Assembly: GCA_050246755.1 (NCBI GenBank)
Contig: JBFWVL010000001.1
Coordinates: 512,001 to 576,000 of the forward strand
Direction: 5' to 3'
Length of the DNA stretch: 64,000 nucleotides
Source of the DNA: Bacteriovoracia bacterium
Lineage (GTDB): Bacteria > Bdellovibrionota > UBA1018 > CAIPTA01
Part shown: positions 1 through 64,000 of the stretch, one piece after another
Layout of the letters: each line of letters opens with the position of its first letter
How positions within the stretch are numbered: position 1 is the first letter of the stretch
Notes under the pieces: generated by a model
Told to the model about the DNA's origin: nothing
The model's input: the letters and a program-made list of their open reading frames with translations, nothing else
Databases searched by the model: none
Made by a program: the position numbers and the translations under genes

Positions 1-1
1 C

Positions 2-1084
2 CCATACTAATACAGCGACCCACAAATGAACACACGCCGCATCGAGCCTCGTGGAAAGGGGATGCCCCACGATATCGGGCGAAGAGAGCGTGACGATGGC
101 CAGGCAGGCGGCACCGAACTGGACGGCCTGCCTTTTCGGCAAGCGTGCGAATATTTCCAGCAGCGGAAAGTAGAGCAGGAGCGAATAATCTTTCCATACG
201 ATATGAGAGAGAAAAAGCACCGAGAAGGCGGTGGCGCTCGTGGCCCAACCTTCTCCCTTGCGCAAAACTTTCCACCAGGAACAAACGGCGAGGGTGCCGC
301 CGATCGCCAGCGCCAGGGCTCGCACGAAAACCGGATTCAACTGGAGCAGGGTCCACTTTTCGTCGCCTACGGCGTGAAGATAGAAATGATCGTCGGTGAG
401 CGTGCGCAAAAGCAAGGCGGTGAAGCTTTGGTTATGGGAGTGCAGCGGCATTCCCTTCGCGCCGAGGGCCGCAAAAAATTGCCGGTAGAGATCCACCGCT
501 AAAGTGGGACCGAACAATAATACCGGCAAGAGCAGGAGCAAGATCCCGGCGCCCATCCCCGCCCACAGCCCCCGTCTCTCCTTAGAAAGCAAAAATGCGG
601 GAGCGAATACGGCCGGATATACCTTGATGCTGGTGGCGAACGCCCAGAAAACCCCGGCCACCTCCGCCCGCGTGCGCAGCCACATCCCGGCTCCCGCCAG
701 TAAGGCCAGTACCGGTAAATTGATTTGCCCGTAAAAGAAACTGATCGTGAGGTAGCGCGTGAGCAGGGCCATGGCGAAAAAACTAGGCCAGGAAAGAGTA
801 CAGAATCCGAAAAGCAGGAGCCCCAAAATCCCGTGCCAAAGCCATTGCGCTACAGTGTAGGGAAGCAGCCCGAAGGGCGAGAGCAAGATCGCGGTCGAGG
901 GCGGATACAAATAACGATCTGGGCTCACACGGTACATGTTCGTGGGTTCCGTGAGAGCGAAATGCGCCGCAGTGTAAAACACCTTAAAATCCGGGCTCCC
1001 CAGGCTGCGGGCCTTAGGGACGGTGGCCACGCTGATCACGAGCGCAAAGACGAAGGCCAAAATGACGAGACGGTGGCGGAGCAT
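2..1084 (-). CDS. GT-C membrane glycosyltransferase, GT87/DUF2029-like (runs off window start)
   Basis: Hand translation from ATG at 1084: MLRHRLVILAFVFALVISVATVPKARSLGSPDFKVFYTAA...YLYPPSTA...FFYGQINL...SIKVYP. The DF..FY, Y.YPP, GQ.N and IK.YP motifs plus many TM segments fit GT87. Confidence 0.75.
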   Translation of the reverse strand, partial: MLRHRLVILAFVFALVISVATVPKARSLGSPDFKVFYTAAHFALTEPTNMYRVSPDRYLYPPSTAILLSPFGLLPYTVAQWLWHGILGLLLFGFCTLSWPSFFAMALLTRYLTISFFYGQINLPVLALLAGAGMWLRTRAEVAGVFWAFATSIKVYPAVFAPAFLLSKERRGLWAGMGAGILLLLLPVLLFGPTLAVDLYRQFFAALGAKGMPLHSHNQSFTALLLRTLTDDHFYLHAVGDEKWTLLQLNPVFVRALALAIGGTLAVCSWWKVLRKGEGWATSATAFSVLFLSHIVWKDYSLLLYFPLLEIFARLPKRQAVQFGAACLAIVTLSSPDIVGHPLSTRLDAACVHLWVAVLVW

Positions 1085-1112
1085 CCCACCAAGCTATCGC
1101 AATCCCACCGGT

Positions 1113-1141
1113 TTGACAAAACCGCCCACCTTTCTTAAGCT
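1113..1141 (+). promoter_or_regulatory. sigma70 promoter TTGACA-N17-TAAGCT, 7 nt before ATG 1149 (leaderless)
   Basis: Consensus -35, 17-nt spacer, no Shine-Dalgarno. Confidence 0.7.
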
Positions 1142-1148
1142 TAATAAG

Positions 1149-2030
1149 ATGAAAAAAATCAAAGCCTTAGCCTTAGGTGCCCTGCTTTTTTCCGCAGTCC
1201 TCGCCAACGCGCACGCCGCCTTGCCGGGATTAAAAGAGACCGTAGTGGTGGTGGATAAAAAAACCCATCAGCTCCATCTCACCAACTACAACGACGGCAA
1301 GCTCGACATCGTGCAAACCTTCCGCGCCACGATGGGACAAAAAGTGGGCGATAAGCTTTTCGAGGGCGACCTAAAAACCCCGGAAGGCATATACGATTTT
1401 CTGTTTCTCAAACGCCCTCCCCAGCTGGGAAAAAAATTCGGCCCCCTCGCCATCTACGTGAACTACCCCAACTCGATGGATAAATCCGGCGCCAAAACCG
1501 GCTTCGACATCATGGTGCACGGTACGGACGACCCGGCCCGCCTCGAAAAGCAATATGATTCCCTCGGCTGCGTGGTGCTCGATAACGAGAACGTGAAGAT
1601 CGTTTCCGAAAACGTGGAAATGAAACAGACCAAGATCGTGATCACGAAAGACTTCTCGAAGCTTCAAGGCACTCCCCGCATCGAGCGCGCCAAGGCGTTC
1701 TTCGATAAATGGCTCAAGGCTTGGAGCGGCAAGGACATCACCACCTACGTGGAATCCTACGCCGATGAATACCGCATGGACGGCATGAACCGCGTGGCCT
1801 TCATGAAATACAAGGACGCGCTCAATAAGAAATACGATACCATCAACGTGACGGCCGCCGACGTGCGCTTCTATTTTCACGAAAAGTACGATCTCGTGAC
1901 CTTTACCCAGCACTATTCTTCTACGTTTGCCGGCGGGGTGCCCGCCTTCAATGGCACCTCGAAAAAGAACCTTTATTTACAAGAGCGGAACGGCGAATAC
2001 CGTATCGTGATGGAAGAATCACCGAAGTAA
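1149..2030 (+). CDS. L,D-transpeptidase/carboxypeptidase (YkuD domain + C-terminal NTF2-like domain, Csd6-like)
   Basis: Signal peptide; GDLKTPEGIY, YPN..D, IMVHG...SLGCVVL catalytic His/Cys; C-terminal WLKAWSGKDI..Y..SY. Confidence 0.85.
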   Translation: MKKIKALALGALLFSAVLANAHAALPGLKETVVVVDKKTHQLHLTNYNDGKLDIVQTFRATMGQKVGDKLFEGDLKTPEGIYDFLFLKRPPQLGKKFGPLAIYVNYPNSMDKSGAKTGFDIMVHGTDDPARLEKQYDSLGCVVLDNENVKIVSENVEMKQTKIVITKDFSKLQGTPRIERAKAFFDKWLKAWSGKDITTYVESYADEYRMDGMNRVAFMKYKDALNKKYDTINVTAADVRFYFHEKYDLVTFTQHYSSTFAGGVPAFNGTSKKNLYLQERNGEYRIVMEESPK

Positions 2031-2090
2031 CTGCGGCTTTTCGCGATTTTGGCCGATAGAGTTAGGGCATCCGCAGGAGAATCTAACCCC

Positions 2091-2507
2091 ATGAAGTTAC
2101 TAATTTTTATTCTTTCCCTCGCCTCCGCCCAAGCCTTCGCGCAAAGCGCTCCCTCCCTCAAAACCTTAAAGGGCTGCGATGACCTAGCCTCCCTGAAATT
2201 GATCCAGGCGATCGATGCCAAGGAAGTGGAGATCTCGGAGATGGGCCCAAGGATCTCCCAGCAACTAAGCATCGCCGCCTCCCAAACGGGTGAGGCGAAA
2301 ACACGCATGTGCACCGCCCTGCGCGCCAAGGCCGAGCAATACGGCAAGGCAAACCAAGAAGTTTCTCAGGCCCTCGCCACCGCGATTAGCGCCGCCAATG
2401 CCTTGGGCGTGAGTTCCTGCGTGAAAGAAATGCAGCAAGATATGGCTGATAGCCGAACCACGGCCCAGAACGTACAAACAAATTTTAATCATACCTGCTC
2501 CAACTAA
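2091..2507 (+). CDS. Secreted helical hypothetical protein
   Basis: GGAG RBS, signal peptide MKLLIFILSLASAQAFA, 4 Cys. Confidence 0.65.
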   Translation: MKLLIFILSLASAQAFAQSAPSLKTLKGCDDLASLKLIQAIDAKEVEISEMGPRISQQLSIAASQTGEAKTRMCTALRAKAEQYGKANQEVSQALATAISAANALGVSSCVKEMQQDMADSRTTAQNVQTNFNHTCSN

Positions 2508-2515
2508 GCCGGGAG

Positions 2516-3133
2516 ATGCCCATGAAAGCCGTTCTCGCCCTCACGATTGCCCTTCTCTCCGCGCACTCTGCGCTAGCCTGCGGCCCGAACACGCGCTGTA
2601 TCGGGCTGGCGGATCCCAACCGGCCGCTGGAGGACATGAAAAATTGCGAGCCCCTCGCCAAGGTGGAGAAAATCAAGAAGGCGGCCCGCGACAGCACCCG
2701 GGCCAAAGATTCCGTTAGACGCTCCGGCGAAGATATAGAATTTTTCGAGGACAGCTGCAAAAGCTACCTCGCCACTCCCCAAGATACTTTCGCTATTCGC
2801 GACGTGGCACAGAAAGGCAGCCGGGCCGGCGATACTAAAATCAGGGCTCGGGAAGACGTGCAGAATGCCCTCAAAGAGCTGAGCGAAATCGAAGGCCCGC
2901 TCGAAAAGCTGGGCGGCGGAGCTTGCCTCGAAGACGTAAAGAAGATGAAGCCCGAGCTGCAGAAAGCCTTAGCCGCCCTCGACGCGAAGGCCGCCGCCGT
3001 AACGGGCTGCGCCGACGTGAAAGCCCCGGATGACCGCCCTCAATGGGATAGGGCAGACCCCCGCGCCTGCGGAATTGCCGGCTGCGAGCAACTACCTAAT
3101 GGGAAATGGACCCCCAAGCGGCTCGGCAACTAG
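2516..3133 (+). CDS. Secreted Cys-containing hypothetical protein
   Basis: GGGAG RBS, signal peptide, 8 bp after previous gene. Confidence 0.65.
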   Translation: MPMKAVLALTIALLSAHSALACGPNTRCIGLADPNRPLEDMKNCEPLAKVEKIKKAARDSTRAKDSVRRSGEDIEFFEDSCKSYLATPQDTFAIRDVAQKGSRAGDTKIRAREDVQNALKELSEIEGPLEKLGGGACLEDVKKMKPELQKALAALDAKAAAVTGCADVKAPDDRPQWDRADPRACGIAGCEQLPNGKWTPKRLGN

Positions 3134-3175
3134 GCCCTATTGCCCTCCCCCTAAATAAATGGCAAACCTGAGGGG

Positions 3176-4399
3176 ATGGCGAAAGAATTCGATACCCTCA
3201 TCATCGGCGCGGGCCTCATCGGCTCCAGCACCGCTTACCACCTAGCCCTCCTCGGCGCCAAAAACATCGCCGTGATCGACGCTGACCTCGCCGGCCGCCT
3301 CTCCTCCTCCGAGCTTAATGCCGGCGGAGCCCGCGTGACCTGGGACCAAAGCATCAACGTACAGCTTTCCAAAGACTCCATCGATTTCCTACGCGAGAAC
3401 CGCGAGCTCACGGGCTACCGCGACTGCGGCTATTTTTGGATGTATAACGAGCAGCAGTGGCCGGGCGCTCAGCGGCGGGTGAAGTTCCTGAAAGAAAAGC
3501 ACGGCATCGAAGTGGAGCTGCTCGATGTGCCGGGAATCCAAAAACGCGCCCCTTTCGTAGACAAAACCGAAGACCTCGTGGGCGCTACCTTTTCTCCCCA
3601 CGACGGCCTCTTCAATCCCAACCTGCTCAAAACTTTCTACCGCGAAGAAGCCCGCAAGCGCGGCGTGGAGTTCCTCGAAGGCCACCGCGTGAAGGCCGTG
3701 GCGGTTTCTTCGGATCGCGTGGAGGTCACCTGCGAGCTGATTCCGCCCAAAAATGAAAACGAGCTCAAGGATTTCTACGAATCGGATCCCGCCATCCTGC
3801 AAAAGGCCCACGGTTCCACCGTGAAAGTTACCGGCCAGCGCCTCGCCAACTGCGCTGGCCCCTGGGCCTCACGGCTCGCGAGGCTCATCGGCTACGAAAG
3901 CCCAGCCTTCGCGATGCGTCGCCAGGTTTCGATCTTCGACGTGCGCGATTTCGATTTCTCCCATTTCGGGATGATGATCGATACGAGCGGCGTTTATTTT
4001 CACCCCGAAGCCACGAATATCTTAGGCGGCTACGCCGAGCCCACGGAAGCCAAGGGCTGGAACCTCAGCTACGACGGCGAAGATTTCTTCCAGGAAAAAA
4101 TCTGGGGCGCGCTCTATAACCGCTCCACCAAGTTCGAGCAGATGAAACACCTCACCGGCTGGGGCGGGCTCTACGAATACACTCCCGACAAAACCGCCAT
4201 CCTCGGGCAGGTTCCGGGAATGAAAAATATTTTTGAAAACCACGGCTATTCCGGCCGCGGCGCCATGCAGAGCTACGCTGGCGGGCGCGGCCTTGCCGAG
4301 CTCCTGCATAACGGGAAGTTTTCTTCTCTCAATCTTAGCGCGCTCACCGGTGACCGCTTCCGTACCGGCGCCCTCGTTTCGGAAGGATTGCTGATTTGA
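3176..4399 (+). CDS. FAD-dependent oxidoreductase (DAO / sarcosine oxidase beta / FOXRED1-like)
   Basis: IIGAGLIG Rossmann motif, SS..NAGG, NCAGPWA, WGGLYEYTPD, HGYSGRG. Confidence 0.85.
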   Translation: MAKEFDTLIIGAGLIGSSTAYHLALLGAKNIAVIDADLAGRLSSSELNAGGARVTWDQSINVQLSKDSIDFLRENRELTGYRDCGYFWMYNEQQWPGAQRRVKFLKEKHGIEVELLDVPGIQKRAPFVDKTEDLVGATFSPHDGLFNPNLLKTFYREEARKRGVEFLEGHRVKAVAVSSDRVEVTCELIPPKNENELKDFYESDPAILQKAHGSTVKVTGQRLANCAGPWASRLARLIGYESPAFAMRRQVSIFDVRDFDFSHFGMMIDTSGVYFHPEATNILGGYAEPTEAKGWNLSYDGEDFFQEKIWGALYNRSTKFEQMKHLTGWGGLYEYTPDKTAILGQVPGMKNIFENHGYSGRGAMQSYAGGRGLAELLHNGKFSSLNLSALTGDRFRTGALVSEGLLI

Positions 4400-4839
4400 T
4401 TTTCCGCCAGCTGGATTTTTCCAACCCTACCGAAGTGAGAGCCGTGGCGAAGATTCACGTGATCAGCCCAGGTGAATGGGACCCCGCTCATAAGTTTTCC
4501 GAAGAAGGAATTGCCAATTACGCGAAATGGCTCGGCGAGAAAAAGACGCAGCTATGGTGCGAGCTCGCGGTAGCTGGAGACGAGATCAAAGCCATGCACC
4601 TGCTGGTGCTCAACGATTCAAAAGCCGTGGCAACGATCCTATCACTTTGGGTAAGCGAGGATTGCCGGCGCCAGGGCGTGGCCTCCCGGATGAAACTAGC
4701 CGGGGAAGAATGGGTAAAGTCGCTCGGGCTCAACAAGCTCACTTCCAGCGTTTACGTTGCCAATAAAAAAATGCAGACGCTGAACGAGAAGCTGGGCTTT
4801 AAGCCCGTGAAGATCGAGTACGAAAAATTGTTAAGCTAA
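4396..4839 (+). CDS. GNAT acetyltransferase
   Basis: LWVSEDCRRQGVA motif A; N..M..LNEKLGF. Confidence 0.8.
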   Translation: MIFRQLDFSNPTEVRAVAKIHVISPGEWDPAHKFSEEGIANYAKWLGEKKTQLWCELAVAGDEIKAMHLLVLNDSKAVATILSLWVSEDCRRQGVASRMKLAGEEWVKSLGLNKLTSSVYVANKKMQTLNEKLGFKPVKIEYEKLLS

Positions 4840-4847
4840 TTAACCGA

Positions 4848-4874
4848 AAAACCGCGCGATTGCGTCCGCGGTTT
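4848..4874. repeat. Intergenic hairpin repeat, copy 1 (AAAACCGCGCGATTGCGTCCGCGGTTT)
   Basis: 24/27 identical to 22342-22368; lies between convergent genes. Confidence 0.65.
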
Positions 4875-6061
4875 CACTCCCCCTTATTCGGAGCGGGATA
4901 GTCCTTTAAAATATCCAGCGTGGCTCCGTAAGGCGATTCCCATAGCTGGTCGTGGAGCAGAACCAAACGCTGCGCCAACTTCTCATCGCGGACCACGATC
5001 TCTACGTTCCGTAATTTATCCAGATAGCCACCGGTCCAATTACTGGTGCCCACCCACGCAATCCGCTGATCGATCACCATGAATTTGGAATGGTTCACTC
5101 GGGCAAAAGGAATTTTTCCTTCCCGGGCCATGGGAATCGTAACGATCTCCACGGCCACGTTCGGAATCACCGCGAGCGATTTCAAATAATCGATCCCGGG
5201 CTTGCTCTGGTTCCAGTGGGAAACCATCAATTTGATTTTTACGCCGCGGGAAGCAGCGGCCCGCAGGGCATTATCGATCACGCCATAATAAGAATGATCA
5301 TACTGGAGGGGATAATAATCGAGGAGCTGCACGCGGATCTCGGACTTGGCTTCGCCGAGCAAACGCACGAGCTCGGATTCTGAATCTACCACGCCCCTGG
5401 GATCCAAAGCATTCGGGCTCGCCACTAAGTACGCTCGCTCTTTGCCATCGGAAACAAGCGGCTTGGAGCGGAGAGCGGGCACCTTCATCCCCTTCTCCAC
5501 CATTTCCCAGGCTCTCCAGTCGTGATGGAAAATTTCTTGGAGCTGGGCGGAAATTTTCGCGTCGGTGGTGCGTAGGCCCGTCTCATGGATATGGCGCAGC
5601 GAACGCCAATCGAAATTCTGGCTGCCCACGTAGGCGGTTTTTCCGTCCACCACGAAAAACTTGGCGTGAATAATTCCGCCGGTTCCCAATTTTCCAAAAT
5701 TTAAAATACGGAGCTCGAGATTTTTAATCTTTTCTAAACGCGTGATCGTTTCGGCCGAAGAAGCCCGGAGCATTTTTTCCTCGAGGAGAAAACGGATCTT
5801 CACGCCGCGGTTAGCGGCCGCTTCCATCGCCTCGATCACCACCTCGAGCGCTTCGCCCGGCTTGCTGACCGCGTACATCTGCTCAAAGTCGATCGTCTTT
5901 TTGGCGCTCGAGATCATATCGACCCAAACTTCGGCGGGGCCGCGGAGGTCGGGATTCTGGAGAGAGGTCTCTGCGGGCGTGGTGTATACGAGTTCGAAAC
6001 CAGGCAATTCGAAGGCGGCTTGCGCGGAGAGGCAGTACAAGAAGAGTAAGAAGGATTTCAT
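4874..6061 (-). CDS. Secreted phospholipase D family protein (PLD3/4 / poxvirus K4-like)
   Basis: Two HKD motifs: HAKFFVVD...GSQNFDWRS and HSKFMVID...GTSNW; signal peptide. Confidence 0.85.
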   Translation of the reverse strand: MKSFLLFLYCLSAQAAFELPGFELVYTTPAETSLQNPDLRGPAEVWVDMISSAKKTIDFEQMYAVSKPGEALEVVIEAMEAAANRGVKIRFLLEEKMLRASSAETITRLEKIKNLELRILNFGKLGTGGIIHAKFFVVDGKTAYVGSQNFDWRSLRHIHETGLRTTDAKISAQLQEIFHHDWRAWEMVEKGMKVPALRSKPLVSDGKERAYLVASPNALDPRGVVDSESELVRLLGEAKSEIRVQLLDYYPLQYDHSYYGVIDNALRAAASRGVKIKLMVSHWNQSKPGIDYLKSLAVIPNVAVEIVTIPMAREGKIPFARVNHSKFMVIDQRIAWVGTSNWTGGYLDKLRNVEIVVRDEKLAQRLVLLHDQLWESPYGATLDILKDYPAPNKGE

Positions 6062-6161
6062 AGGGGCATTCAAACATGGCTTTCCCGGTAAGGCCACCGA
6101 CTACGCCAGCCAAACGGTGCGTCAATTTCCTTGCAAGCCCGAATATGGTATCCAGAGAACC

Positions 6162-7154
6162 ATGAAACTCGCTTCCCTCAACCAAGGCCGCGACGGGGAA
6201 CTCCTCGTCGTAGACACCCACCTCCAAAAAGCCGTAAAAGCCACCGGCATTGCTCGCACGCTCCAAGAAGCGCTCGATCGGTGGGCCGAGACCAAACCGA
6301 AACTCGAAGCCCTCGCCAAGGATCTCGCCAACGGAAAAGCAAACGACACCTTTCCCTTCGACGCGAACAAAGTTCACTCCCCCCTGCCCCGCGCCTACCA
6401 ATGGGTAGACGGTTCCGCCTACCTCAACCACGTAGAGCTCGTGCGCAAAGCCCGCGGCGCCGAGATGCCCAAAGAATTCCTCACCGATCCCCTGATGTAC
6501 CAAGGTTGCTCGGATTCTTTCTTGGCTCCCACCGAATCCATCAAGATGGCCTCCGAGGAATGGGGCATCGATTTCGAATCCGAAGTGGCCGTGATCACCG
6601 ACGACGTGCCCATGGGCGTCACTCCAGCCCAAGCAGCCAAGCATATCCAGCTCATCTTACTCGTGAACGACGTGAGCCTGCGGGGCCTCATTCCCCAAGA
6701 ACTCGGCAAGGGCTTTGGCTTTTTAGTGAGCAAACCCGCCTCGGCTTTTTCGCCCCTCGCCATCACGCCCGATGAACTCGGCGCATCCTGGAAAAACGGC
6801 AAAGTGGACCTAGCCCTGCGCACCTACCTCAACGGCAAGCTCTTCGGCCAGCCCAATTGCGCCCACGACATGCAATTCGATTTTCCCACCCTCATCGCGC
6901 ATGCGGCCAAAACGCGGAACCTCTGCGCCGGCACCATCCTGGGGTCGGGTACTATTTCCAACCGCGACCCTAAAGTGGGCTTCTCCTGCCTCCAGGAAGT
7001 GCGGATGATTGAAACGATAGCACAGGGAAAACCCGTGACCCCCTTTATGAAGTTTGGGGACCGCGTGAAGATCGAGATGCTGGATGCGGCGGGTAAGTCG
7101 CTCTTTGGGGCGATCGATCAGGTAGTAGAGAAATATACGCAACCGGCTAAATAG
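6162..7154 (+). CDS. Fumarylacetoacetate hydrolase family protein
   Basis: MKLASLNQGRDG, PLPRAYQWVDGSAYLNH, DFESEVAV, NDVSLR, GSGTISN. Confidence 0.9.
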   Translation: MKLASLNQGRDGELLVVDTHLQKAVKATGIARTLQEALDRWAETKPKLEALAKDLANGKANDTFPFDANKVHSPLPRAYQWVDGSAYLNHVELVRKARGAEMPKEFLTDPLMYQGCSDSFLAPTESIKMASEEWGIDFESEVAVITDDVPMGVTPAQAAKHIQLILLVNDVSLRGLIPQELGKGFGFLVSKPASAFSPLAITPDELGASWKNGKVDLALRTYLNGKLFGQPNCAHDMQFDFPTLIAHAAKTRNLCAGTILGSGTISNRDPKVGFSCLQEVRMIETIAQGKPVTPFMKFGDRVKIEMLDAAGKSLFGAIDQVVEKYTQPAK

Positions 7155-7196
7155 GCAGAGCTTTGAAATCCACTCCTCCTCAACTATATTAGGTAC

Positions 7197-7610
7197 ATGC
7201 TTCCACTAATCACCTTGATCACCGGCCGCCAAAAAAATGGTTTACCTACTTGGGTGAACAAAGACTGCACCAACCTCGCGTGCACGAACCTCAGCCGCTA
7301 TAACCTCAAGGGCATTAATCTTTCGCGCTCCGATATGTTCAAGGTCAATTTTAAGAAAGCTAATCTGGCGGAAGCCAATCTTTCTTATGCCTATCTCTGC
7401 AAAGCCGATCTCACGAATAGCAATCTGCAGAAGGCCAACCTCAAGGGCGCTAATCTGCGGGAAGCCGATCTCACGGGCGCTAAGGTGGACGGCGCGGTTT
7501 TCACCTTCGCCATCTTCAACGACGAAACGATCCTTCCCTTCTCGCGTGAAGAAGCGGACGCTAAGGGCATGATTTTCGAACCAGCCCCATCCCACAAAGT
7601 TTCTTACTAA
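7197..7610 (+). CDS. Pentapeptide repeat protein
   Basis: A(N/D)L.. repeats (ANLAEANLSYAYLCKADLTNSNLQKANLKGANLREADL); TTGAAA-N16-TATATT promoter 6 nt upstream. Confidence 0.85.
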   Translation: MLPLITLITGRQKNGLPTWVNKDCTNLACTNLSRYNLKGINLSRSDMFKVNFKKANLAEANLSYAYLCKADLTNSNLQKANLKGANLREADLTGAKVDGAVFTFAIFNDETILPFSREEADAKGMIFEPAPSHKVSY

Positions 7611-7622
7611 TTTCTACTTAGC

Positions 7623-7916
7623 TTAATTGCAGCTGCGCTCGCAGAACGCCGGCACTTTCTTCAAGCATTTCTGAAGAACGCGGTGATTCGTGGGGTCATG
7701 AAGCGCATTGCAGGTGGCGGTTTCTTCTTTTACGCAGTCCACTTGGCAAACTTCCACGGCTTCCATGGCGTCCATTTTGATCGTGGTGGCCTCGTCGTTG
7801 GATATTTCGGTCTCGCCCCCGGGAAAGTTTTCGGCCTCGGAATAGGCAAAAGCCGAAACGGTGGCGGCCGAGCCGCAGAGGAGAACCAGGAGAAAAAGCC
7901 ACGCCTTGTTTTTCAT
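7623..7916 (-). CDS. Small secreted Cys-rich hypothetical protein
   Basis: Signal peptide, 6 Cys in mature part, sigma28-like promoter upstream. Confidence 0.6.
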   Translation of the reverse strand: MKNKAWLFLLVLLCGSAATVSAFAYSEAENFPGGETEISNDEATTIKMDAMEAVEVCQVDCVKEETATCNALHDPTNHRVLQKCLKKVPAFCERSCN

Positions 7917-7922
7917 GGCTCC

Positions 7923-7949
7923 TTATCGCCTTTCCTGAGTACTTTCTTG
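7923..7949 (-). promoter_or_regulatory. sigma28 (FliA)-type promoter CAAG-N15-GGCGATAA
   Basis: 15-nt spacer; 6 nt before ATG 7916. Confidence 0.55.
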
Positions 7950-8146
7950 AATTTGGGGAGTTTGGCCGTCTCCAAAAAGAGACAGGTGGTAAACTTCGAA
8001 ACTCCGCGTCAGAAGCGAAAAACAGGCGCTTCGGAAAATTTCTTTTGTGCGAAACCCGAACGTCCGTTTTGACCGAGCGTTTAAATTTCTCTTTGCAATC
8101 TCGGAAACTTATTTCATTGTAGGCTTAAACCCGAGTTATACGCGCC

Positions 8147-10954
8147 GTGAAACAGAATGCTTTAATCATCGTTGAGTCGCCTACGAAGGCCAAAACCATC
8201 AAGAAATTCTTGGGGCGCGACTATACGATTTTGGCCTGCAACGGCCATATCCGCGATCTCCCGAGCACGGCCGCGGAAATTCCGGCGGACGTGAAGAAGG
8301 AAAAATGGTCCCGCATCGGGATCAACGTGGCCGATAATTTTAAGCCCCTCTATATAATACCCGGCAAAAAGCACAAAACCTTGGGGGAGCTGCGCAAAGC
8401 CCTGAAGGAAGCCGATACCCTCTACCTCGCGACCGACGAAGACCGCGAAGGGGAAAGCATCAGCTGGCATTTGCTGGAAGTGCTGAAGCCAAAAATTCCC
8501 ACGAAACGCATGGTATTCCACGAGATCACGCAAAAGGCGATCATGGATGCCCTCGCCAACCCCCGCGATCTCGACGAGAAACTCGTGCGCGCGCAGGAAA
8601 CCCGCCGGATCTTGGATCGCTTGGTGGGCTATACCGTTTCGCCCCTGATCTGGAAAAAAATCGCCTTCGGCCTCAGCGCCGGACGCGTGCAGTCGGTAGC
8701 CTTGAAAGCCCTCGTGGATCTCGAGCGCGAACGCATGCGTTTCGTGAGCGCAAAATACTGGGGCGTGGCGGCAGATCTCGCCAAGGGCAATGATTCCTTC
8801 GAAGCCAAGCTCACCCACCTCGGACTCGCGAAAATTGCGGTGGGAAAAGATTTCGACGAAAAAACTGGTAAGCTCATCGAGAAAGACGGCGGAAACCCGG
8901 TGGTGATGCTGAACGCGGCGGCCGCGCAAACGCTGCTCGAGGAAGTACGCAAGAATTCCTGGAAGATTGCGGATCTCGAAGAGAAGCCGGTCTCGCGCAA
9001 ACCCGCTCCTCCTTTTATTACGTCCACGCTCCAGCAGGAAGCCAACCGTAAGCTCGGCCTTTCGGCGCGGGAAACGATGCGCATCGCCCAAGGGCTCTAC
9101 GAACGCGGTTTCATCACCTATATGCGTACCGATTCCGTAAACCTTTCTGAATCCGCGATCCAGAGTTCGCGCGCCCTGGTGAAAAAGCTCTACGGCCCCG
9201 ACTACCTCAGCGACGGGCCGCGCCGTTATACTTCCAAAGCCAAAGGTGCCCAGGAAGCCCACGAAGCGATTCGTCCCTCTCTCGATTTCACCCCGCCCCA
9301 AGACATGGGCCTGCGTGGAAAAGAGCACGACGTATACCAGATGATCTGGATGCGCACGATCGCCACCCAGATGTCGGATTCGAAGCAGCTCCAGGTTTCG
9401 GCTTCGATCGAAGTGCCCACCTCTAAGGGCCAAGCCCGCTTCCATTCTTCGGGCATGAAAATTTTATTCCCCGGCTTCCTCCGCGCCTACGTGGAAGGCT
9501 ACGACGATCCCGACCATGCCCTCCTCGAGCGCGAGCGCTTCCTCCCCGATCTCAAAGTGGGCGATACCGTGAAGCACGTGAAGAGCGAAGTAACGGAGCA
9601 CGAAACCAAGCCGCCGGCCCGCTACTCCGAAGCCTCGCTGATTCAGTTCCTCGAAAAAGAAGGCATTGGCCGCCCCTCTACGTACGCTTCGATCGTGAGC
9701 ACGATCCTCGACCGCAACTACGCCGTTCGGAACGGGAACATGCTCGTGCCCACTTTCACCGGGTTCGTGGTTACCGAATTGATGCGTAAGCATTTCGCCG
9801 AGCTCGTGGACACGAAATTCACCTCCAACATGGAAGAGAAGCTCGACGATATCGCCGAGGGCAAGCTCGCCTACCTTCCCTACCTCAAAGAATTCTACCT
9901 TGGAAAAAAAGGCCTGGAGCAGCGCGTGGCCGATGAAGACAAGGTCATCATCCCCGAGGAGGCCCGCTCCCTGCATTTCGACCACGTGAAAAATCTCAAC
10001 GTGTTCGTGGGAAAATACGGCGCCTACTTCGAATATACGGATCCCAAGACCGGGGAAAAGGTGAAAGCCTCGCTTCCGGAATCCATGGCGCCGAGCGACC
10101 TCAACGAAGAATCAATTCACAGCTTAATCGAGCAAGTGAAAAAAGGCGCCGAGAGCCTAGGCACCGAGCCCGAAACCAAATTGCCGATGTACCTCAAAAC
10201 CGGCACCTACGGTCCCTATATCCAGCTCGGCGAAACGCCCACGGATCCAAAACAAAAATTAAAGCGCGTGAGCGTGCCCAAGGGCATCGATCCTAATTCG
10301 GTAGACGAAGCCCTCGCGATCCGCATCCTCGGTCTGCCCCGCCTCGTGGGAATGCATCCCGCCACCGGCAAAGAGATCCGCGCCTCCGTGGGCCGCTTCG
10401 GCCCCTACGTGGTGCATGAAAAAGATTTCCGCTCCCTGAAAAAAGAAGATTCCGTGCTCGACGTAAACCTCGAGCGCGCCCTCGAATTATTCGCGCAGCC
10501 CAAAGGCAAAGGCCGCCGCTCGGCCGTGGTGCGCGCGATGGGCGAGCATCCCGTTACCAAAAGCCCGGTGGAAATCCTCGACGGCCCCTACGGCCTCTAC
10601 GTGAAGCACGAGAAAACCAACGCCACGATTCCCAAAGACCGCAAGCCCGAAGAGCTCACGATGGAAGAAGCCGTGAAGCTGCTCGCCGAGCGTGAAGAGC
10701 AGAGCCCGAGCAAAAAGAGCAAAGGCAGAGCGGCCAAAGGCTTGACGCCCAAACCCGTGCACGTAAAAGAGAAGAAGGCTAAGAGCAAGGCGGCAAAAGG
10801 GCAGAAAGGCAAGAAGGCGGCGAAGACCGAGACTGCCGAATCTTCCGAGACCGCCATCGGTTCTCGCACGGCCGCTAAGCTGGCCCGTGAGATCGAGAAG
10901 CTCCGCAAAGAAAACGAGAAACTGCGCGAAGCCCAAGGGAAGCAAAGCACTTGA
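8147..10954 (+). CDS. topA: DNA topoisomerase I (type IA)
   Basis: LIIVESPTKAKTI, ATDEDREGE, SAGRVQS, ITYMRTDS (catalytic Tyr), AHEAIRP; C-terminal GRFGPY-type repeats and Lys-rich tail. Confidence 0.97.
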   Translation: MKQNALIIVESPTKAKTIKKFLGRDYTILACNGHIRDLPSTAAEIPADVKKEKWSRIGINVADNFKPLYIIPGKKHKTLGELRKALKEADTLYLATDEDREGESISWHLLEVLKPKIPTKRMVFHEITQKAIMDALANPRDLDEKLVRAQETRRILDRLVGYTVSPLIWKKIAFGLSAGRVQSVALKALVDLERERMRFVSAKYWGVAADLAKGNDSFEAKLTHLGLAKIAVGKDFDEKTGKLIEKDGGNPVVMLNAAAAQTLLEEVRKNSWKIADLEEKPVSRKPAPPFITSTLQQEANRKLGLSARETMRIAQGLYERGFITYMRTDSVNLSESAIQSSRALVKKLYGPDYLSDGPRRYTSKAKGAQEAHEAIRPSLDFTPPQDMGLRGKEHDVYQMIWMRTIATQMSDSKQLQVSASIEVPTSKGQARFHSSGMKILFPGFLRAYVEGYDDPDHALLERERFLPDLKVGDTVKHVKSEVTEHETKPPARYSEASLIQFLEKEGIGRPSTYASIVSTILDRNYAVRNGNMLVPTFTGFVVTELMRKHFAELVDTKFTSNMEEKLDDIAEGKLAYLPYLKEFYLGKKGLEQRVADEDKVIIPEEARSLHFDHVKNLNVFVGKYGAYFEYTDPKTGEKVKASLPESMAPSDLNEESIHSLIEQVKKGAESLGTEPETKLPMYLKTGTYGPYIQLGETPTDPKQKLKRVSVPKGIDPNSVDEALAIRILGLPRLVGMHPATGKEIRASVGRFGPYVVHEKDFRSLKKEDSVLDVNLERALELFAQPKGKGRRSAVVRAMGEHPVTKSPVEILDGPYGLYVKHEKTNATIPKDRKPEELTMEEAVKLLAEREEQSPSKKSKGRAAKGLTPKPVHVKEKKAKSKAAKGQKGKKAAKTETAESSETAIGSRTAAKLAREIEKLRKENEKLREAQGKQST

Positions 10955-11421
10955 AAGCCGCGGTAGTGGCCGCCGTTCTCGCCGCCCTCCAAAAAGAACT
11001 AGCCCAGCTCAAAGTGGCCGCCGCTTCCGCGCAGGACGCCGCCACGAACGAAGAGAATAAGCCCGAAAACCAGTACGATACCCGCGCCCTCGAGGCCAGC
11101 TACCTCGCCGATGCCCAGAGCCAACGGGTGCAAGGGCTCGAAAGAGCCGTAAAAGCCCTGCGCGATGCGCCCCCTTTGGGTAAATTCACCTCCGTAACCA
11201 CCGGCTCCCTCGTGGAAGTGAGCGCCGAGGGCCAGTCCCGCTGGTTTTTCCTGCTCCCCGCCGCGGCCGGCATGGTAGTGGAAGTGGCGGGCAAAAAGAT
11301 ATCGGTGCTCGGCCACGAATCCCCGGTGGGCCTCGCTTTGCTCGATAAATCCGCGGGCGATGCCGTGGAAGTGCGCGGCCCGGGCGGCCTGAAGGAATAC
11401 GAGATTGTTAGCCTCGAGTGA
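10951..11421 (+). CDS. GreA/GreB family protein (divergent)
   Basis: N-terminal coiled coil with ENQYDTRALEASYL; C-terminal SPVGLALL..SAGD.VEV. Confidence 0.8.
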   Translation: MKAAVVAAVLAALQKELAQLKVAAASAQDAATNEENKPENQYDTRALEASYLADAQSQRVQGLERAVKALRDAPPLGKFTSVTTGSLVEVSAEGQSRWFFLLPAAAGMVVEVAGKKISVLGHESPVGLALLDKSAGDAVEVRGPGGLKEYEIVSLE

Positions 11422-12286
11422 CAAATTTCAGCGCATCTACCTCGAGATCGGGAACGTCTGTAATTTGCAATGTAGCTTCTGCCCGGAAGTGGACCGCACC
11501 AAAACCCGCCTCGATAAAGAAAGTTTTTCGAATCTGCTCGCACAGGTGAAGCCCCACGCCGAGTTCGTATGCTTCCACGTGATGGGCGAACCCCTGGCCC
11601 ACCCCGAGTTTTCTCTTTTTGTTTCTATTGCCGCCGCGCTCGGCGTGCCGGTGGAGATCACCACGAACGGAACTTTGCTCAGCGAGACGAACGTGGGAGC
11701 TTTGCTGAATCCGATCATTCGTCAGGTGAATTTTTCCCTGCAGAGTTATTTCGATAATTTTCCCAAGGCGAACCCGGAAGCCTACCTGGCGAAGATCTTT
11801 TCTTTTTGCCAGCGCGCTTTGGTGGAGAGACCCGAGCTTTATTTGAATTTCCGGCTCTGGAATTTAGCGCCCGGCGAAGTGCGCGACGAGCTGAACGAAT
11901 TGCTATTGCTGCGCATCGAGAAAGAGTTTTCCGTGCAGATCAACCGTAACGTGGACGCCCGCCTGATCAAGAGCAAAAAACTCTTGGGCCGGCTTTACAT
12001 GCACTACGATACCCGCTTTCGCTGGCCGGATCCCGCCGATCCAGTTTTACGTGAGCAAGGAACCTGCTGGGGCACCCGCGCGCATATCGCCGTGCACGCC
12101 GATGGCACCGTGGTGCCCTGCTGCCTGGACAAAGAAGCGCGGATCCCTCTAGGGAATTTGAAAAATCAAACTTTGGACGAAGTTTTGGCGAGTCCCCGCT
12201 ATTTGGCGATGCGAAAAGGCTTCGAGAACGGGAAATTAGTAGAAGATCTCTGTCGCCGCTGCGACTACGCTTCGCGGTTTGCTTGA
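11405..12286 (+). CDS. Radical SAM / SPASM (twitch) domain protein
   Basis: CNLQCSFC, GEPL, TTNG, C..G...DGTVVPCC, C-terminal CRRC. Confidence 0.9.
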   Translation: MLASSDKFQRIYLEIGNVCNLQCSFCPEVDRTKTRLDKESFSNLLAQVKPHAEFVCFHVMGEPLAHPEFSLFVSIAAALGVPVEITTNGTLLSETNVGALLNPIIRQVNFSLQSYFDNFPKANPEAYLAKIFSFCQRALVERPELYLNFRLWNLAPGEVRDELNELLLLRIEKEFSVQINRNVDARLIKSKKLLGRLYMHYDTRFRWPDPADPVLREQGTCWGTRAHIAVHADGTVVPCCLDKEARIPLGNLKNQTLDEVLASPRYLAMRKGFENGKLVEDLCRRCDYASRFA

Positions 12287-12288
12287 GA

Positions 12289-13593
12289 TTATTTTACCAA
12301 GTCTTTTAATTTCACTATCTCTTGCAATCCGTCCCCGCTCTCCACGCTGGCGGTCCCATCAGCAAAGATAGTTAGAATTTTTACCTCTGCGCCATCCTTG
12401 GTATTGGCCAAGGAGCCGCTTCGGAAACCGTCCAGCCGCAGCACTTCCGGAAAAGTATCTTCGGCCTTGCGAATGATCGTGTTGACCGGGCCTTGTCGGG
12501 AAAAGCGAAAAAGTTTGCTGGCCCCTTTGCCCCATACTGGTCCATCTACATACCCCAGCCTCACGCTGCCGTCGGCAAATAGTTCTTTCACTTCCGTGAT
12601 CAACTCACCCACCCTCACGAGACTTCCTTCTTTCAGAACCACGCTCTGCTTTCCCAAATTCTCAAAGGTTCCGGGCTTCAGTGTAATTCGGCTTACGGCA
12701 GGCACGAGGTCATCGGCAGATCTGTCGATGTATTTCTGCTTCTTAAACCCTCGGATCCGAGTCGGGCTCGTTTGCACCGATCCATCGCTGTATACTCCAC
12801 TCACCGATTCCACCGACTTTCCATCTTCGGCCAATACCCTGGCGCCCTTTTCGTAGACCGCCGTTTTCTTCTGGGCGTGGGGCAGATGCTCGACATTCGC
12901 CTTAATTTCATCCACTCCCCTCGATACTTCTTCCGCGTGCGAAGTAAGAAAAATTCCGCGGGAAGATTCGCGCGGCCGCCGGAACAATCGTAAGGTACCG
13001 TCGGCAAACGCCTCATCTACCCAGTAGATTTTTCCGTCGGAAGCCTTAACGCCCAGGCCCTTCTTGATGGTTATTCCGCCCTTTGTCTCGAGCGCCTCTA
13101 CCGTCGGCACCAGTTCCTTCGCGTTTACTACCTTTATGCCAAGGTCACGATTTTGGGTCTTTGGCCTAGGCAGCTCCGTATTGATTCGAACGCGCCCGTC
13201 GGCAAAAATATTTTTTATTTCCACGATTTTGCCGTTTTTATCCACGGCATAGTCGCCCGACCTCAACGCCAGTTCTTCTTTACCCGCGTACTTGAACTTT
13301 CCGCCCACCGCTCGCTCCCCTACCTCCTCGGAAAGAGTTTCGGGGCCTACCCTAACCCGAGTCTTGATCCAGCGATTTCCCTCGCGCTTGTATAACCTTA
13401 CGGTCACCTTGTCGGACTTCGGGCCGATTAGCCGGGTACCGACTCGGCCATCCGGCAACATTACCTCTTGAGAATACGAGACGTCCTCTACGCCGGTTAG
13501 CGCTATGTTCCGGAACGATTCCGTGCAGTTGATCGCGTAAACTTGTTGCGTGGAAAAAAGAAAAAAGGACAGTAATAGCAACGAGCGGAACAT
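12289..13593 (-). CDS. Secreted protein with tandem FADG-type repeats
   Basis: Signal peptide, GGAG RBS; repeats IFADGRV, AFADGTL, VYSDGSV, LFADGSV, IFADGTA. Confidence 0.7.
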   Translation of the reverse strand: MFRSLLLLSFFLFSTQQVYAINCTESFRNIALTGVEDVSYSQEVMLPDGRVGTRLIGPKSDKVTVRLYKREGNRWIKTRVRVGPETLSEEVGERAVGGKFKYAGKEELALRSGDYAVDKNGKIVEIKNIFADGRVRINTELPRPKTQNRDLGIKVVNAKELVPTVEALETKGGITIKKGLGVKASDGKIYWVDEAFADGTLRLFRRPRESSRGIFLTSHAEEVSRGVDEIKANVEHLPHAQKKTAVYEKGARVLAEDGKSVESVSGVYSDGSVQTSPTRIRGFKKQKYIDRSADDLVPAVSRITLKPGTFENLGKQSVVLKEGSLVRVGELITEVKELFADGSVRLGYVDGPVWGKGASKLFRFSRQGPVNTIIRKAEDTFPEVLRLDGFRSGSLANTKDGAEVKILTIFADGTASVESGDGLQEIVKLKDLVK

Positions 13594-13791
13594 AGAAGTC
13601 TCCTGGATAATCTTCGCCTAAGTAATCCAATTCAGTTTAATGGCTATCCACGAAAACTCATATTGCTTATATTTACCCAGCAGACCGTGTAATAAACGGT
13701 TTCCGTAGTCTCCCTAAAAATGAAGCTCACCAAAAATCCCAACGCGGCGCGAACTACGCTAAATTGTTTAGTTAAATGCCCATTCAAATAA

Positions 13792-13830
13792 TTCAAACGT
13801 TCATTTGATTTTTTCAAATAAACGTTTTAA
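13792..13830. promoter_or_regulatory. Probable TetR operator pair (inverted repeat)
   Basis: TTCAAACGTTCATTTGAT (13792-13809) and TTCAAATAAACGTTTTAA (13813-13830) are near reverse complements, just upstream of tetR. Confidence 0.6.
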
Positions 13831-13838
13831 ACTGAATT

Positions 13839-14459
13839 ATGTCCCAGAAGCCCCAAGACCTCGACACCTCGGCCCGCCTCATGGCGGCGGCCACCGATGT
13901 TTTTTCGGAAAAGGGCTTCGGCGGAGCCACCGTGAAGGAAATCGCCGATCGGGCCGGCGTGAACATCAGCCTCATCAGCTACCACTTCAACGGCAAGGAA
14001 GGATTGTTCCGCGCCTGCCTGGAAAAATTCGGCCGCGAGCGCCTGCTGCACGCCGAGCGCATCCTCACTGCTCCCGAAAACGTGGAGGATCTTAAGGCCA
14101 AGCTCAAGCTCTGGATGATGGAATTCCTGCAATGCCACGTGGAAGAAAAAAGCGTCTGCGGGATCCTCCACCGCGAAAACGTGATCGAGCATAAGTTCAT
14201 GTGGGAGGTGTTCCAAAATACCTTTCTCAAGGCTTTCGAGGCCAATGCGAAATTTTTCGAAGCGGGCAAGAAAAAGGGAATCGTAAAAAAAGAAATCGAT
14301 CCCATGCTCATGGGCGCCATCGTGTTCGGCACCCTGATTCACCTCGGGCGCAGCCAGGAAATCCAGAAAGTGTGGATGGGCGTTTCGATCGAAAGTGAGA
14401 AATACCGCGCCCAGGTGACAGAACAATTTGTGATGATTTTATTGAACGGGATTACTTGA
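13839..14459 (+). CDS. TetR/AcrR family regulator
   Basis: FSEKGFGGATVKEIADRAGVNISLISYHFNGKEGL HTH. Confidence 0.93.
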   Translation: MSQKPQDLDTSARLMAAATDVFSEKGFGGATVKEIADRAGVNISLISYHFNGKEGLFRACLEKFGRERLLHAERILTAPENVEDLKAKLKLWMMEFLQCHVEEKSVCGILHRENVIEHKFMWEVFQNTFLKAFEANAKFFEAGKKKGIVKKEIDPMLMGAIVFGTLIHLGRSQEIQKVWMGVSIESEKYRAQVTEQFVMILLNGIT

Positions 14460-14467
14460 GGTTTGAG

Positions 14468-15880
14468 ATGAAGAAGTTATTGATCGTTTCTTTTCTGCTG
14501 GGGCTAACGAGCGCGATTTCCACCTTTGCCGCCGAAATATCCGTGAATGATTATTTGGGGCAAGTGCAGAGCCAAAGCCCTAATTATAAGGCGTCCGAGC
14601 TAAGTGCCGAAGGGCAATCGCTGCAGAAATCGACGGCGACACTCATCACTGCGCCCTACCTATTTGCCGGCTACCAGAATCTCGATGACCGCCAAGAAAT
14701 GATGACCCCCGCTTTCTCGGGAGACCGCACCCAAGGCAATACATACTCCGTGGGCCTCGGCATGAACACCATCGTGGGCCTCAACGCGAAGTATTCGTTC
14801 AACGTGGCACACGCCGAGATCAAGAACGCCACGCTCCTTCCCCTCCCCAACTACTATACTTCCTATAATAAGCTCGAGCTCACCCAGAGCTTGCTGCGCA
14901 ACGGCTTCGGATCCGAGGTGCGGGCGCGGAGAGACGCGCAGCGCTGGCTCCACGAAGCCCGCAGCCTCGGCGATGAATTCCAGCTCCAGATGAAACTCGT
15001 GGAAGCCGAGAATACTTTCTATCGCCTTGCCTTCGCCCGCCGCGCCATTCAGGTGCAGCAGGCCGTGCTGGCCCGCGCCGAGCGCATCTTGAGCTGGGCA
15101 AAACGGCGGGTGAACAATCAGCTCGGTGATCGCGCCGATTTGCTGCAAGCCCAGTCGAGCTATGATATCCGCCGCTTAGAGCTCCAGAGCGCGCTTGAAG
15201 AGCAACGGGTGGCCGCGCGGGCGTTTAACCTCCTCCGCAATGCCCCGGGCGACACGGTGAATGAAGGCCTCCAATTGCCGACCATCGAGCAAACGATTCA
15301 TCTCGTGGGCAGTGAGCGCAAAGCGGCGCGCCTCGATCTCGCCGCCGCCGAGGCCCAGACCCAAGCCACGATCGCGAGCGCCCAGCTGGAAAAAGAAGCG
15401 GTAAAGCCCACCCTCGACGTATTTGCGAATATCGCCTGGAACGGCCGCGACGCAAAGCGCTCCGAAGCCATCCGCGAAGCGCAGAAATCGAGCCACAGCA
15501 CCACGGCGTTTGGCGTGAACTTGAATCTCCCGCTCGCGTTCGGCGCGATCGATAATTCCTGGAAGGGCTTGAACATGAGCCAAGAAGCGGCGCGCCTCGA
15601 TCTCGAACATAAGCGCCTAGCCGAAGACCGGGACTGGCGCGATCTCAGCGCTCGCCTCGTAGATGCCCGCACCCGCCTTGAGCTCCTCCAGAAAATCGAG
15701 GACGTGCAACGCGATAAATTCGAGAATGAGCGCCAGCGTCTCTTGCGCGGCCGCACCACCACCTATCAGGCGCTGATGTTTGAGCAGGACTACGCGCAAT
15801 CGCAGCTGCTCAGCCTGAGAACCCAGGCCGAAGTGCTCCAAGTGATTTCCCAATTAAAGCTTTTCCGAGGTGAACAGTGA
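14468..15880 (+). CDS. TolC family outer membrane efflux protein
   Basis: Signal peptide, two OEP-like halves, located between tetR and an RND gene. Confidence 0.85.
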   Translation: MKKLLIVSFLLGLTSAISTFAAEISVNDYLGQVQSQSPNYKASELSAEGQSLQKSTATLITAPYLFAGYQNLDDRQEMMTPAFSGDRTQGNTYSVGLGMNTIVGLNAKYSFNVAHAEIKNATLLPLPNYYTSYNKLELTQSLLRNGFGSEVRARRDAQRWLHEARSLGDEFQLQMKLVEAENTFYRLAFARRAIQVQQAVLARAERILSWAKRRVNNQLGDRADLLQAQSSYDIRRLELQSALEEQRVAARAFNLLRNAPGDTVNEGLQLPTIEQTIHLVGSERKAARLDLAAAEAQTQATIASAQLEKEAVKPTLDVFANIAWNGRDAKRSEAIREAQKSSHSTTAFGVNLNLPLAFGAIDNSWKGLNMSQEAARLDLEHKRLAEDRDWRDLSARLVDARTRLELLQKIEDVQRDKFENERQRLLRGRTTTYQALMFEQDYAQSQLLSLRTQAEVLQVISQLKLFRGEQ

Positions 15881-18800
15881 ATTTCGTTGAACTCTCGATC
15901 CGCCGCCCAATCTTCATCACTTGCTTAGTGCTCGTAATGCTCGCCGTGGGCTGGCGTTCGATGCAGAGCCTCGGGGTAGATCTTTTCCCGAACGTAACCT
16001 TTCCCGTGGTTACGGTTTCCACTCCCTACCCCGGCGCGAGCCCCAACGAGATCGAGACCCTGGTCTCCAAACCCATCGAAGACGAAGTAAGCACCATTTC
16101 CGGCCTCAAGCGCCTGAGCTCCATCAATAAAGAAGGCGTGAGCGTGGTGGTGGCCGAGTTCACCCTCGAAACCGACGTAAAATACGCCGAACAGCAGATC
16201 CGCGACCGCGTGTCCTCCGCCAAGACGAAATTGCCCAAAGACATTGAAGAGCCGATCATCCGCCGCATCGACCCCTCCGACCAGCCGGTGATTACGATTT
16301 CCCTCGAGGCCGACCTTAAGGACCAGGAGCTCTTCGAGCTCGCCGACAAGGTGATCCGTCCGAAAATCGAGCAGGTGAACCAAGTAGGCCTCGTGGAAAT
16401 TATCGGGGGCCGTGAGCGCGAGATCCATGTGGAGCTCGACCGTCAGAAATTAAAATCTTTTGAGATATCCGCCAGCCAAGTGGCCACCCGCCTCTCTTCC
16501 GCGGGCGAGAACGTGCCCGTGGGTAAAGTTTCCGCCGGCGCTAGCGAAACGGTTTTCCGCGCCCTTGGCCAGTTCGCGCATATCGAAGATATCAAGAGTA
16601 CAATCGTAAACTTCTTCGGCAGCGACGTGCCCGTGACCATCGCCGACGTCGGAACCGTAACTGATACCGTAAAAGACGAAACCTCCCGCGCCTTCGTGAA
16701 CGGCAAGAAGTCCGTATTCATCAACGTATTCCGCCAAAGCGGATCCAATACCATCGCGGTGGTGAACAACGTGCTCAAGCGCATGGACAAGATCAACGTG
16801 GAGGTGAAAGACCAGCCCGGATCGCCGAAGCTGCGCACTATCCGCAACGCCGCCGTGTGGATCGAGAACAACGTGAAGGACGTGGAAGAGTCCATTATGT
16901 ACGGGATCATCCTCGCCGTGCTCGTGGTGTATTTCTTCTTGGCCAATGGCCGCTCCACCATCATCACCGGCCTCGCCCTGCCCAATTCCCTGATCGGCGC
17001 CTTCGTGCTCATGGCGGCGGCGGGCTTCACGATTAATATCATGACCCTCCTCGCCCTCTCTCTCTCGGTGGGCTTGCTCATCGACGATGCCATCGTGGTG
17101 AGGGAAAATATATTCCGGCATATCGAGAACGGAGAAGAACCGATCACCGCCGCCCGCAATGGAACCAAGGAAGTGCAGCTGGCCGTAATCGCCACCACCT
17201 TCACCGTACTCGCGGTGTTCGGTCCGGTGGGCTTCCTAAAGGGCGTAGTGGGGCAATTCTTCAAAGAGTTCGGACTCACGATCTGCTTCGCGATGATGAT
17301 CTCCCTCTTTGATGCCCTCACCGTTGCGCCCATGCTCTCGGCCTACTTCGCCAGCCACAAAACGAAGCGCACCGGCGGTCTCTGGTACAATACCGTGGGC
17401 CGGGCCGTAAGGGGTTTTGGCCGTTTCCAGGACTGGCTCGAAGCCAAGTACATGAACGTGCTGAAATTCACCCTGCGCCGCCCTCTCTTCGTGCTCGGAA
17501 TGAGCTTCCTCGTTTTCCTCGGCTCTTGTTCCACCGTGATCTTCGTGCCGAAAACTTTCTTGCCCACCCAGGATGCCGGCGAGTTCCAGATCACCTTCGA
17601 TCTTCCCCCGGGTTCTTCCCTCGATAATACCCACAAGGTAGGCATTGAGATCGACAGGATCATTCACGAGAACAAAGCCGTGGAGCTTTCCGCCATGACC
17701 ATCGGCGACCGCGATGGCCAGGCCAACGTAGGCGATTTCTACATTAAGCTCGTACCGAGCCACCAGCGCCGTGGCATCAATACCAGCAAAGTGAAGCAGG
17801 ATCTGCGCGATGCGCTCAAGCCGATGATGAAGTATACGCCGGTAGTGAAAGACTACGATGCCGTGGGCGGGGGCCAGCGCCCTTTCCAGATGAATATCAT
17901 CGGCGACGACCAGAAACTCCTCGAAGAGTACGGCCTCAAGATGCTCGAGCGCGCCCGCGCCAATAAAGGCCTTAAAGACGTGGACGTGAATTTCCGCGTG
18001 GGCAAGCCCGAATTCCAGATCGCGATCGACAAGAACCGCGCCGACAAGCTCGGCGTGAGCACCGTGCAGGCGGGAATGGAATTGCGCACGCAGATCGAGG
18101 GCCTCACGCCCGCGAAATTCCGCGAGCACGGGGAAGAGTACGACGTGCGCGTGCGCCTCCGCGCCGACCAGCGCGACCTCAAGGGGAACTTCGAAAAAAC
18201 CTATGTGCCCAATATCAATTTCAATCTGGTGCGCCTGCGCGACGTGGCCACGGCGATCGATACCCAGGGCCCTTCCCGCATCAACCGCCAGGACCGCTCC
18301 CGCTACGTGCAGATCCAGGCCGATATCGCCCCGGGCGCCGGCATGGGCGACGTGATGAACGAGCTCACCAAGGACATGACCACGCCGGGCGAATTCAAGC
18401 TGCCGGACGGAATGCGCTACGGTTTCGTAGGCCAAGCCGAAAACTTCCAGGAACTCAACGATTCGATGGGAACCGCCATGATGTTCGGCGTGCTCTTCAT
18501 CTTCCTGGTTCTGGCTTCCCTCTACGAAAGCTTCGTGACCCCATTTACCATCATGCTCGCCCTTCCGCTCGCGATCTGCGGGTCCACCGTGGCCCTCGCC
18601 CTCACGGGAGAGAGCCTGAATATCTTCTCGATGATCGGAATGATCATGCTGCTCGGGGTGGCCACGAAGAACTCGATTCTTCTCGTGGACTATGCGCACC
18701 ATCTCGTGAAGGACGGTTCTTCCCGTTACGATGCCATGATGGCCGCCGGAAAAACGCGGCTCCGCCCCATCCTCATGACCACGATGGCCCTCATCGCGGG

Positions 18801-19014
18801 AACCTTGCCCGTAGCCATCGGCCTGAATGAGGCTGCTAAGCAGCGTACCTCCATGGGAGTGGCCATCATCGGCGGATTGGTGAGCTCTACGCTCCTGACT
18901 TTGATCGTGGTGCCGGCGGCGTATTCTTACGTAGATAGATTCCGGGTATGGAGCAAAGGCCTACTCGGCCGCGTGGTGGGATCTCATCCTTCCGTTCCGC
19001 ACGGGGATGCCTAA
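15877..19014 (+). CDS. AcrB/AcrD/AcrF family RND permease
   Basis: SIRRP, GASPNEIE, GLLIDDAIVVREN, KNSILLVD, RLRPILMTT. Confidence 0.95.
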   Translation: MNFVELSIRRPIFITCLVLVMLAVGWRSMQSLGVDLFPNVTFPVVTVSTPYPGASPNEIETLVSKPIEDEVSTISGLKRLSSINKEGVSVVVAEFTLETDVKYAEQQIRDRVSSAKTKLPKDIEEPIIRRIDPSDQPVITISLEADLKDQELFELADKVIRPKIEQVNQVGLVEIIGGREREIHVELDRQKLKSFEISASQVATRLSSAGENVPVGKVSAGASETVFRALGQFAHIEDIKSTIVNFFGSDVPVTIADVGTVTDTVKDETSRAFVNGKKSVFINVFRQSGSNTIAVVNNVLKRMDKINVEVKDQPGSPKLRTIRNAAVWIENNVKDVEESIMYGIILAVLVVYFFLANGRSTIITGLALPNSLIGAFVLMAAAGFTINIMTLLALSLSVGLLIDDAIVVRENIFRHIENGEEPITAARNGTKEVQLAVIATTFTVLAVFGPVGFLKGVVGQFFKEFGLTICFAMMISLFDALTVAPMLSAYFASHKTKRTGGLWYNTVGRAVRGFGRFQDWLEAKYMNVLKFTLRRPLFVLGMSFLVFLGSCSTVIFVPKTFLPTQDAGEFQITFDLPPGSSLDNTHKVGIEIDRIIHENKAVELSAMTIGDRDGQANVGDFYIKLVPSHQRRGINTSKVKQDLRDALKPMMKYTPVVKDYDAVGGGQRPFQMNIIGDDQKLLEEYGLKMLERARANKGLKDVDVNFRVGKPEFQIAIDKNRADKLGVSTVQAGMELRTQIEGLTPAKFREHGEEYDVRVRLRADQRDLKGNFEKTYVPNINFNLVRLRDVATAIDTQGPSRINRQDRSRYVQIQADIAPGAGMGDVMNELTKDMTTPGEFKLPDGMRYGFVGQAENFQELNDSMGTAMMFGVLFIFLVLASLYESFVTPFTIMLALPLAICGSTVALALTGESLNIFSMIGMIMLLGVATKNSILLVDYAHHLVKDGSSRYDAMMAAGKTRLRPILMTTMALIAGTLPVAIGLNEAAKQRTSMGVAIIGGLVSSTLLTLIVVPAAYSYVDRFRVWSKGLLGRVVGSHPSVPHGDA

Positions 19015-20522
19015 AAAACCCAGGGCTTTCCGTTCTTGTCGGTGAACTTCGTGGGATCGGTGGTCTGGCCGTCTTTCATCGGGCCATTATAATAAATGCC
19101 CTTCTCGGGATTGATGAGTCCCTTGAAGGTTCCGGTCATGAAACGGCCGGCCTTAAAAATTCCTTCGGCCACGCTGCCGTCGGGCTTCTTCATTTTTCCT
19201 TTTCCGTCCACCATGGAATTTTTGAATTCACCTTCGTATTCGGTGCCGTCGCTGAGCCGGCGTTTCATGGTTCCCTCCACGAAGTTGTCCCCGGAGAATT
19301 TACCGCTCAGGTAGGAGCCGTCTTTCCAGGTTTGCCGGCCCTCCACTAGCTTCCAGTCGGCGAATACGCCTTCGGATACCCTACCGGCCTCGCGCAAAAT
19401 CCCTCTGCCGTTAGGGCCGCGTCTCAGCGTTTCGCCAAAATAGGCCATTCCCTTGGCATACTGGATATGGTTTTCTACGGGCCGCCCCTCTTTTCTTTCC
19501 ACGATCGAGGTCATCTCATTGCCGTGAGAAATTTTCAGCATGGCCGTGAGCGGGATCGAGGCGTATCCGCCGGCCGTGGGTGTGGGCCAATTTTCTCCCC
19601 AAGAGTTTCTCACCTTCAACCGGCATTCTCCGTTCATGTTTTCCATGCCCACCACCGTGAGGTAATGCCCGCCGCAATTATTTTTTTCCGCCGGCGAAAC
19701 GGGAACGAGGCCGTCGGCCAATCCGGGGATTTGCATCATCTGCAGCGCGCATACCGCCACCAGCGTGGGGCGATGATTCAGTAAGTTCTGCTGAATTTCT
19801 TCCGCGTACTGGTCTCCCGTGTTGGCGCGCACGAGCTGAATATTGAATCCCGGGTTTAAAGGCCGGCGCTCAGCGCCCGCGCGCGGCAAGGGATATAGGA
19901 TCCGGCCTTGACCCACCTTCGCGAAAAAAGCCTCTTTGCTGAGGCTCTGGCTAAGCACCGTCACCAGTTCCGAAAATTCTTTTTCTAAGCCGATCGAAGC
20001 GGGGCTCTGATCCCGGCAGGCGAGCAATCCGGGATCTCCCACAAAATCTTTCTGGCGCTCATAGTAATCCGAAAGGCGGGCCAGCGTACCTTGGCTATCG
20101 AAATAGCTTTGGTCGAAGGGCAGATCGCTTTCCAGATAAATCTTTCCGGACCGCTGCACGCCCTCCAGTAGCCCGGAGGCGTTTGCCCCCGCGGCGTCGA
20201 GAAAGTCCGGCTCGAGCCCGCGCACGGCTTCGGGCCGGTCCGAGTTCCAAGAATTTAAATCGTTCGCGGAAATTCGGTCGCGGTAGGTGGTTTCATTTCT
20301 AACGGAATGATAAAAATGATCGATCACGGCCTTAGTCGCAAACGTAGCGCACCAGGGCGAGGGCCGCTGGTCGTCCACCGGAGGCATCTCGCTCGTAATA
20401 TCCGGGAACTCTCCGCCGCAATCACGTGCATATTTGGTATTCGTCAGCTCCGCAGGGGGCGGCACAAAGGCGTCGCCGGCGTAGGTGAAGGCCGAAAAGA
20501 AAAGCAAGAAGGCGAGGATCAC
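19011..20522 (-). CDS. Secreted papain-like (C1) cysteine peptidase with C-terminal MORN repeats
   Basis: DQRPSPWCATFA (Gln/Cys), GHYLTVVG (His), VRNSWG (Asn); YEGEFKNSMVDGKGKM..PDG MORN repeats. Confidence 0.8.
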   Translation of the reverse strand: MILAFLLFFSAFTYAGDAFVPPPAELTNTKYARDCGGEFPDITSEMPPVDDQRPSPWCATFATKAVIDHFYHSVRNETTYRDRISANDLNSWNSDRPEAVRGLEPDFLDAAGANASGLLEGVQRSGKIYLESDLPFDQSYFDSQGTLARLSDYYERQKDFVGDPGLLACRDQSPASIGLEKEFSELVTVLSQSLSKEAFFAKVGQGRILYPLPRAGAERRPLNPGFNIQLVRANTGDQYAEEIQQNLLNHRPTLVAVCALQMMQIPGLADGLVPVSPAEKNNCGGHYLTVVGMENMNGECRLKVRNSWGENWPTPTAGGYASIPLTAMLKISHGNEMTSIVERKEGRPVENHIQYAKGMAYFGETLRRGPNGRGILREAGRVSEGVFADWKLVEGRQTWKDGSYLSGKFSGDNFVEGTMKRRLSDGTEYEGEFKNSMVDGKGKMKKPDGSVAEGIFKAGRFMTGTFKGLINPEKGIYYNGPMKDGQTTDPTKFTDKNGKPWVF

Positions 20523-20911
20523 CGTTTGCCTCCCTTTACTCGTGCATGCTTCGCGTAGAGCGCGCGGGCCTCTATGAAGCTGAGATCCGAAAAAACGCAG
20601 AACTGGATTGCGGGCTCTTCAGCTTTCTTGGCTAATAGCTGGGTTCCGCCCAAAAGCTCGCAGTACGCACCGGGGGCGTTGCCGGCTTTGCTGCTTTTTA
20701 GCTGTTTCCACTTTGAAGGCCCTTTGAACACTTTCAGCGCCCGGCAACCGGCGTGATTCCGCAAACAAATATCATTCACCTTTAGGCCTTCTACTTCGCC
20801 CACGCGTGCTTGCACGGTTTTTCCGGCGTAGCGATAGGAATAGATTTCCGTAGCCGGGGCGGCAACGGCAAAAACGGCGGCAAGCAGCAGAAAATACGAG
20901 AAGATTCCCAT
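20519..20911 (-). CDS. Small secreted protein with DUF333-like Cys motif
   Basis: APGAYCELLGG...FCVFSD; overlaps the peptidase start codon. Confidence 0.6.
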   Translation of the reverse strand: MGIFSYFLLLAAVFAVAAPATEIYSYRYAGKTVQARVGEVEGLKVNDICLRNHAGCRALKVFKGPSKWKQLKSSKAGNAPGAYCELLGGTQLLAKKAEEPAIQFCVFSDLSFIEARALYAKHARVKGGKR

Positions 20912-21013
20912 GCTGGCTTTTCGGCTTTTTTGCTCTGCGAGCTTAGCCCTACACGCTAGCCGCATCTCATATTTTCGCTGGGAATTCCCGAGCGTAGCGT
21001 TTACACCTTAAGG

Positions 21014-21640
21014 ATGCGCATCCGCGAGAAACATCCCCTCTGGATCCGGGCCATGCACTGGCTGAACGTGCCCCTGCTGGCGCTGATGGCCTGGAGCGGG
21101 CTGCTGATTTACTGGGCGAATGATGCGTACCCAGGCTTCTTCCCCGAATGGTTCTATCAGCTCTTCCGCATCGACCACCGCCTAGCGGAGGGCCTCGCGA
21201 TTCACTTCACGGTGGCCTGGCCCTTCGTGATCAATGGGCTACTGTTCGTGCTCCTCACCTTCTCCTTGCGCCACTGGAAAGAGCTGTTGCCGAATGGAAA
21301 TTCCGTACGTAATTTCCTGCCCACGGTCCTTCACGACCTCGGCCTTCGCAAAAATGCTCCTGCCCAGGGTAAATTCAACGCCGCTCAGCAGTTTGCTTAT
21401 ACCGGCGCGATCCTGCTCGCTATCCTACAAGTGCTCACGGGATTCGCGATCTATAAGCCCCTGCAGTTGCATTGGCTCGCCTGGTGCTTGGGCGGCTACG
21501 AGACCGCGCGGCTCCTGCACTTCGCCGCGATGATTTTGCTCTTCCTATTCTTTCTCGTGCACGTGGCGCAGGTGATTCGCGCCGGCTGGAATAATTTCCG
21601 CGCGATGGTGGCAGGCTTCGAGGTAGACGATGAACCCTAA
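21014..21640 (+). CDS. Cytochrome b/b6-domain membrane protein (Ni/Fe-hydrogenase cyt b-like)
   Basis: HPLWIRAMHWLN, IHF, KFNAAQQFAY, RLLHF, LVHV heme-ligand His. Confidence 0.85.
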   Translation: MRIREKHPLWIRAMHWLNVPLLALMAWSGLLIYWANDAYPGFFPEWFYQLFRIDHRLAEGLAIHFTVAWPFVINGLLFVLLTFSLRHWKELLPNGNSVRNFLPTVLHDLGLRKNAPAQGKFNAAQQFAYTGAILLAILQVLTGFAIYKPLQLHWLAWCLGGYETARLLHFAAMILLFLFFLVHVAQVIRAGWNNFRAMVAGFEVDDEP

Positions 21641-22343
21641 AAACCGCACGCTCGTGAGCTTCACCGTTCTCGGCGCATTTTTTCTCTTGGTATGGGCTTC
21701 CTGGAGTTTCGCCTGGAGCCGTCCCCTGCGCGCTGGAGTGCCCGCGCCTTTCCGCGCCGTGCTCGAATGGAACGGAAAGATTTGGCAGAGCCTTTATAGC
21801 AATGCACGCGTGGCGCCGGCGAAGGCGCCCGCGGCGGGCACTGAGCCCCGGGTGAACGGCGAAATCGGCCTCGAAGAAGAGATCGACCTCGCCAAGTGGA
21901 AGCTCGAGGTGGTTTCCGTAGAAGGGAAAAGTAACTTCCTCACGATGGCGGACCTGCAAAAACTCCCCCGCACCGAGGCCACCTTCAATTTCAAGTGCAT
22001 CGAGGGCTGGAGCGAAGTGATGAGTTTTGCGGGCGTGAAGTTTTCGGATTTTCTTTTTGCCTACGGCCTGAGCGAAAAAGTTCCTTACGTGGGTCTCGAA
22101 ACTCCGGATGGGACGTACTACGTTTCGATCGACATGGCGAGCATGCTGCACCCCCAAACCCTGTTGGCCTTCGAAATGAATGGGAAAGCACTGGCCCAGG
22201 AAAACGGCGCCCCCCTGCGGCTCGCGATTCCCGTGAAATACGGAATCAAGAACCTAAAGCGCATCGGGAAGATCTTCTTCTCCCGCGAGCGGCCCCGGGA
22301 TTATTGGGCCGAACAGGGCTACGACTGGTTCTCGGGGCTATAA
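21630..22343 (+). CDS. Molybdopterin-dependent oxidoreductase (sulfite oxidase / MsrP-like)
   Basis: FKCIEGWS, HPQTLLAFEMNG, GAPLRL.IPVKYGIKNLK, DYW...GYD. Confidence 0.88.
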   Translation: MNPKNRTLVSFTVLGAFFLLVWASWSFAWSRPLRAGVPAPFRAVLEWNGKIWQSLYSNARVAPAKAPAAGTEPRVNGEIGLEEEIDLAKWKLEVVSVEGKSNFLTMADLQKLPRTEATFNFKCIEGWSEVMSFAGVKFSDFLFAYGLSEKVPYVGLETPDGTYYVSIDMASMLHPQTLLAFEMNGKALAQENGAPLRLAIPVKYGIKNLKRIGKIFFSRERPRDYWAEQGYDWFSGL

Positions 22344-22368
22344 AACCGCGGGATGGCGTCCGCGGCTT
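22342..22368. repeat. Intergenic hairpin repeat, copy 2 (AAAACCGCGGGATGGCGTCCGCGGCTT)
   Basis: 24/27 identical to 4848-4874; directly after a stop codon. Confidence 0.65.
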
Positions 22369-22381
22369 TGAGGGCTGCTTT

Positions 22382-22408
22382 TAAAGATATTCACCACTTA
22401 ACCGATAA
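22382..22408 (+). promoter_or_regulatory. sigma28-type promoter TAAA-N15-ACCGATAA
   Basis: Near-perfect FliA consensus, 6 nt before ATG 22415. Confidence 0.7.
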
Positions 22409-22414
22409 GCCTGC

Positions 22415-22777
22415 ATGAAGACCCTGATTCTCTGCGGGCTTATTTTCGGCGCTACCCTCGCGCTCGCGAACGAAGCCCTGGAAAACGAAGTTCTGGCGGA
22501 ACGGGAAGACGCCTACGAAGAGGCGCTCGACTGTGTTTCGAGCGCGATGGCGGAAACCAGTCACGCGCGCATGGTGACGGTAGTGCCCAATCCCGGGGCC
22601 GGTGGGGTGATGATTCATGGCCTGCGCTCTTGCTTTAAGTGCCAAGACGGCTGGGAGGCTGCCGTTAGCTACGAGCGCATCGCGCCTTACCTAACGGAAC
22701 GCGGCCAAGAGATGGTGAGGCACCACTCGAAAGCCCAAAAGCCCGTAGAGTCTCCACTGGTGAAGAACTGTTTTTAG
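22415..22777 (+). CDS. Secreted hypothetical protein
   Basis: Signal peptide MKTLILCGLIFGATLALA; promoter and terminator flank it. Confidence 0.65.
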   Translation: MKTLILCGLIFGATLALANEALENEVLAEREDAYEEALDCVSSAMAETSHARMVTVVPNPGAGGVMIHGLRSCFKCQDGWEAAVSYERIAPYLTERGQEMVRHHSKAQKPVESPLVKNCF

Positions 22778-22792
22778 GTTTTGAACTGCCGA

Positions 22793-22830
22793 AAAAAAAG
22801 CGCCTCTCGCAAGAGAAGCGCTTTTTCTTT
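22793..22830. terminator. Bidirectional intrinsic terminator
   Basis: AAAAAGCGC-CTCTCGCAAGAGAA-GCGCTTTTT between convergent genes. Confidence 0.75.
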
Positions 22831-22846
22831 TCTAAAAATCCGGGAT

Positions 22847-23320
22847 CTATTGCAGCAAGCTGCGAAGCATCCACGCGGTTTTTTCGTGGGTCTGCATGCG
22901 CTGGGTGAGCAGATCGGCAGTGGATTCGTCGGCCGCTTCGTCGGCCTCGGGGAACAGGGAACGGGCGGTGCGGATCACCGTCTCGTTGGCTTCCACCAGC
23001 TGCTTGATCATCTCTTTGGCTTCCGGCACGCCTTCGGCTTCAGGGATAGAGCTCAGCTTCGAGAACTCACGGTAGGAACCGGGAGCAAAGTGCCCGAGGG
23101 CGCGGATACGTTCGGCGATGGTATCGCTGGCGAGCGCGAGCTCGTTGTACTGGGTTTCGAACATGAGGTGCAAGGTTTGGAACATAGGACCCGTTACGTT
23201 CCAGTGAAAGTTATGGGTCTTGAGGTAGAGGGTATAGGTGTCGGCCAAGAGGCGCGACAAACCTTCCACGATCGCTTTGCGGTTTTTGTCTGAAATACCA
23301 ATATCCATTTTTGTTTGCAT
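22847..23320 (-). CDS. dps: Dps DNA-protecting ferritin-like protein
   Basis: [42 protein letters not shown]. Confidence 0.96.
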
Positions 23321-23374
23321 AAATTCTCCCTTAAAAAAATCAGAAGGCCCTTACGGGCCCCCTGATCATAGCCC

Positions 23375-23917
23375 TTAAGCCGCCACTTCGCTGAGCGTCT
23401 TTAGTGCTTTTACCACTGACGCTATGCGCACCAGCTCATGTATCTTCTCGTGCGGCACTCCTGCCTCGCGGAGGACGTTTTCGTGGGAAACGACGCAGGT
23501 CTCACAGCCATTCACGATCGAAACCGCGAAGGCCAGCATCTCAAACTGCACTTTTCCCAATACCGGCCGGGCCAGGGAGGTCATCCGTAAACCCGCCTGC
23601 GCGTAGTCGGTTTGCTTCTCTTCTCCTACTTTGAAGATGAAGGAACGGAACTTATAGTAGGTATTGAGCATGCCCATGATCGCGGCACTTTCTTCCCCTT
23701 CCCGAATTTCTTCCGGCGCCACTTCCATGGCACGTAGGCGCTCGCGCGCCGCTTTGGCTAGTTCATCATAGCCCACGGAGCGGGCCGTGGCGAGTACCGC
23801 CAGGGCCGCTTCTTTGGGCTCGAGTTTCTCTCCCGCGAGCAAGCGCTCGAAGTTGAGGTTGAGGTCACGCGCGATGGTGGTATCACGATCGGCTAGAAGA
23901 GATTTTATTTGTTCCAT
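23375..23917 (-). CDS. ahpD: Alkylhydroperoxidase AhpD
   Basis: FEMLAFAVSIVNGCETCVVSH motif; downstream of ahpC. Confidence 0.88.
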   Translation of the reverse strand: MEQIKSLLADRDTTIARDLNLNFERLLAGEKLEPKEAALAVLATARSVGYDELAKAARERLRAMEVAPEEIREGEESAAIMGMLNTYYKFRSFIFKVGEEKQTDYAQAGLRMTSLARPVLGKVQFEMLAFAVSIVNGCETCVVSHENVLREAGVPHEKIHELVRIASVVKALKTLSEVAA

Positions 23918-23935
23918 GAAAATTTCCTTTCTTGC

Positions 23936-24484
23936 TTAGCCAGCGAGGGTAGCTTTGCCTTTTTCCCAGTTGCAGGGGCAGAGCTCGTCGGTTTGGAGCG
24001 CGTCGATGGTGCGCAGGATTTCTTTCACGTTGCGCCCCACGTTCAGATCATAAACACTCACGTGGCGGATGATGCCTTCGGGGTCCACGATGAAGGTAGC
24101 GCGGTAAGGCACTTTCTCCGTGGGGTGAAGTACGCCGAGCGCCTCCGAAAGATCCTTTTTATTGTCGGCCAGCATAGGGAAGTTCAGGCCCTTCAAATCC
24201 GGGTGCGCGTTTCTCCAGGCTAAGTGCACGTACTGGGAATCCGTGCTCACGCCGAACACTTGGGTTTCCCGCTGGCCAAAGCTCTTTAGCTCCTTGTTGA
24301 ATTCTGCGATCTCGGTGGGGCACACGAAGGTAAAATCCAAGGGCCAGAAGAATACCACCGACCACTTCCCGTGCAGGTCTGCCGAGGTGAATTCCTTAAA
24401 CTCCTTATTTTTCTCGAGCGACACCACGCCCTGGATTTTAAAGTCCGGAAATTTTTCGCCCACGTTCATTACCCGATTGCTCAT
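23936..24484 (-). CDS. ahpC: 2-Cys peroxiredoxin AhpC
   Basis: PLDFTFVCPTEI, GRNVKEILR, LCPCNW. Confidence 0.95.
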   Translation of the reverse strand: MSNRVMNVGEKFPDFKIQGVVSLEKNKEFKEFTSADLHGKWSVVFFWPLDFTFVCPTEIAEFNKELKSFGQRETQVFGVSTDSQYVHLAWRNAHPDLKGLNFPMLADNKKDLSEALGVLHPTEKVPYRATFIVDPEGIIRHVSVYDLNVGRNVKEILRTIDALQTDELCPCNWEKGKATLAG

Positions 24485-24523
24485 ACCTAGATACTCCTTA
24501 TTTATTTTAGAACTAATCCGTAC

Positions 24524-24538
24524 TTAGAACCATTCTAA
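24524..24538. promoter_or_regulatory. Per box upstream of ahpC
   Basis: TTAGAACCATTCTAA, 7-1-7 inverted repeat with one mismatch. Confidence 0.75.
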
Positions 24539-24557
24539 ATACGAAACCAAAAAAAAC

Positions 24558-24995
24558 TTATCTCTTCACATTTCCGCGCAGCAGAACCTCTACCTGCTTC
24601 ACCTCGAAACCACCCTTGAGCGTGGTCGCGATTTCTACTTCTTCGGGAGCGAGATCGAAAAGCTCCCCGCTTTTCTCGTCGAGGAAGTGGTGGTGAAAGG
24701 AAATATTATTGTCGTAGATCACCTTCTCGGAATGCGGGAAGCGAAGTTCCTTGAGGAGCCCGGCTTTCACGAGAATCCCGAGGGTATTGTAGACGGTGGC
24801 TAAACTCATCTTGGGAAAATTCTTATCGGCCCAGTCCTTCACTTGTTCGGCGGTGGGATGATCGGCCTGGCAAAGCACGTAGCGGCAGATCGCAATTCTT
24901 TGCGCCGTAGGCTGCACGCCCGCCTGGAGCAAACGGCCCTCCACTTCGGAAGGGCTCAGGCAGTGGTCTCGTTCTTTTAAGCCGAGGGCTTTCAT
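24558..24995 (-). CDS. perR: Fur-family peroxide regulator PerR (no CxxC)
   Basis: PTAQRIAI, HPTAE, SLATVYNTL, HHHF; heads the ahpC-ahpD-dps cluster. Confidence 0.8.
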   Translation of the reverse strand: MKALGLKERDHCLSPSEVEGRLLQAGVQPTAQRIAICRYVLCQADHPTAEQVKDWADKNFPKMSLATVYNTLGILVKAGLLKELRFPHSEKVIYDNNISFHHHFLDEKSGELFDLAPEEVEIATTLKGGFEVKQVEVLLRGNVKR

Positions 24996-24998
24996 TGG

Positions 24999-25030
24999 TT
25001 TAGAATAATTCTAAATCGAGACCGAGTCAA
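24999..25030 (-). promoter_or_regulatory. perR promoter TTGACT-N17-TATTCT overlapped by a perfect Per box TTTAGAATAATTCTAAA (24999-25015)
   Basis: 8-1-8 palindrome over the -10; ATG 6 nt downstream. Confidence 0.8.
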
Positions 25031-25152
25031 TAACTATTATTAACAACTAGTAATAACAGCCACTTAGCTAGGGGCTTTCTTCCTCTTGGCTATGAGCAGC
25101 AGGGCACCTATCCTACTAGAGACCGGATTTTTGGAAACAAGGAGGCTTCCAG

Positions 25153-25770
25153 ATGAAGAGTGTTTTATTTCTTACCCTGACCCTTGCCGCCCTCATTTCG
25201 AGCACGCCCGCCTGGGCTATGCGTTTTGCCCTCGTGGGCGCGGCCAATATGAGCGAACCCAAAGTGGCCGGCACGGAATATACTGCCAAGAACGGTTTCG
25301 GCTACGGCGCGCTCCTCGAATTCGGGATCGTCCCCTTCTTCACCATGGAAATGGGCGCGCTCAAGCTCGCACGAAACTACGAATACGGTGCGGTGGTTCC
25401 GACGATTTCCAGCACGGAAGCAAAAATGAAAATGATTGAGTTCCCCGTGGTATTCAAAGCGTACCTCGGCCACGCGCTCTCGCTGGGCATCGGAGGCTAC
25501 TACGCCAAATACCAGGGTGATATCTCTTACGAAAAAACCGACGCGTTCGGGGTAAAGAGCATAACGTCGCAATCGCTTCGTGCGGCGAATCACAGCGAAT
25601 CCGACTATGGCTTGGTGACCAGCCTAGGCCTCTATTTTCCTCTCGCCCCCCTCACCCGCATCATGGTGGACGGGCGTTATACTCTCGGCATCAAAGACAA
25701 TAATATTGGCGCGGGCACCACCACCTATAATGACCTTCAGCTCCTAGCCGGAATCCGATTCTCGTTCTAA
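25153..25770 (+). CDS. Outer-membrane beta-barrel protein (8-stranded, porin-family-like)
   Basis: GGAGG RBS, signal peptide, alternating beta strands, C-terminal Phe (GIRFSF). Confidence 0.8.
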   Translation: MKSVLFLTLTLAALISSTPAWAMRFALVGAANMSEPKVAGTEYTAKNGFGYGALLEFGIVPFFTMEMGALKLARNYEYGAVVPTISSTEAKMKMIEFPVVFKAYLGHALSLGIGGYYAKYQGDISYEKTDAFGVKSITSQSLRAANHSESDYGLVTSLGLYFPLAPLTRIMVDGRYTLGIKDNNIGAGTTTYNDLQLLAGIRFSF

Positions 25771-25773
25771 TGC

Positions 25774-25794
25774 GTTAGGCGCATTGCGCCTAAC
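25774..25794. terminator. Intergenic hairpin GTTAGGCGCA-T-TGCGCCTAAC
   Basis: Perfect 10-bp inverted repeat after a stop codon; no U tract. Confidence 0.45.
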
Positions 25795-25839
25795 CGCGAA
25801 TGCCCTTCCCAAACCGTTTTTATCTTGGGATAAAAGACG

Positions 25840-26589
25840 GTGATGCCTACCGAAACCCTGATCAGCAGCCGGAGCCCGCTGCTCCTGCTCTCCGATCTCG
25901 ACGATACGATCAAGATCTCCAATACCGCCTCGAAGCTGGTCACGGTGTATCGCGGCCTTTTTCGCTCTTCGGCTTTTACCGGCATGGCCCAGCTCTACGA
26001 AGAATTGCTCGCCGCGCATCCGGGCTCCGAATTCCATATCGTTTCCTCCTCGCCACCGGCGATCCGGAAAAAGATCGAAGCTTTTCTGAAAAAAAATAAA
26101 TTTCCCGCCGCCAAGCTCACGCTCCGCGACTGGCTTCGCCAAACTTCCGTGGCAGGCTATAAAAAAGCCGCCATCCTCGAGCTGATCCAGGATTCCCAAT
26201 GCCCAGTGATCCTGATTGGCGACGACACCGAGCATGATCCGGAAGTATTCGCCGCCGCCGCCGAAAAATTTCCGCGCAAAGTGGTGGCGCGCTACCTGCG
26301 GGCCGTGCGCGGGCGGAAGCTGCCCACCGGATCCACCGAATTTTTTACCGCTTTCGATATCGCCTGCGCGGAGCTCACCGCCGGCCGCCTGCTGAGCGCG
26401 CAGGCGCTGCGCATCGGCGAAGCAGTCTTGAAGGCCGATAAAAACTCGCGGCTGATCCCTTGGTTCTCGCTGAAACCGCCCGCCGGGTTCATGCCGCTGC
26501 TGAAGGATCCCGATGCCGACTTGCTCGACCTTTGGAAAAAAGTTCAAGAAAAAGTGCAAGCCATTCCCCGTAGAAAGACCAAGCCATGA
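25840..26589 (+). CDS. App1-family (DUF2183) HAD phosphatidate phosphatase-like protein
   Basis: SDLDDTIK, HIVSSSP, LIGDDTEHDPEVF. Confidence 0.8.
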   Translation: MMPTETLISSRSPLLLLSDLDDTIKISNTASKLVTVYRGLFRSSAFTGMAQLYEELLAAHPGSEFHIVSSSPPAIRKKIEAFLKKNKFPAAKLTLRDWLRQTSVAGYKKAAILELIQDSQCPVILIGDDTEHDPEVFAAAAEKFPRKVVARYLRAVRGRKLPTGSTEFFTAFDIACAELTAGRLLSAQALRIGEAVLKADKNSRLIPWFSLKPPAGFMPLLKDPDADLLDLWKKVQEKVQAIPRRKTKP

Positions 26590-27698
26590 ACCGAACCCAG
26601 CAAGTAAAAATCAAAAAAGGCAGCGTGCTCGTTTACCGGATTTTCGACATCGCCGAGGAACTCCAGCTTTCGGTGGCCGAGTCGAAGCTGAAAGATTTGC
26701 GTGGCTCCGATCACTTCAAGCTGCCGAAATTCATCGATCGCGGCTTGATCATGAAAAGCAAACCGGTGGCCTTCGGGCGCGGCGAAGTAGACCTGAAACT
26801 GGAATGCGGCAATTATAAAATGGAGACGCTTGGCAAGCTCCGCGATTACGGCACGCTCTCGCTGATCTACCAAATTCAGCTCAAGCCCGGAACCACCTGG
26901 AGCGAACTCGTGGAGCTCGCCGCCGATCTCGAAGAGGGATCCGAGATCGATACCATTGCCCAGGCCGAAGCCCTGGAAGTGGCCAAGCTGATCGAGCCGG
27001 CGCTGAAGCGCCCTACCACTTGGAGCACCTTTGAAGACTACGTGATCTATTTCCTCGAGGAATTCGAGGACGACGTGAGCGCGCACAACCTCGTGGAGCG
27101 GGCCGACGTGGCCGCCCTCATGCTCGCCGAAGACGATACCGTCCTCGCCAAGGCCACCCGCGAGAGCATGGTGGAAAATATCTACCAGTACGGCGACAAC
27201 GACCTCGCGCTCGTGGAATGGAACTCGGCGCTGGTGGTGGAGCCGAACGGCATCCGCGATATTCCCGACATCCTGGAATTCGCCCTCACTCACCTGCTCG
27301 AGATGCGCTTCTACGACGATCTCCTCGACAAGCGCCTGAACGCACTCTACGACGACGTGGAGCGAAGCAAGAAAGGCTTCCGCCTCCAAGCCCCTTTCGG
27401 CAAAGTGTACGAAGAGGCCAGCTCCCGCTATATCGAATTTTCGGAATTCATCGAAAAGGTGGAGAACTCCCTCAAAGTGGTGGGGGATTTCTACCTCGCC
27501 ACCGTTTACCGCGCGGCGAACCGCCGTTTCCGCCTGAGCGATTGGCAGCAGAACATCACCCGGAAGATGAACCTGCTCGCGCAGGTATCCAGCCTCCTTC
27601 AGGGCGAAGTGAACATGCGCCGGAGCCACTTGATGGAGATCACCATCATCGTGCTGATCGCGTTCGAGATCCTTTCCACGGTTCTGAAAGTTTTCTAG
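26586..27698 (+). CDS. Conserved hypothetical protein with C-terminal TM (RMD1/CorA-like architecture)
   Basis: Coupled to the App1 gene; LLEMRFYDDLLD, GDFYLATVY, MEITIIVLI. Confidence 0.65.
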   Translation: MNRTQQVKIKKGSVLVYRIFDIAEELQLSVAESKLKDLRGSDHFKLPKFIDRGLIMKSKPVAFGRGEVDLKLECGNYKMETLGKLRDYGTLSLIYQIQLKPGTTWSELVELAADLEEGSEIDTIAQAEALEVAKLIEPALKRPTTWSTFEDYVIYFLEEFEDDVSAHNLVERADVAALMLAEDDTVLAKATRESMVENIYQYGDNDLALVEWNSALVVEPNGIRDIPDILEFALTHLLEMRFYDDLLDKRLNALYDDVERSKKGFRLQAPFGKVYEEASSRYIEFSEFIEKVENSLKVVGDFYLATVYRAANRRFRLSDWQQNITRKMNLLAQVSSLLQGEVNMRRSHLMEITIIVLIAFEILSTVLKVF

Positions 27699-27701
27699 CG
27701 G

Positions 27702-29177
27702 ATGCGCCGCTGGCTCCGTCCGAAAAACTTTGCGCCGGCTATGCTCGCGGCCGCGCTCGGTATTTTTTTCGCGCTCACGCTGTTTCCCATTTCCTACCCC
27801 GGCCTTCACTACGACGAGCTTTTTTTCGTGAACGCCGCCCTAGGAGATCTCAACGGATTTTTCGTCTTCGCCAAGCTCGGCGCGCTGCCCCTCTACCTCA
27901 TGCCTTATATCGGCGCCCTCAAGGCATGGATTTATTGGCCGATCTTTAAGGTCTTCGGCGTTTCTGTCTGGTCGGTTCGCCTCCCGGTTCTATTGCTTGC
28001 CGCGGGCGGGATCGCGCTCCTCTTTCGCCTGGCAAAGATTCTCGGTGGCGGCTGGGTGGCGGTGCTCACGGTTTTCTTACTCGTGGCGAATCCCACTTTC
28101 GTTTGGGGGATAAAATCAGAAGTAGGCCCGGTGGCGATCGAGTTTTTTCTCCAGGTGGCCGGCGCCTACGCGCTTTTCACGGGCGCCGGCGCCCCGGTGC
28201 TCACGGCATTATTTATTCTTGGGATGTTCAACAAAATCAGCTTTATCTGGTGGGTTGCCGGGGTGGTGGCCGCTGGAACGCTCTTTTTTCCGGCGCGCCG
28301 GCGCGCCCTCCTGATCGCGGGCGGCCTCAGCGCTCTTTTTATTCCGGCTTGGAATGCCTACTTTCATTTCGTGAGCCCCACCGGCGAATTCTCCTCATTT
28401 TCCGCCGCCGCCCGCTGGGAGTATATGAATCCCCTTTGGCAGTCCGTGCTCGAGGGCGTTAACTTCTATCGGCTGGTATTTGATCCCTACGCGGGAATCC
28501 ATCCGAACGCAAAGCACTGGGCTGCTGGGATCTTTCTGGGTTGGATTTACTTTGGCTTCGTGTCGCACAATAAGGAGAACCGGAATGCCATCCGCTTCCT
28601 GGGCGCGCAAATTCTCGTCACGTTCACCTGCATTTTTTTCACCGCCCGCGCCACCGCCTATTGGCATTTCCTCCACCTAATCCCCTGGTTCGCCTTGCTG
28701 AGCGCTCTGGTGCTTCAGCGGCTTCGTTACGCCGGCGCGGCCATCGCGATCCTCCTTTTGTTCCAGCTCTCGGTGGTTTCTTCTGCCTACGTGCGAAAAA
28801 ACGGCGGCGCGCCGATGAACCCATATTGGTCTACCGCCACCTATCCGCTGATCGACTGGTGCCGGGCCGAGAACCGGAAATGCGTGTCCCTCGAATGGGG
28901 CACCCAGAACCAGATCTTTTCCTTCGTGCGCGATCCGCAGCGCGCCTGGGAATTCCTGGCCTATCCGATACTGGATCCCGAGCTGCACTACGTGGCCTAT
29001 AGTTACGGCGCAGTCCGCAGTCCGATGGACCGAAAAGCAGATTTTTTTAAAATGGTAGAAGAGGCGGGAAAAAAGACCGAGATTGAAACCCGTTTCGACG
29101 AAAAGGGTAAGGCGATTTTCGAAGTGTATCGAATAACAGAGAAGGGCATCCCTGCCCCTCCGCTGAAGTCGAAATAA
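27702..29177 (+). CDS. ArnT/GT39-like membrane glycosyltransferase
   Basis: GLHYDE loop after TM1, FGVSVWSVRLP, multiple TM segments. Confidence 0.75.
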   Translation: MRRWLRPKNFAPAMLAAALGIFFALTLFPISYPGLHYDELFFVNAALGDLNGFFVFAKLGALPLYLMPYIGALKAWIYWPIFKVFGVSVWSVRLPVLLLAAGGIALLFRLAKILGGGWVAVLTVFLLVANPTFVWGIKSEVGPVAIEFFLQVAGAYALFTGAGAPVLTALFILGMFNKISFIWWVAGVVAAGTLFFPARRRALLIAGGLSALFIPAWNAYFHFVSPTGEFSSFSAAARWEYMNPLWQSVLEGVNFYRLVFDPYAGIHPNAKHWAAGIFLGWIYFGFVSHNKENRNAIRFLGAQILVTFTCIFFTARATAYWHFLHLIPWFALLSALVLQRLRYAGAAIAILLLFQLSVVSSAYVRKNGGAPMNPYWSTATYPLIDWCRAENRKCVSLEWGTQNQIFSFVRDPQRAWEFLAYPILDPELHYVAYSYGAVRSPMDRKADFFKMVEEAGKKTEIETRFDEKGKAIFEVYRITEKGIPAPPLKSK

Positions 29178-29852
29178 CTATTGGGCCAGCGTTAAGAAGC
29201 CGCCGAAGATGGACGCGTTATCATCGTCGTTATCTTGGTTTCTATTATTGTTACGGCCGCGGCCGCGAGAGTCGCCGTTGATGGCATCGCCTTCATCGCC
29301 GTACACTACGCCGTCGATGGCCACGAAACCGTGCGCATGCTTGCCCAAATTATTGCTCTGGTGCACCCAGTGAATGATCGCACCTACGGGCGAGGGCGGA
29401 TAACGGCCGGCTTGAGCGAAGGAGTTAATGAAGTCACCACAGGCAACGACCACGGCTCCGTCGCGGATATTCGCGATATCGCCGAACTCACGGTTATAGA
29501 CTACTTCTAAGTGGTTGGCGGTAGGATTGCGGGCGTCGGCGCGGGCGTCGAGCTCCATGTCGAAGTGCAGGTGACTGGTTTTGTTGTTGAGAAGTTTTAC
29601 GAATTTACCGGTCACGAGAGCGCGATCCATGTACTGATTCTTTTGTTCGGTCTTCCAGCGAACTACCTGCTCATTATTATTATCGCGGATGGGCTGGCGG
29701 CTTCTGTCGAGGCATTCGGGGAGTTGCCCAGAGACCGGTTTCGAAGGCTGGGACCCCGGATTTGGATTCCAAGGATTCTTGCGCGCGAAAGCATCGTTGG
29801 TGAAAGTGAAAGCGACGAGCAGGGCCAGGAAGGCGAAATTCTTAAAAAGCAT
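29178..29852 (-). CDS. Secreted DUF3465-like (OB-fold) protein
   Basis: HLHF, ACGDF, IIHWVH...HAHGFVAIDG. Confidence 0.6.
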   Translation of the reverse strand: MLFKNFAFLALLVAFTFTNDAFARKNPWNPNPGSQPSKPVSGQLPECLDRSRQPIRDNNNEQVVRWKTEQKNQYMDRALVTGKFVKLLNNKTSHLHFDMELDARADARNPTANHLEVVYNREFGDIANIRDGAVVVACGDFINSFAQAGRYPPSPVGAIIHWVHQSNNLGKHAHGFVAIDGVVYGDEGDAINGDSRGRGRNNNRNQDNDDDNASIFGGFLTLAQ

Positions 29853-29996
29853 GTATCCCCCTTATGATTGACTTGCGGGGGTTATATGGACAGGTGCAAC
29901 AAAAGACAAGCTTCATCTGGCTAGGCGCATATAAATACGGCTATTTTCGCCGCCGTGCCTGAGGAAATAGGTCCGCTGTGCTAGCCTAAAGCTCTA

Positions 29997-30551
29997 ATGA
30001 GTAAGGCATTCGTTAAAGAAGATAGCGAACCGGAAGAAGAAGAAGGCGAAGAACAGGGCACTCCCCTGCCTTCCGGTAAAAATTACATTACCCCTCATGG
30101 GATCGCGCGCATGCGCGAAGAGCTGAAGCGCATCCTCGACGAAGAAAGGCCCGTGGTGGTGCGCACCGTGAGCTGGGCAGCTTCCAATGGCGATCGCTCC
30201 GAAAACGGAGACTATTTATACGGCAAAAAGAAACTCCGCGAGCTCGACCGCCGCATTCGCTTTCTCACCAAACGCCTCGAGATCGCCGAAGTGGTGAATC
30301 CCCTCGAGCAGAAAGGCGATACCGTGCTCTTCGGCGCTACCGTGGTGGTGGCCGATGAGGAAGGAAAAAAACGTACCTATTCCATCGTGGGCGTGGATGA
30401 AACCGATATCGGGAGAGGCCGCGTGAGCTGGATCTCTCCTATCGGGAAGGCCCTCCTGCAGGCCGAAAAAGGCGAAGTGGTCACCCTGCGCACCCCGAGA
30501 GGCGAGGAAGATCTTGAAATTGTGGACGTACGCTATGAAGAACTCCCTTAG
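29997..30551 (+). CDS. greB: Transcription elongation factor GreB
   Basis: WAASNGDRSENGDYLYGKKKLRELDRRIRFL, ISPIGKAL. Confidence 0.95.
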   Translation: MSKAFVKEDSEPEEEEGEEQGTPLPSGKNYITPHGIARMREELKRILDEERPVVVRTVSWAASNGDRSENGDYLYGKKKLRELDRRIRFLTKRLEIAEVVNPLEQKGDTVLFGATVVVADEEGKKRTYSIVGVDETDIGRGRVSWISPIGKALLQAEKGEVVTLRTPRGEEDLEIVDVRYEELP

Positions 30552-31800
30552 CCAGCCGCGCGACCGCGCGGTGCTCGACTTCATGCTCCTCTACGCCAAA
30601 CACTACCTGGCCAGCGGCGGCCCCACCTCGCGTCTCGAGGACAGCTTGCTCCGCATCGGTAGCTTCTATAATCGCCAGGCTGAAATCTTTGCCACGCCTA
30701 CGGGCGTATTCGTTACGCTGAACGATCCCACCACGGAAGACGATCCCAAAACCGCGCTTTTGCGTATCCGCGAAACGGGAACCGACCTTGGCCAGCTCTG
30801 CAAACTGGAGCGGATCTTCGACGATCTGCTCGGCGGGCAAATCAGCCTGTTCAGCGCGAACGAATCCATTCGCAGCCCCGCCATGACGGCTCTGCCCTAC
30901 CGTCCGCTCGTGACGGCGCTCGCCGCCTTTCTAGCGGGCATAGCCTCGAGCTTTCAAAACTACCAGCGCTGGACCGCCGCCCTCGTGAGCGGCCTGATCA
31001 CGGTGATCATTTGGTTCCTGATGAAATCGGTGGTGAAGCGCCATATCTCCAATCCGATCTTTTCAGATTTCATGGGCGCTTTCCTCACCCTCACCTTCGC
31101 CGCCTGTGCCCATGCGCTTTTTTCCCCGATCTCGATCGAGGCCTACGCGATCGGCGGAATCGTGCTACTCGTGCCGGGGCTGGCGCTCACCACCGCGATC
31201 GCGGAACTAGCCGAACAAAATCTGGTTTCCGGCACCGCCAAATTCATGCAGGCCACCCTCGCCCTGCTCGCGCTGGGCCTGGCCTACGTTTTATTCCAGC
31301 AGCTCTCTTTCTCCCTCTCGCTGCGCTCGGTGCTGCGGCCGGTGGCGGGAGTGGAAAAAATGCACTGGGCTTCGCTGCTGGCGGCCGTGCTCGTAAGTAT
31401 CAGCTGCTTCGGAGTGATCTTTAAAGTTCCTCCCCGCGCGCTAATCTGGAGCAGCTTCACGGGAGTGGCGGGCGCGGCTTGTTTCCATTTGCTGATCGGA
31501 ACCCGCGGCGCCGCGGCGGCCCCTTACGTGGCGGCGGTGATGGTGGGCGTGGTGAGCCTGGGCCTCGGAAGGCTATCGCGGCTGCCCTCGCAGGTATATT
31601 CGGTGCCGGGGATCGTGGCCATGCTGCCCGGGATGCTGGCGCTGAATAGCTTCCGGTATTTCGCCACCGGAGATCAGGATACCGGGCTTTCCTTTATTTT
31701 TCAGGTGGCGATCACGGCGGTGAGCATCGTGTTCGGCCTGATGACGGCGCGGATTCCCTTTGCGATTTTGGGGGCGCGGCTGAGTAAGAGAAACGGCTGA
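30535..31800 (+). CDS. Threonine/serine exporter ThrE family
   Basis: GGPTSRLED, LVPGLALTTAIAEL..SG, MLPG. Confidence 0.85.
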   Translation: MKNSLSQPRDRAVLDFMLLYAKHYLASGGPTSRLEDSLLRIGSFYNRQAEIFATPTGVFVTLNDPTTEDDPKTALLRIRETGTDLGQLCKLERIFDDLLGGQISLFSANESIRSPAMTALPYRPLVTALAAFLAGIASSFQNYQRWTAALVSGLITVIIWFLMKSVVKRHISNPIFSDFMGAFLTLTFAACAHALFSPISIEAYAIGGIVLLVPGLALTTAIAELAEQNLVSGTAKFMQATLALLALGLAYVLFQQLSFSLSLRSVLRPVAGVEKMHWASLLAAVLVSISCFGVIFKVPPRALIWSSFTGVAGAACFHLLIGTRGAAAAPYVAAVMVGVVSLGLGRLSRLPSQVYSVPGIVAMLPGMLALNSFRYFATGDQDTGLSFIFQVAITAVSIVFGLMTARIPFAILGARLSKRNG

Positions 31801-31806
31801 GAAACT

Positions 31807-33000
31807 TTAGGCGCTCTCCCCCGCCGCATTTCCCGAAGCCCAGGCCCACTGGAAATTATAGCCTCCGAGCCAACCCGTAACGTCCACCACTTCGCCGATA
31901 AAAAACAATCCGGGAACTTTCTTGGCCTCCAGCGTGCGTGAGGAAAGCTCGTTCGTATTGAGTCCGCCGCGGGTAACTTCGGCTTTACCGTAGCCCCCGG
32001 TGCCCACGGGCACGAGCTTCCAAGCATGGAGCCCCGCTGCGAGCTCGCGCAGCTTCAAATCACTCACCTGCACGATCGGCGTGGAGGGAGCGGAAAATTC
32101 CTCCGCCAGTTTCTCGCCGATGCGGGCCGTGAAGCGCTCGGAGAGCAAAGTGCGTACCTCCTTCTGCGAGCCCGCTTTTTTTCGTTCCATAAAAAAATCG
32201 AGCAAGGAAGAATCGGGGCTGAGATTGATCACGATTTCATCTCCGGGAAACCAGTGCAGGGAAACCTGCAGGATCGCCGGGCCGGAGAAGCCGGTATGGG
32301 TGAAGAGAATATTTTCCCGGAATTTCTTCCCGTTACAGCTCACCTCTGCATCGAGGCTCGCTCCCGAAAGGCCGCCAAAACGGCCGAGAAAGGAATCGGC
32401 CATGGTGAGCGAGACGAGCGCGGGATCCCGGCGGGTGATTTCGAGACCGAACTGCTCGGCGATCTGGTAGCCGAAATCGGTGGCGCCTATTTTCGGGATC
32501 GAAAGGCCGCCCGTGGCGATCACCAGGGATTCGGTGAGCATCTCTCCACTAGAAGTATTTAGACGGAAACGGAAACCACCTTCCTCAATTTTCTCCACGC
32601 CGAGGATTTTCGTGTTCAGGCGGATTTCGGCGCCGGCCTCGTCGCATTCTTCGCGCAGCAAGCTCACGATGGACTGGGCCGAATCGTGGCAGAAGAGCTG
32701 GCCCAGCTTTTTTTCGTAGTAGGAAATCCCGTGCTTTTCCACGAGGGAGACGAAATTAGCCGGCGTGAAACGGGCCATCGCCGATTTGGCGAAATGGGAA
32801 TTTTCGGAAAAGTAGGCATGGGGGCCGGCGCCAGTATTGGTGAAGTTACAGCGCCCCCCGCCCGAGATCAGGATTTTTTTGCCGAGCTTATCGGCATGGT
32901 CGAGCGCCAGCGTGCGGCGGCCGCGGCGGGCGGCCGTGGCGGCACACATCATTCCGGCGCCCCCGGCGCCCAGCACTATCACGTCCCATTGCTCCTGCAT
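31807..33000 (-). CDS. HI0933/BaiN-family NAD(P)/FAD oxidoreductase
   Basis: GAGGAG, GKKILISGGGRCNFTN, LFTHTGFSGP, GWLGGYNFQWAWASG. Confidence 0.92.
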   Translation of the reverse strand: MQEQWDVIVLGAGGAGMMCAATAARRGRRTLALDHADKLGKKILISGGGRCNFTNTGAGPHAYFSENSHFAKSAMARFTPANFVSLVEKHGISYYEKKLGQLFCHDSAQSIVSLLREECDEAGAEIRLNTKILGVEKIEEGGFRFRLNTSSGEMLTESLVIATGGLSIPKIGATDFGYQIAEQFGLEITRRDPALVSLTMADSFLGRFGGLSGASLDAEVSCNGKKFRENILFTHTGFSGPAILQVSLHWFPGDEIVINLSPDSSLLDFFMERKKAGSQKEVRTLLSERFTARIGEKLAEEFSAPSTPIVQVSDLKLRELAAGLHAWKLVPVGTGGYGKAEVTRGGLNTNELSSRTLEAKKVPGLFFIGEVVDVTGWLGGYNFQWAWASGNAAGESA

Positions 33001-33086
33001 CCCCCCTCTATACCTGGCCAGCGGAGGCAAAAGAATAGGCCGGAAAAATACTATTAATTTTCAGCAATTACAGCCACTTAGCCATT

Positions 33087-33113
33087 CAAGTTACACGGTA
33101 TTAGGTCCGATAA
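33087..33113 (+). promoter_or_regulatory. sigma28-type promoter CAAG-N15-TCCGATAA with no downstream CDS
   Basis: FliA consensus, pointing opposite to both flanking genes. Confidence 0.6.
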
Positions 33114-33119
33114 AGTATA

Positions 33120-33205
33120 GGACAGTAACATGGGGGGATTTCAGGGGACTTCCATGTGGGGCTCGGGGATACGGTCTGGGGTGACCGCTCCGAGCCTTCT
33201 TTATT
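33120..33205 (+). ncRNA. Putative small structured RNA (G-tract/GGA-rich)
   Basis: Promoter, two hairpins (ACATGG/CCATGT; GGCTCGG/CCGAGCC with inner CGGTC/GACCG), TTCTTTATTTT tail. Confidence 0.5.
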
Positions 33206-34054
33206 TTAGAGGGCCTGACCCAGCGCCTTGGGCGGACGAGACCTTCCTAAGAAGCCGGCCATCACGATTACCGTGGTTAGGTAAGGCAAAGCCTGAATGA
33301 ACTGACTCGGCAGAAAGAGATCCACGTTTTGTGCGCGGATTTGGATCGCTTCCATCAAACCGAAAAACACGCAGGCCAAAACGGCATAGAGCGGACGCCA
33401 CTTCCCGATGATCAGCGCGGCCAGCGCCATGAAACCGCGACCGGCCGTCATATTCCGGGAATAGCCCGAAGCGAGGAATAGCGAAAGGCTCGCGCCTCCC
33501 CAAGCGGCCAGCATTCCGGAAAGCATCACGGCCCCGTAACGAATTTTCTTCACCGAAAAACCGGCGGCCTCGAGGGCCTCGGGCTTCTCCCCGGCGAAAC
33601 TCATGCGCAGGCCGAAATGCGTATGCGTGGTTATACCCCAAACCACGAGCGCCATGATCCAGGCGAACCAGAGCGGGAAATCCTGGAAACGCGCTTCAAG
33701 GGGAAGCGAAGGACTGCCGCCGGTGGAATCGTAGAGCAGCTTGAGCACGAGCGGATTGAGACCCATCGCGAGAAGGTTCATCGCCGTGCCGGCCACTACT
33801 TGGTCGGCACGGCCGTGGATCACGGCCGCAGCGTAGACCATCGCGAACAGTGCCCCGGCAATCCCCGCCGCGAGAAACCCCAGTGGCGCCGAGCCGGTGG
33901 AGAGCGCCACCACCGCGCCGGCGAGGGCGCCTACGAGCATAAAACCTTCCAGCGCGATATTGATCACACCGGCACGCTCGCTGAAGAGACCACCGAGGGA
34001 AGCGAACACGAGCGGAGTGGCTAGGCGCAAAATGCTAAGAAGCAGGCCGGTCAT
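33206..34054 (-). CDS. Nucleoside ABC transporter permease (NupC-like)
   Basis: ERAGVINIALEG, GRGFMALAALIIGKW.P, PKALG. Confidence 0.9.
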   Translation of the reverse strand: MTGLLLSILRLATPLVFASLGGLFSERAGVINIALEGFMLVGALAGAVVALSTGSAPLGFLAAGIAGALFAMVYAAAVIHGRADQVVAGTAMNLLAMGLNPLVLKLLYDSTGGSPSLPLEARFQDFPLWFAWIMALVVWGITTHTHFGLRMSFAGEKPEALEAAGFSVKKIRYGAVMLSGMLAAWGGASLSLFLASGYSRNMTAGRGFMALAALIIGKWRPLYAVLACVFFGLMEAIQIRAQNVDLFLPSQFIQALPYLTTVIVMAGFLGRSRPPKALGQAL

Positions 34055-35097
34055 GGTTTCTTCGTCCTTCCTATTCTCACCGAAGAAAGAATCGCCACCG
34101 CCAGAATCACCAAGGCTTGGATCACGAGGGAGAGATCGCGGGTAACATTCTCGGTTTCGATATCAAGATCAGCGGCCCCCTTATGAAGGGCAGCGAACAA
34201 AAAGGCGGTAAAAAGAACTCCCATGGGATTGCTGCGTGCAAGCAAAGCCACCGCGATCCCGATGAAGCCAAATTCGGGTGAGAAACCGAGCTTATATTTT
34301 CCCGCGGCACCGAATACTTCGCTGAGTGCCACTCCCGCGGCGAGTGCCCCCGCCAGAAACATCGCCATTTGGCGGGTACGGGCCACGTTGATGCCGGAGG
34401 CGGCGGCGGCCCTTTCGTTTTGCCCGCAGGCGCGCAGCTCGAAACCGTATGAAGTGCGGTAGAGAAAAACCCATACAATCGCCGCCACCAGCACCGCCAC
34501 GGGGAAAGCCAAGCTCACCGGCGCATCGCCGAACCATTGCGCGAGCGGATCCACCGTGCGGAAAAAATAAGCGGCGGCTACGGAATGGGTTTCCGGATTC
34601 TGGCTCTCGGGATTCTGCAGGCGCGCGGTAACCGCCCAGCTGGTGAGGGCAGAAGCGATGAAGTTCATCATGATCGTGGTGATCACTTCGTGGCTACCGC
34701 GCACGGTGCGCAGCCAGCCAGCGATCCAAGCCCAGAGCCCTCCGGCCATCATCCCGCAGAAGACGGCGAAAAGAGGCGCGATTACCGGCGGTAAACCCGG
34801 TACGGCAAGCGCCGCCACGGTGGCCGCAAGCGTGCCCACGTTGAGCTGGCCTTCGGCGCCGATATTAAAAAGCCCCGCGTGAAAAGCCACCGCCACCGAA
34901 AGGCCGGTGAAAATGAGCGGCGTGCAATAGTAGAGCGTGACGCCGAGGTCGTAGCGGGAGCCGAATGCGCTCTTGCCGATGATCAGCAGAATATCGAGGG
35001 GCTTTTCGCCGGCGAGCCCGGCTACCACGAGCCCGAGCGCCAGGCCGATGGCCAAACCGCCGATGGCGAGCAAAAAATGCCGGAGCGAGCGACTCAT
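34051..35097 (-). CDS. Nucleoside ABC transporter permease (NupB-like)
   Basis: AGLFNIGAEGQ, EVITTIMMNFIA, GFIGIAVALL. Confidence 0.9.
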   Translation of the reverse strand: MSRSLRHFLLAIGGLAIGLALGLVVAGLAGEKPLDILLIIGKSAFGSRYDLGVTLYYCTPLIFTGLSVAVAFHAGLFNIGAEGQLNVGTLAATVAALAVPGLPPVIAPLFAVFCGMMAGGLWAWIAGWLRTVRGSHEVITTIMMNFIASALTSWAVTARLQNPESQNPETHSVAAAYFFRTVDPLAQWFGDAPVSLAFPVAVLVAAIVWVFLYRTSYGFELRACGQNERAAAASGINVARTRQMAMFLAGALAAGVALSEVFGAAGKYKLGFSPEFGFIGIAVALLARSNPMGVLFTAFLFAALHKGAADLDIETENVTRDLSLVIQALVILAVAILSSVRIGRTKKP

Positions 35098-36611
35098 TCC
35101 CGCGCTCCTCCCGCCATCAAAAGACCGATACGGTTCTCGTTAAAATCTCCTTTTAGGAAGGAGCCCACCACTTCTCCGCGGTAGAGCACGAGCAAGCGAT
35201 CAGAAAGTTTCAGCACTTCATCGAGCTCGGAGGAAATAAGCAGAACGCCGGCGCCGGAATTTCGTAGATCGAGGAGCTTGCCGTGGATAAATTCGATGGC
35301 GCCGATATCCACCCCGCGGGTGGGCTGGGCGGCGAGCAAGAACCGCGGACGATCGCCAAGCTCCCGGGCCACCACTAATTTCTGCTGATTCCCGCCACTG
35401 AGGCCGCGCACGATCGCGCCGACATCGGCGGGCCGCACGTCGTATTCCCGGATCGCCGCCTGCGTGGCTGCGGCCACCGCGCCCCGGTTCAATAGCCCTG
35501 CCCGGCGAAATTCGGGCCGGCGGGATTTTCCGAGGAAGAAATTTTCGGTGAGCGGAGAATCCAGCAGAAGGCCCTCCGCCAGGCGGTCTTCGGGGAAAAA
35601 GCCCACGGCCTCGGCCCGCATGCGGCTGCCGTTGAATTTCTCCGCGCGTTTTCCCAGAAGGCTAAGCTCCCCCGAGCCCATTTCGCGGGCCGGATCACGC
35701 AGTAAACGAATCAATTCCGTCTGGCCGTTGCCTTCTACCCCGGCCACGCCGAGAATCTCACCGGCCCGCAGGCGAAAACTTATTTCTTTCAGACGGGAAT
35801 GCTTATCGCGGGGCCTTGCGCCCTTGAGCTCGAGCACGAAGTCGGTGCCTGTCTCTTTTCTCAACGATTCCACCTTCGCGAGCTCGCGGCCAATCATCAA
35901 GCTGGCGATCTCGCCCACGCTCGTGCCCGCGATCTCCCGCTCGGCCACCACGCGGCCGGCACGGAATACGGTCACGCGATCGGCAACATTCATCACTTCC
36001 TTGAGCTTATGAGTAACAATCAGAATCGTTTTCCCTTCGGCGGCCATTTGCTTCAGCGTGCGGAACAGCGAAGCGATCTCCCCCGGCGCGAGCACGGCCG
36101 TGGGCTCATCGAGGATCAGGATCTCGGAGTTCTGGTAGAGCAGTTTGAGGATTTCGATCCTTTGCTGCATGCCCACGGGCAAATCTTCCACCGGGCTATC
36201 GAGCTCCACTTCCATGTGAAAATCGCCGAGCAGTTTTTCTAGCCGCGTCCGCGCGGTTTGGCGGTCTAGCGGCGCCAGCGAAAACGATTTGCTGGCAAGC
36301 AAGATATTTTCCACGGCGGTATGGTTCCCGGCGAGCATGAAGTGCTGGTGCACCATGCCGATGCCGGCGGCGATCGCGTCGGCCGGGGACCGCCAGCATT
36401 TCGCCTCGCCACGCAGAAAAATTTCTCCGGAATCCGGGATGAATTGCCCGAAGAGGATCTTCATCGCCGTGCTTTTACCGGCGCCATTCTCCCCCACGAT
36501 CGCGTGGATCGAGCCCTTCTTAACCGATAAATTCACGAGCTCATTGGCCACGCAGGCCCCGAAGGCCTTCGCGATAGACCGCAGCTCGATCTCGAAATTA
36601 CTTTTTGCCAT
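35094..36611 (-). CDS. Nucleoside ABC transporter ATP-binding protein (two domains)
   Basis: GENGAGKST, GMVHQHFML, LSGGNQQK, AQPTRGVD. Confidence 0.93.
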   Translation of the reverse strand: MAKSNFEIELRSIAKAFGACVANELVNLSVKKGSIHAIVGENGAGKSTAMKILFGQFIPDSGEIFLRGEAKCWRSPADAIAAGIGMVHQHFMLAGNHTAVENILLASKSFSLAPLDRQTARTRLEKLLGDFHMEVELDSPVEDLPVGMQQRIEILKLLYQNSEILILDEPTAVLAPGEIASLFRTLKQMAAEGKTILIVTHKLKEVMNVADRVTVFRAGRVVAEREIAGTSVGEIASLMIGRELAKVESLRKETGTDFVLELKGARPRDKHSRLKEISFRLRAGEILGVAGVEGNGQTELIRLLRDPAREMGSGELSLLGKRAEKFNGSRMRAEAVGFFPEDRLAEGLLLDSPLTENFFLGKSRRPEFRRAGLLNRGAVAAATQAAIREYDVRPADVGAIVRGLSGGNQQKLVVARELGDRPRFLLAAQPTRGVDIGAIEFIHGKLLDLRNSGAGVLLISSELDEVLKLSDRLLVLYRGEVVGSFLKGDFNENRIGLLMAGGARE

Positions 36612-37572
36612 TCTTGTAGAAGTCGGGAACCTGAGTTTTTCCGGCAATGATCTCCGCCTTGATGGCGTCCACTTTCTTCTTCACGTCGGCGCCGATCAAC
36701 TTCTCGTTGTATTTATCAAGCGCATAATCCACGCCTTCGCCTTTGAGGCCGAAACGCTCGGTGCCGCCGGTAAATTTTCCTTCTTTGAGCTCTTTCACTA
36801 CCCGGAACACGGCCACGTCCACGCGCTTGAGCATCGAGGTGAGCACGAAACCGGGCTTCACCCAGTTCTGGTTCGAATCCACGCCGATCGCGAAGAGCTT
36901 CTTTTCCTCGGCGGCGTCGAATAACCCATAGTTGGAAGCTCCGGCCGCGCCGAAGATAATATCCACGCCTTGGCTATACTGCGTAAGCGCGAGCTCCTTG
37001 GCCTTCGCCGGATTATTCCACGCCTCGGAAGAAACGCCGGTATAACTCGTTACGAGTTTTGCCTTAGGATTTACTTTTTTCAGCCCCGCCTCGAATCCCA
37101 TCTGGAAACGGCGGATGAGGGGAACGTCCATGCCGCCGAGAAATCCCACTTGGTTGGTCTTGGTGGTTAAACCCGCGATGGCGCCCACGAGGTAGCTGCC
37201 TTGGTGCTCCTCGAACAGCAGGCTGCGCACGTTCGGCAATTTTACTTCTCCGTCTACGAGGGCGAAGTGGAGCTTGGGATACTGGGTAGCTACTTTTTTC
37301 GTGGCTTCGGCCATCGCGAATCCGATGCCGATGATGAGGTCGAAATTTTTCTGGGCGAAGGAGCGCATGGTGGTTTCGATCGCGCCGTCGTCGGTGGCTT
37401 CCACGTATTTCAGTTGAATGCCGAGCTCTTCTTTGGCCTTGGCGGCCCCGGCATAAGCGGCGGCGTTAAAGGATTTATCATCGCGCCCGCCTTTGTCTAA
37501 AATTAGGGCCACCTTTAGATCGGCGGCAAAAGAAGTGGAGGCCAGGAGGAAAAATAAGCAAAAGATTTTCAT
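36598..37572 (-). CDS. BMP-family nucleoside-binding protein
   Basis: GGRDDKSFN, AIGVDSNQ, TSMLKRVD. Confidence 0.92.
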   Translation of the reverse strand: MKIFCLFFLLASTSFAADLKVALILDKGGRDDKSFNAAAYAGAAKAKEELGIQLKYVEATDDGAIETTMRSFAQKNFDLIIGIGFAMAEATKKVATQYPKLHFALVDGEVKLPNVRSLLFEEHQGSYLVGAIAGLTTKTNQVGFLGGMDVPLIRRFQMGFEAGLKKVNPKAKLVTSYTGVSSEAWNNPAKAKELALTQYSQGVDIIFGAAGASNYGLFDAAEEKKLFAIGVDSNQNWVKPGFVLTSMLKRVDVAVFRVVKELKEGKFTGGTERFGLKGEGVDYALDKYNEKLIGADVKKKVDAIKAEIIAGKTQVPDFYKNGKK

Positions 37573-37724
37573 GCAGCAAAATTATCCAGATACTTGGGGA
37601 ACGGCAAGAGAAATGCCGGGCGATTTCGCCAGGCTCAAAATAGCCATAAAAACCATAGGTATCAATCACTTAAGCCATATAGCTTTCCCGGGCTAAGGGC
37701 GCTATCCTAAAGGTAGAGGTACCT

Positions 37725-38057
37725 ATGCGTAATTTTCTTTTAATGGCTCTTTCACTTATCGCCTTTCCCGCCTTCGCCGGAAATACGATCGACGACATGC
37801 TCACGGTGAAAAAGGTGGAAGGCCAGCAAGCCGTGCTCGAAGGAAAAACCGCAGGTCTGAAAGCCGGAGACAAGCTTTACTACTACCGCTCGCCCTTTCA
37901 ATTCGCGGTAACGGCCGTGAATGGAAATCAGGTTACGGTGGCGCTTCCCGCCAATAGCGAAATCACCGCCGGGCAAAACATGGTGCGCCAGCCCACCGAC
38001 TCCATGAAGAAAGCCATGGACACGGAAGAGAAGCTGAAAAAAGCTCTCGAAGAATAA
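37725..38057 (+). CDS. Small secreted hypothetical protein
   Basis: GAGG RBS, signal peptide. Confidence 0.65.
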   Translation: MRNFLLMALSLIAFPAFAGNTIDDMLTVKKVEGQQAVLEGKTAGLKAGDKLYYYRSPFQFAVTAVNGNQVTVALPANSEITAGQNMVRQPTDSMKKAMDTEEKLKKALEE

Positions 38058-38059
38058 AT

Positions 38060-40360
38060 CTAGACGGCGCGATCCGCGCTGCGCACGCGTTCCCCGCGAT
38101 ATACGGGCCAAATCACCATGCACACGATATACATCGCGAGCTGGCCGAGCACGGAGATCCAGGCGATGCCTTTGAGCATTCCGGCCTCGGCGAAAAATAG
38201 CGAGCCAAAGCCGATGATCGTAGTGAGCGCCGAAAGCTGAACCGCCTGGGCCACGAAACGCGCCGAAGGCAGGGCCCCAAATCCTTCGCGTTCCCGGTGG
38301 CGTACGTGCACGCCCATATCGATGCCCGCGCCGAGCACGGCCGGTACCATCGCGATATTGAGGATCGAAAAACGCACGCCCACGAGCCCCATGAACGCCA
38401 CGAGCAAGAAAATGCCCGTGATCAGTTGCAGCTCTAAGTCCAGCGCATCGAGGAGATTGCGGAAATCGAGGCCCATCACGAAGAATGCGCCCGCCAGGAA
38501 AACGAGCAGGATGATCACACCATCGTGGGTGATATGATCAAGAATTTCGGCAAAGATCCGCACGTCGCTGCCGATGCGTGCACCCGGAAACTTCGCCCGG
38601 GCCTCGGCGAGCAAAGAAGCAAAGCCGCGCAAATTCGCGGCCTGATCGAGATCCTTCGCCGCGTAGGCCAGCACGATGAATCCGCTCTTGCCGAAGGCAT
38701 CGTTTAGCTGAGGAGGAAGATCGCGGCGGGTATAGGGCTTGGCGGCCAGAAGCTGGCGCACGTCGGCGGCGGCCATGCCGGATTTCTCGCTCAATTCCTG
38801 ATCGGTAAGCCGCCCGAGCCGCGATTCCACGCGCTCGATTTCATCGAGCCGGTCGGCCATATCTCGCGGCAGCACGCGCTGGATGGAAATAGCGTCCTGA
38901 ATGATCTCTTTGCGCAGTGGATCGCGCAGCCAGCTTTCTAGTTGGCGGGCTTGGGTGAGATCCTTGGCCAAAATAGCGGCGGGGGTGAAGGAACGCCCGA
39001 AGATATCATTCACGAACTGGTTTCGCTCCCGGGTTTCCTTCGAGAGGTTATGCATGCGCTTGAAATCATATTCAAACTCGGCATGCCATGCGCCCCAAAG
39101 GCAGAGCAGCAGGAAGGGCGGGATAACCCACCGCAGCTTGGGACCGATCGGATAGAAGGAGAAGATCTCCCGCACTTGGCCGAAGCGGGGTGCGGCGCCG
39201 ATCACGAAAACCATCGCCGGGAATACCAATAGGTAAACAAGATAAATAGAGAGAACGCCCACGCCCGCGATTTTTCCTAACTCGGAAAATCCACGAAAAT
39301 CGCTGAACGACAAAATAAGAAAAGCCGCCGCCGAGGTGATGGCCGCCGAGCCAAGCGCGCGGCCGGTTTGCAGGTAGGCATGCTCGAGCGCGCTTTCGCG
39401 GGAATGCCCGGAAGTCAGTTCCTGATAGTAGCGGCGGATCAGGTGAACTCCATATTCCACCCCCAGGCCACCGAGGATGGCGAGCAAGAAACCCGTGAGA
39501 ATATTGATTTGCCCCACGAGCAGGCGCGCGGCACCGAGAGTCCAGGCCATCGCCACGCTCACGGCCAATACGGTGAGCACCGAGCCGCGCACCGAGCCGA
39601 GCCCGAAGATTAGGGCGAGGGCCACCCCCACCAGGGATATCCACGAGGTGAAACCGATATCGCGCTCGATTTGTTTGGTGTCGTTCACCTTATCGATATA
39701 GCGGCCCACGAGCTGGAGCGGCAGCCCGGGATCGCTGAGCTTTAGCTTGGCGCCCACCTCTTCCACCAGCTTGGTGGAGCGGCCTAAGTCTTCCGAATCG
39801 AAGGTGGGCTTGGCGAGCAGCATGGCGTAGCGCTTATCCGCCGAAAGAAAAAAGCGCTCGCCCTTTGCGTCGCCCAATTTCTTCAGGCGAGCCTTGGCGC
39901 GCCGTAAGTTCTGCTGGCGGTCTCTTTCGGTTTCGAGGCCGAGGTCGATGAGGCCGCGTTTGCCGTTATTGAGAATGATCTTTCCGGCATCGAGCACTTC
40001 TTCGAAATCTTTTTCGGGCAGCAGATAGAGCGCTCTATCCCGCAGGGAATATTCCTCGCGCTCGTAGAACGTATAGCGGATCTCGGGATTCTCTTTCAGC
40101 TGCGCCGCGATTTTCGGCAGGTCTTGCTCGGGGTGCTCTTTGGGTCCTACGAGCACGATCAGGTAGCCCACGCCCCCTACCTCTTTCGATACGGCGTTGA
40201 GGTCCACCACGCTTTCGCGGTTTTCGGGCAAAAGATCGGCGAGTGAAAGGCGGATCGGCAAGTCGAGCCCGTGGCTCATGCCGAGCGCGGCGAGAGCGAG
40301 AGCCAGGAGAAGGCCTACCCAGCGGTAGCGAATATTCAGGCGAAGGATTCGTTCAAACAC
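38060..40360 (-). CDS. MMPL/RND family transporter
   Basis: GLGVEYGVHL and GAGIDMGVHV TM motifs, LTTIIGFGSL. Confidence 0.85.
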   Translation of the reverse strand: MFERILRLNIRYRWVGLLLALALAALGMSHGLDLPIRLSLADLLPENRESVVDLNAVSKEVGGVGYLIVLVGPKEHPEQDLPKIAAQLKENPEIRYTFYEREEYSLRDRALYLLPEKDFEEVLDAGKIILNNGKRGLIDLGLETERDRQQNLRRAKARLKKLGDAKGERFFLSADKRYAMLLAKPTFDSEDLGRSTKLVEEVGAKLKLSDPGLPLQLVGRYIDKVNDTKQIERDIGFTSWISLVGVALALIFGLGSVRGSVLTVLAVSVAMAWTLGAARLLVGQINILTGFLLAILGGLGVEYGVHLIRRYYQELTSGHSRESALEHAYLQTGRALGSAAITSAAAFLILSFSDFRGFSELGKIAGVGVLSIYLVYLLVFPAMVFVIGAAPRFGQVREIFSFYPIGPKLRWVIPPFLLLCLWGAWHAEFEYDFKRMHNLSKETRERNQFVNDIFGRSFTPAAILAKDLTQARQLESWLRDPLRKEIIQDAISIQRVLPRDMADRLDEIERVESRLGRLTDQELSEKSGMAAADVRQLLAAKPYTRRDLPPQLNDAFGKSGFIVLAYAAKDLDQAANLRGFASLLAEARAKFPGARIGSDVRIFAEILDHITHDGVIILLVFLAGAFFVMGLDFRNLLDALDLELQLITGIFLLVAFMGLVGVRFSILNIAMVPAVLGAGIDMGVHVRHREREGFGALPSARFVAQAVQLSALTTIIGFGSLFFAEAGMLKGIAWISVLGQLAMYIVCMVIWPVYRGERVRSADRAV

Positions 40361-40381
40361 GGCCCCAAGCTACCACCAAAG

Positions 40382-41281
40382 TTAGCGAAAGAGCAGAGGC
40401 AAAGTGATGGCCGTGCCGCTCCGCGCACGCGGAAAGCGGAGCGTAGAAAAGGATCTAAGCAGCTCTTTGCGTACGTGTTTCTCGCCCAGTGGATCCGCGT
40501 TCACGGGCACCAGGGTATCGGCCAGAATTTTTTCCAGCTTCGCGGCTCCACTGGAACTCACGCTCAGGCGCAAGCTGAGAATCCCATGCCACCGCCCGTA
40601 CGGAGCGAGCGCGTGCACGAAGTTTCCGACCGCTTCGTCCAATACCGGCGCCACCTGCCGCGCCGTCAGCGCGCCCTCGAGGTAAGGCTTAGGATCCGTG
40701 AACCACCCGTGAATCACCAGCCTGGCTTCACGTGGATCCTGGGTGCCGGTTACCGGCGTTACCCCATGGGGAAAGCGCGGATCGAAAACCACGAGGCGAT
40801 TAAATCGAGGCTGGATACGGTCCACAAAGCTTTTGATTTCCCTGTCCTGAGAATCCTGGAAGTTTTGCCAATAGTTTAGAGTTTCGGGCTTTAAGATCAG
40901 GGTTTCGCCCCCCCGGAATACCTGCTTTTGGGAGGAAAGAGAAAATACGTAAGCCCAGGGACCATGCGGCACATCCGAGTGCAGCTTTTGCTCGCAGCCT
41001 TCCACGTAGTAGCTCAGCCAGGGCGGCGTGAGCGCCGTGCAGCCCAGGGTTTCCCGGGCCCAACTCCCGAGGCGGCCAAGAAAGGAGCGAAAGATTTTCT
41101 GCGGGAAAAACGAAGCCGCGGGGGTGCGCACGAGGGTGTATTGATCGGGCACATGCCAATAGTCCCATACGAAGCGATCGCTGCGGGCCGCCCGGGGATT
41201 CTTAAAACGTTCCTCGAATACTCCGCGCATTGCTTTGGCTTCGGCGGCAAAACCGTCTTGTACCCAAAAGTGCTTTTTCAT
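40382..41281 (-). CDS. 2OG-Fe(II) oxygenase with extra C-terminal domain
   Basis: LHSD, RGGET, PHGVTPV, RLVIHGWF. Confidence 0.8.
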   Translation of the reverse strand: MKKHFWVQDGFAAEAKAMRGVFEERFKNPRAARSDRFVWDYWHVPDQYTLVRTPAASFFPQKIFRSFLGRLGSWARETLGCTALTPPWLSYYVEGCEQKLHSDVPHGPWAYVFSLSSQKQVFRGGETLILKPETLNYWQNFQDSQDREIKSFVDRIQPRFNRLVVFDPRFPHGVTPVTGTQDPREARLVIHGWFTDPKPYLEGALTARQVAPVLDEAVGNFVHALAPYGRWHGILSLRLSVSSSGAAKLEKILADTLVPVNADPLGEKHVRKELLRSFSTLRFPRARSGTAITLPLLFR

Positions 41282-41323
41282 GGGCCTCTTCTACCATACT
41301 CCGTGTAAAGGCGCTTTCTGGTT

Positions 41324-41350
41324 TAATGCGCCAGGGGGGCCCGCCGATAA
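41324..41350 (+). promoter_or_regulatory. sigma28-type promoter TAAT-N15-GCCGATAA
   Basis: Perfect -10, 6 nt before ATG 41357. Confidence 0.7.
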
Positions 41351-41356
41351 GATAAG

Positions 41357-42865
41357 ATGGGAATTTTATTACTGCTATTACTGAGCCCAACGGTTTTCGC
41401 CCAGCCCGATTGCATAGACTGTGACCGCCGGCCGGCGCTGCAGGAACCGGTGGTAAGCCTCGGGCGAACGATCGCGGAAAAAGTGGACCCGGGCTTCTGC
41501 GAGGAACAGATCCGAATGGCGGCGCGGAACGATATCGAAGCCCTGCAGTCGGCCGTGAAAGAACTGAATACCACGCTGAAAGTATATGCCGAAGCCAGTC
41601 CGCTCCTCGAAGCCGCTTACAAAAAATTCGAAAACCTTCCCTCTTCCGGGAATCTCAACTGCGGCCAGGTGGAAGACGTGCGCTTCGCCGGCGATGCGCT
41701 TCGTTACCGCCATACGCAAGCGCAAAAATCGATCGATTTCTACGTGGACTACGCCAAGGCGGTAGCGGAAATTAAGGAGCCTTTTTCGATAAAAGAAATT
41801 ACCGAGAAGGCTCTCTGCATCCAGGCCTGCGTGCAGAAAAACGGCGGGTCCGACTCTAAACTCACCGCCGAGCATCCCTGCGCCGTGAGCTGCCGGGCGG
41901 GCGCAGACCTGCTCGCCGAAACTGGGTCGGCGGCGGTGAGCCGCGTGCTGCTGCAGCCCGCTTGCCTCCAACCCGAATACGGCACGATCAAACCCGGGGA
42001 AGCGCTTGCGCTCGCGAAACGCCTCAAAGAAGAAGAAAAGAAAAGTGTGCAGGCGCTGATGGAGGCCTGGCAAGAAAACCAAAAAGCGGTCGAGCGAGCC
42101 CAGGCTTTAACGAAGAAAAGATCTGAGGCCGTGGAAGCAGCCTTGCAGAAAATCTCCGGGCGAGTATGCACTTTGGAAAAAATTCTGCCGGCGCTCCAAG
42201 AAGCCACTTCGCTGGCGCGGGCGCCCGATACTATGTACCAAGGTACCGGTTTCCATTTTTCGGCGCAGGGAAAGCATTTCTTTGCCTCCGCCCAGCACGT
42301 TACGGGCAGCGGTGAGGACAAATACGACGAGGAGCTGCATTCCCTCGTAATCGACTATAATCCGGAGCTTCACTTTTTTCCTCGCGCCGTGGAGCGCTTT
42401 GATTTCGCCGCGGATGCAGTAATTAAGGAAATCAAATCCACGAAGGCGCCCCTTCGCCTAGTGGACGCCAAAAAGAAGCCCGCGCCGGGCCAGAACTTCT
42501 ATCTCGCGGGCTTCCCCGGAATCCGCGGCAGCAAGTTTTCCACTTTTCGCTGCCGCTTTTTAGGTTACGGGGAAAATGTCAGAGGGGGCAGCGCTTACCT
42601 CCTCCACTGCCCCGCGGATGGATTTCTCGACGGCCTCTCCGGGGGCCCAGCGGTGGATGAAGAGGGAAGGGTTTGGGGAATCGTTTCAAACCACGCGGAA
42701 CGAGCCGACGTGGTTTCCGTGGCTCCCCTTGCGGAAGGGCCCGGCGGGAAGCCCGTGATTGGAATCCAGGGAACCTTTCTCTCGGATCTCTGCTACGGTT
42801 CCATCAAGGAGCTCGATCCGCCGCACCGCTGCCAGATCTTTCCCGGTTCCCGCGAGCAATATTAG
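41357..42865 (+). CDS. Secreted trypsin-like serine protease with Cys-rich helical N-terminal region
   Basis: GTGF, ASAQHV (His), DAVI (Asp), GFP, GLSGGP (Ser). Confidence 0.75.
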   Translation: MGILLLLLLSPTVFAQPDCIDCDRRPALQEPVVSLGRTIAEKVDPGFCEEQIRMAARNDIEALQSAVKELNTTLKVYAEASPLLEAAYKKFENLPSSGNLNCGQVEDVRFAGDALRYRHTQAQKSIDFYVDYAKAVAEIKEPFSIKEITEKALCIQACVQKNGGSDSKLTAEHPCAVSCRAGADLLAETGSAAVSRVLLQPACLQPEYGTIKPGEALALAKRLKEEEKKSVQALMEAWQENQKAVERAQALTKKRSEAVEAALQKISGRVCTLEKILPALQEATSLARAPDTMYQGTGFHFSAQGKHFFASAQHVTGSGEDKYDEELHSLVIDYNPELHFFPRAVERFDFAADAVIKEIKSTKAPLRLVDAKKKPAPGQNFYLAGFPGIRGSKFSTFRCRFLGYGENVRGGSAYLLHCPADGFLDGLSGGPAVDEEGRVWGIVSNHAERADVVSVAPLAEGPGGKPVIGIQGTFLSDLCYGSIKELDPPHRCQIFPGSREQY

Positions 42866-42880
42866 CCGTCCGGAAACCGA

Positions 42881-42906
42881 ACGAAATTTGCGGCGCCGCA
42901 AATTTC
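42881..42906. repeat. 26-bp repeat containing the perfect 24-bp palindrome GAAATTTGCGGCGCCGCAAATTTC (intergenic copy)
   Basis: Identical to 54884-54909 inside the HNH gene. Confidence 0.9.
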
Positions 42907-42910
42907 TGCT

Positions 42911-43609
42911 CTACTCGATCTCGTAGTCTACGGCTACGTTCGAGGTAACCGAAATCTCTCCCGCCGAAACCACCGTGGCGTCCGCCACCGAAGACCTTGC
43001 CATCTTCTGCATCTCCATCATCGGCCGGTAGGGCTGGTAGTTCACGGAGCTGTCCGAAATTCTTAGCACGCCCCGGATCGGCTTCTTGGCGAAGCGGGCG
43101 AGGGCTTCCCCGCGGGCCTGGGCATTCTTCATCGCGAGCTCGAGCGCCTGCACTTCCACTTCCTTGCGTTTTTCGGTATCGAACGTGAGGCCCTGGAGCT
43201 GCACCGAAACATCTTCCGTGCCCTTCCCCACTAGACCATCGAGCATATCGCCGAGCTTCTCAAGCTTGCGATAGGTGATGGCGAGGCCGTGGTCCACGGT
43301 ATAGCCGAGAAAATTCTGCCTATTGTTCTCGTAGGAGTACTCGGGATTCACGCGAAAACCGGAGGTTTGAATGTCCTTGGCATCGATTTTCAGCTCGCTT
43401 TTCAGCAGCTCCATCACGCGCGCCATTTCCTTGGCGTTCTTCGCTTGCGCGGCCTTTGCGTCGCGGGCCTTGGTATGAACCTGCAGCTGAACGTTCACGA
43501 GGTCGGGTTTCACTTTGATTTCACCCTCCCCCCTCACCGAAACGTAGTGAAAGTTCTCGGCGGCAAAAGTGGTGGAAGAAAGAAGCACAAGAAATAGAAA
43601 TTTGTTCAT
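42911..43609 (-). CDS. SIMPL domain (DUF541) protein
   Basis: VSVRGEGEIKVKPD, DIQTS..RVNPEY, ALELAMKNAQARGEALA. Confidence 0.88.
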   Translation of the reverse strand: MNKFLFLVLLSSTTFAAENFHYVSVRGEGEIKVKPDLVNVQLQVHTKARDAKAAQAKNAKEMARVMELLKSELKIDAKDIQTSGFRVNPEYSYENNRQNFLGYTVDHGLAITYRKLEKLGDMLDGLVGKGTEDVSVQLQGLTFDTEKRKEVEVQALELAMKNAQARGEALARFAKKPIRGVLRISDSSVNYQPYRPMMEMQKMARSSVADATVVSAGEISVTSNVAVDYEIE

Positions 43610-43684
43610 GCCTAAATAGCAACAGAGACGCGGCGCGATCGTCAAGAGAGCCGAGGAAAAGGGATCGCACAAGTGGTGCGGAAA

Positions 43685-43810
43685 TTAATAGGAGGAGCGA
43701 AGGCGGGCGGGAGCACGGCGCTTCAACGCCCTACGGGCCATGTTGGCTCGGGCGATCATCACCAGGGCACAGGCAAAAGTTTCGACTACGATGGAAAATC
43801 CACGTTGCAT
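43685..43810 (-). CDS. Possible 41-aa small protein
   Basis: MQRGFSIVVETFACALVMIARANMARRALKRRAPARLRSSY fills an otherwise empty gap. Confidence 0.3.
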   Translation of the reverse strand: MQRGFSIVVETFACALVMIARANMARRALKRRAPARLRSSY

Positions 43811-43871
43811 GGGTGGGTTAATATCTCTAAACCCCATATACCGTCAACTGGCAATTGCGTCTTAGCGAAGC

Positions 43872-44081
43872 TTAGCTATCGCCCTGCTGAAGTTTCTCGC
43901 GGCGGGTATTGAGGTGTTCGTTGAGTTTCTTAGAAAGACCGTAGCAGCGCTCGAGCCGCTCGAGCATGGGGGAGTTTTCCTGCTCGCGGGCTTCTTCCAC
44001 CAGGGAGTGAAGGGTGATGTAGAGCGCCCCCAGGGGGGAGGCGATATCGTGGAGGAATTTTCTTTCTTCGTTGATTTGCAT
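43872..44081 (-). CDS. Stand-alone HisKA/DHp-like small protein
   Basis: KFLHDIASPL H-box, two helices, no ATPase domain. Confidence 0.65.
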   Translation of the reverse strand: MQINEERKFLHDIASPLGALYITLHSLVEEAREQENSPMLERLERCYGLSKKLNEHLNTRREKLQQGDS

Positions 44082-44132
44082 GGGGCCTACTTCAATCCAG
44101 TTTGTCGGTAATTTCCAGCAAATTTTCACTTC

Positions 44133-45242
44133 CTAAAAGGCGTGGCCGAAATCCACAAATACGCCTTTTTGGTCCCGCGCCACGGCGTAATCTATGCGGA
44201 TTTTCGAGATTTTATCGGGTGGCAGCCCAATGCGCAGGCCGGCTCCGTAGGTAACGTGGGCGCGGGAAAACCGCTTGTCGGTAACTTCGCCAAATTCGAG
44301 AAAGGAGGCGCCGCTCACGTAACTATAGATGGGAAAGCGCAGCTCACTTTGCTCCACGTAGTATTTCTTGCCCCGGAACCGATTGTAAAAGTGGCCGCGC
44401 AGGCGATCCGTTCCTCCCAGGCGAAACTCGTTGAGGTAGGTTGGCTCCCCGAGAATGAAGCCCCCCGAAAGCGCATGGGCCAGCACGAGGTCGCGGTCGA
44501 TCACGTACTGAAAAATATCGAAATCCCAGTCGAAAGTGGTGGAACGCGCGTGAATCGGGCCCTTATAGGGAAAAGCATGGGTAATGCGGAAGCCTTGGTG
44601 CCAGCCCAGTGAAGGGTTGGAGGGAATATCCCGGTAATCCAGCTCCTGCTTAATCCCAGCCGCCACCACGAATTCTTCGGGTTCAATCGGATCTTTCTGA
44701 AGGCTTTCCTGGGAACGAAATTCCGCCTTATTGCGACGCGCCCGGTGCTCGAATCCTGGGCCGATGGAGAAACGGGAATTAAAGCTGTAAGGGAAATACA
44801 CTTCCGTTTCGTCCTTCCAGAAAAGCACGTCCACGCGATCCTCTACTTTCGTTTCGTTGCCGCGGCCGTAGTTGGACTCGAAGCCGTTGGAAAGCTCATT
44901 TCGCAGGTCCATCCGCCACCAACGGGAAAAGTAGCTATGCCAATTGACCTCCAGTTTCGTGGCTTTTGCCTGGGCGAAAATTCCCACGATGCCGAACTCG
45001 TATTTCTTTTCCCCGTCGGTCACCTTGTTCTGAAAATAACCTCCGCCGAGAAAAACCTTATAGGTGGGATTATAGCCCCCGAGCGGAACGAGCGAGCGGA
45101 ACTTCCCGCTTTCGGGCAACGGCCTAGATTCCGTGGCGGCCAGCACCGGATCTTGCAGCGCCTCCGTGCGGGTAGGCTCTTCTGCGAGTGCAAAAATGGG
45201 AAGGAGAAGGAAGAAAAATAGGGTCATGGAGCGTATGGTCAC
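44133..45242 (-). CDS. Omp85/BamA-TamA family barrel protein lacking POTRA domains
   Basis: LGGTDRLRGH motif, ELRFPI, RIDYA, C-terminal FGHAF. Confidence 0.8.
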   Translation of the reverse strand: MTIRSMTLFFFLLLPIFALAEEPTRTEALQDPVLAATESRPLPESGKFRSLVPLGGYNPTYKVFLGGGYFQNKVTDGEKKYEFGIVGIFAQAKATKLEVNWHSYFSRWWRMDLRNELSNGFESNYGRGNETKVEDRVDVLFWKDETEVYFPYSFNSRFSIGPGFEHRARRNKAEFRSQESLQKDPIEPEEFVVAAGIKQELDYRDIPSNPSLGWHQGFRITHAFPYKGPIHARSTTFDWDFDIFQYVIDRDLVLAHALSGGFILGEPTYLNEFRLGGTDRLRGHFYNRFRGKKYYVEQSELRFPIYSYVSGASFLEFGEVTDKRFSRAHVTYGAGLRIGLPPDKISKIRIDYAVARDQKGVFVDFGHAF

Positions 45243-45365
45243 TTTCTGGGGAGGGAGACGAAAATATTTGAAATGAATAGCGATTTTCTAAAGAAAACGA
45301 TAGCAACAAAGCTGCCGCACCCCTTCGCCAAAAAGCCGCATTACGGTTAAATTAAATCCCACTGC

Positions 45366-47786
45366 ATGCAGAAAGTTAAACCCTTAAAGGATCATTTCCT
45401 GCCCGCAGGAGCTCATATCGTCGCCCTAACCGTTGGCCTGTGCTTAACGGCTTTAGCCAGCTTCTATATCCAGTCCGACGTGGCCAGCGAGGAAAGCCGC
45501 CGATTTAAGGAATTGACCTCCCAGATCGAAGAACAAATTCATCTTCGCCTGCAGCGCTACGAAGATGCCCTCCTTCATACCCGAGCCTTTTTTGCCGCCA
45601 GCGACGAAGTGAGCCGCGGAGAATTTCACGAATTTTTTTCCAACTCGAACCTTTTCGCGCGCTCGCCGGGGCTGCGTGGCGTGGGTTATTCGCTGTTGGT
45701 ACCGAAGAATAAACTGGCGGAGCATACGCGCCGGGTAAGAGCGCAGGGATTTCCCGACTATGAAATTTGGCCCACTACCCCCCGCGAGGAGTACTTCGCC
45801 ACGCTTTATTACGAGCCTTTTAACTGGAAGGACCAGAGGTCTTTCGGTTTCGATCCTTCTACCGATCCAGTCCGGCAAGCGGCGATGGCCCAGGCCAGAG
45901 ATACAGGGGCGGCCACCATCAGTGGAAAAGTAGAATTGCTGCAAAGTAGCGGTGAAAAAAGCCAAACCGGTTTTTTGCTCTACCTCCCGCTTTTCCTCAA
46001 TAAAGTAATTCCATCCACCGAAAGCGAGCGGAGGGAAAAACTGAAGGGCTACCTCTACAGCCCTTTCCGCAGCCAGGATCTCTTCGGAAATATTTTCAGC
46101 GAAGATTCGGCCCCCTACAAACAAGTGCAATTCGAGATCTACGACGGAAATGCGCCGAGCCCCGCCTCCCTTCTCTACGATAGCGACGACCAGATCGAAT
46201 TCGGGCTCGGCAACCGCCCGCGCCTGCAGGAAACTTTTCCGATTTTCGTGAACGGGCATGCCTGGACTATCTACGTAAGCACCCTGCCCCCTTTCACCCC
46301 GCTCACTTCCCGCTATGCCACACTCTTCATCGCCGGCGTGGGAATCCTCTTCAGCTTTGCCGCTTTCTGGATCCTCCTCACGATCAAGCGGCGGATGGAA
46401 TCCGAGCGCACCCGGCTAAACGAAGAAACCGCGGCGCGGCTGCAAGTGGAACTACTGGCCACTGAGTTGCGAGCCGCCGTGCGCGACCGAAACTTTTCCC
46501 TCACCACGCTCGAAACCATCAATAAAGTGGGCCGGATCATTTCGGCTGAGCTCGATCTAGAGCGCCTGATGCAGGCCGTGAACGACGCCGCCACCTCCAT
46601 CACCCGCGCAAAGTTCGGCGCCTTCTTCGCCAATCAAGTTGGCCCGGCCGGCGATACCTACACGCTCTATACAATCTCGGGCGTGCCCCGGGAAAAGTTT
46701 TCCCATTTCCCCATGCCCCGGGCCACCGAGATTTTCGCGCCCACCTTTACCGGCGCCAGCGTGGTGCGCAGCCATGATATCACCCAGGATCCCCGCTACG
46801 GAAAAAATGCTCCCTTCAAGGGCATGCCCGAAGGGCACTTACCCGTTAAGTCCTATTTGGCCGTGCCGGTAATCTCGCGTTCCGGCGAAGTGCTCGGCGG
46901 CCTTTTTCTCGGGCATCCTAAACCAGGAGTGTTTACGGAGCGCGATGAGAAAGCTGTGCTGAGCCTAGCCGCTCAGGCCGCGGTGGCCGTGGATAACGCT
47001 CTCCTCTTCAAGAACGCGAGGGAGGCCGTAGCGGCCCGCGACGATTTCCTATCGATCTGCAGCCACGAGTTGCGTACCCCGCTAACCTCGCTCAAACTGC
47101 AAACCCAGCTCACCCGCCGGCTGCTCGACCGGGAACCCGCACAGGCTCCCGAATCCACGAAATTTCGCCGGTTCCTCGATAATAACAACGTGCAGATTGA
47201 TCGCCTGGTTCGCCTCGTGGAAGACATGCTCGACATTTCCCGCATCCGCGCCGGCAAGCTCAGCTTGCAGGCGGAGCCGGTGAACCTGCGGGCGCTGGTG
47301 CAGGAAGTTACGGAGCGCTTCTCCCCGCAGCTGGCCAATTCGGGCAACAGCCTCTCTTTACACCTCGGGGAAGAAGTGAGCGGGAAATGGGACAAATTCC
47401 GCCTCGAGCAAGTTCTCGTAAATCTCCTTACCAACGCGATGAAATATGGCGCCGGCAGCCCGATCGAAATCTTCCTTTCGCAGGCAGACGGCATGGCCAC
47501 GCTCGAAGTGGCCGACAAGGGCATTGGTATCGCGCAGGAAAGCCAGTCGAGAATCTTCGAGCGCTTCGAGCGCGCGGTTTCGAAGCATAATATCAGTGGC
47601 CTGGGCCTTGGGCTCTTCATCGTGCGCCAGATCGTGGAAGCGCACGGCGGCACGATCTCGGTGACGAGCGAGGTGGGCAAAGGCGCCCGCTTCACCGTAA
47701 AGCTGCCCCTGGAATCCAGGCCTCCCTCTCCGCTCCCCCCTTTTCTGGAGTCCCCCCTGTCTCCCTCCGGACACAGTCCCATTTGA
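45366..47786 (+). CDS. CHASE-GAF sensor histidine kinase
   Basis: TM-CHASE-TM, GAF (SYLAVPVISRSGEVLGGLF.GH), SHELRTPL, NLLTNAMKY, DKGIGI, GLGLGL. Confidence 0.92.
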   Translation: MQKVKPLKDHFLPAGAHIVALTVGLCLTALASFYIQSDVASEESRRFKELTSQIEEQIHLRLQRYEDALLHTRAFFAASDEVSRGEFHEFFSNSNLFARSPGLRGVGYSLLVPKNKLAEHTRRVRAQGFPDYEIWPTTPREEYFATLYYEPFNWKDQRSFGFDPSTDPVRQAAMAQARDTGAATISGKVELLQSSGEKSQTGFLLYLPLFLNKVIPSTESERREKLKGYLYSPFRSQDLFGNIFSEDSAPYKQVQFEIYDGNAPSPASLLYDSDDQIEFGLGNRPRLQETFPIFVNGHAWTIYVSTLPPFTPLTSRYATLFIAGVGILFSFAAFWILLTIKRRMESERTRLNEETAARLQVELLATELRAAVRDRNFSLTTLETINKVGRIISAELDLERLMQAVNDAATSITRAKFGAFFANQVGPAGDTYTLYTISGVPREKFSHFPMPRATEIFAPTFTGASVVRSHDITQDPRYGKNAPFKGMPEGHLPVKSYLAVPVISRSGEVLGGLFLGHPKPGVFTERDEKAVLSLAAQAAVAVDNALLFKNAREAVAARDDFLSICSHELRTPLTSLKLQTQLTRRLLDREPAQAPESTKFRRFLDNNNVQIDRLVRLVEDMLDISRIRAGKLSLQAEPVNLRALVQEVTERFSPQLANSGNSLSLHLGEEVSGKWDKFRLEQVLVNLLTNAMKYGAGSPIEIFLSQADGMATLEVADKGIGIAQESQSRIFERFERAVSKHNISGLGLGLFIVRQIVEAHGGTISVTSEVGKGARFTVKLPLESRPPSPLPPFLESPLSPSGHSPI

Positions 47787-47821
47787 CACCAGGTCTCCCT
47801 CCCGCTGCTTTTTCTCCGCTC

Positions 47822-47866
47822 TAACCCCTTGATCTTCCAAGCCGGCACCGGGGCACGCGCGTTGCA
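47822..47866 (+). promoter_or_regulatory. IHF-like site (reverse complement ATCAAGGGGTTA, 47822-47833) plus sigma54 promoter GGCAC-N5-TTGCA (47852-47866)
   Basis: GG-N10-GC spacing; upstream of the pilin operon. Confidence 0.65.
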
Positions 47867-47922
47867 CTACTATCCTTGAGAGCCACACGGAGTGGTTCAA
47901 CTAACGCCAGGAGTGCCCATCC

Positions 47923-48396
47923 ATGAAAAAAGTAGCCCTTAGTTTTCTTCTTCTTTATACGGCCCCCGTTTGGGCGGCTTCCACGGACACCCTGCTCTTA
48001 CAGGGCTCGGTAACGGCGGTGAACGATATCGCGGTTACTGCGGTGTCCGGAGTGAACAATTCACTAAACATCGTGGGCGGACAATCCAACGTGACGGTAG
48101 CCAACGTAGCGGAAACTTCCAATAATCTTCTCGGCTATAAGATCATGATGTCTTCGGCCAACGCCGGCGAGCTCAGGAATGCATCCGACGCCTCGAAGAA
48201 AACGACCTATACGGTGGTATACGGATCAGGATCGGCGATGACGCCCACCACCTCGGCCGCGCAGGTGAAAAGCGTGTCGTCGCTCACGGGCCTAACCACC
48301 AACTCGAGCGCCGTGAAGGTAAACGTAGTGGCCTATCCTTCGGCCCCCGCCGGAACCTATAGCGATACCGTTACCCTCTCGATCGTGGCCAACTAA
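47923..48396 (+). CDS. Chaperone-usher major pilin 1 (Csu/SCPU-like)
   Basis: Signal peptide, donor strand TLLLQGSV, C-terminal PAGTYSDTVTLSI. Confidence 0.8.
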   Translation: MKKVALSFLLLYTAPVWAASTDTLLLQGSVTAVNDIAVTAVSGVNNSLNIVGGQSNVTVANVAETSNNLLGYKIMMSSANAGELRNASDASKKTTYTVVYGSGSAMTPTTSAAQVKSVSSLTGLTTNSSAVKVNVVAYPSAPAGTYSDTVTLSIVAN

Positions 48397-48445
48397 GCCA
48401 CGATCGCCTCGCCTCCATAAACATATTTAATAGATAGGAACTCAT

Positions 48446-48943
48446 ATGCGTTCTTCCGAACACAACTGGATTGTATTGCCCTTGCTCGCTCTTTTTCTCT
48501 CGACTTCGGCCGCCAACGCGGCCTCTTCGGGCACCCTGCTCCTCTCGGGCGTGGTTCCTCTCGTAAACGACATCGCCATCACGGCCAACGGCTCGAATAA
48601 CTCGACCCTAAATATCTCGGGCGGAGAGACCGCGAAGCTGGTGGCGAGCGTGTCCGAAACCTCCAACAATAGCTCCGGTTATACGGTTACCCTTTCTTCG
48701 GCGAACGCCGGCCAGCTCAAGCTGGCCTCGGACGCCACGAAGAAAACCGCCTACCAAATCAGCTACAACGGCGGATCCTATGTCTCGCCCGCGGTGTCTC
48801 CCGCCACGGTGAAAACCGTGTCTTCGCTCGGAACGCTCACCACCAATAGCAGCCCTGTGCGCGTTAACGTTACGGCCTTCGCGAACGCTCCCGCCGGCAC
48901 CTATAGCGACACGATCACCCTCGCTATCGTGGCGAATCCCTAA
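48446..48943 (+). CDS. Chaperone-usher major pilin 2 (paralog of pilin 1)
   Basis: GTLLLSGVV...ETSNN..GY...SSANAG...PAGTYSDTITLAI. Confidence 0.8.
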   Translation: MRSSEHNWIVLPLLALFLSTSAANAASSGTLLLSGVVPLVNDIAITANGSNNSTLNISGGETAKLVASVSETSNNSSGYTVTLSSANAGQLKLASDATKKTAYQISYNGGSYVSPAVSPATVKTVSSLGTLTTNSSPVRVNVTAFANAPAGTYSDTITLAIVANP

Positions 48944-48975
48944 TGCCCACACGGTATCCCGTTGGAAGGCTAGGT

Positions 48976-49260
48976 ATGCAGACTCTTTATTTTCTTTTGC
49001 TCAGCATTCCCGCATTCGCCGACGGGCAGCTATTGGTCTCGGGAAACGTGGTTCCCGCCATCGACTTCGGATTCGAGCCCTTTAACGACGGTTACGCTAT
49101 CCGGAACCTGGGAAACTCCGTGGCCCTCTTCCAGATCGGCGCGCGCGACAAGCAAGGGCGCCAAGTAGCCTGGCTCCGGCAGAGCGAGCAGCTCCTGCTG
49201 CGCACCGATTACCTGCAGAAAACAGGTGGGCCTATCGAAATTCGGATCCTTGCCCCGTAG
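48976..49260 (+). CDS. Small secreted accessory pilus protein with donor-strand-like N-terminus
   Basis: Signal peptide then GQLLVSGNVVP. Confidence 0.55.
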   Translation: MQTLYFLLLSIPAFADGQLLVSGNVVPAIDFGFEPFNDGYAIRNLGNSVALFQIGARDKQGRQVAWLRQSEQLLLRTDYLQKTGGPIEIRILAP

Positions 49261-49285
49261 GAGAAGGCCCCTTTACAATAGATGA

Positions 49286-49984
49286 ATGAAAATCCTCCTC
49301 CTTTTCCTATTCTGCCTTCCCGCCCACGCGTTCCGTCTTTCTCCGATGGTGGTTGATTTCTCTCCTTCCGGAAAAAACGCCACCCAAACCTTGCTCCTGG
49401 ATAATCCCGGCAAAGAGCGGGTGGCCGTGCAAATCGAGATCATGAAAAGAAAAATCGATATCGACGGCAAAGAGGACCGCACCGAAGTTGCCACGGACTT
49501 CGCCGTTTTTCCCGAACAGCTCACGCTGGAAGCCGGGCAAAAAAGAAACGTGCGGGTAACGTGGACCGGAGACCAAGCCCCCACCACGGAATTGCCTTTT
49601 CGCCTGGTAGCCTCCCAGCTGCCCGTGACGCTGAACCGGCCCACCAACCGCGCCGACGTGAACGTGAATTTGAAATTCGTGCTCCAGTACGTAGCCTCCC
49701 TTTACGTGATCCCCAACGACGCTAAATCCAGGGTGGTGGTGGCGGCAGCCGGCACGGGAAAAAACGGGAACGCGGAACTATTGCTGAAAAATGAAGGCAA
49801 CGCGCGGAAGGTGCTCGAAAAACTGCAAATTAAATTCGTGGGGGAGAAAGGCAGCTACGATGTGCCCGAAAATTTAATGGCCGAGGTGCGCGCGCAAAAT
49901 ATCCTGGCCGGCGCCAGCCGCAGGTTCACCTTTCCCGTGCCCAAGGAATTTCGCGTGAAAAAAGCGGAGATCCGCTTCGAATAA
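49286..49984 (+). CDS. Fimbrial periplasmic chaperone (PapD-like)
   Basis: FAVFPEQLTL..GQKRNVRV, ELPFRL...QLP, LKNEGN. Confidence 0.88.
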   Translation: MKILLLFLFCLPAHAFRLSPMVVDFSPSGKNATQTLLLDNPGKERVAVQIEIMKRKIDIDGKEDRTEVATDFAVFPEQLTLEAGQKRNVRVTWTGDQAPTTELPFRLVASQLPVTLNRPTNRADVNVNLKFVLQYVASLYVIPNDAKSRVVVAAAGTGKNGNAELLLKNEGNARKVLEKLQIKFVGEKGSYDVPENLMAEVRAQNILAGASRRFTFPVPKEFRVKKAEIRFE

Positions 49985-49985
49985 A

Positions 49986-52385
49986 ATGCACATTTTAATT
50001 TTTCTCCTGCTCTCTTTTTCCGCCTCCGCCGGCACGCGCCCCCCCATCCCGCGCGCGTCGCTGGTGGCCCCGATCATCGTGGACGGCCAGTCGCGAGAGC
50101 AAGCCTGGGTATTTCCCAGCACCGACGAAGAACAATTTTTGGTGGAAGCCTCTCCTCTCCTTCTTTCCCTTGGGCCCGAGCTAGTGCCGGCCCGTCTAGA
50201 ATCAATCCGCGCAAAAATCGAATCGGCCGGAGTGATCCGGCTCAAGCGGCTGCGCGACGTGGGCCTTTCGCCCCGCTTCGATCCGCTAACCCTCGAGCTG
50301 GCGATTCAGGTTCCGCCCCAAGCCAAACGCATCCTTACCAAAAATATCGTGGCCCGCGAGGAATCGATTTCGGGAAATACCTATCGCTCCTCCCCCGCGA
50401 GCGCCTACGTGAATCTTCGCACCAGCCAGCCGTTTCAGTATCCGGCCACTGGCCGCAGCTCGCGCCTTCCTTTCGGCGCCACCTTCGATTTTGCGGGAAA
50501 TATTCAGTCGTGGGTCCTGGATTCCGGCGCCACCTATACCGAACGTGATCCCGCACCCTGGAAGCGAAACGATACCGCCCTCATCAAAGACTCCGAAGAA
50601 AAAATGCTTCGCTTCACCGCAGGCGACCAGGTGACTCCGTCCGTAGCCTACCTATCGGGGAAAAATATCGGCGGGATCGGGATCACCCGGGTATTTGCGA
50701 TTCAGCCCAATACCACCACGCAGCCGATTTCTCGTACGGAGCTTCTGCTGAAGCGCCCAAGCCAGGTGGAAGTGATCGTGAACGGCACCGTGCAAAATCA
50801 GCTTCGTTTGCCGGCCGGGCCCGTGAACGTACAAGACTTCCCCCTCGCCAGCGGGTTCAATAATGTGGCCCTTAAAATCACCGACGATCTCGGCAAAGTG
50901 GAAATCGTGAACCTCACTATTTTCTACGATTCCCAGGCCCTGGGAAAAGGCGTGCAATCTTTTTCCTATCACGTGGGGGCGCCCTCCACTCCGCTCGGCG
51001 CCGGCCGCCACTACGAAGGAAAAAACATAAATTTTTCATTTTTTCACCGGAAAGGCCTCTCCGACCGCTTCACCGGCGGCCTATTCGCCCAGGGCGATGA
51101 GCACCAAAATCTGGTAGGCCTGGAGGGCATCCTCATCGGAAAATTCGGCTCCCTCAGCCTCACTCCGGCCGCGAGCCGCATCGCCGGCCTACGGCCCGAC
51201 CTCGCTGGCCGGCTCCGCTACCAAACGCTCGACGGGTACCGCGGCCAGCTTCACCCGCTGCGTTTCTCCCTCGAAAGCGAGTATAAGGGCTGGAGGTTCG
51301 CGCCGGTGGGCGTAACTGAGCCGAGCAATCCCTACGCCTGGTCGCTCGACGGCTATACTCTGTATCGATCCAATGCCGGCATCGATTTCGGCCTGGGAGG
51401 ACTCTATCAATTCCAGCGAGCCTCGCCGGTGGATCGCTGGCAAGGACGCTCCGACTTCACGGCGCTCCTCTCCAACTCCCTGCGCGCCTCGGTGAACTAT
51501 GCCTATACCCACGATGCCCACCGCGAACACCGCGTTTTTCTTTCCTTCACCTGGGTAGAACCGAGCGGCCGACAATACGTGAACGGCAGCTACGATTACC
51601 CCACAAAAACGGAGCGCCTAGATTTAGTGCGCACCGCTGGGCAGCCTTACGATGACGTTCAGCTCGCGGCCGGCCTGCAGCGATCTCCGGAACAAAACAG
51701 CGTGAGTGCCCAGGCCGACTACGTGGCCCAGCGGGCGAATTTCCGCCTAGACCACCAAAGCAATATGCCGCGCGAGCAAGGAAAAACGAACCATATCACC
51801 ACCGCCGGGTTCAGCACGGCTCTGGTTTGGGCCGGCTCCTCCGTTTCTCTATCGCGGCCGATCTACGATAGCTTCGCTATCTTCCCCACGCGAGGCGCGG
51901 CGCGGGGCGAGGAAATCCCCATTAATCCGCAGGGTGATTCTGCCGAAGCCTACGCGGGCGGCTGGCTTCCCGCCGTGGTTCCCGGGGTCAACTCCTACTA
52001 TCAAACTCCCGTCTCCCTTGATACCTCCCGCCTTCCGGCCGGCATAAGCGTGGCCGAAGAATATTTTCACGTGAAGCCCACCTACAAAAGCGGCGTCGAA
52101 GTAATGATCGGCGCCGAAGCCAGCGCCACGGCCATCGGAATTTTAACGGCCAAGGGAAAACCGCTCGCGCTAGCCTCGGGTGAAGTTTTCTCGTCGGAAG
52201 GAAAAGGCGGTTCGGTATTCTTCACGAATAAGCATGGCCAGTTCATCGCCGAGAATCTGCAGCCCGGCACCTACCGCCTGCATTTCTATGAGGGAAATTT
52301 CCGCGATCGCCAGTTTAGCGTTCCGGAAGGCGCCCGTGGTATCGTGCGCTTAGGCAAGCTTCCCGTGGAAGGTGGAGACGAATGA
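49986..52385 (+). CDS. Fimbrial outer-membrane usher
   Basis: AGD...IGGIGI.R.F..QP, PSQVEVIVNG, LPAGP.NVQDFPL..G.N, ITDDLG, C-terminal FFTNKHGQF. Confidence 0.9.
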   Translation: MHILIFLLLSFSASAGTRPPIPRASLVAPIIVDGQSREQAWVFPSTDEEQFLVEASPLLLSLGPELVPARLESIRAKIESAGVIRLKRLRDVGLSPRFDPLTLELAIQVPPQAKRILTKNIVAREESISGNTYRSSPASAYVNLRTSQPFQYPATGRSSRLPFGATFDFAGNIQSWVLDSGATYTERDPAPWKRNDTALIKDSEEKMLRFTAGDQVTPSVAYLSGKNIGGIGITRVFAIQPNTTTQPISRTELLLKRPSQVEVIVNGTVQNQLRLPAGPVNVQDFPLASGFNNVALKITDDLGKVEIVNLTIFYDSQALGKGVQSFSYHVGAPSTPLGAGRHYEGKNINFSFFHRKGLSDRFTGGLFAQGDEHQNLVGLEGILIGKFGSLSLTPAASRIAGLRPDLAGRLRYQTLDGYRGQLHPLRFSLESEYKGWRFAPVGVTEPSNPYAWSLDGYTLYRSNAGIDFGLGGLYQFQRASPVDRWQGRSDFTALLSNSLRASVNYAYTHDAHREHRVFLSFTWVEPSGRQYVNGSYDYPTKTERLDLVRTAGQPYDDVQLAAGLQRSPEQNSVSAQADYVAQRANFRLDHQSNMPREQGKTNHITTAGFSTALVWAGSSVSLSRPIYDSFAIFPTRGAARGEEIPINPQGDSAEAYAGGWLPAVVPGVNSYYQTPVSLDTSRLPAGISVAEEYFHVKPTYKSGVEVMIGAEASATAIGILTAKGKPLALASGEVFSSEGKGGSVFFTNKHGQFIAENLQPGTYRLHFYEGNFRDRQFSVPEGARGIVRLGKLPVEGGDE

Positions 52386-53287
52386 TACTTTTACTGTTAA
52401 TCCTGGCGAAACTCTCGTGGGCCGGCTGCAATAACTTACGCCTGACCCTGGCGAACTCCACCGTGGACCTAACGCCGAATACGGCCCCTTCGCTCAATCT
52501 CACTGTGAAGCGAAGCGGCAGCGGGGGCTGCGATTATTTCATCACCTTCGGCTACGGCAATGCGTCCACCTATGCCGACCGCAAGCTCTCTCAGGGAAGC
52601 TATTCCATTCCCGTGAATATCTACCGCGACAGCAACCATACCCAGATCCTGAAAAAACTTCCCGAAGCAGCGACCGTCACCGACGTGATCTACGGATCCT
52701 TTCCCAGCGGAACGAGCAATCCCAACTCTACCGTGCATACCTACTATCCCCAGCTCGGAACCGTCGCCTACAACCGCTTCGGCGAATATTCGGATACCTA
52801 TACGGTGAGTGTGTACGAATATACGGGAGGCCTATCGGGATCCCTGGAAGACTCGGAGAATCTAAAACTTAAGTACACCATGACGAAAAAGATCGATCTT
52901 TCGCTGATGGCCACGGGCGCGCCCTTTAACGTGGCCGATACCACCGAAACGATGAACTTCGGGACCCTCACGGCGGGCGCGGTACGTACCTTCGATATCG
53001 GAGTGAAATATAATGCCGGTTACCGCGTGCGCCTCTCGTCGGCAAACCAAGGGCGGCTCAAGCATGCTTCCCTCACCGATACGGTTCCTTATACTCTGCA
53101 GGTAAATTCCTCGGCAGTGAACCTCAACGGCAGCAATACTACGCCCATACAAGTTTCCACGGGCACCGGCGTGAGCCCCCCGAATGGCTTGGTCCTTACG
53201 TCTTCTGTCACCATTGGCGCGCTCGGCTCGGCGAGAGCGGGCACCTATTCTGATACGGTAACCGTTACGGTCGTGACCACGGAATAA
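52382..53287 (+). CDS. Two-domain pilus tip adhesin (SCPU/CsuE-like)
   Basis: Two domains ending GEYSDTYTV and AGTYSDTVTVTV; Cys pair in the N-terminal domain. Confidence 0.8.
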   Translation: MILLLLILAKLSWAGCNNLRLTLANSTVDLTPNTAPSLNLTVKRSGSGGCDYFITFGYGNASTYADRKLSQGSYSIPVNIYRDSNHTQILKKLPEAATVTDVIYGSFPSGTSNPNSTVHTYYPQLGTVAYNRFGEYSDTYTVSVYEYTGGLSGSLEDSENLKLKYTMTKKIDLSLMATGAPFNVADTTETMNFGTLTAGAVRTFDIGVKYNAGYRVRLSSANQGRLKHASLTDTVPYTLQVNSSAVNLNGSNTTPIQVSTGTGVSPPNGLVLTSSVTIGALGSARAGTYSDTVTVTVVTTE

Positions 53288-53324
53288 TTTGTGGGGCGGC
53301 ATTTCCCCGTGCTTTACTAGATAG

Positions 53325-54203
53325 ATGAAAATCATTTTCTTGTGCTTGCTCCTCCCCCTCACTACCTTCGCCGAAACCAACCGTAACTACGCGGGCGTGA
53401 AAACTTTTTTGGCGCAGCTGGCTGCCAAATACCCCACCGCGGCTCTGCCCTTCGTTCTGGGCGACTCCGACTCCGGCGAAAAAATTCAGGGATTGAAAAT
53501 CGGCAATGGCCCCGTGCGCACCTTAGTGGTGGGCACCCATCACGGCAACGAATACGGTTCCACGGAAGTGGCGCTCGCCTTCGCACAATCAATCGCTGCG
53601 AATCCCATCTCTGGCCAAACCACCTTCGTGATCCCCGTACTGAATATCGGTGGCTATAATAAGCGCGACCGTTACGAGGGGGCCTCCACCGGCCGCCGCA
53701 TGGACCCGAACCGGGACTATCCCGGCCCGTGCGGTACTGAAGGACCCTTTTCGCTAAAATCCACCCGGGCCCTCGCCGATTTCGTGGCCAAAGAAAAAAT
53801 CGTGAGCTCCGCTACTCTCCATACCCACTATCCCGCCGTGGTTTTCCCCTGGGGAATTTCCTCCCACGATCTTGCCACGCCCTATGGCGATATTTTCCAG
53901 CAGTTGGTGGAGGCCGCTACGCTCGAGAGCCGCTATCAAATCGGTAACTCCACGGAAGTGATGTATCCGGCCGACGGAACGTTCGAGGATTACGCTTACT
54001 GGAAACATGGAATTTGGTCGATTTTATTCGAGCTCGGCTTTTCCCATTCGCCTTCCGAGCAGGAAATTCAAAACATGATCAGCGTGAACGTGCCTGGCAT
54101 CCGCCGCATGCTCGTGAAAGCTCCGACCACGCTAGCGCGGAATCATGCCTTTACGGGCGCGTGCGATAGTACGCTGCGTGGCCTAGATCGGCACGACGAG
54201 TAG
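53325..54203 (+). CDS. Secreted M14 zinc carboxypeptidase
   Basis: HHGNE, DPNRDY, TLHTH, FELG. Confidence 0.85.
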   Translation: MKIIFLCLLLPLTTFAETNRNYAGVKTFLAQLAAKYPTAALPFVLGDSDSGEKIQGLKIGNGPVRTLVVGTHHGNEYGSTEVALAFAQSIAANPISGQTTFVIPVLNIGGYNKRDRYEGASTGRRMDPNRDYPGPCGTEGPFSLKSTRALADFVAKEKIVSSATLHTHYPAVVFPWGISSHDLATPYGDIFQQLVEAATLESRYQIGNSTEVMYPADGTFEDYAYWKHGIWSILFELGFSHSPSEQEIQNMISVNVPGIRRMLVKAPTTLARNHAFTGACDSTLRGLDRHDE

Positions 54204-54292
54204 TCCGGATTCCGGACTTCGATCCGGCTTCCCGGGGATCTTTGCTTAGTTAGCCTCCCACGCTGTGGCGTGCGCTTTGATTGCTGGCCGGG

Positions 54293-55129
54293 ATGAAACT
54301 CACACAGCTATCCGATGAAAAACTTGCGCATGAAACGGAACGCCTCGCTCACCAAGAGCGCGAGCTCCTAGTTGAAATTCTTTGGCATCTGCAGGAAATA
54401 GACCGGCGACGCCTCTATTCCTCTTTAGGCTATAAATCCCTCTTCGACTACGCCGTTAAAAAGCTCCGCTACGCCCAAGATCAGGCTTACCGGAGAATAT
54501 CCGCGGCGAGACTAATGAGGGAAATTCCCGAAATTGAGCCTAAGATTCATTCGGGCACTCTGACCTTAACCCATATCGGAATGGCCAAGATCGTGTTCAA
54601 AAGGGAAAAATTCTCTCTTGAGGAAAAAGCCGCTCTCCTTAAAAAACTAGAAAATACTTCTACGCGGGAAGCGGCAAAAATTCTTGCCGCTATTTCACCA
54701 GAAGCCCTAAAGCCCGACGCCATTCGCCCCTTGGCGGCCGACCGAGTGGAAATGCGTTTTGTCGCCAACGAGAGCCTTCTCGAGAAAATCGAAAAATTGA
54801 AAGGATTGTTCGCTCATCGCTACCCACACCTGAGCCTTGGCGAGCTATTTGAGGTTCTCTGCGATCAAGTGATCGAAAATCAGACGAAATTTGCGGCGCC
54901 GCAAATTTCAAAACGCCAAAGCGTGGCGGCGAGAAGAAGGGCGGTGCTTGCCCGCGGGCGTTGCGAAAAGTGCGATTCCCGCCACGCCCTCGAGGTGGAT
55001 CACCGCGTGCCGAAAGCCTTAGGGGGTAAGGATACGATAGAAAATCTACGTCTCCTTTGCCGCTCCTGCAACCAACGTGCGGCGATAGAGATTTTCGGCA
55101 TCGACAAGATGGAAAAATACCTAACTTAG
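54293..55129 (+). CDS. HNH endonuclease with N-terminal DUF222-like helical region
   Basis: CEKC...LEVDHRVPKALGGKDTIENLRLLCRSCN; N-terminal HLQEIDRRRLY..LGYKSLFDY...AYRRISAAR. Confidence 0.88.
   Translation: MKLTQLSDEKLAHETERLAHQERELLVEILWHLQEIDRRRLYSSLGYKSLFDYAVKKLRYAQDQAYRRISAARLMREIPEIEPKIHSGTLTLTHIGMAKIVFKREKFSLEEKAALLKKLENTSTREAAKILAAISPEALKPDAIRPLAADRVEMRFVANESLLEKIEKLKGLFAHRYPHLSLGELFEVLCDQVIENQTKFAAPQISKRQSVAARRRAVLARGRCEKCDSRHALEVDHRVPKALGGKDTIENLRLLCRSCNQRAAIEIFGIDKMEKYLT
54884..54909. repeat. 26-bp repeat / 24-bp palindrome inside the HNH gene
   Basis: Identical to 42881-42906; encodes the linker TKFAAPQIS. Confidence 0.9.
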
Positions 55130-56793
55130 CCGGCCCTTACGTCGATCACCTTAAACTGATTCACGTCCACCAAGCCTTTATCCGTGAGCTTTAAGGAAGG
55201 AATCACGGGTAAACTGAGGAAAGCCAGCTGCAGAAAGGGCTCGGGCAGCTCACAACCGATCGAGCGGCTCGCTGCCTGCAAATCGAGCAAAGATTTTTCT
55301 ATTTTCTTCGGGCTCTCATTCGACATCAAACCGCCGAACGGTAGCGAAAGCTGCGACTGCACGGCTCCGTCTTTCACCACGCAAAAACCGCCGCCGCTCT
55401 CGATGAGCGCCTTCAGCGCAGCACGCATGTCGGAAGTTTTTTCGCCCACCACGATGAGGTTGTGGCTATCGTGGCCCACGCTCGAGGCGATGGCGCCCCG
55501 GAGTTTCCCAAAGCCCTTTACGTAACCGTTCGCGGGTTTCGATCCGTGGCCATACCGTTCGAGTACCGAGAGTCGCGACACACCAGAATCCGCGCTGTTC
55601 ATAACGAGATGATCCGTAAGGATGCGGCCGTGCTTCACGCCGATCACGTGCACCGGGCCGCTAGGGCCTTCGAGGGAAGCCTCGGTGGGCGCGCCGGCGC
55701 GCACCGTGTTCTGGAATCCACGCGCTGGCGAAGAAGAAGCCGCCAAATCCTCCACCCGGATTCCAGACTTCCATACCTGCGCCACCGTGCACTTGCGCGC
55801 ATCATCGAGCAGCACCAAATCCGCCCGGTACCCCGGGGCAATCGCGCCTAGCCGTCGGATTCCGTAGTGCCGGGCCACGCTCCAGGACGCCGCCCGGTAG
55901 GCGATCTCCGGCTGCACGCCGTATTTAATCGCGCCGCGAATCAGGTGATCGATGTGTCCCTCTTTGGCGATGTCGAGTGGATTTCGGTCATCCGTGCAAA
56001 ACCCCATGCTCGTAGAGGTAGCCAAATTCAGTAAAGGCGAAAGCTCCTCGAGGTCTTTGGCCACGCTGCCCTCGCGAATCCAGCAGGCGATCCCCTTGCG
56101 CATTTTTTCCGCGGCCTCGCGGGCGCCCGAGCTCTCGTGGCAGCTGGAAATCCCTGCGGCGGCATACGCCGAAAGCTCCTTACCGGTAAGCAAAGGACAG
56201 TGCCCGTCGATATGATGGTCCTGAAACGCCTCGAGCTTGTCCCACACGATCGGATCCCCGTGCAAAACGCCGGGCACGTTCATCATCTCGGCGAGCCCGA
56301 GGGCCTTAGGGTGCCTCGCCAAACCCAATAGCTGACCGGCCAAAACCTCTCCGCCGCCATTCGTTTCCATATGCGTAGCCGGCACGCAGGAACTGAGCAT
56401 CACGCGCATATCGAGCGCCATACCCTCGGCGGCTTCGAGAAAATATTTCAGGCCGTCCACGCCGATCACGTTCGTGATCTCGTGGGGATCGCAGACCGCG
56501 GTGGTAGTACCACGGGAGAGAACCACGTCCTGAAAATTCCCGGGAATCATCAAGGAACTTTCCACGTGCACGTGGGCATCGATGAAGCCGGGCACGAGCT
56601 TCCTACGCCGCCCCTGATACACCCGCCGCGCCTTCAACCCGGGTTCCACGCCCACGATCATGCCTTCGTGGATTGCAACGTCGCCGAAAACCCAACGGCA
56701 AGAGAAAACGTCGAAGTAGCGCACGTTCTTGATGAGAAGATCACAGGGAATTTTGCCGAGGGCGGCGTCTACGGTGGAGCGAGAGAGTTTCAT
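55126..56793 (-). CDS. ade: Adenine deaminase
   Basis: PGFIDAHVHVESS, DPHEITNV, EMMN.PGV, DGHCP, CTDD, HDSHN, LSLPVIPSLKLTDKGL. Confidence 0.95.
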   Translation of the reverse strand: MKLSRSTVDAALGKIPCDLLIKNVRYFDVFSCRWVFGDVAIHEGMIVGVEPGLKARRVYQGRRRKLVPGFIDAHVHVESSLMIPGNFQDVVLSRGTTTAVCDPHEITNVIGVDGLKYFLEAAEGMALDMRVMLSSCVPATHMETNGGGEVLAGQLLGLARHPKALGLAEMMNVPGVLHGDPIVWDKLEAFQDHHIDGHCPLLTGKELSAYAAAGISSCHESSGAREAAEKMRKGIACWIREGSVAKDLEELSPLLNLATSTSMGFCTDDRNPLDIAKEGHIDHLIRGAIKYGVQPEIAYRAASWSVARHYGIRRLGAIAPGYRADLVLLDDARKCTVAQVWKSGIRVEDLAASSSPARGFQNTVRAGAPTEASLEGPSGPVHVIGVKHGRILTDHLVMNSADSGVSRLSVLERYGHGSKPANGYVKGFGKLRGAIASSVGHDSHNLIVVGEKTSDMRAALKALIESGGGFCVVKDGAVQSQLSLPFGGLMSNESPKKIEKSLLDLQAASRSIGCELPEPFLQLAFLSLPVIPSLKLTDKGLVDVNQFKVIDVRAG

Positions 56794-56825
56794 CCGCTAA
56801 GCGTAACGTAGAAAAGAAAACCGGG

Positions 56826-58733
56826 CTAGCGCGTCTCGTAAGGACGGAGAATCTCCGATTGTCCCGCTTCGTTAAATACTTGTAACCGGGCCGGTTCGCC
56901 CGAAGATTTTTCGTCGGTGGCCGAAGACTCCGCGGCTGGCACTAAGCGCAAAGAGCGATACGTGCGGGGGCCTAGAATGCGGCAGTCCGATCCATCTACC
57001 AAACGGCCCTGGGTGTCGAGGCCAAGCAAATGGCCGAACCAAGGTTCGCGAACCGAATCCCGCAAACCACAAGCAGTGGCATCGCCCACCGGAAAAATAT
57101 CGGTGCTTACCGAGTGCGTGCGGGAAATCGCGAAATCGACGATGCGACCGGTGCCCAGCGCCCAGGTAAATGGCCTGGAGCCGTCGAAGGACTCGAAGCG
57201 TAGCTGGCCGTTTTCAGAGAGCAGGCCTCTCAGGAACAGCCCTTCCTGAAATTTCTTGGCGCCGTCGGCTTGAAATCGGGAAGGATGCCAGCTTATTTTT
57301 TCCTCTTCGTAGTCGTCCCATTCGTTCAGCGGCACTAACTCCACCGTGGCCGATTGAAGAACGCGGGTATCATCGATCGCATAAAGCGAGTCCGCCATCA
57401 CGCCGCCATTTCCGTATACCCACGCCCTCGTGGAAATATTCAGGTCCTGGCGAATCACGAACGGCTGTTCGTTGCCGAACCGCGCGCCCATCGAGAAAAT
57501 CCCGCCTTTATCGAGAAAGATGCTCGCCCCCCCGAGGGCCATGAAGAATCGGGAAAGCTCGGGTGGGTTCGGTACCGCGCTCATCACCGACTGGCGCATC
57601 GGGTACGGCGTGAGGATATTTTTTCCTTCGTCCGCGCCGAACTGAACGTAGCGAAGGTCGTTGTCGGGAAGGAGAAAGTTAAAAAATGGATAATCGCCGA
57701 ACGGCACGCGGATACGATTGGCGTCCAGCACCTTCGCCTCGGGGTTGAGTACATCTTTGTAGAGAGAACGGAACCCCTCTTGGGTGCTCCAAGTTACCAA
57801 TCGCTGGGCCGAGGTGAAGAGCATCAGGCCGTTATTGCGCACGCTGAACTCCACACGCTCCACGGTTTCGCCTTCTCTCAGGAAAGAGAGCACGAGGGGA
57901 ACCGGCTCTGGCGAAAACGGATGCAGGAAGGAAACATTATGCTGATCATCGAGGATCGCCACGAGATCGTGGGCCGCGGCGAGCGCGGGCGGCAGGCGGT
58001 TGAAGCGGGTTCCCACCGTGGCCAAAGCCTTGCTGAGCATATATTCGCGGTCCCCCGGGGAAAGATTTTCGCCGAAGAGGCCCACCGCCGCGTAAAAAGC
58101 TGCGCCGTAGGAATAGGCGCCGGCGTCGCTTTCCTTGAGGCTAAAGCGTTCGTCGCAACCGCCCGAGGTTTTGGGAATATCTCCGAGACTGCAGATAACG
58201 TGGCCGGGATCGGAATTGCTCGAGTGCCGCGCCTCGTGCACCAGCACCGATAATGCCTCCAGGGGATCCTGCGTGAAAAAGCTTCCCCCGAGGTAAATCT
58301 TCTTCTCGAATTTTTTGTTGAACGCGATGCTGGTTACTTGGCTGAAATCAAAATCCACTTTTTCCGACATCTTATCCAGGTAGCCGATCGGATCGTGGAG
58401 ATCGGCCTGCAAGCTCGGAGCCCAGGTGGCAGGAAAATGAATCCGTAAATCGGAGGCCAGGCGAAATAACTTGGAGAGCGGGCCGTGGGTTTTGTCCTCG
58501 CAAATGGAAATGCCCGCGGGCACATCCATATTTAATTTCACGGCGGCCCCTCGGTATTCGGCGTCGCCGAGGCAGCGTAGTTTCTCGTAAGAATTCTGGG
58601 ATTCTATAGCCGCCGAGGCCACGTGGCGATCCAAACTGCCGCGGGCGTGAAAAGTTTGCGCAAACCCGCCCAGACCAAGGCCCGCCAGCGCCACAACGAA
58701 AAGCAGTTCTGTTCGGGGACTCTTATTCCGCAT
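56826..58733 (-). CDS. Secreted hypothetical protein with HExxH (zincin-like) N-terminal domain
   Basis: LVHEARH...GHVIC...CD...GAY; beta-rich C-terminal region. Confidence 0.6.
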   Translation of the reverse strand: MRNKSPRTELLFVVALAGLGLGGFAQTFHARGSLDRHVASAAIESQNSYEKLRCLGDAEYRGAAVKLNMDVPAGISICEDKTHGPLSKLFRLASDLRIHFPATWAPSLQADLHDPIGYLDKMSEKVDFDFSQVTSIAFNKKFEKKIYLGGSFFTQDPLEALSVLVHEARHSSNSDPGHVICSLGDIPKTSGGCDERFSLKESDAGAYSYGAAFYAAVGLFGENLSPGDREYMLSKALATVGTRFNRLPPALAAAHDLVAILDDQHNVSFLHPFSPEPVPLVLSFLREGETVERVEFSVRNNGLMLFTSAQRLVTWSTQEGFRSLYKDVLNPEAKVLDANRIRVPFGDYPFFNFLLPDNDLRYVQFGADEGKNILTPYPMRQSVMSAVPNPPELSRFFMALGGASIFLDKGGIFSMGARFGNEQPFVIRQDLNISTRAWVYGNGGVMADSLYAIDDTRVLQSATVELVPLNEWDDYEEEKISWHPSRFQADGAKKFQEGLFLRGLLSENGQLRFESFDGSRPFTWALGTGRIVDFAISRTHSVSTDIFPVGDATACGLRDSVREPWFGHLLGLDTQGRLVDGSDCRILGPRTYRSLRLVPAAESSATDEKSSGEPARLQVFNEAGQSEILRPYETR

Positions 58734-59325
58734 CGGAAAAGATTCCTTCCACTAGCTCACGCTCCGAGAAAGGCGCGCTGGCCACGATCGAGGCGGGCAG
58801 CCGCGAGATTAGATCCCCGCGTTTTTTCTCGGGCAGAGTCTTGATCCAAGCCGTAAGGTTTTTCAGCGCTTGCCGCCGCACCAGCATATTTTCGCGAGGG
58901 CGCAGCGCGAGGCCGCGATAGAAGGCGAATAGTGCGGCACGTTCCGCTTCGCCCATTCGCTCCCCGTAAGCCGACGAAAGCGCCTTCAGAATTCCCATTC
59001 GGCTCACTAGTTCCAGTTGAAAGCCCCGCTCATCCCGCGGATAGGAGCGGCGGAACCGTGCGCTCAGGATGGGCTCGAGATCCGCGAAGCGCTGCGAGCC
59101 TAAAATTTGGGCATCGAAGAGAGCGGAAAATAATTCGGCGCCATGGCCGCGCAGAAGAACCTCGGCAGTTTTCCCCGGAGAAGGAGGAGGAACTGCAACG
59201 GGAGCGCTGGAATCCTGGAGCTGAGGAGAAAGAGGAGCGGAAACGGGCGGCGACTCGGTGGAAAGTATCCAGCCGAGGGCGAAGAAAGCGCAAAAAAAAC
59301 CGAGACTCCAGCCGAGAAGTTTCAT
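58723..59325 (-). CDS. Membrane-anchored hypothetical protein
   Basis: N-terminal TM, Pro/Ser linker, helical domain; overlaps the downstream gene. Confidence 0.55.
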   Translation of the reverse strand: MKLLGWSLGFFCAFFALGWILSTESPPVSAPLSPQLQDSSAPVAVPPPSPGKTAEVLLRGHGAELFSALFDAQILGSQRFADLEPILSARFRRSYPRDERGFQLELVSRMGILKALSSAYGERMGEAERAALFAFYRGLALRPRENMLVRRQALKNLTAWIKTLPEKKRGDLISRLPASIVASAPFSERELVEGIFSDAE

Positions 59326-59385
59326 TTCTTTCTCTTCGGTAGATCCCGGCTTTTCTTGGAAGAATTCCCCCGCTACACGGAAAAA

Positions 59386-59808
59386 TTAACGGTTATAAGT
59401 AAGCCCCCCGCAGCGCAGTGCGGTTTTCTTTCCGGTCTTCCAAAAGTTCTCCACGAGCGCGAAGGAAACGGGGCCTTCCCTACCTTCTTCGTGGCTCATT
59501 ACGATTTCCAAAACTTGGGCGCCGGTATTCGTCGCGCGTACGCCCTGGAATAAATCGTGGTTGAAGGAAACGAGGTCTTTCGAAGTGTCGATCACCGCTG
59601 GGTGCCCTACCACGAATTCCGTGCCGTCCACCGTGATGCGGATGCGCTCGTTCAGGGGATGCGGTTTATCGTCTATAAAGTACTGCTCGCCGGCCAACAT
59701 GGAGCAAACCGATTTGTCGGCGGTGATTCCAGTATAGGTGCCGGGTTCTACGTGAGCGAAAGCAGCGGTGGGAATGAGAGCCAAAGTAAGAAATAGAGTT
59801 TTCACCAT
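59386..59808 (-). CDS. Secreted hypothetical protein
   Basis: AGGAG RBS, signal peptide, Cys pair. Confidence 0.65.
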   Translation of the reverse strand: MVKTLFLTLALIPTAAFAHVEPGTYTGITADKSVCSMLAGEQYFIDDKPHPLNERIRITVDGTEFVVGHPAVIDTSKDLVSFNHDLFQGVRATNTGAQVLEIVMSHEEGREGPVSFALVENFWKTGKKTALRCGGLTYNR

Positions 59809-60030
59809 TCATCTCCTGGTTACGTGTAGTAATAAAAATTTCTACGCCGGCTAACGAGGAAAGTCCATTCATTGATAACAATTCTCAAAAAGGACCATGA
59901 AAAATATGCCCGTGTAGAGATCTCAACCTTTGTTAGCTGTGCTCCTGTTTCAGGGTGCTACTCTTTTTAAAACGCTCTTTGTTGCTCCTCGCGCATCGTG
60001 CACAACGCAAATCCACCTTTGGAGGGAATC

Positions 60031-61533
60031 ATGGGAAATTTGCAACGCCTCACTCTGGCCCTAGTGGCCGTTTTGTCCGTCAACGCTAACGCAGCGGTAC
60101 TTAATACCAAAACCCTGGAGACGCAGCTCCAGCAGCAAAAAGCTACTTGGACTGCCCGCGATAACTGGGTGAACCAGCTTTCCGTGGACCAAGTGAAGCG
60201 CATGATGGGATTTCCCGGCAAAGTGCGGTTCGGCAAGGACGTTCTTTTCAAAGCCCAAGCGGGATTAAAGTTGAGCGCCGACGGAATCGACTGGCGCAGC
60301 AAAGACGGACAGAACTGGGTTACGCCCGTGCTCAATCAGGGCAATTGCGGAAGCTGCGTGGCCTTCGCCTCCGTGGCCACCCTGGAAACCCAAATGAATA
60401 TCAGCCACCAATACCCCTGGCTAAATAAGCGCTTCTCCACCGAGGCGCTCTTCGCCTGCGGCGGCGGCGGCTGCGAAAGTGGCTGGTGGCCCTCGAGTGC
60501 CGCCAGCTTCCTGAAAAATCGCGGCGTGCCCGATGAAGCCTGCGCGCCCTACACGATGGGCGCCACCGGGGTGGATTCAGCGTGCTCGAGCATTTGCGCA
60601 GACTCCGCGCAGCGCTCGCAAAAAGTTTCGAACGTGAACGTGCCCCGTTCCGTTGAAGCCGTGAAGGCCGCCTTGAAGCACGGCCCGCTCATGACCACGC
60701 TCGACGTCTACGGTGATTTCGTGCTCTACGGCACCGGTATTTATAAACATACCACCGGCGAATACTTGGGCGGCCACGCGGTTTCCATCATCGGCTTCAA
60801 CGACGAAGGCCGCTACTGGATCATCCGCAATAGCTGGGGACCCGACTGGGGCGAAAGCGGTTTCGGCCGCGTGAGCTACGACGACGAGTCCGGCGTGGGC
60901 GACAACACCTGGGGCTTCGAACTTCCCGCCGCGGAAGGCGACGTAGCGATCAAGAATCTCCGTGACCACGATTTCGTTTCGGGAAATTTTTCCTTCGACG
61001 CGATCTCCACCTTCCCCGACACCGCGGAAATTTCCCTGCAGCTGGCGGGTAAAACCGGCGAACAGAGCACGGTGAGCTGCCAGGCTTCGAGCTGTAATCT
61101 CCAGGTGGATACCACCAAGATGCCCGACGGCCGCTATGAAGCTACCGTGAGCGCTTCGCACGGCGGAAAAACCGCCAAATCCGAGCCCCGCTACTTTTAC
61201 GTAGTGAATAAGCAGCCGGAAACGATCTCGGTGAGCTTTGCGCCCAAGAGCGGGCTCAACCTCGCGGCTCCTATCAAGGAGCGCGTGGAGTTCGACGTGA
61301 ATGCCGTTTCTTCCTCGGTGCCCTTCACCGGCCTTCAGCTGATCGTAAAGAAAGACGGAAAAGTGGTTTATACTAAAGGCGCCGACATGGTGCTCCCGCA
61401 GATGACGATGGGCTGGAGAACCCCAACCGTGCCTAACGGAACCTACCAAATCTCAATCGCGGCCAGTATCCAATCGAATAGCCAAAAATATGAAGCCGTG
61501 AGCAACGAATTCACGGTTACCGTGCAGAACTAA
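60031..61533 (+). CDS. Secreted papain-family C1A peptidase with propeptide and C-terminal Ig-like domains
   Basis: IDWR, NQGNCGSCVAFA, GGHAVSIIG, YWIIRNSWGPDWGESGF. Confidence 0.92.
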   Translation: MGNLQRLTLALVAVLSVNANAAVLNTKTLETQLQQQKATWTARDNWVNQLSVDQVKRMMGFPGKVRFGKDVLFKAQAGLKLSADGIDWRSKDGQNWVTPVLNQGNCGSCVAFASVATLETQMNISHQYPWLNKRFSTEALFACGGGGCESGWWPSSAASFLKNRGVPDEACAPYTMGATGVDSACSSICADSAQRSQKVSNVNVPRSVEAVKAALKHGPLMTTLDVYGDFVLYGTGIYKHTTGEYLGGHAVSIIGFNDEGRYWIIRNSWGPDWGESGFGRVSYDDESGVGDNTWGFELPAAEGDVAIKNLRDHDFVSGNFSFDAISTFPDTAEISLQLAGKTGEQSTVSCQASSCNLQVDTTKMPDGRYEATVSASHGGKTAKSEPRYFYVVNKQPETISVSFAPKSGLNLAAPIKERVEFDVNAVSSSVPFTGLQLIVKKDGKVVYTKGADMVLPQMTMGWRTPTVPNGTYQISIAASIQSNSQKYEAVSNEFTVTVQN

Positions 61534-61546
61534 ATGCCTTCTTGGT

Positions 61547-61582
61547 GCCCGGGATGCCTAGAGCATTCCGGGCTTTTTCTTT
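61547..61582 (+). terminator. Intrinsic terminator
   Basis: GCCCGGGATGC-CTAGA-GCATTCCGGGC followed by TTTTTCTTT. Confidence 0.75.
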
Positions 61583-62118
61583 TAGGCGGCGATGGATTTA
61601 TCTACGAGCGCCGAAAGCACTTCGATGCGTTTACGCACTTCCGGAGTCTGCGTTTCGCCGTGTAGAACCAGAATCAATTCTTCCCCTAGGCCGCGCTCCC
61701 AGGCATAACGGTCGGCTTCGAGCTGCGCTTGCAGCGGGGACACTCTAATCTTGGCGTGGCGATGGAACACGTGACCCAGCTCGTGCGCGAGAATCGCATG
61801 GGCCTGATGGTATTGCGCCGAGTGCATCAAATCGTGGAGCTCGGGGAAAATCAGAATCAGGGACCGGCCTTCATACGGATAAACCGCGCAGCTCATACGC
61901 TGGTTACAGAAGAGGAGCAGGAGTTTTTCGCGGTGGATGAGATTTTGCAAATCGGAAAGGGGAAAGCCGCAAAGCAATTCAATCAGGCTGTTACGAAAAG
62001 GCTCATCGCGCAAAATCCATGCGTGCTCGGGTTGCCGCAAAAATGCGGCGATGCAGGCCGCGGCGTCGGAGCTGCGAGTCGGGAGCCAGTTGCGCAATGA
62101 GCGGAGGAGCGAAGTCAT
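61582..62118 (-). CDS. HExxH metallopeptidase (M48-like)
   Basis: AILAHELGH...QLEADRYA. Confidence 0.7.
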   Translation of the reverse strand: MTSLLRSLRNWLPTRSSDAAACIAAFLRQPEHAWILRDEPFRNSLIELLCGFPLSDLQNLIHREKLLLLFCNQRMSCAVYPYEGRSLILIFPELHDLMHSAQYHQAHAILAHELGHVFHRHAKIRVSPLQAQLEADRYAWERGLGEELILVLHGETQTPEVRKRIEVLSALVDKSIAA

Positions 62119-62124
62119 ACCCCC

Positions 62125-62151
62125 TTTTCGGCGCAGAACGCGGAAACCTTA
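62125..62151 (-). promoter_or_regulatory. sigma28-type promoter TAAG-N15-GCCGAAAA
   Basis: 6 nt before ATG 62118. Confidence 0.65.
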
Positions 62152-62161
62152 GCAGGTATTT

Positions 62162-62656
62162 CTATTTTAACAGCTTCGGCAGGATCGTCTTGAGTGATTC
62201 GCGTTCGGCCTCGGTGAGATGCGCTAGAAATTCCTTTTCCACCTTCTCGCGTAGACGCGATGCAGCCTTCCTTTTCGCCTGCCCCGATGCGGTAATATGA
62301 ATCAGCTTCACGCGCCGGTCTCCGCCCGAGCCCTTGCGGAGCACCAAACCATCAGACTCAAGCCCGTCGAGCAGCTTCACCATGGTCGCCTTATCGATTC
62401 CCATGCTTCCGCCCAACTCCACTTGGCTCATGGGTCCATCGCCCTCTAAAATGCGCAGGATTCCTAACTGAGAAGTAACCATGCCTTCCCCGGTTAGGGC
62501 TTGGTCGAGCATCGCTTTCATCCTCGCGGCGGATTTATACAGGCAATACGCGAAGTAATTCTTAAGGTTAGGGTGCACCACCGTATCGGAAGAAAAGCCG
62601 AGGGAGCAGAATTCGCTCACACTCGCTACCGTCTTTTTGTGTTTCGGTTTAGCCAT
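62162..62656 (-). CDS. MarR family regulator
   Basis: SQVELG..MGIDKATMVKLLDGLESDGLV, DRRVKLIHITASG. Confidence 0.9.
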   Translation of the reverse strand: MAKPKHKKTVASVSEFCSLGFSSDTVVHPNLKNYFAYCLYKSAARMKAMLDQALTGEGMVTSQLGILRILEGDGPMSQVELGGSMGIDKATMVKLLDGLESDGLVLRKGSGGDRRVKLIHITASGQAKRKAASRLREKVEKEFLAHLTEAERESLKTILPKLLK

Positions 62657-62741
62657 CGATAAAGAGCGTATCACAAATGGTTTGTGTTACGAACTATTTT
62701 AGCGTATAGTGAATTTAGACCAAACGCTTCCCGAGGCGATT

Positions 62742-64000
62742 ATGACCTTCCTTCTTGCCCTTCTTTTTCTGCCCGTTACCACCCAAGCCGCGCCCCTAAG
62801 CCTCTCGGATGCGATTTCCGAAGCCCTGCAGGACTCGCCCCGTATCCAACGCAGCGAATCCGAGCGCGAACAGGCTCACTGGAAGAAAATTGAAAACACC
62901 GCGGGTTTTTTGCCCAGCGTTTCGGCCTCCGGCCAGCGCCTCCTCGAAAAAAAGTACGCCTTCACCGATATCAGCTTCAACGGGAGCCCTAGCTCGATTC
63001 CCCAGATTGTTCCCACCACCACCATCTCCCTGCTCGGGCAGATCCCTATTTTCGACGGTTTCGCCAACATAAACCGCTACCGCGCAGCCTCCGCTTCCGA
63101 GGATGCGGCTAACCAGGATCTGGACTGGTCTCGCTTTCAGCTGGAGCGTGAGGTTACCCTCCTCTACTTCAAGGCTCTTGGCGCGAAGGTACTCGAGCAA
63201 GTGGCGGAGCAGAATATTCGTACGCTCAATGATCACCTAAAAGACAGCCGTCTTTTCCGCAAGGCGGGAGTTTCCACGAACTACGATGTGCTCCGCGTAG
63301 AAGTGCAAGTAAGTGAGGCGAACTACGAGCTGATGAATGCCAAAGATAATAGCGCGATCGCTAAAAACGCCTTAGGGGAAAGCCTCGGGAAAGCCGCCGA
63401 AGACAGAGAAATTTCCGGAACCCTGCCGGTGCTGAGCCCCGATCTCGTGAAGAATCTCGACTACGCCGTAGCCTCAGAAAGAAACGATATCCGCGCCCTG
63501 GAAAACCGCAGCCGCAGTGCCGAACTCACTAGTTCCGCCGCGGCCGTGCATTTAGTGCCGAGGGTTTCGCTCTTCGGCCAGTACCAGTACTACAATAACC
63601 GCAACGACGAATGGCGTAACGGTTTCCGCGACGCCTACCAGGTGGGCATACAGCTGAACTGGAATATTTTCGACGGGTTCGCTTCCATCGCGCGCTCGAA
63701 ACAGAGCGTGGAGGCCTTCGTGCAGAACGAAAAAAACCTGGCGATCGCCCAGCTTCGTTCGCACCAGGACCTAGATCTCTGGAAAAGAAAGTTTCTCTAC
63801 TTCTGTTCCGTATATCAGTCGCGCCTAGAAGATATCCAGAAAACGAACGAAAACGTCCGTCTTGCACGCGAAGGGCGCAAAGTGGGCGCGCGCACCAATA
63901 CGGACCTGCTCGATGCAGAAACCGATCTCCACCGTGCTCAGGCCGGCGCCGTGAATGCGCAGCTTGGCGCCATCGAAGCTTTACTCCGGCTGGAGCTCGC
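62742..64000 (+). CDS. TolC family outer membrane efflux protein (runs off window end)
   Basis: Hand translation: MTFLLALLFLPVTTQAAPLSLSDAISEALQDSP...IPIFDGF...FRKAGVSTNYDVLRVEV...WNIFDGF...GARTNTDLLDAE; divergent from marR. Confidence 0.88.
   Translation, partial: MTFLLALLFLPVTTQAAPLSLSDAISEALQDSPRIQRSESEREQAHWKKIENTAGFLPSVSASGQRLLEKKYAFTDISFNGSPSSIPQIVPTTTISLLGQIPIFDGFANINRYRAASASEDAANQDLDWSRFQLEREVTLLYFKALGAKVLEQVAEQNIRTLNDHLKDSRLFRKAGVSTNYDVLRVEVQVSEANYELMNAKDNSAIAKNALGESLGKAAEDREISGTLPVLSPDLVKNLDYAVASERNDIRALENRSRSAELTSSAAAVHLVPRVSLFGQYQYYNNRNDEWRNGFRDAYQVGIQLNWNIFDGFASIARSKQSVEAFVQNEKNLAIAQLRSHQDLDLWKRKFLYFCSVYQSRLEDIQKTNENVRLAREGRKVGARTNTDLLDAETDLHRAQAGAVNAQLGAIEALLRLEL

Follow-up and report, generated by a model that had tools for sequence, protein, structure and literature searches.

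Between two minus-strand genes of an uncultured metagenome-assembled genome (MAG, 95.7% complete, referred to here as G000) lies a gap whose (+) strand carries a compact unit at 33085-33207, consisting of the motif TTCAAG-N15-TCCGATAA, two hairpins and a T-tail. All positions refer to the window, that is, the whole 64,000 nt stretch of DNA that was analysed. On one side of the unit a gene for an HI0933-like flavoprotein occupies 31807-33000 (-) (PF03486, E 2e-88), on the other the last permease gene of a Bmp/PnrA-type ABC operon occupies 33206-34054 (-) (PF02653), convergent with the unit and with its stop codon within the T-tail. Of four sequencing runs aligned to the window, the one labelled RNA-Seq, but probably DNA (X4), covers only 33323-33481 within this permease and some short stretches elsewhere that are unrelated. 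The genome contains one copy of the unit. A preliminary description had proposed a self-contained plus-strand transcription unit without a credible open-reading frame in this gap; every coordinate it gave was correct when checked against the sequence, and a unit of promoter, structured RNA and terminator is borne out by the motifs, the fold, the T-tail and the lack of a conserved open-reading frame.

The promoter motif comprises a -35-like element, TTCAAG (33085-33090), and a -10-like element, TCCGATAA (33106-33113), with a CCGATA core at 33107-33112, CAAG-N15-TCCGATAA spanning 33087-33113. It matches TTAAG-N16-CCGATA, the FliA consensus given for Bdellovibrio bacteriovorus (Karunker et al. 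2013, PMC3627812), and ends 14 nt upstream of hairpin 1. Transcription would be predicted to start at 33119-33121 (+), the usual 7-9 nt downstream of a sigma-28 -10 element. All seven homologs described below carry [TC]T[CAG]AAG at the matching position, within the pattern [TC]T[CAG]AAG-N15-NNCGATA[AG], whose spacing is fixed while the spacer sequences are not conserved, and which turns up in 0.05% of 70-nt pieces drawn at random from the window; in the homologs, hairpin 1 follows the -10 element after 8-18 nt. Across the host genome, which is ~92% open-reading frame, 19 of the 30 matches to T[TCA]AAG-N15-16-CCGATA lie wholly between open-reading frames (binomial 6e-14), and judged by this placement the motif is a real promoter class. 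A same-strand open-reading frame follows within 400 nt in 18 of these 19 intergenic matches, the exception being the present locus. The sigma-28-type promoter claimed in the preliminary description is therefore upheld, both by the match to the FliA consensus and by the strong enrichment of the motif class between genes.

The genes behind the motif in the host are mixed (protease, L,D-transpeptidase, PilZ, Hpt, response regulator, PLD), similar to the situation in B. bacteriovorus HD100, where the sigma factor is reported to control many non-flagellar genes (PMC3627812). Two matches without a downstream open-reading frame, C1:1000118 and C2:194420, were rejected, as neither site has a convincing hairpin or terminator. 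Two FliA-type sigma factors that exceed the TIGR02479 cut-off (C1:1731750-1732424; C5:58253-58933) are present in the host, together with five flagellins, whose promoters show N15 spacing with CCGAAA, CCGATT or CCGAAG instead of CCGATA. Similarity of the motif suggests that the unit depends on sigma-28, with the two FliA paralogs as candidates; an 'attack phase' label for its product would be an analogy only, because the source organism is an uncultured MAG.

Downstream of the motif, hairpin 1 (33128-33157 (+), 9 pairs) is formed by ACATGG (33128-33133) and CCATGT (33152-33157), and its loop holds AGGGGAC at 33143-33149, which contains GGGAC. Hairpin 2 (33158-33198 (+)) has the form of a terminator stem, with an outer helix of GGCTCGG (33160-33166) and CCGAGCC (33190-33196), an inner helix of CGGTC (33172-33176) and GACCG (33183-33187) and an apical loop, TGGGGT, at 33177-33182. 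It runs into the T/U-tract TTCTTTATTTT (33197-33207), an intrinsic terminator on the (+) strand only, and all seven homologs have a T-rich tail after hairpin 2. The fold is strand-specific: the minimum free energy (MFE) is -38.2 kcal/mol on the (+) strand (z -3.8, none of 200 shuffles as good) against -27.6 kcal/mol on the (-) strand, and in every one of the seven copies the (+) strand is lower by 8-15 kcal/mol. In the homolog alignment (A6), 31 of 158 pair cells are G·U or U·G and would be mismatches on the (-) strand, hence the fold works on the (+) strand only. A terminator scan likewise placed the sole terminator-like site of the gap on the (+) strand and found none on the (-) strand in 33000-33320. 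On the (-) strand the hairpin is followed by CCACATGG (CCACAUGG) and not by the U-tract that a terminator of the ABC operon requires; the element is thus more than the end of that operon, as had been argued at the outset.

Homologs with promoter, hairpins and terminator, for which the preliminary description had suggested scanning related genomes, were found with a covariance model (R1) in six of the nine species genomes of one uncultured Bdellovibrionota family, and a seventh copy lies on one metagenome contig. By the same search three family genomes, G002 among them, are without the unit, as are all 118 other genomes of the class. Four short BLAST matches inspected in other families (L013, L014, L018 and L019) were discarded as chance, being unrelated, apparently coding and devoid of the hairpins. 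A second model (R2) was searched against the class and a sample of the phylum, with 16 and 17 weak matches, respectively, outside the family at 19-30 bits; the 11 inspected were rejected as homologs, being generic hairpin-plus-T-tail terminators, none of which has the promoter motif or the pair of loop motifs, although a very distant relative is conceivable. To the extent of these searches, the putative RNA would constitute a new family confined to one uncultured Bdellovibrionota family.

The helices covary. In alignment A6 (seven sequences, 158 pair cells, fitted to the covariance model), 94.9% of cells are paired and both sides change in 7 pairs, compared with 2.0±1.2 in shuffles (0 of 500 reaching 7) and 1-2 in slid controls, counts that do not represent independent events since all seven sequences come from one family. 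Hairpin 1 contributes both-side changes in 3 of 9 pairs (93.5% of cells paired), the outer helix of hairpin 2 another 3 of 9 (96.8%) and its inner helix 1 of 5. An unfitted MAFFT/RNAalifold analysis of four sequences gave the same fold. The motifs GGGAC (loop 1) and GGGGUG (loop 2) are both invariant in the seven copies, while the 5' half of loop 1 varies in length and sequence. At close range, among the differences listed for a 94%-identical strain (run X3), none falls in 33102-33208, with at least 7 in 33020-33101 and at least 13 in 33209-33356.

Three-frame translations of the seven homologs contain no conserved open-reading frame. As the homologs share no common start or frame, and as the indels among them are not multiples of three, a small protein gene is not a reading that the alignment allows, and any frame would in addition cross the terminator. 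The Rfam search that had been suggested for this RNA (Rfam 15) matched no family at the gathering threshold in the window and nothing on the RNA in the six other loci; the best match in the window, rli24, scored 14.7 bits where the threshold is 100 (E 7.2), and it extends over the terminator portion alone.

The surroundings of the unit bear on whether it belongs to its neighbours or to itself. The HI0933 gene adjoins it in all seven loci, divergently in six and co-directionally downstream in G001, and in five of seven the ABC permease is encoded on the other strand past the terminator (abutting in four, ~1 kb away in G005). In G001 the unit is inverted between the HI0933 and ABC genes, with the ABC permease upstream on the same strand, and in G004 a cyclase gene stands where the other loci have the permease. 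That the unit is flipped whole in G001 argues for its independence from the neighbouring genes. It might be suspected that no RNA gene exists here at all, only DNA-level signals, namely the promoter region of the divergent HI0933 gene and a hairpin ending the ABC operon, with a silent promoter look-alike on the (+) strand. In its favour, the two flanking genes call for a promoter and a terminator here, and the homologs are all close kin. However, a U-tract serving the ABC operon would have to lie on the other strand, both the G·U pattern and the MFE asymmetry favour the (+) strand in every copy, compensatory changes are seen in hairpin 1, a stem with no part in termination, and promoter, hairpins and tail stay together both when inverted in G001 and without an ABC operon in G004, which makes this explanation very unlikely.

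A cis-acting role is the other reading that the neighbourhood invites. The ABC operon and the HI0933 gene are co-directional with no (-) terminator between them, consequently the RNA would be perfectly complementary to any ABC-to-HI0933 read-through, and a sigma-28-driven antisense RNA or insulator could uncouple or silence HI0933 by convergent transcription or duplex cleavage. In line with this, the unit is antisense between ABC and HI0933 in five of seven loci and always beside HI0933, the (-) strand has no terminator-like site in 33000-33320, and in G008 HI0933 follows the ABC permease after ~20 nt in an operon-like arrangement. The sense orientation in G001 and the absence of the ABC operon in G004 do not fit, however, and selection has acted on the (+) fold (the 31 G·U cells) and on the loop motifs, neither of which a pure antisense RNA would need. 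We regard such a role as unlikely. Instead, ~33120-33205 (+) is probably an independent sRNA gene of ~86 nt with a sigma-28-type promoter, representing a new RNA family that would act in trans via two G-rich loops.

The richness in G is itself unusual. Runs of at least 4 G start at 33132, 33144, 33158, 33165 and 33178, and five such runs within 88 nt were reached in none of 20,000 mononucleotide shuffles and in 2 of the 161,160 windows of this size in the genome, one of which is the present locus. A G-quadruplex RNA or a hairpin/G-quadruplex switch, perhaps joining two molecules via the free GGGG loops, had been offered as one function, and the nearly unique run density, the four or five runs of at least 3 G in all seven copies and the invariant G-tracts of both loops are in its favour. 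Two of the G-tracts are, however, stem strands with covarying partners, and a location inside covarying stems counts against a quadruplex. Moreover, the number of runs of at least 4 G is not conserved (5, 5, 2, 4, 4, 4 and 1), the spacers between the tracts are long, and an MFE fold that allows quadruplexes keeps the two hairpins in six of seven copies, the gain in G005 amounting to 1 kcal/mol in the thermodynamic model. A quadruplex function is extremely unlikely on this evidence.

A CsrA sponge had also been proposed, on the basis of four GGA motifs (33120, 33136, 33146 and 33167). As a decoy, the RNA would capture the FliW-type CsrA at a late stage of the flagellar programme through the loop-1 GGA and, in some species, additional GGAs. 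The genomic context is suggestive, csrA lying beside flgL and fliW in the host and the promoter of the unit being of flagellar type, and the hairpin-1 loop GGA is present in all seven copies, in G005 within a UGGGA pentaloop. Yet four GGA are not unusual for the composition (shuffle p = 0.08), and that loop GGA is the only one of the four kept in every copy, which counts against a sponge, loop 2 (GGGGUG) having none in any copy. The A two bases before GGA that CsrA prefers is found in one copy of seven, and CsrA is encoded in all nine family genomes, including the three without the RNA. CsrB/RsmY/RsmZ-type RNAs resemble the sRNA in their GGA-containing hairpin loops, and CsrA is available in the host, but those RNAs carry many conserved GGA loops, and no Rfam CsrB/Rsm family was matched in the window or the six other loci. 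The sponge proposal is not supported by these comparisons, and CsrA binding of this kind is improbable.

As an sRNA under flagellar control, the molecule would not introduce a new principle, sigma-28-dependent sRNAs being established in Escherichia coli, Campylobacter and B. bacteriovorus, but in predatory and Bdellovibrio-like bacteria regulatory RNAs are almost unknown. The only catalogue found in the literature on Bdellovibrio-like sRNAs comprises eight HD100 attack-phase sRNAs, none with a known target. Three of these, APsRNA3, APsRNA6 and APsRNA7, are described as intergenic and expressed from FliA promoters (Karunker et al. 2013, PMC3627812), and they share with the present RNA the phylum, the intergenic position and a promoter of the TTAAG-N16-CCGATA type. 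They differ in length (128-655 nt) and in having been found by RNA-seq, whereas the sRNA here is known from sequence alone; that study reports no homologs outside B. bacteriovorus (PMC3627812). Neither R1 nor R2 gave convincing matches in other families of the class.

In E. coli, UhpU, MotR, FliX and FlgO are sRNAs whose production is linked to the sigma factor of the flagellar system (Melamed et al. 2023, PMC10578931), as proposed here, and which are reported to act back, through base pairing, on the flagellar and ribosomal programme (PMC10578931). They are, however, described as UTR-derived and Hfq-dependent (PMC10578931), whereas the gene here is free-standing and neither Hfq nor ProQ was found in the 95.7% complete host genome. 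No sequence or Rfam similarity connects the sRNA with them. Campylobacter jejuni is not known to possess Hfq. Its CJnc170/FlmR, described as a FliA-dependent free-standing sRNA (König et al. 2024, PMC11187230), offers a likeness of kind, its CjNC1/CjNC4 are reported as paralog sRNAs (PMC4626219), and it is reported to have a CsrA-FliW system (PMC4894983), both components of which are also encoded in our host. The C. jejuni sRNAs belong to another phylum and are unrelated in sequence, and the G-rich rather than C/U-rich loop chemistry here would imply different target sites. The lineage is known only from metagenomes, and a compact, well-delimited family, with a defined promoter class and fold, two obvious functional motifs and comparative support, would offer a tractable entry point to the post-transcriptional regulation that operates downstream of FliA in the phylum.

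We propose that the sigma-28 (FliA)-type promoter would drive the gene, that hairpin 2 and the U-tract would end the transcript, and that the RNA would fold as two hairpins whose loops show GGGAC and GGGGUG. It would then act in trans, most likely without Hfq or ProQ, its G-rich loops pairing with C/U-rich sites in the RNAs it targets while the sigma-28 programme (motility, 'attack-phase'-like) is on. An sRNA that blocks ribosome binding sites would not usually have a G-rich seed, so the targets may be of another kind. No target emerged from the predictions. Complements of the loops were not enriched in the -60 to +20 regions around start codons of the host, and the loop-only duplex minima (-23.1 and -22.0) fell within the range of shuffled-loop minima (-17.6 to -25.1). 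A full-length duplexfold ranking was discarded since it ignores the RNA's own folding, and many of the best-placed sites owe their rank to a match with CAUGGGG in the hairpin-1 arm, a sequence that is not conserved. The gene for the second FliA-type sigma factor is a weak lead for a possible target: AGUCCCC between its Shine-Dalgarno sequence and AUG is complementary to loop 1, with which it ranks 9th of 3576. A C-rich spacer is kept in its orthologs, yet it is found in G002 as well, a genome without the sRNA; cofold gains there beat shuffled translation initiation regions in only three of six genomes (p ≤ 0.035), and once accessibility is counted the gene falls to 100th of 3575 in the host.

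A different use of the loops is conceivable, although we think it doubtful. With their Shine-Dalgarno-like (A/U)GGGG(A/U), they could serve as a sigma-28-timed decoy for a reader of G-rich ribosome-binding sites. Candidate readers are the anti-Shine-Dalgarno end of the 30S subunit and the FliW-type CsrA. GGGGUGA can pair with UCACCUC, the 16S rRNA 3' end as generally known rather than as taken from the host, in whose MAG this end was not found. The FliW-type CsrA system is described as doing without antagonising small RNAs (PMC4894983), and the decoy reading is compatible with the GGA that loop 1 keeps in all seven copies.

The gap between an HI0933-like flavoprotein gene (31807–33000, minus strand; PF03486, E 2e-88) and the last of two permease genes of a Bmp/PnrA-type ABC operon (33206–34054, minus strand) holds a plus-strand unit in which promoter, hairpin and T-tail lie exactly where the preliminary description had placed them. 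The unit comprises a −35-like TTCAAG (33085–33090), a −10-like TCCGATAA 15 bases after it (33106–33113), hairpin 1 (ACATGG...CCATGT, 33128–33157), hairpin 2 (GGCTCGG...CCGAGCC enclosing CGGTC-TGGGGT-GACCG, 33160–33196), both by sequence and fold, and the T-tail TTCTTTATTTT (33197–33207), within which the permease stop codon falls. From the comparisons below we predict with high confidence a real plus-strand small RNA (sRNA) gene with a sigma-28-type promoter; a consensus scan of 32000–34500 found no sigma-70-like promoter. Five runs of at least four G occur in 88 nt at this locus, which none of 20,000 shuffles equalled and which is attained in just two of 161,160 genome windows, the sRNA locus being one and C2:201389–201476, elsewhere in the same genome (G000) and outside the window, the sole other. 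The four GGA motifs of the G000 copy are within composition expectation (p = 0.08).

The unit is single-copy in G000. A BLAST search of 40 relatives produced three clear matches (2.5e-17, 6.6e-12 and 4.7e-10), each limited to the two hairpins plus tail; short matches in other families were, where inspected, chance matches. A first covariance model, built on these three matches and the G000 copy, detected the sRNA in six of nine species genomes of the family: five belong to the genus of the window (G000, G001, G003, G004 and G005) and one, G007, to another. G002, G006 and G008 gave no match, and neither did 118 further genomes of the class. When 185,579 species genomes were scanned by pattern, the only matches were four MAGs, all already among the family carriers and titled uncultured Bdellovibrionales, Bdellovibrionota or Oligoflexia bacterium, and a metagenome scan contributed one extra copy. 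Copies of the RNA proposed in the preliminary description thus number seven, six in family genomes and one in a metagenome. A second covariance model, built on all seven, produced no more than weak matches (19–30 bits) in the rest of the class and phylum; 11 were inspected, and these are ordinary terminators without the promoter or loop motifs. Rfam 15 contains no family for the sRNA in the window or at the six other loci, and searches of Rfam and of full-text literature turned up no earlier description of this RNA. On these searches we file it as a putative new RNA family, apparently confined to an uncultured Bdellovibrionota family and of unusual G-rich loop chemistry.

The predicted two-hairpin fold has a plus-strand energy of −38.2 kcal/mol (z −3.8; none of 200 shuffles folded as well), against just −27.6 kcal/mol for the minus strand. 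In an alignment of the seven copies, standard pairs fill 94.9% of 158 cells and 7 of 23 pairs, spread over all three helices, have changed on both sides, compared with 2.0±1.2 for shuffles, none of 500 reaching 7, and one to two pairs in a slid-partner control. These figures overstate independence, since the seven sequences are closely related and their alignment was fitted to the covariance model. An unfitted MAFFT/RNAalifold analysis of four sequences recovered the same fold and showed two compensatory pairs in it. G·U or U·G pairs account for 31 of the 158 cells; these would become C·A mismatches on the minus strand, and this fits the plus-strand stability excess of 8–15 kcal/mol present in all seven copies. 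Each copy also has hairpin 2 followed by a T-rich tail, no reading frame is common to the seven, and it is very unlikely that the conserved block is no RNA gene at all. Loop 1 varies freely in length and sequence in its 5′ half and keeps an invariant GGGAC on its 3′ side; hairpin 2 likewise combines an interior loop of freely varying length and sequence with an invariant GGGGUG in its apical loop. The G tracts had also suggested a G-quadruplex RNA, and four to five runs of at least three G are indeed kept in every copy; however, two of the G runs are stem strands with covarying partners and quadruplex-enabled folding retains the hairpins in six of seven copies, which leaves that reading highly improbable.

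The HI0933-like gene adjoins the sRNA at all seven loci and is divergent from it at six, five of which have an opposite-strand ABC permease past the terminator end, directly abutting it in four and ~1 kb off in G005; in G004 a cyclase gene occupies the permease's place. In G001 (1033–1160 of the extracted locus L029) the whole unit is inverted between the same two flanking genes, co-directional with both, an arrangement in which it could double as an HI0933 leader that includes a terminator. Both this inverted copy and the G004 one without the ABC operon suggest that the unit works independently and not only through its position, and, with a consensus scan placing a terminator-like site on the plus strand only, they bear out the earlier view that it is not simply the operon's terminator. 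A cis-antisense insulator against read-through from the ABC operon into HI0933 would fit five of seven loci, and would also suit a gap in which the consensus scan found no minus-strand terminator, but neither the G001 and G004 arrangements nor selection on fold and loops fits such a role, which we consider unlikely. Sites without the sRNA hold three different things: in G008 about 20 nt separate the permease from the HI0933 gene that follows it, in G006 the site is filled by other sequence, and G002 (L060 ~2695–3200) has, divergent from HI0933, a sigma-28-like TAAAG-N16-CCGAAA and then a small Cys-rich, secreted-looking ORF with a signal-peptide-like start. The G002 site keeps a promoter belonging to this class but with a different cargo.

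At a distance of 8–18 nt upstream of hairpin 1, each of the seven copies has [TC]T[CAG]AAG and NNCGATA[AG] separated by a constant 15 bases of unconserved sequence, a pattern matched by 0.05% of 70-nt pieces drawn at random from the window. This motif fits the B. bacteriovorus consensus TTAAG-N16-CCGATA, reported for 92 of 140 attack-phase promoters and assigned to FliA (Karunker et al., PMC3627812). The genome-wide distribution is consistent with the sigma-28 assignment made previously: T[TCA]AAG-N15-16-CCGATA occurs 30 times in G000, 19 of them wholly between ORFs (binomial 6e-14, against a crude ORF map covering 92% of the genome), and for 18 of the 19 an ORF on the same strand lies no more than 400 nt away, the sRNA locus being the lone exception. 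The motif therefore acts as a genuine promoter class in this genome. Genes downstream include a trypsin-like protease, an L,D-transpeptidase, PilZ, Hpt, a response regulator, a phospholipase D, a desaturase and many genes with no assigned family, a set similarly broad to the published B. bacteriovorus FliA regulon. In the window itself, TAAAG-N15-CCGATA (22382–22407, plus strand) lies 8 nt 5′ of a 120-aa ORF (22415–22777) that has no Pfam family. G000 encodes five flagellins and two FliA/WhiG-type sigma factors, both outside the window (C1:1731750–1732424 and C5:58253–58933), above the TIGR02479 cut-off and recurrent in most family genomes. Its recognisable flagellin promoters read TTAAG/TAAAG-N15-CCGAAA, CCGATT or CCGAAG, whereas the CCGATA −10 belongs to about 20 other intergenic promoters; these may be two regulons, and, as the flagellin promoters lack CCGATA and there are two sigma factors, either is a candidate reader of CCGATA.

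We think it fairly probable, taking the explanation as a whole, that the sRNA would act in trans with its two G-rich loops as contact surfaces. The preliminary description had listed a G-rich base-pairing regulator among its options, and this is the option the data favour, without a target emerging from the scans: loop complements were not enriched near start codons and loop-only duplex energies were within the shuffled-loop range. Neither Hfq nor ProQ was found in G000 (95.7% complete). One weak lead from the pairing model is the second FliA-type gene, whose SD-AUG spacer AGGAGUCCCCCAUG (C5:58990–59010, locus L082) includes AGUCCCC and shows complementarity both to loop 1 (GGGGACU) and to the hairpin-1 arm (CAUGGGGG); the spacer is C-rich in orthologs as well, including that of the sRNA-less G002, and the gene ranks 100th of 3575 with the RNA's own folding counted. 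The other option, a CsrA sponge, would suit a genome in which csrA sits beside flgL and fliW, yet conservation extends to a single GGA, with none in loop 2, all nine family genomes encode CsrA, also the three that lack the RNA, and no Rfam CsrB/Rsm match was obtained; the RNA would offer CsrA at most a single candidate site, and we regard sponging as decidedly unlikely. The flgL-like gene, csrA and fliW stand in a row at C1:1611889–1613695, outside the window, an arrangement typical of FliW-type CsrA systems.

FliA-dependent sRNAs are a kind already known: three of eight attack-phase sRNAs in B. bacteriovorus, for which the paper describes no homologs beyond that species (PMC3627812), UhpU, MotR, FliX and FlgO in E. 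coli (PMC10578931), and CJnc170/FlmR in C. jejuni (PMC11187230). The G000 sRNA has the logic of all these examples in common, but not the sequence of the E. coli and C. jejuni ones; the sRNAs of B. bacteriovorus HD100 entered the comparison through their published description. Calling the G000 sRNA 'attack phase' would be an analogy with B. bacteriovorus. A search of sequencing runs gave none recorded as RNA that contains the locus; the single run with an RNA label reaches no further than part of the permease gene (33323–33481). Finally, a strain in a wastewater metagenome (X3) is ~94% identical over 32600–33800 (70 differences in 1201 nt), and among the differences listed none falls in 33102–33208 and many fall in the flanks, only a hint that the sRNA stretch may be spared. 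Most of the differences listed are spaced in threes inside the flanking genes.
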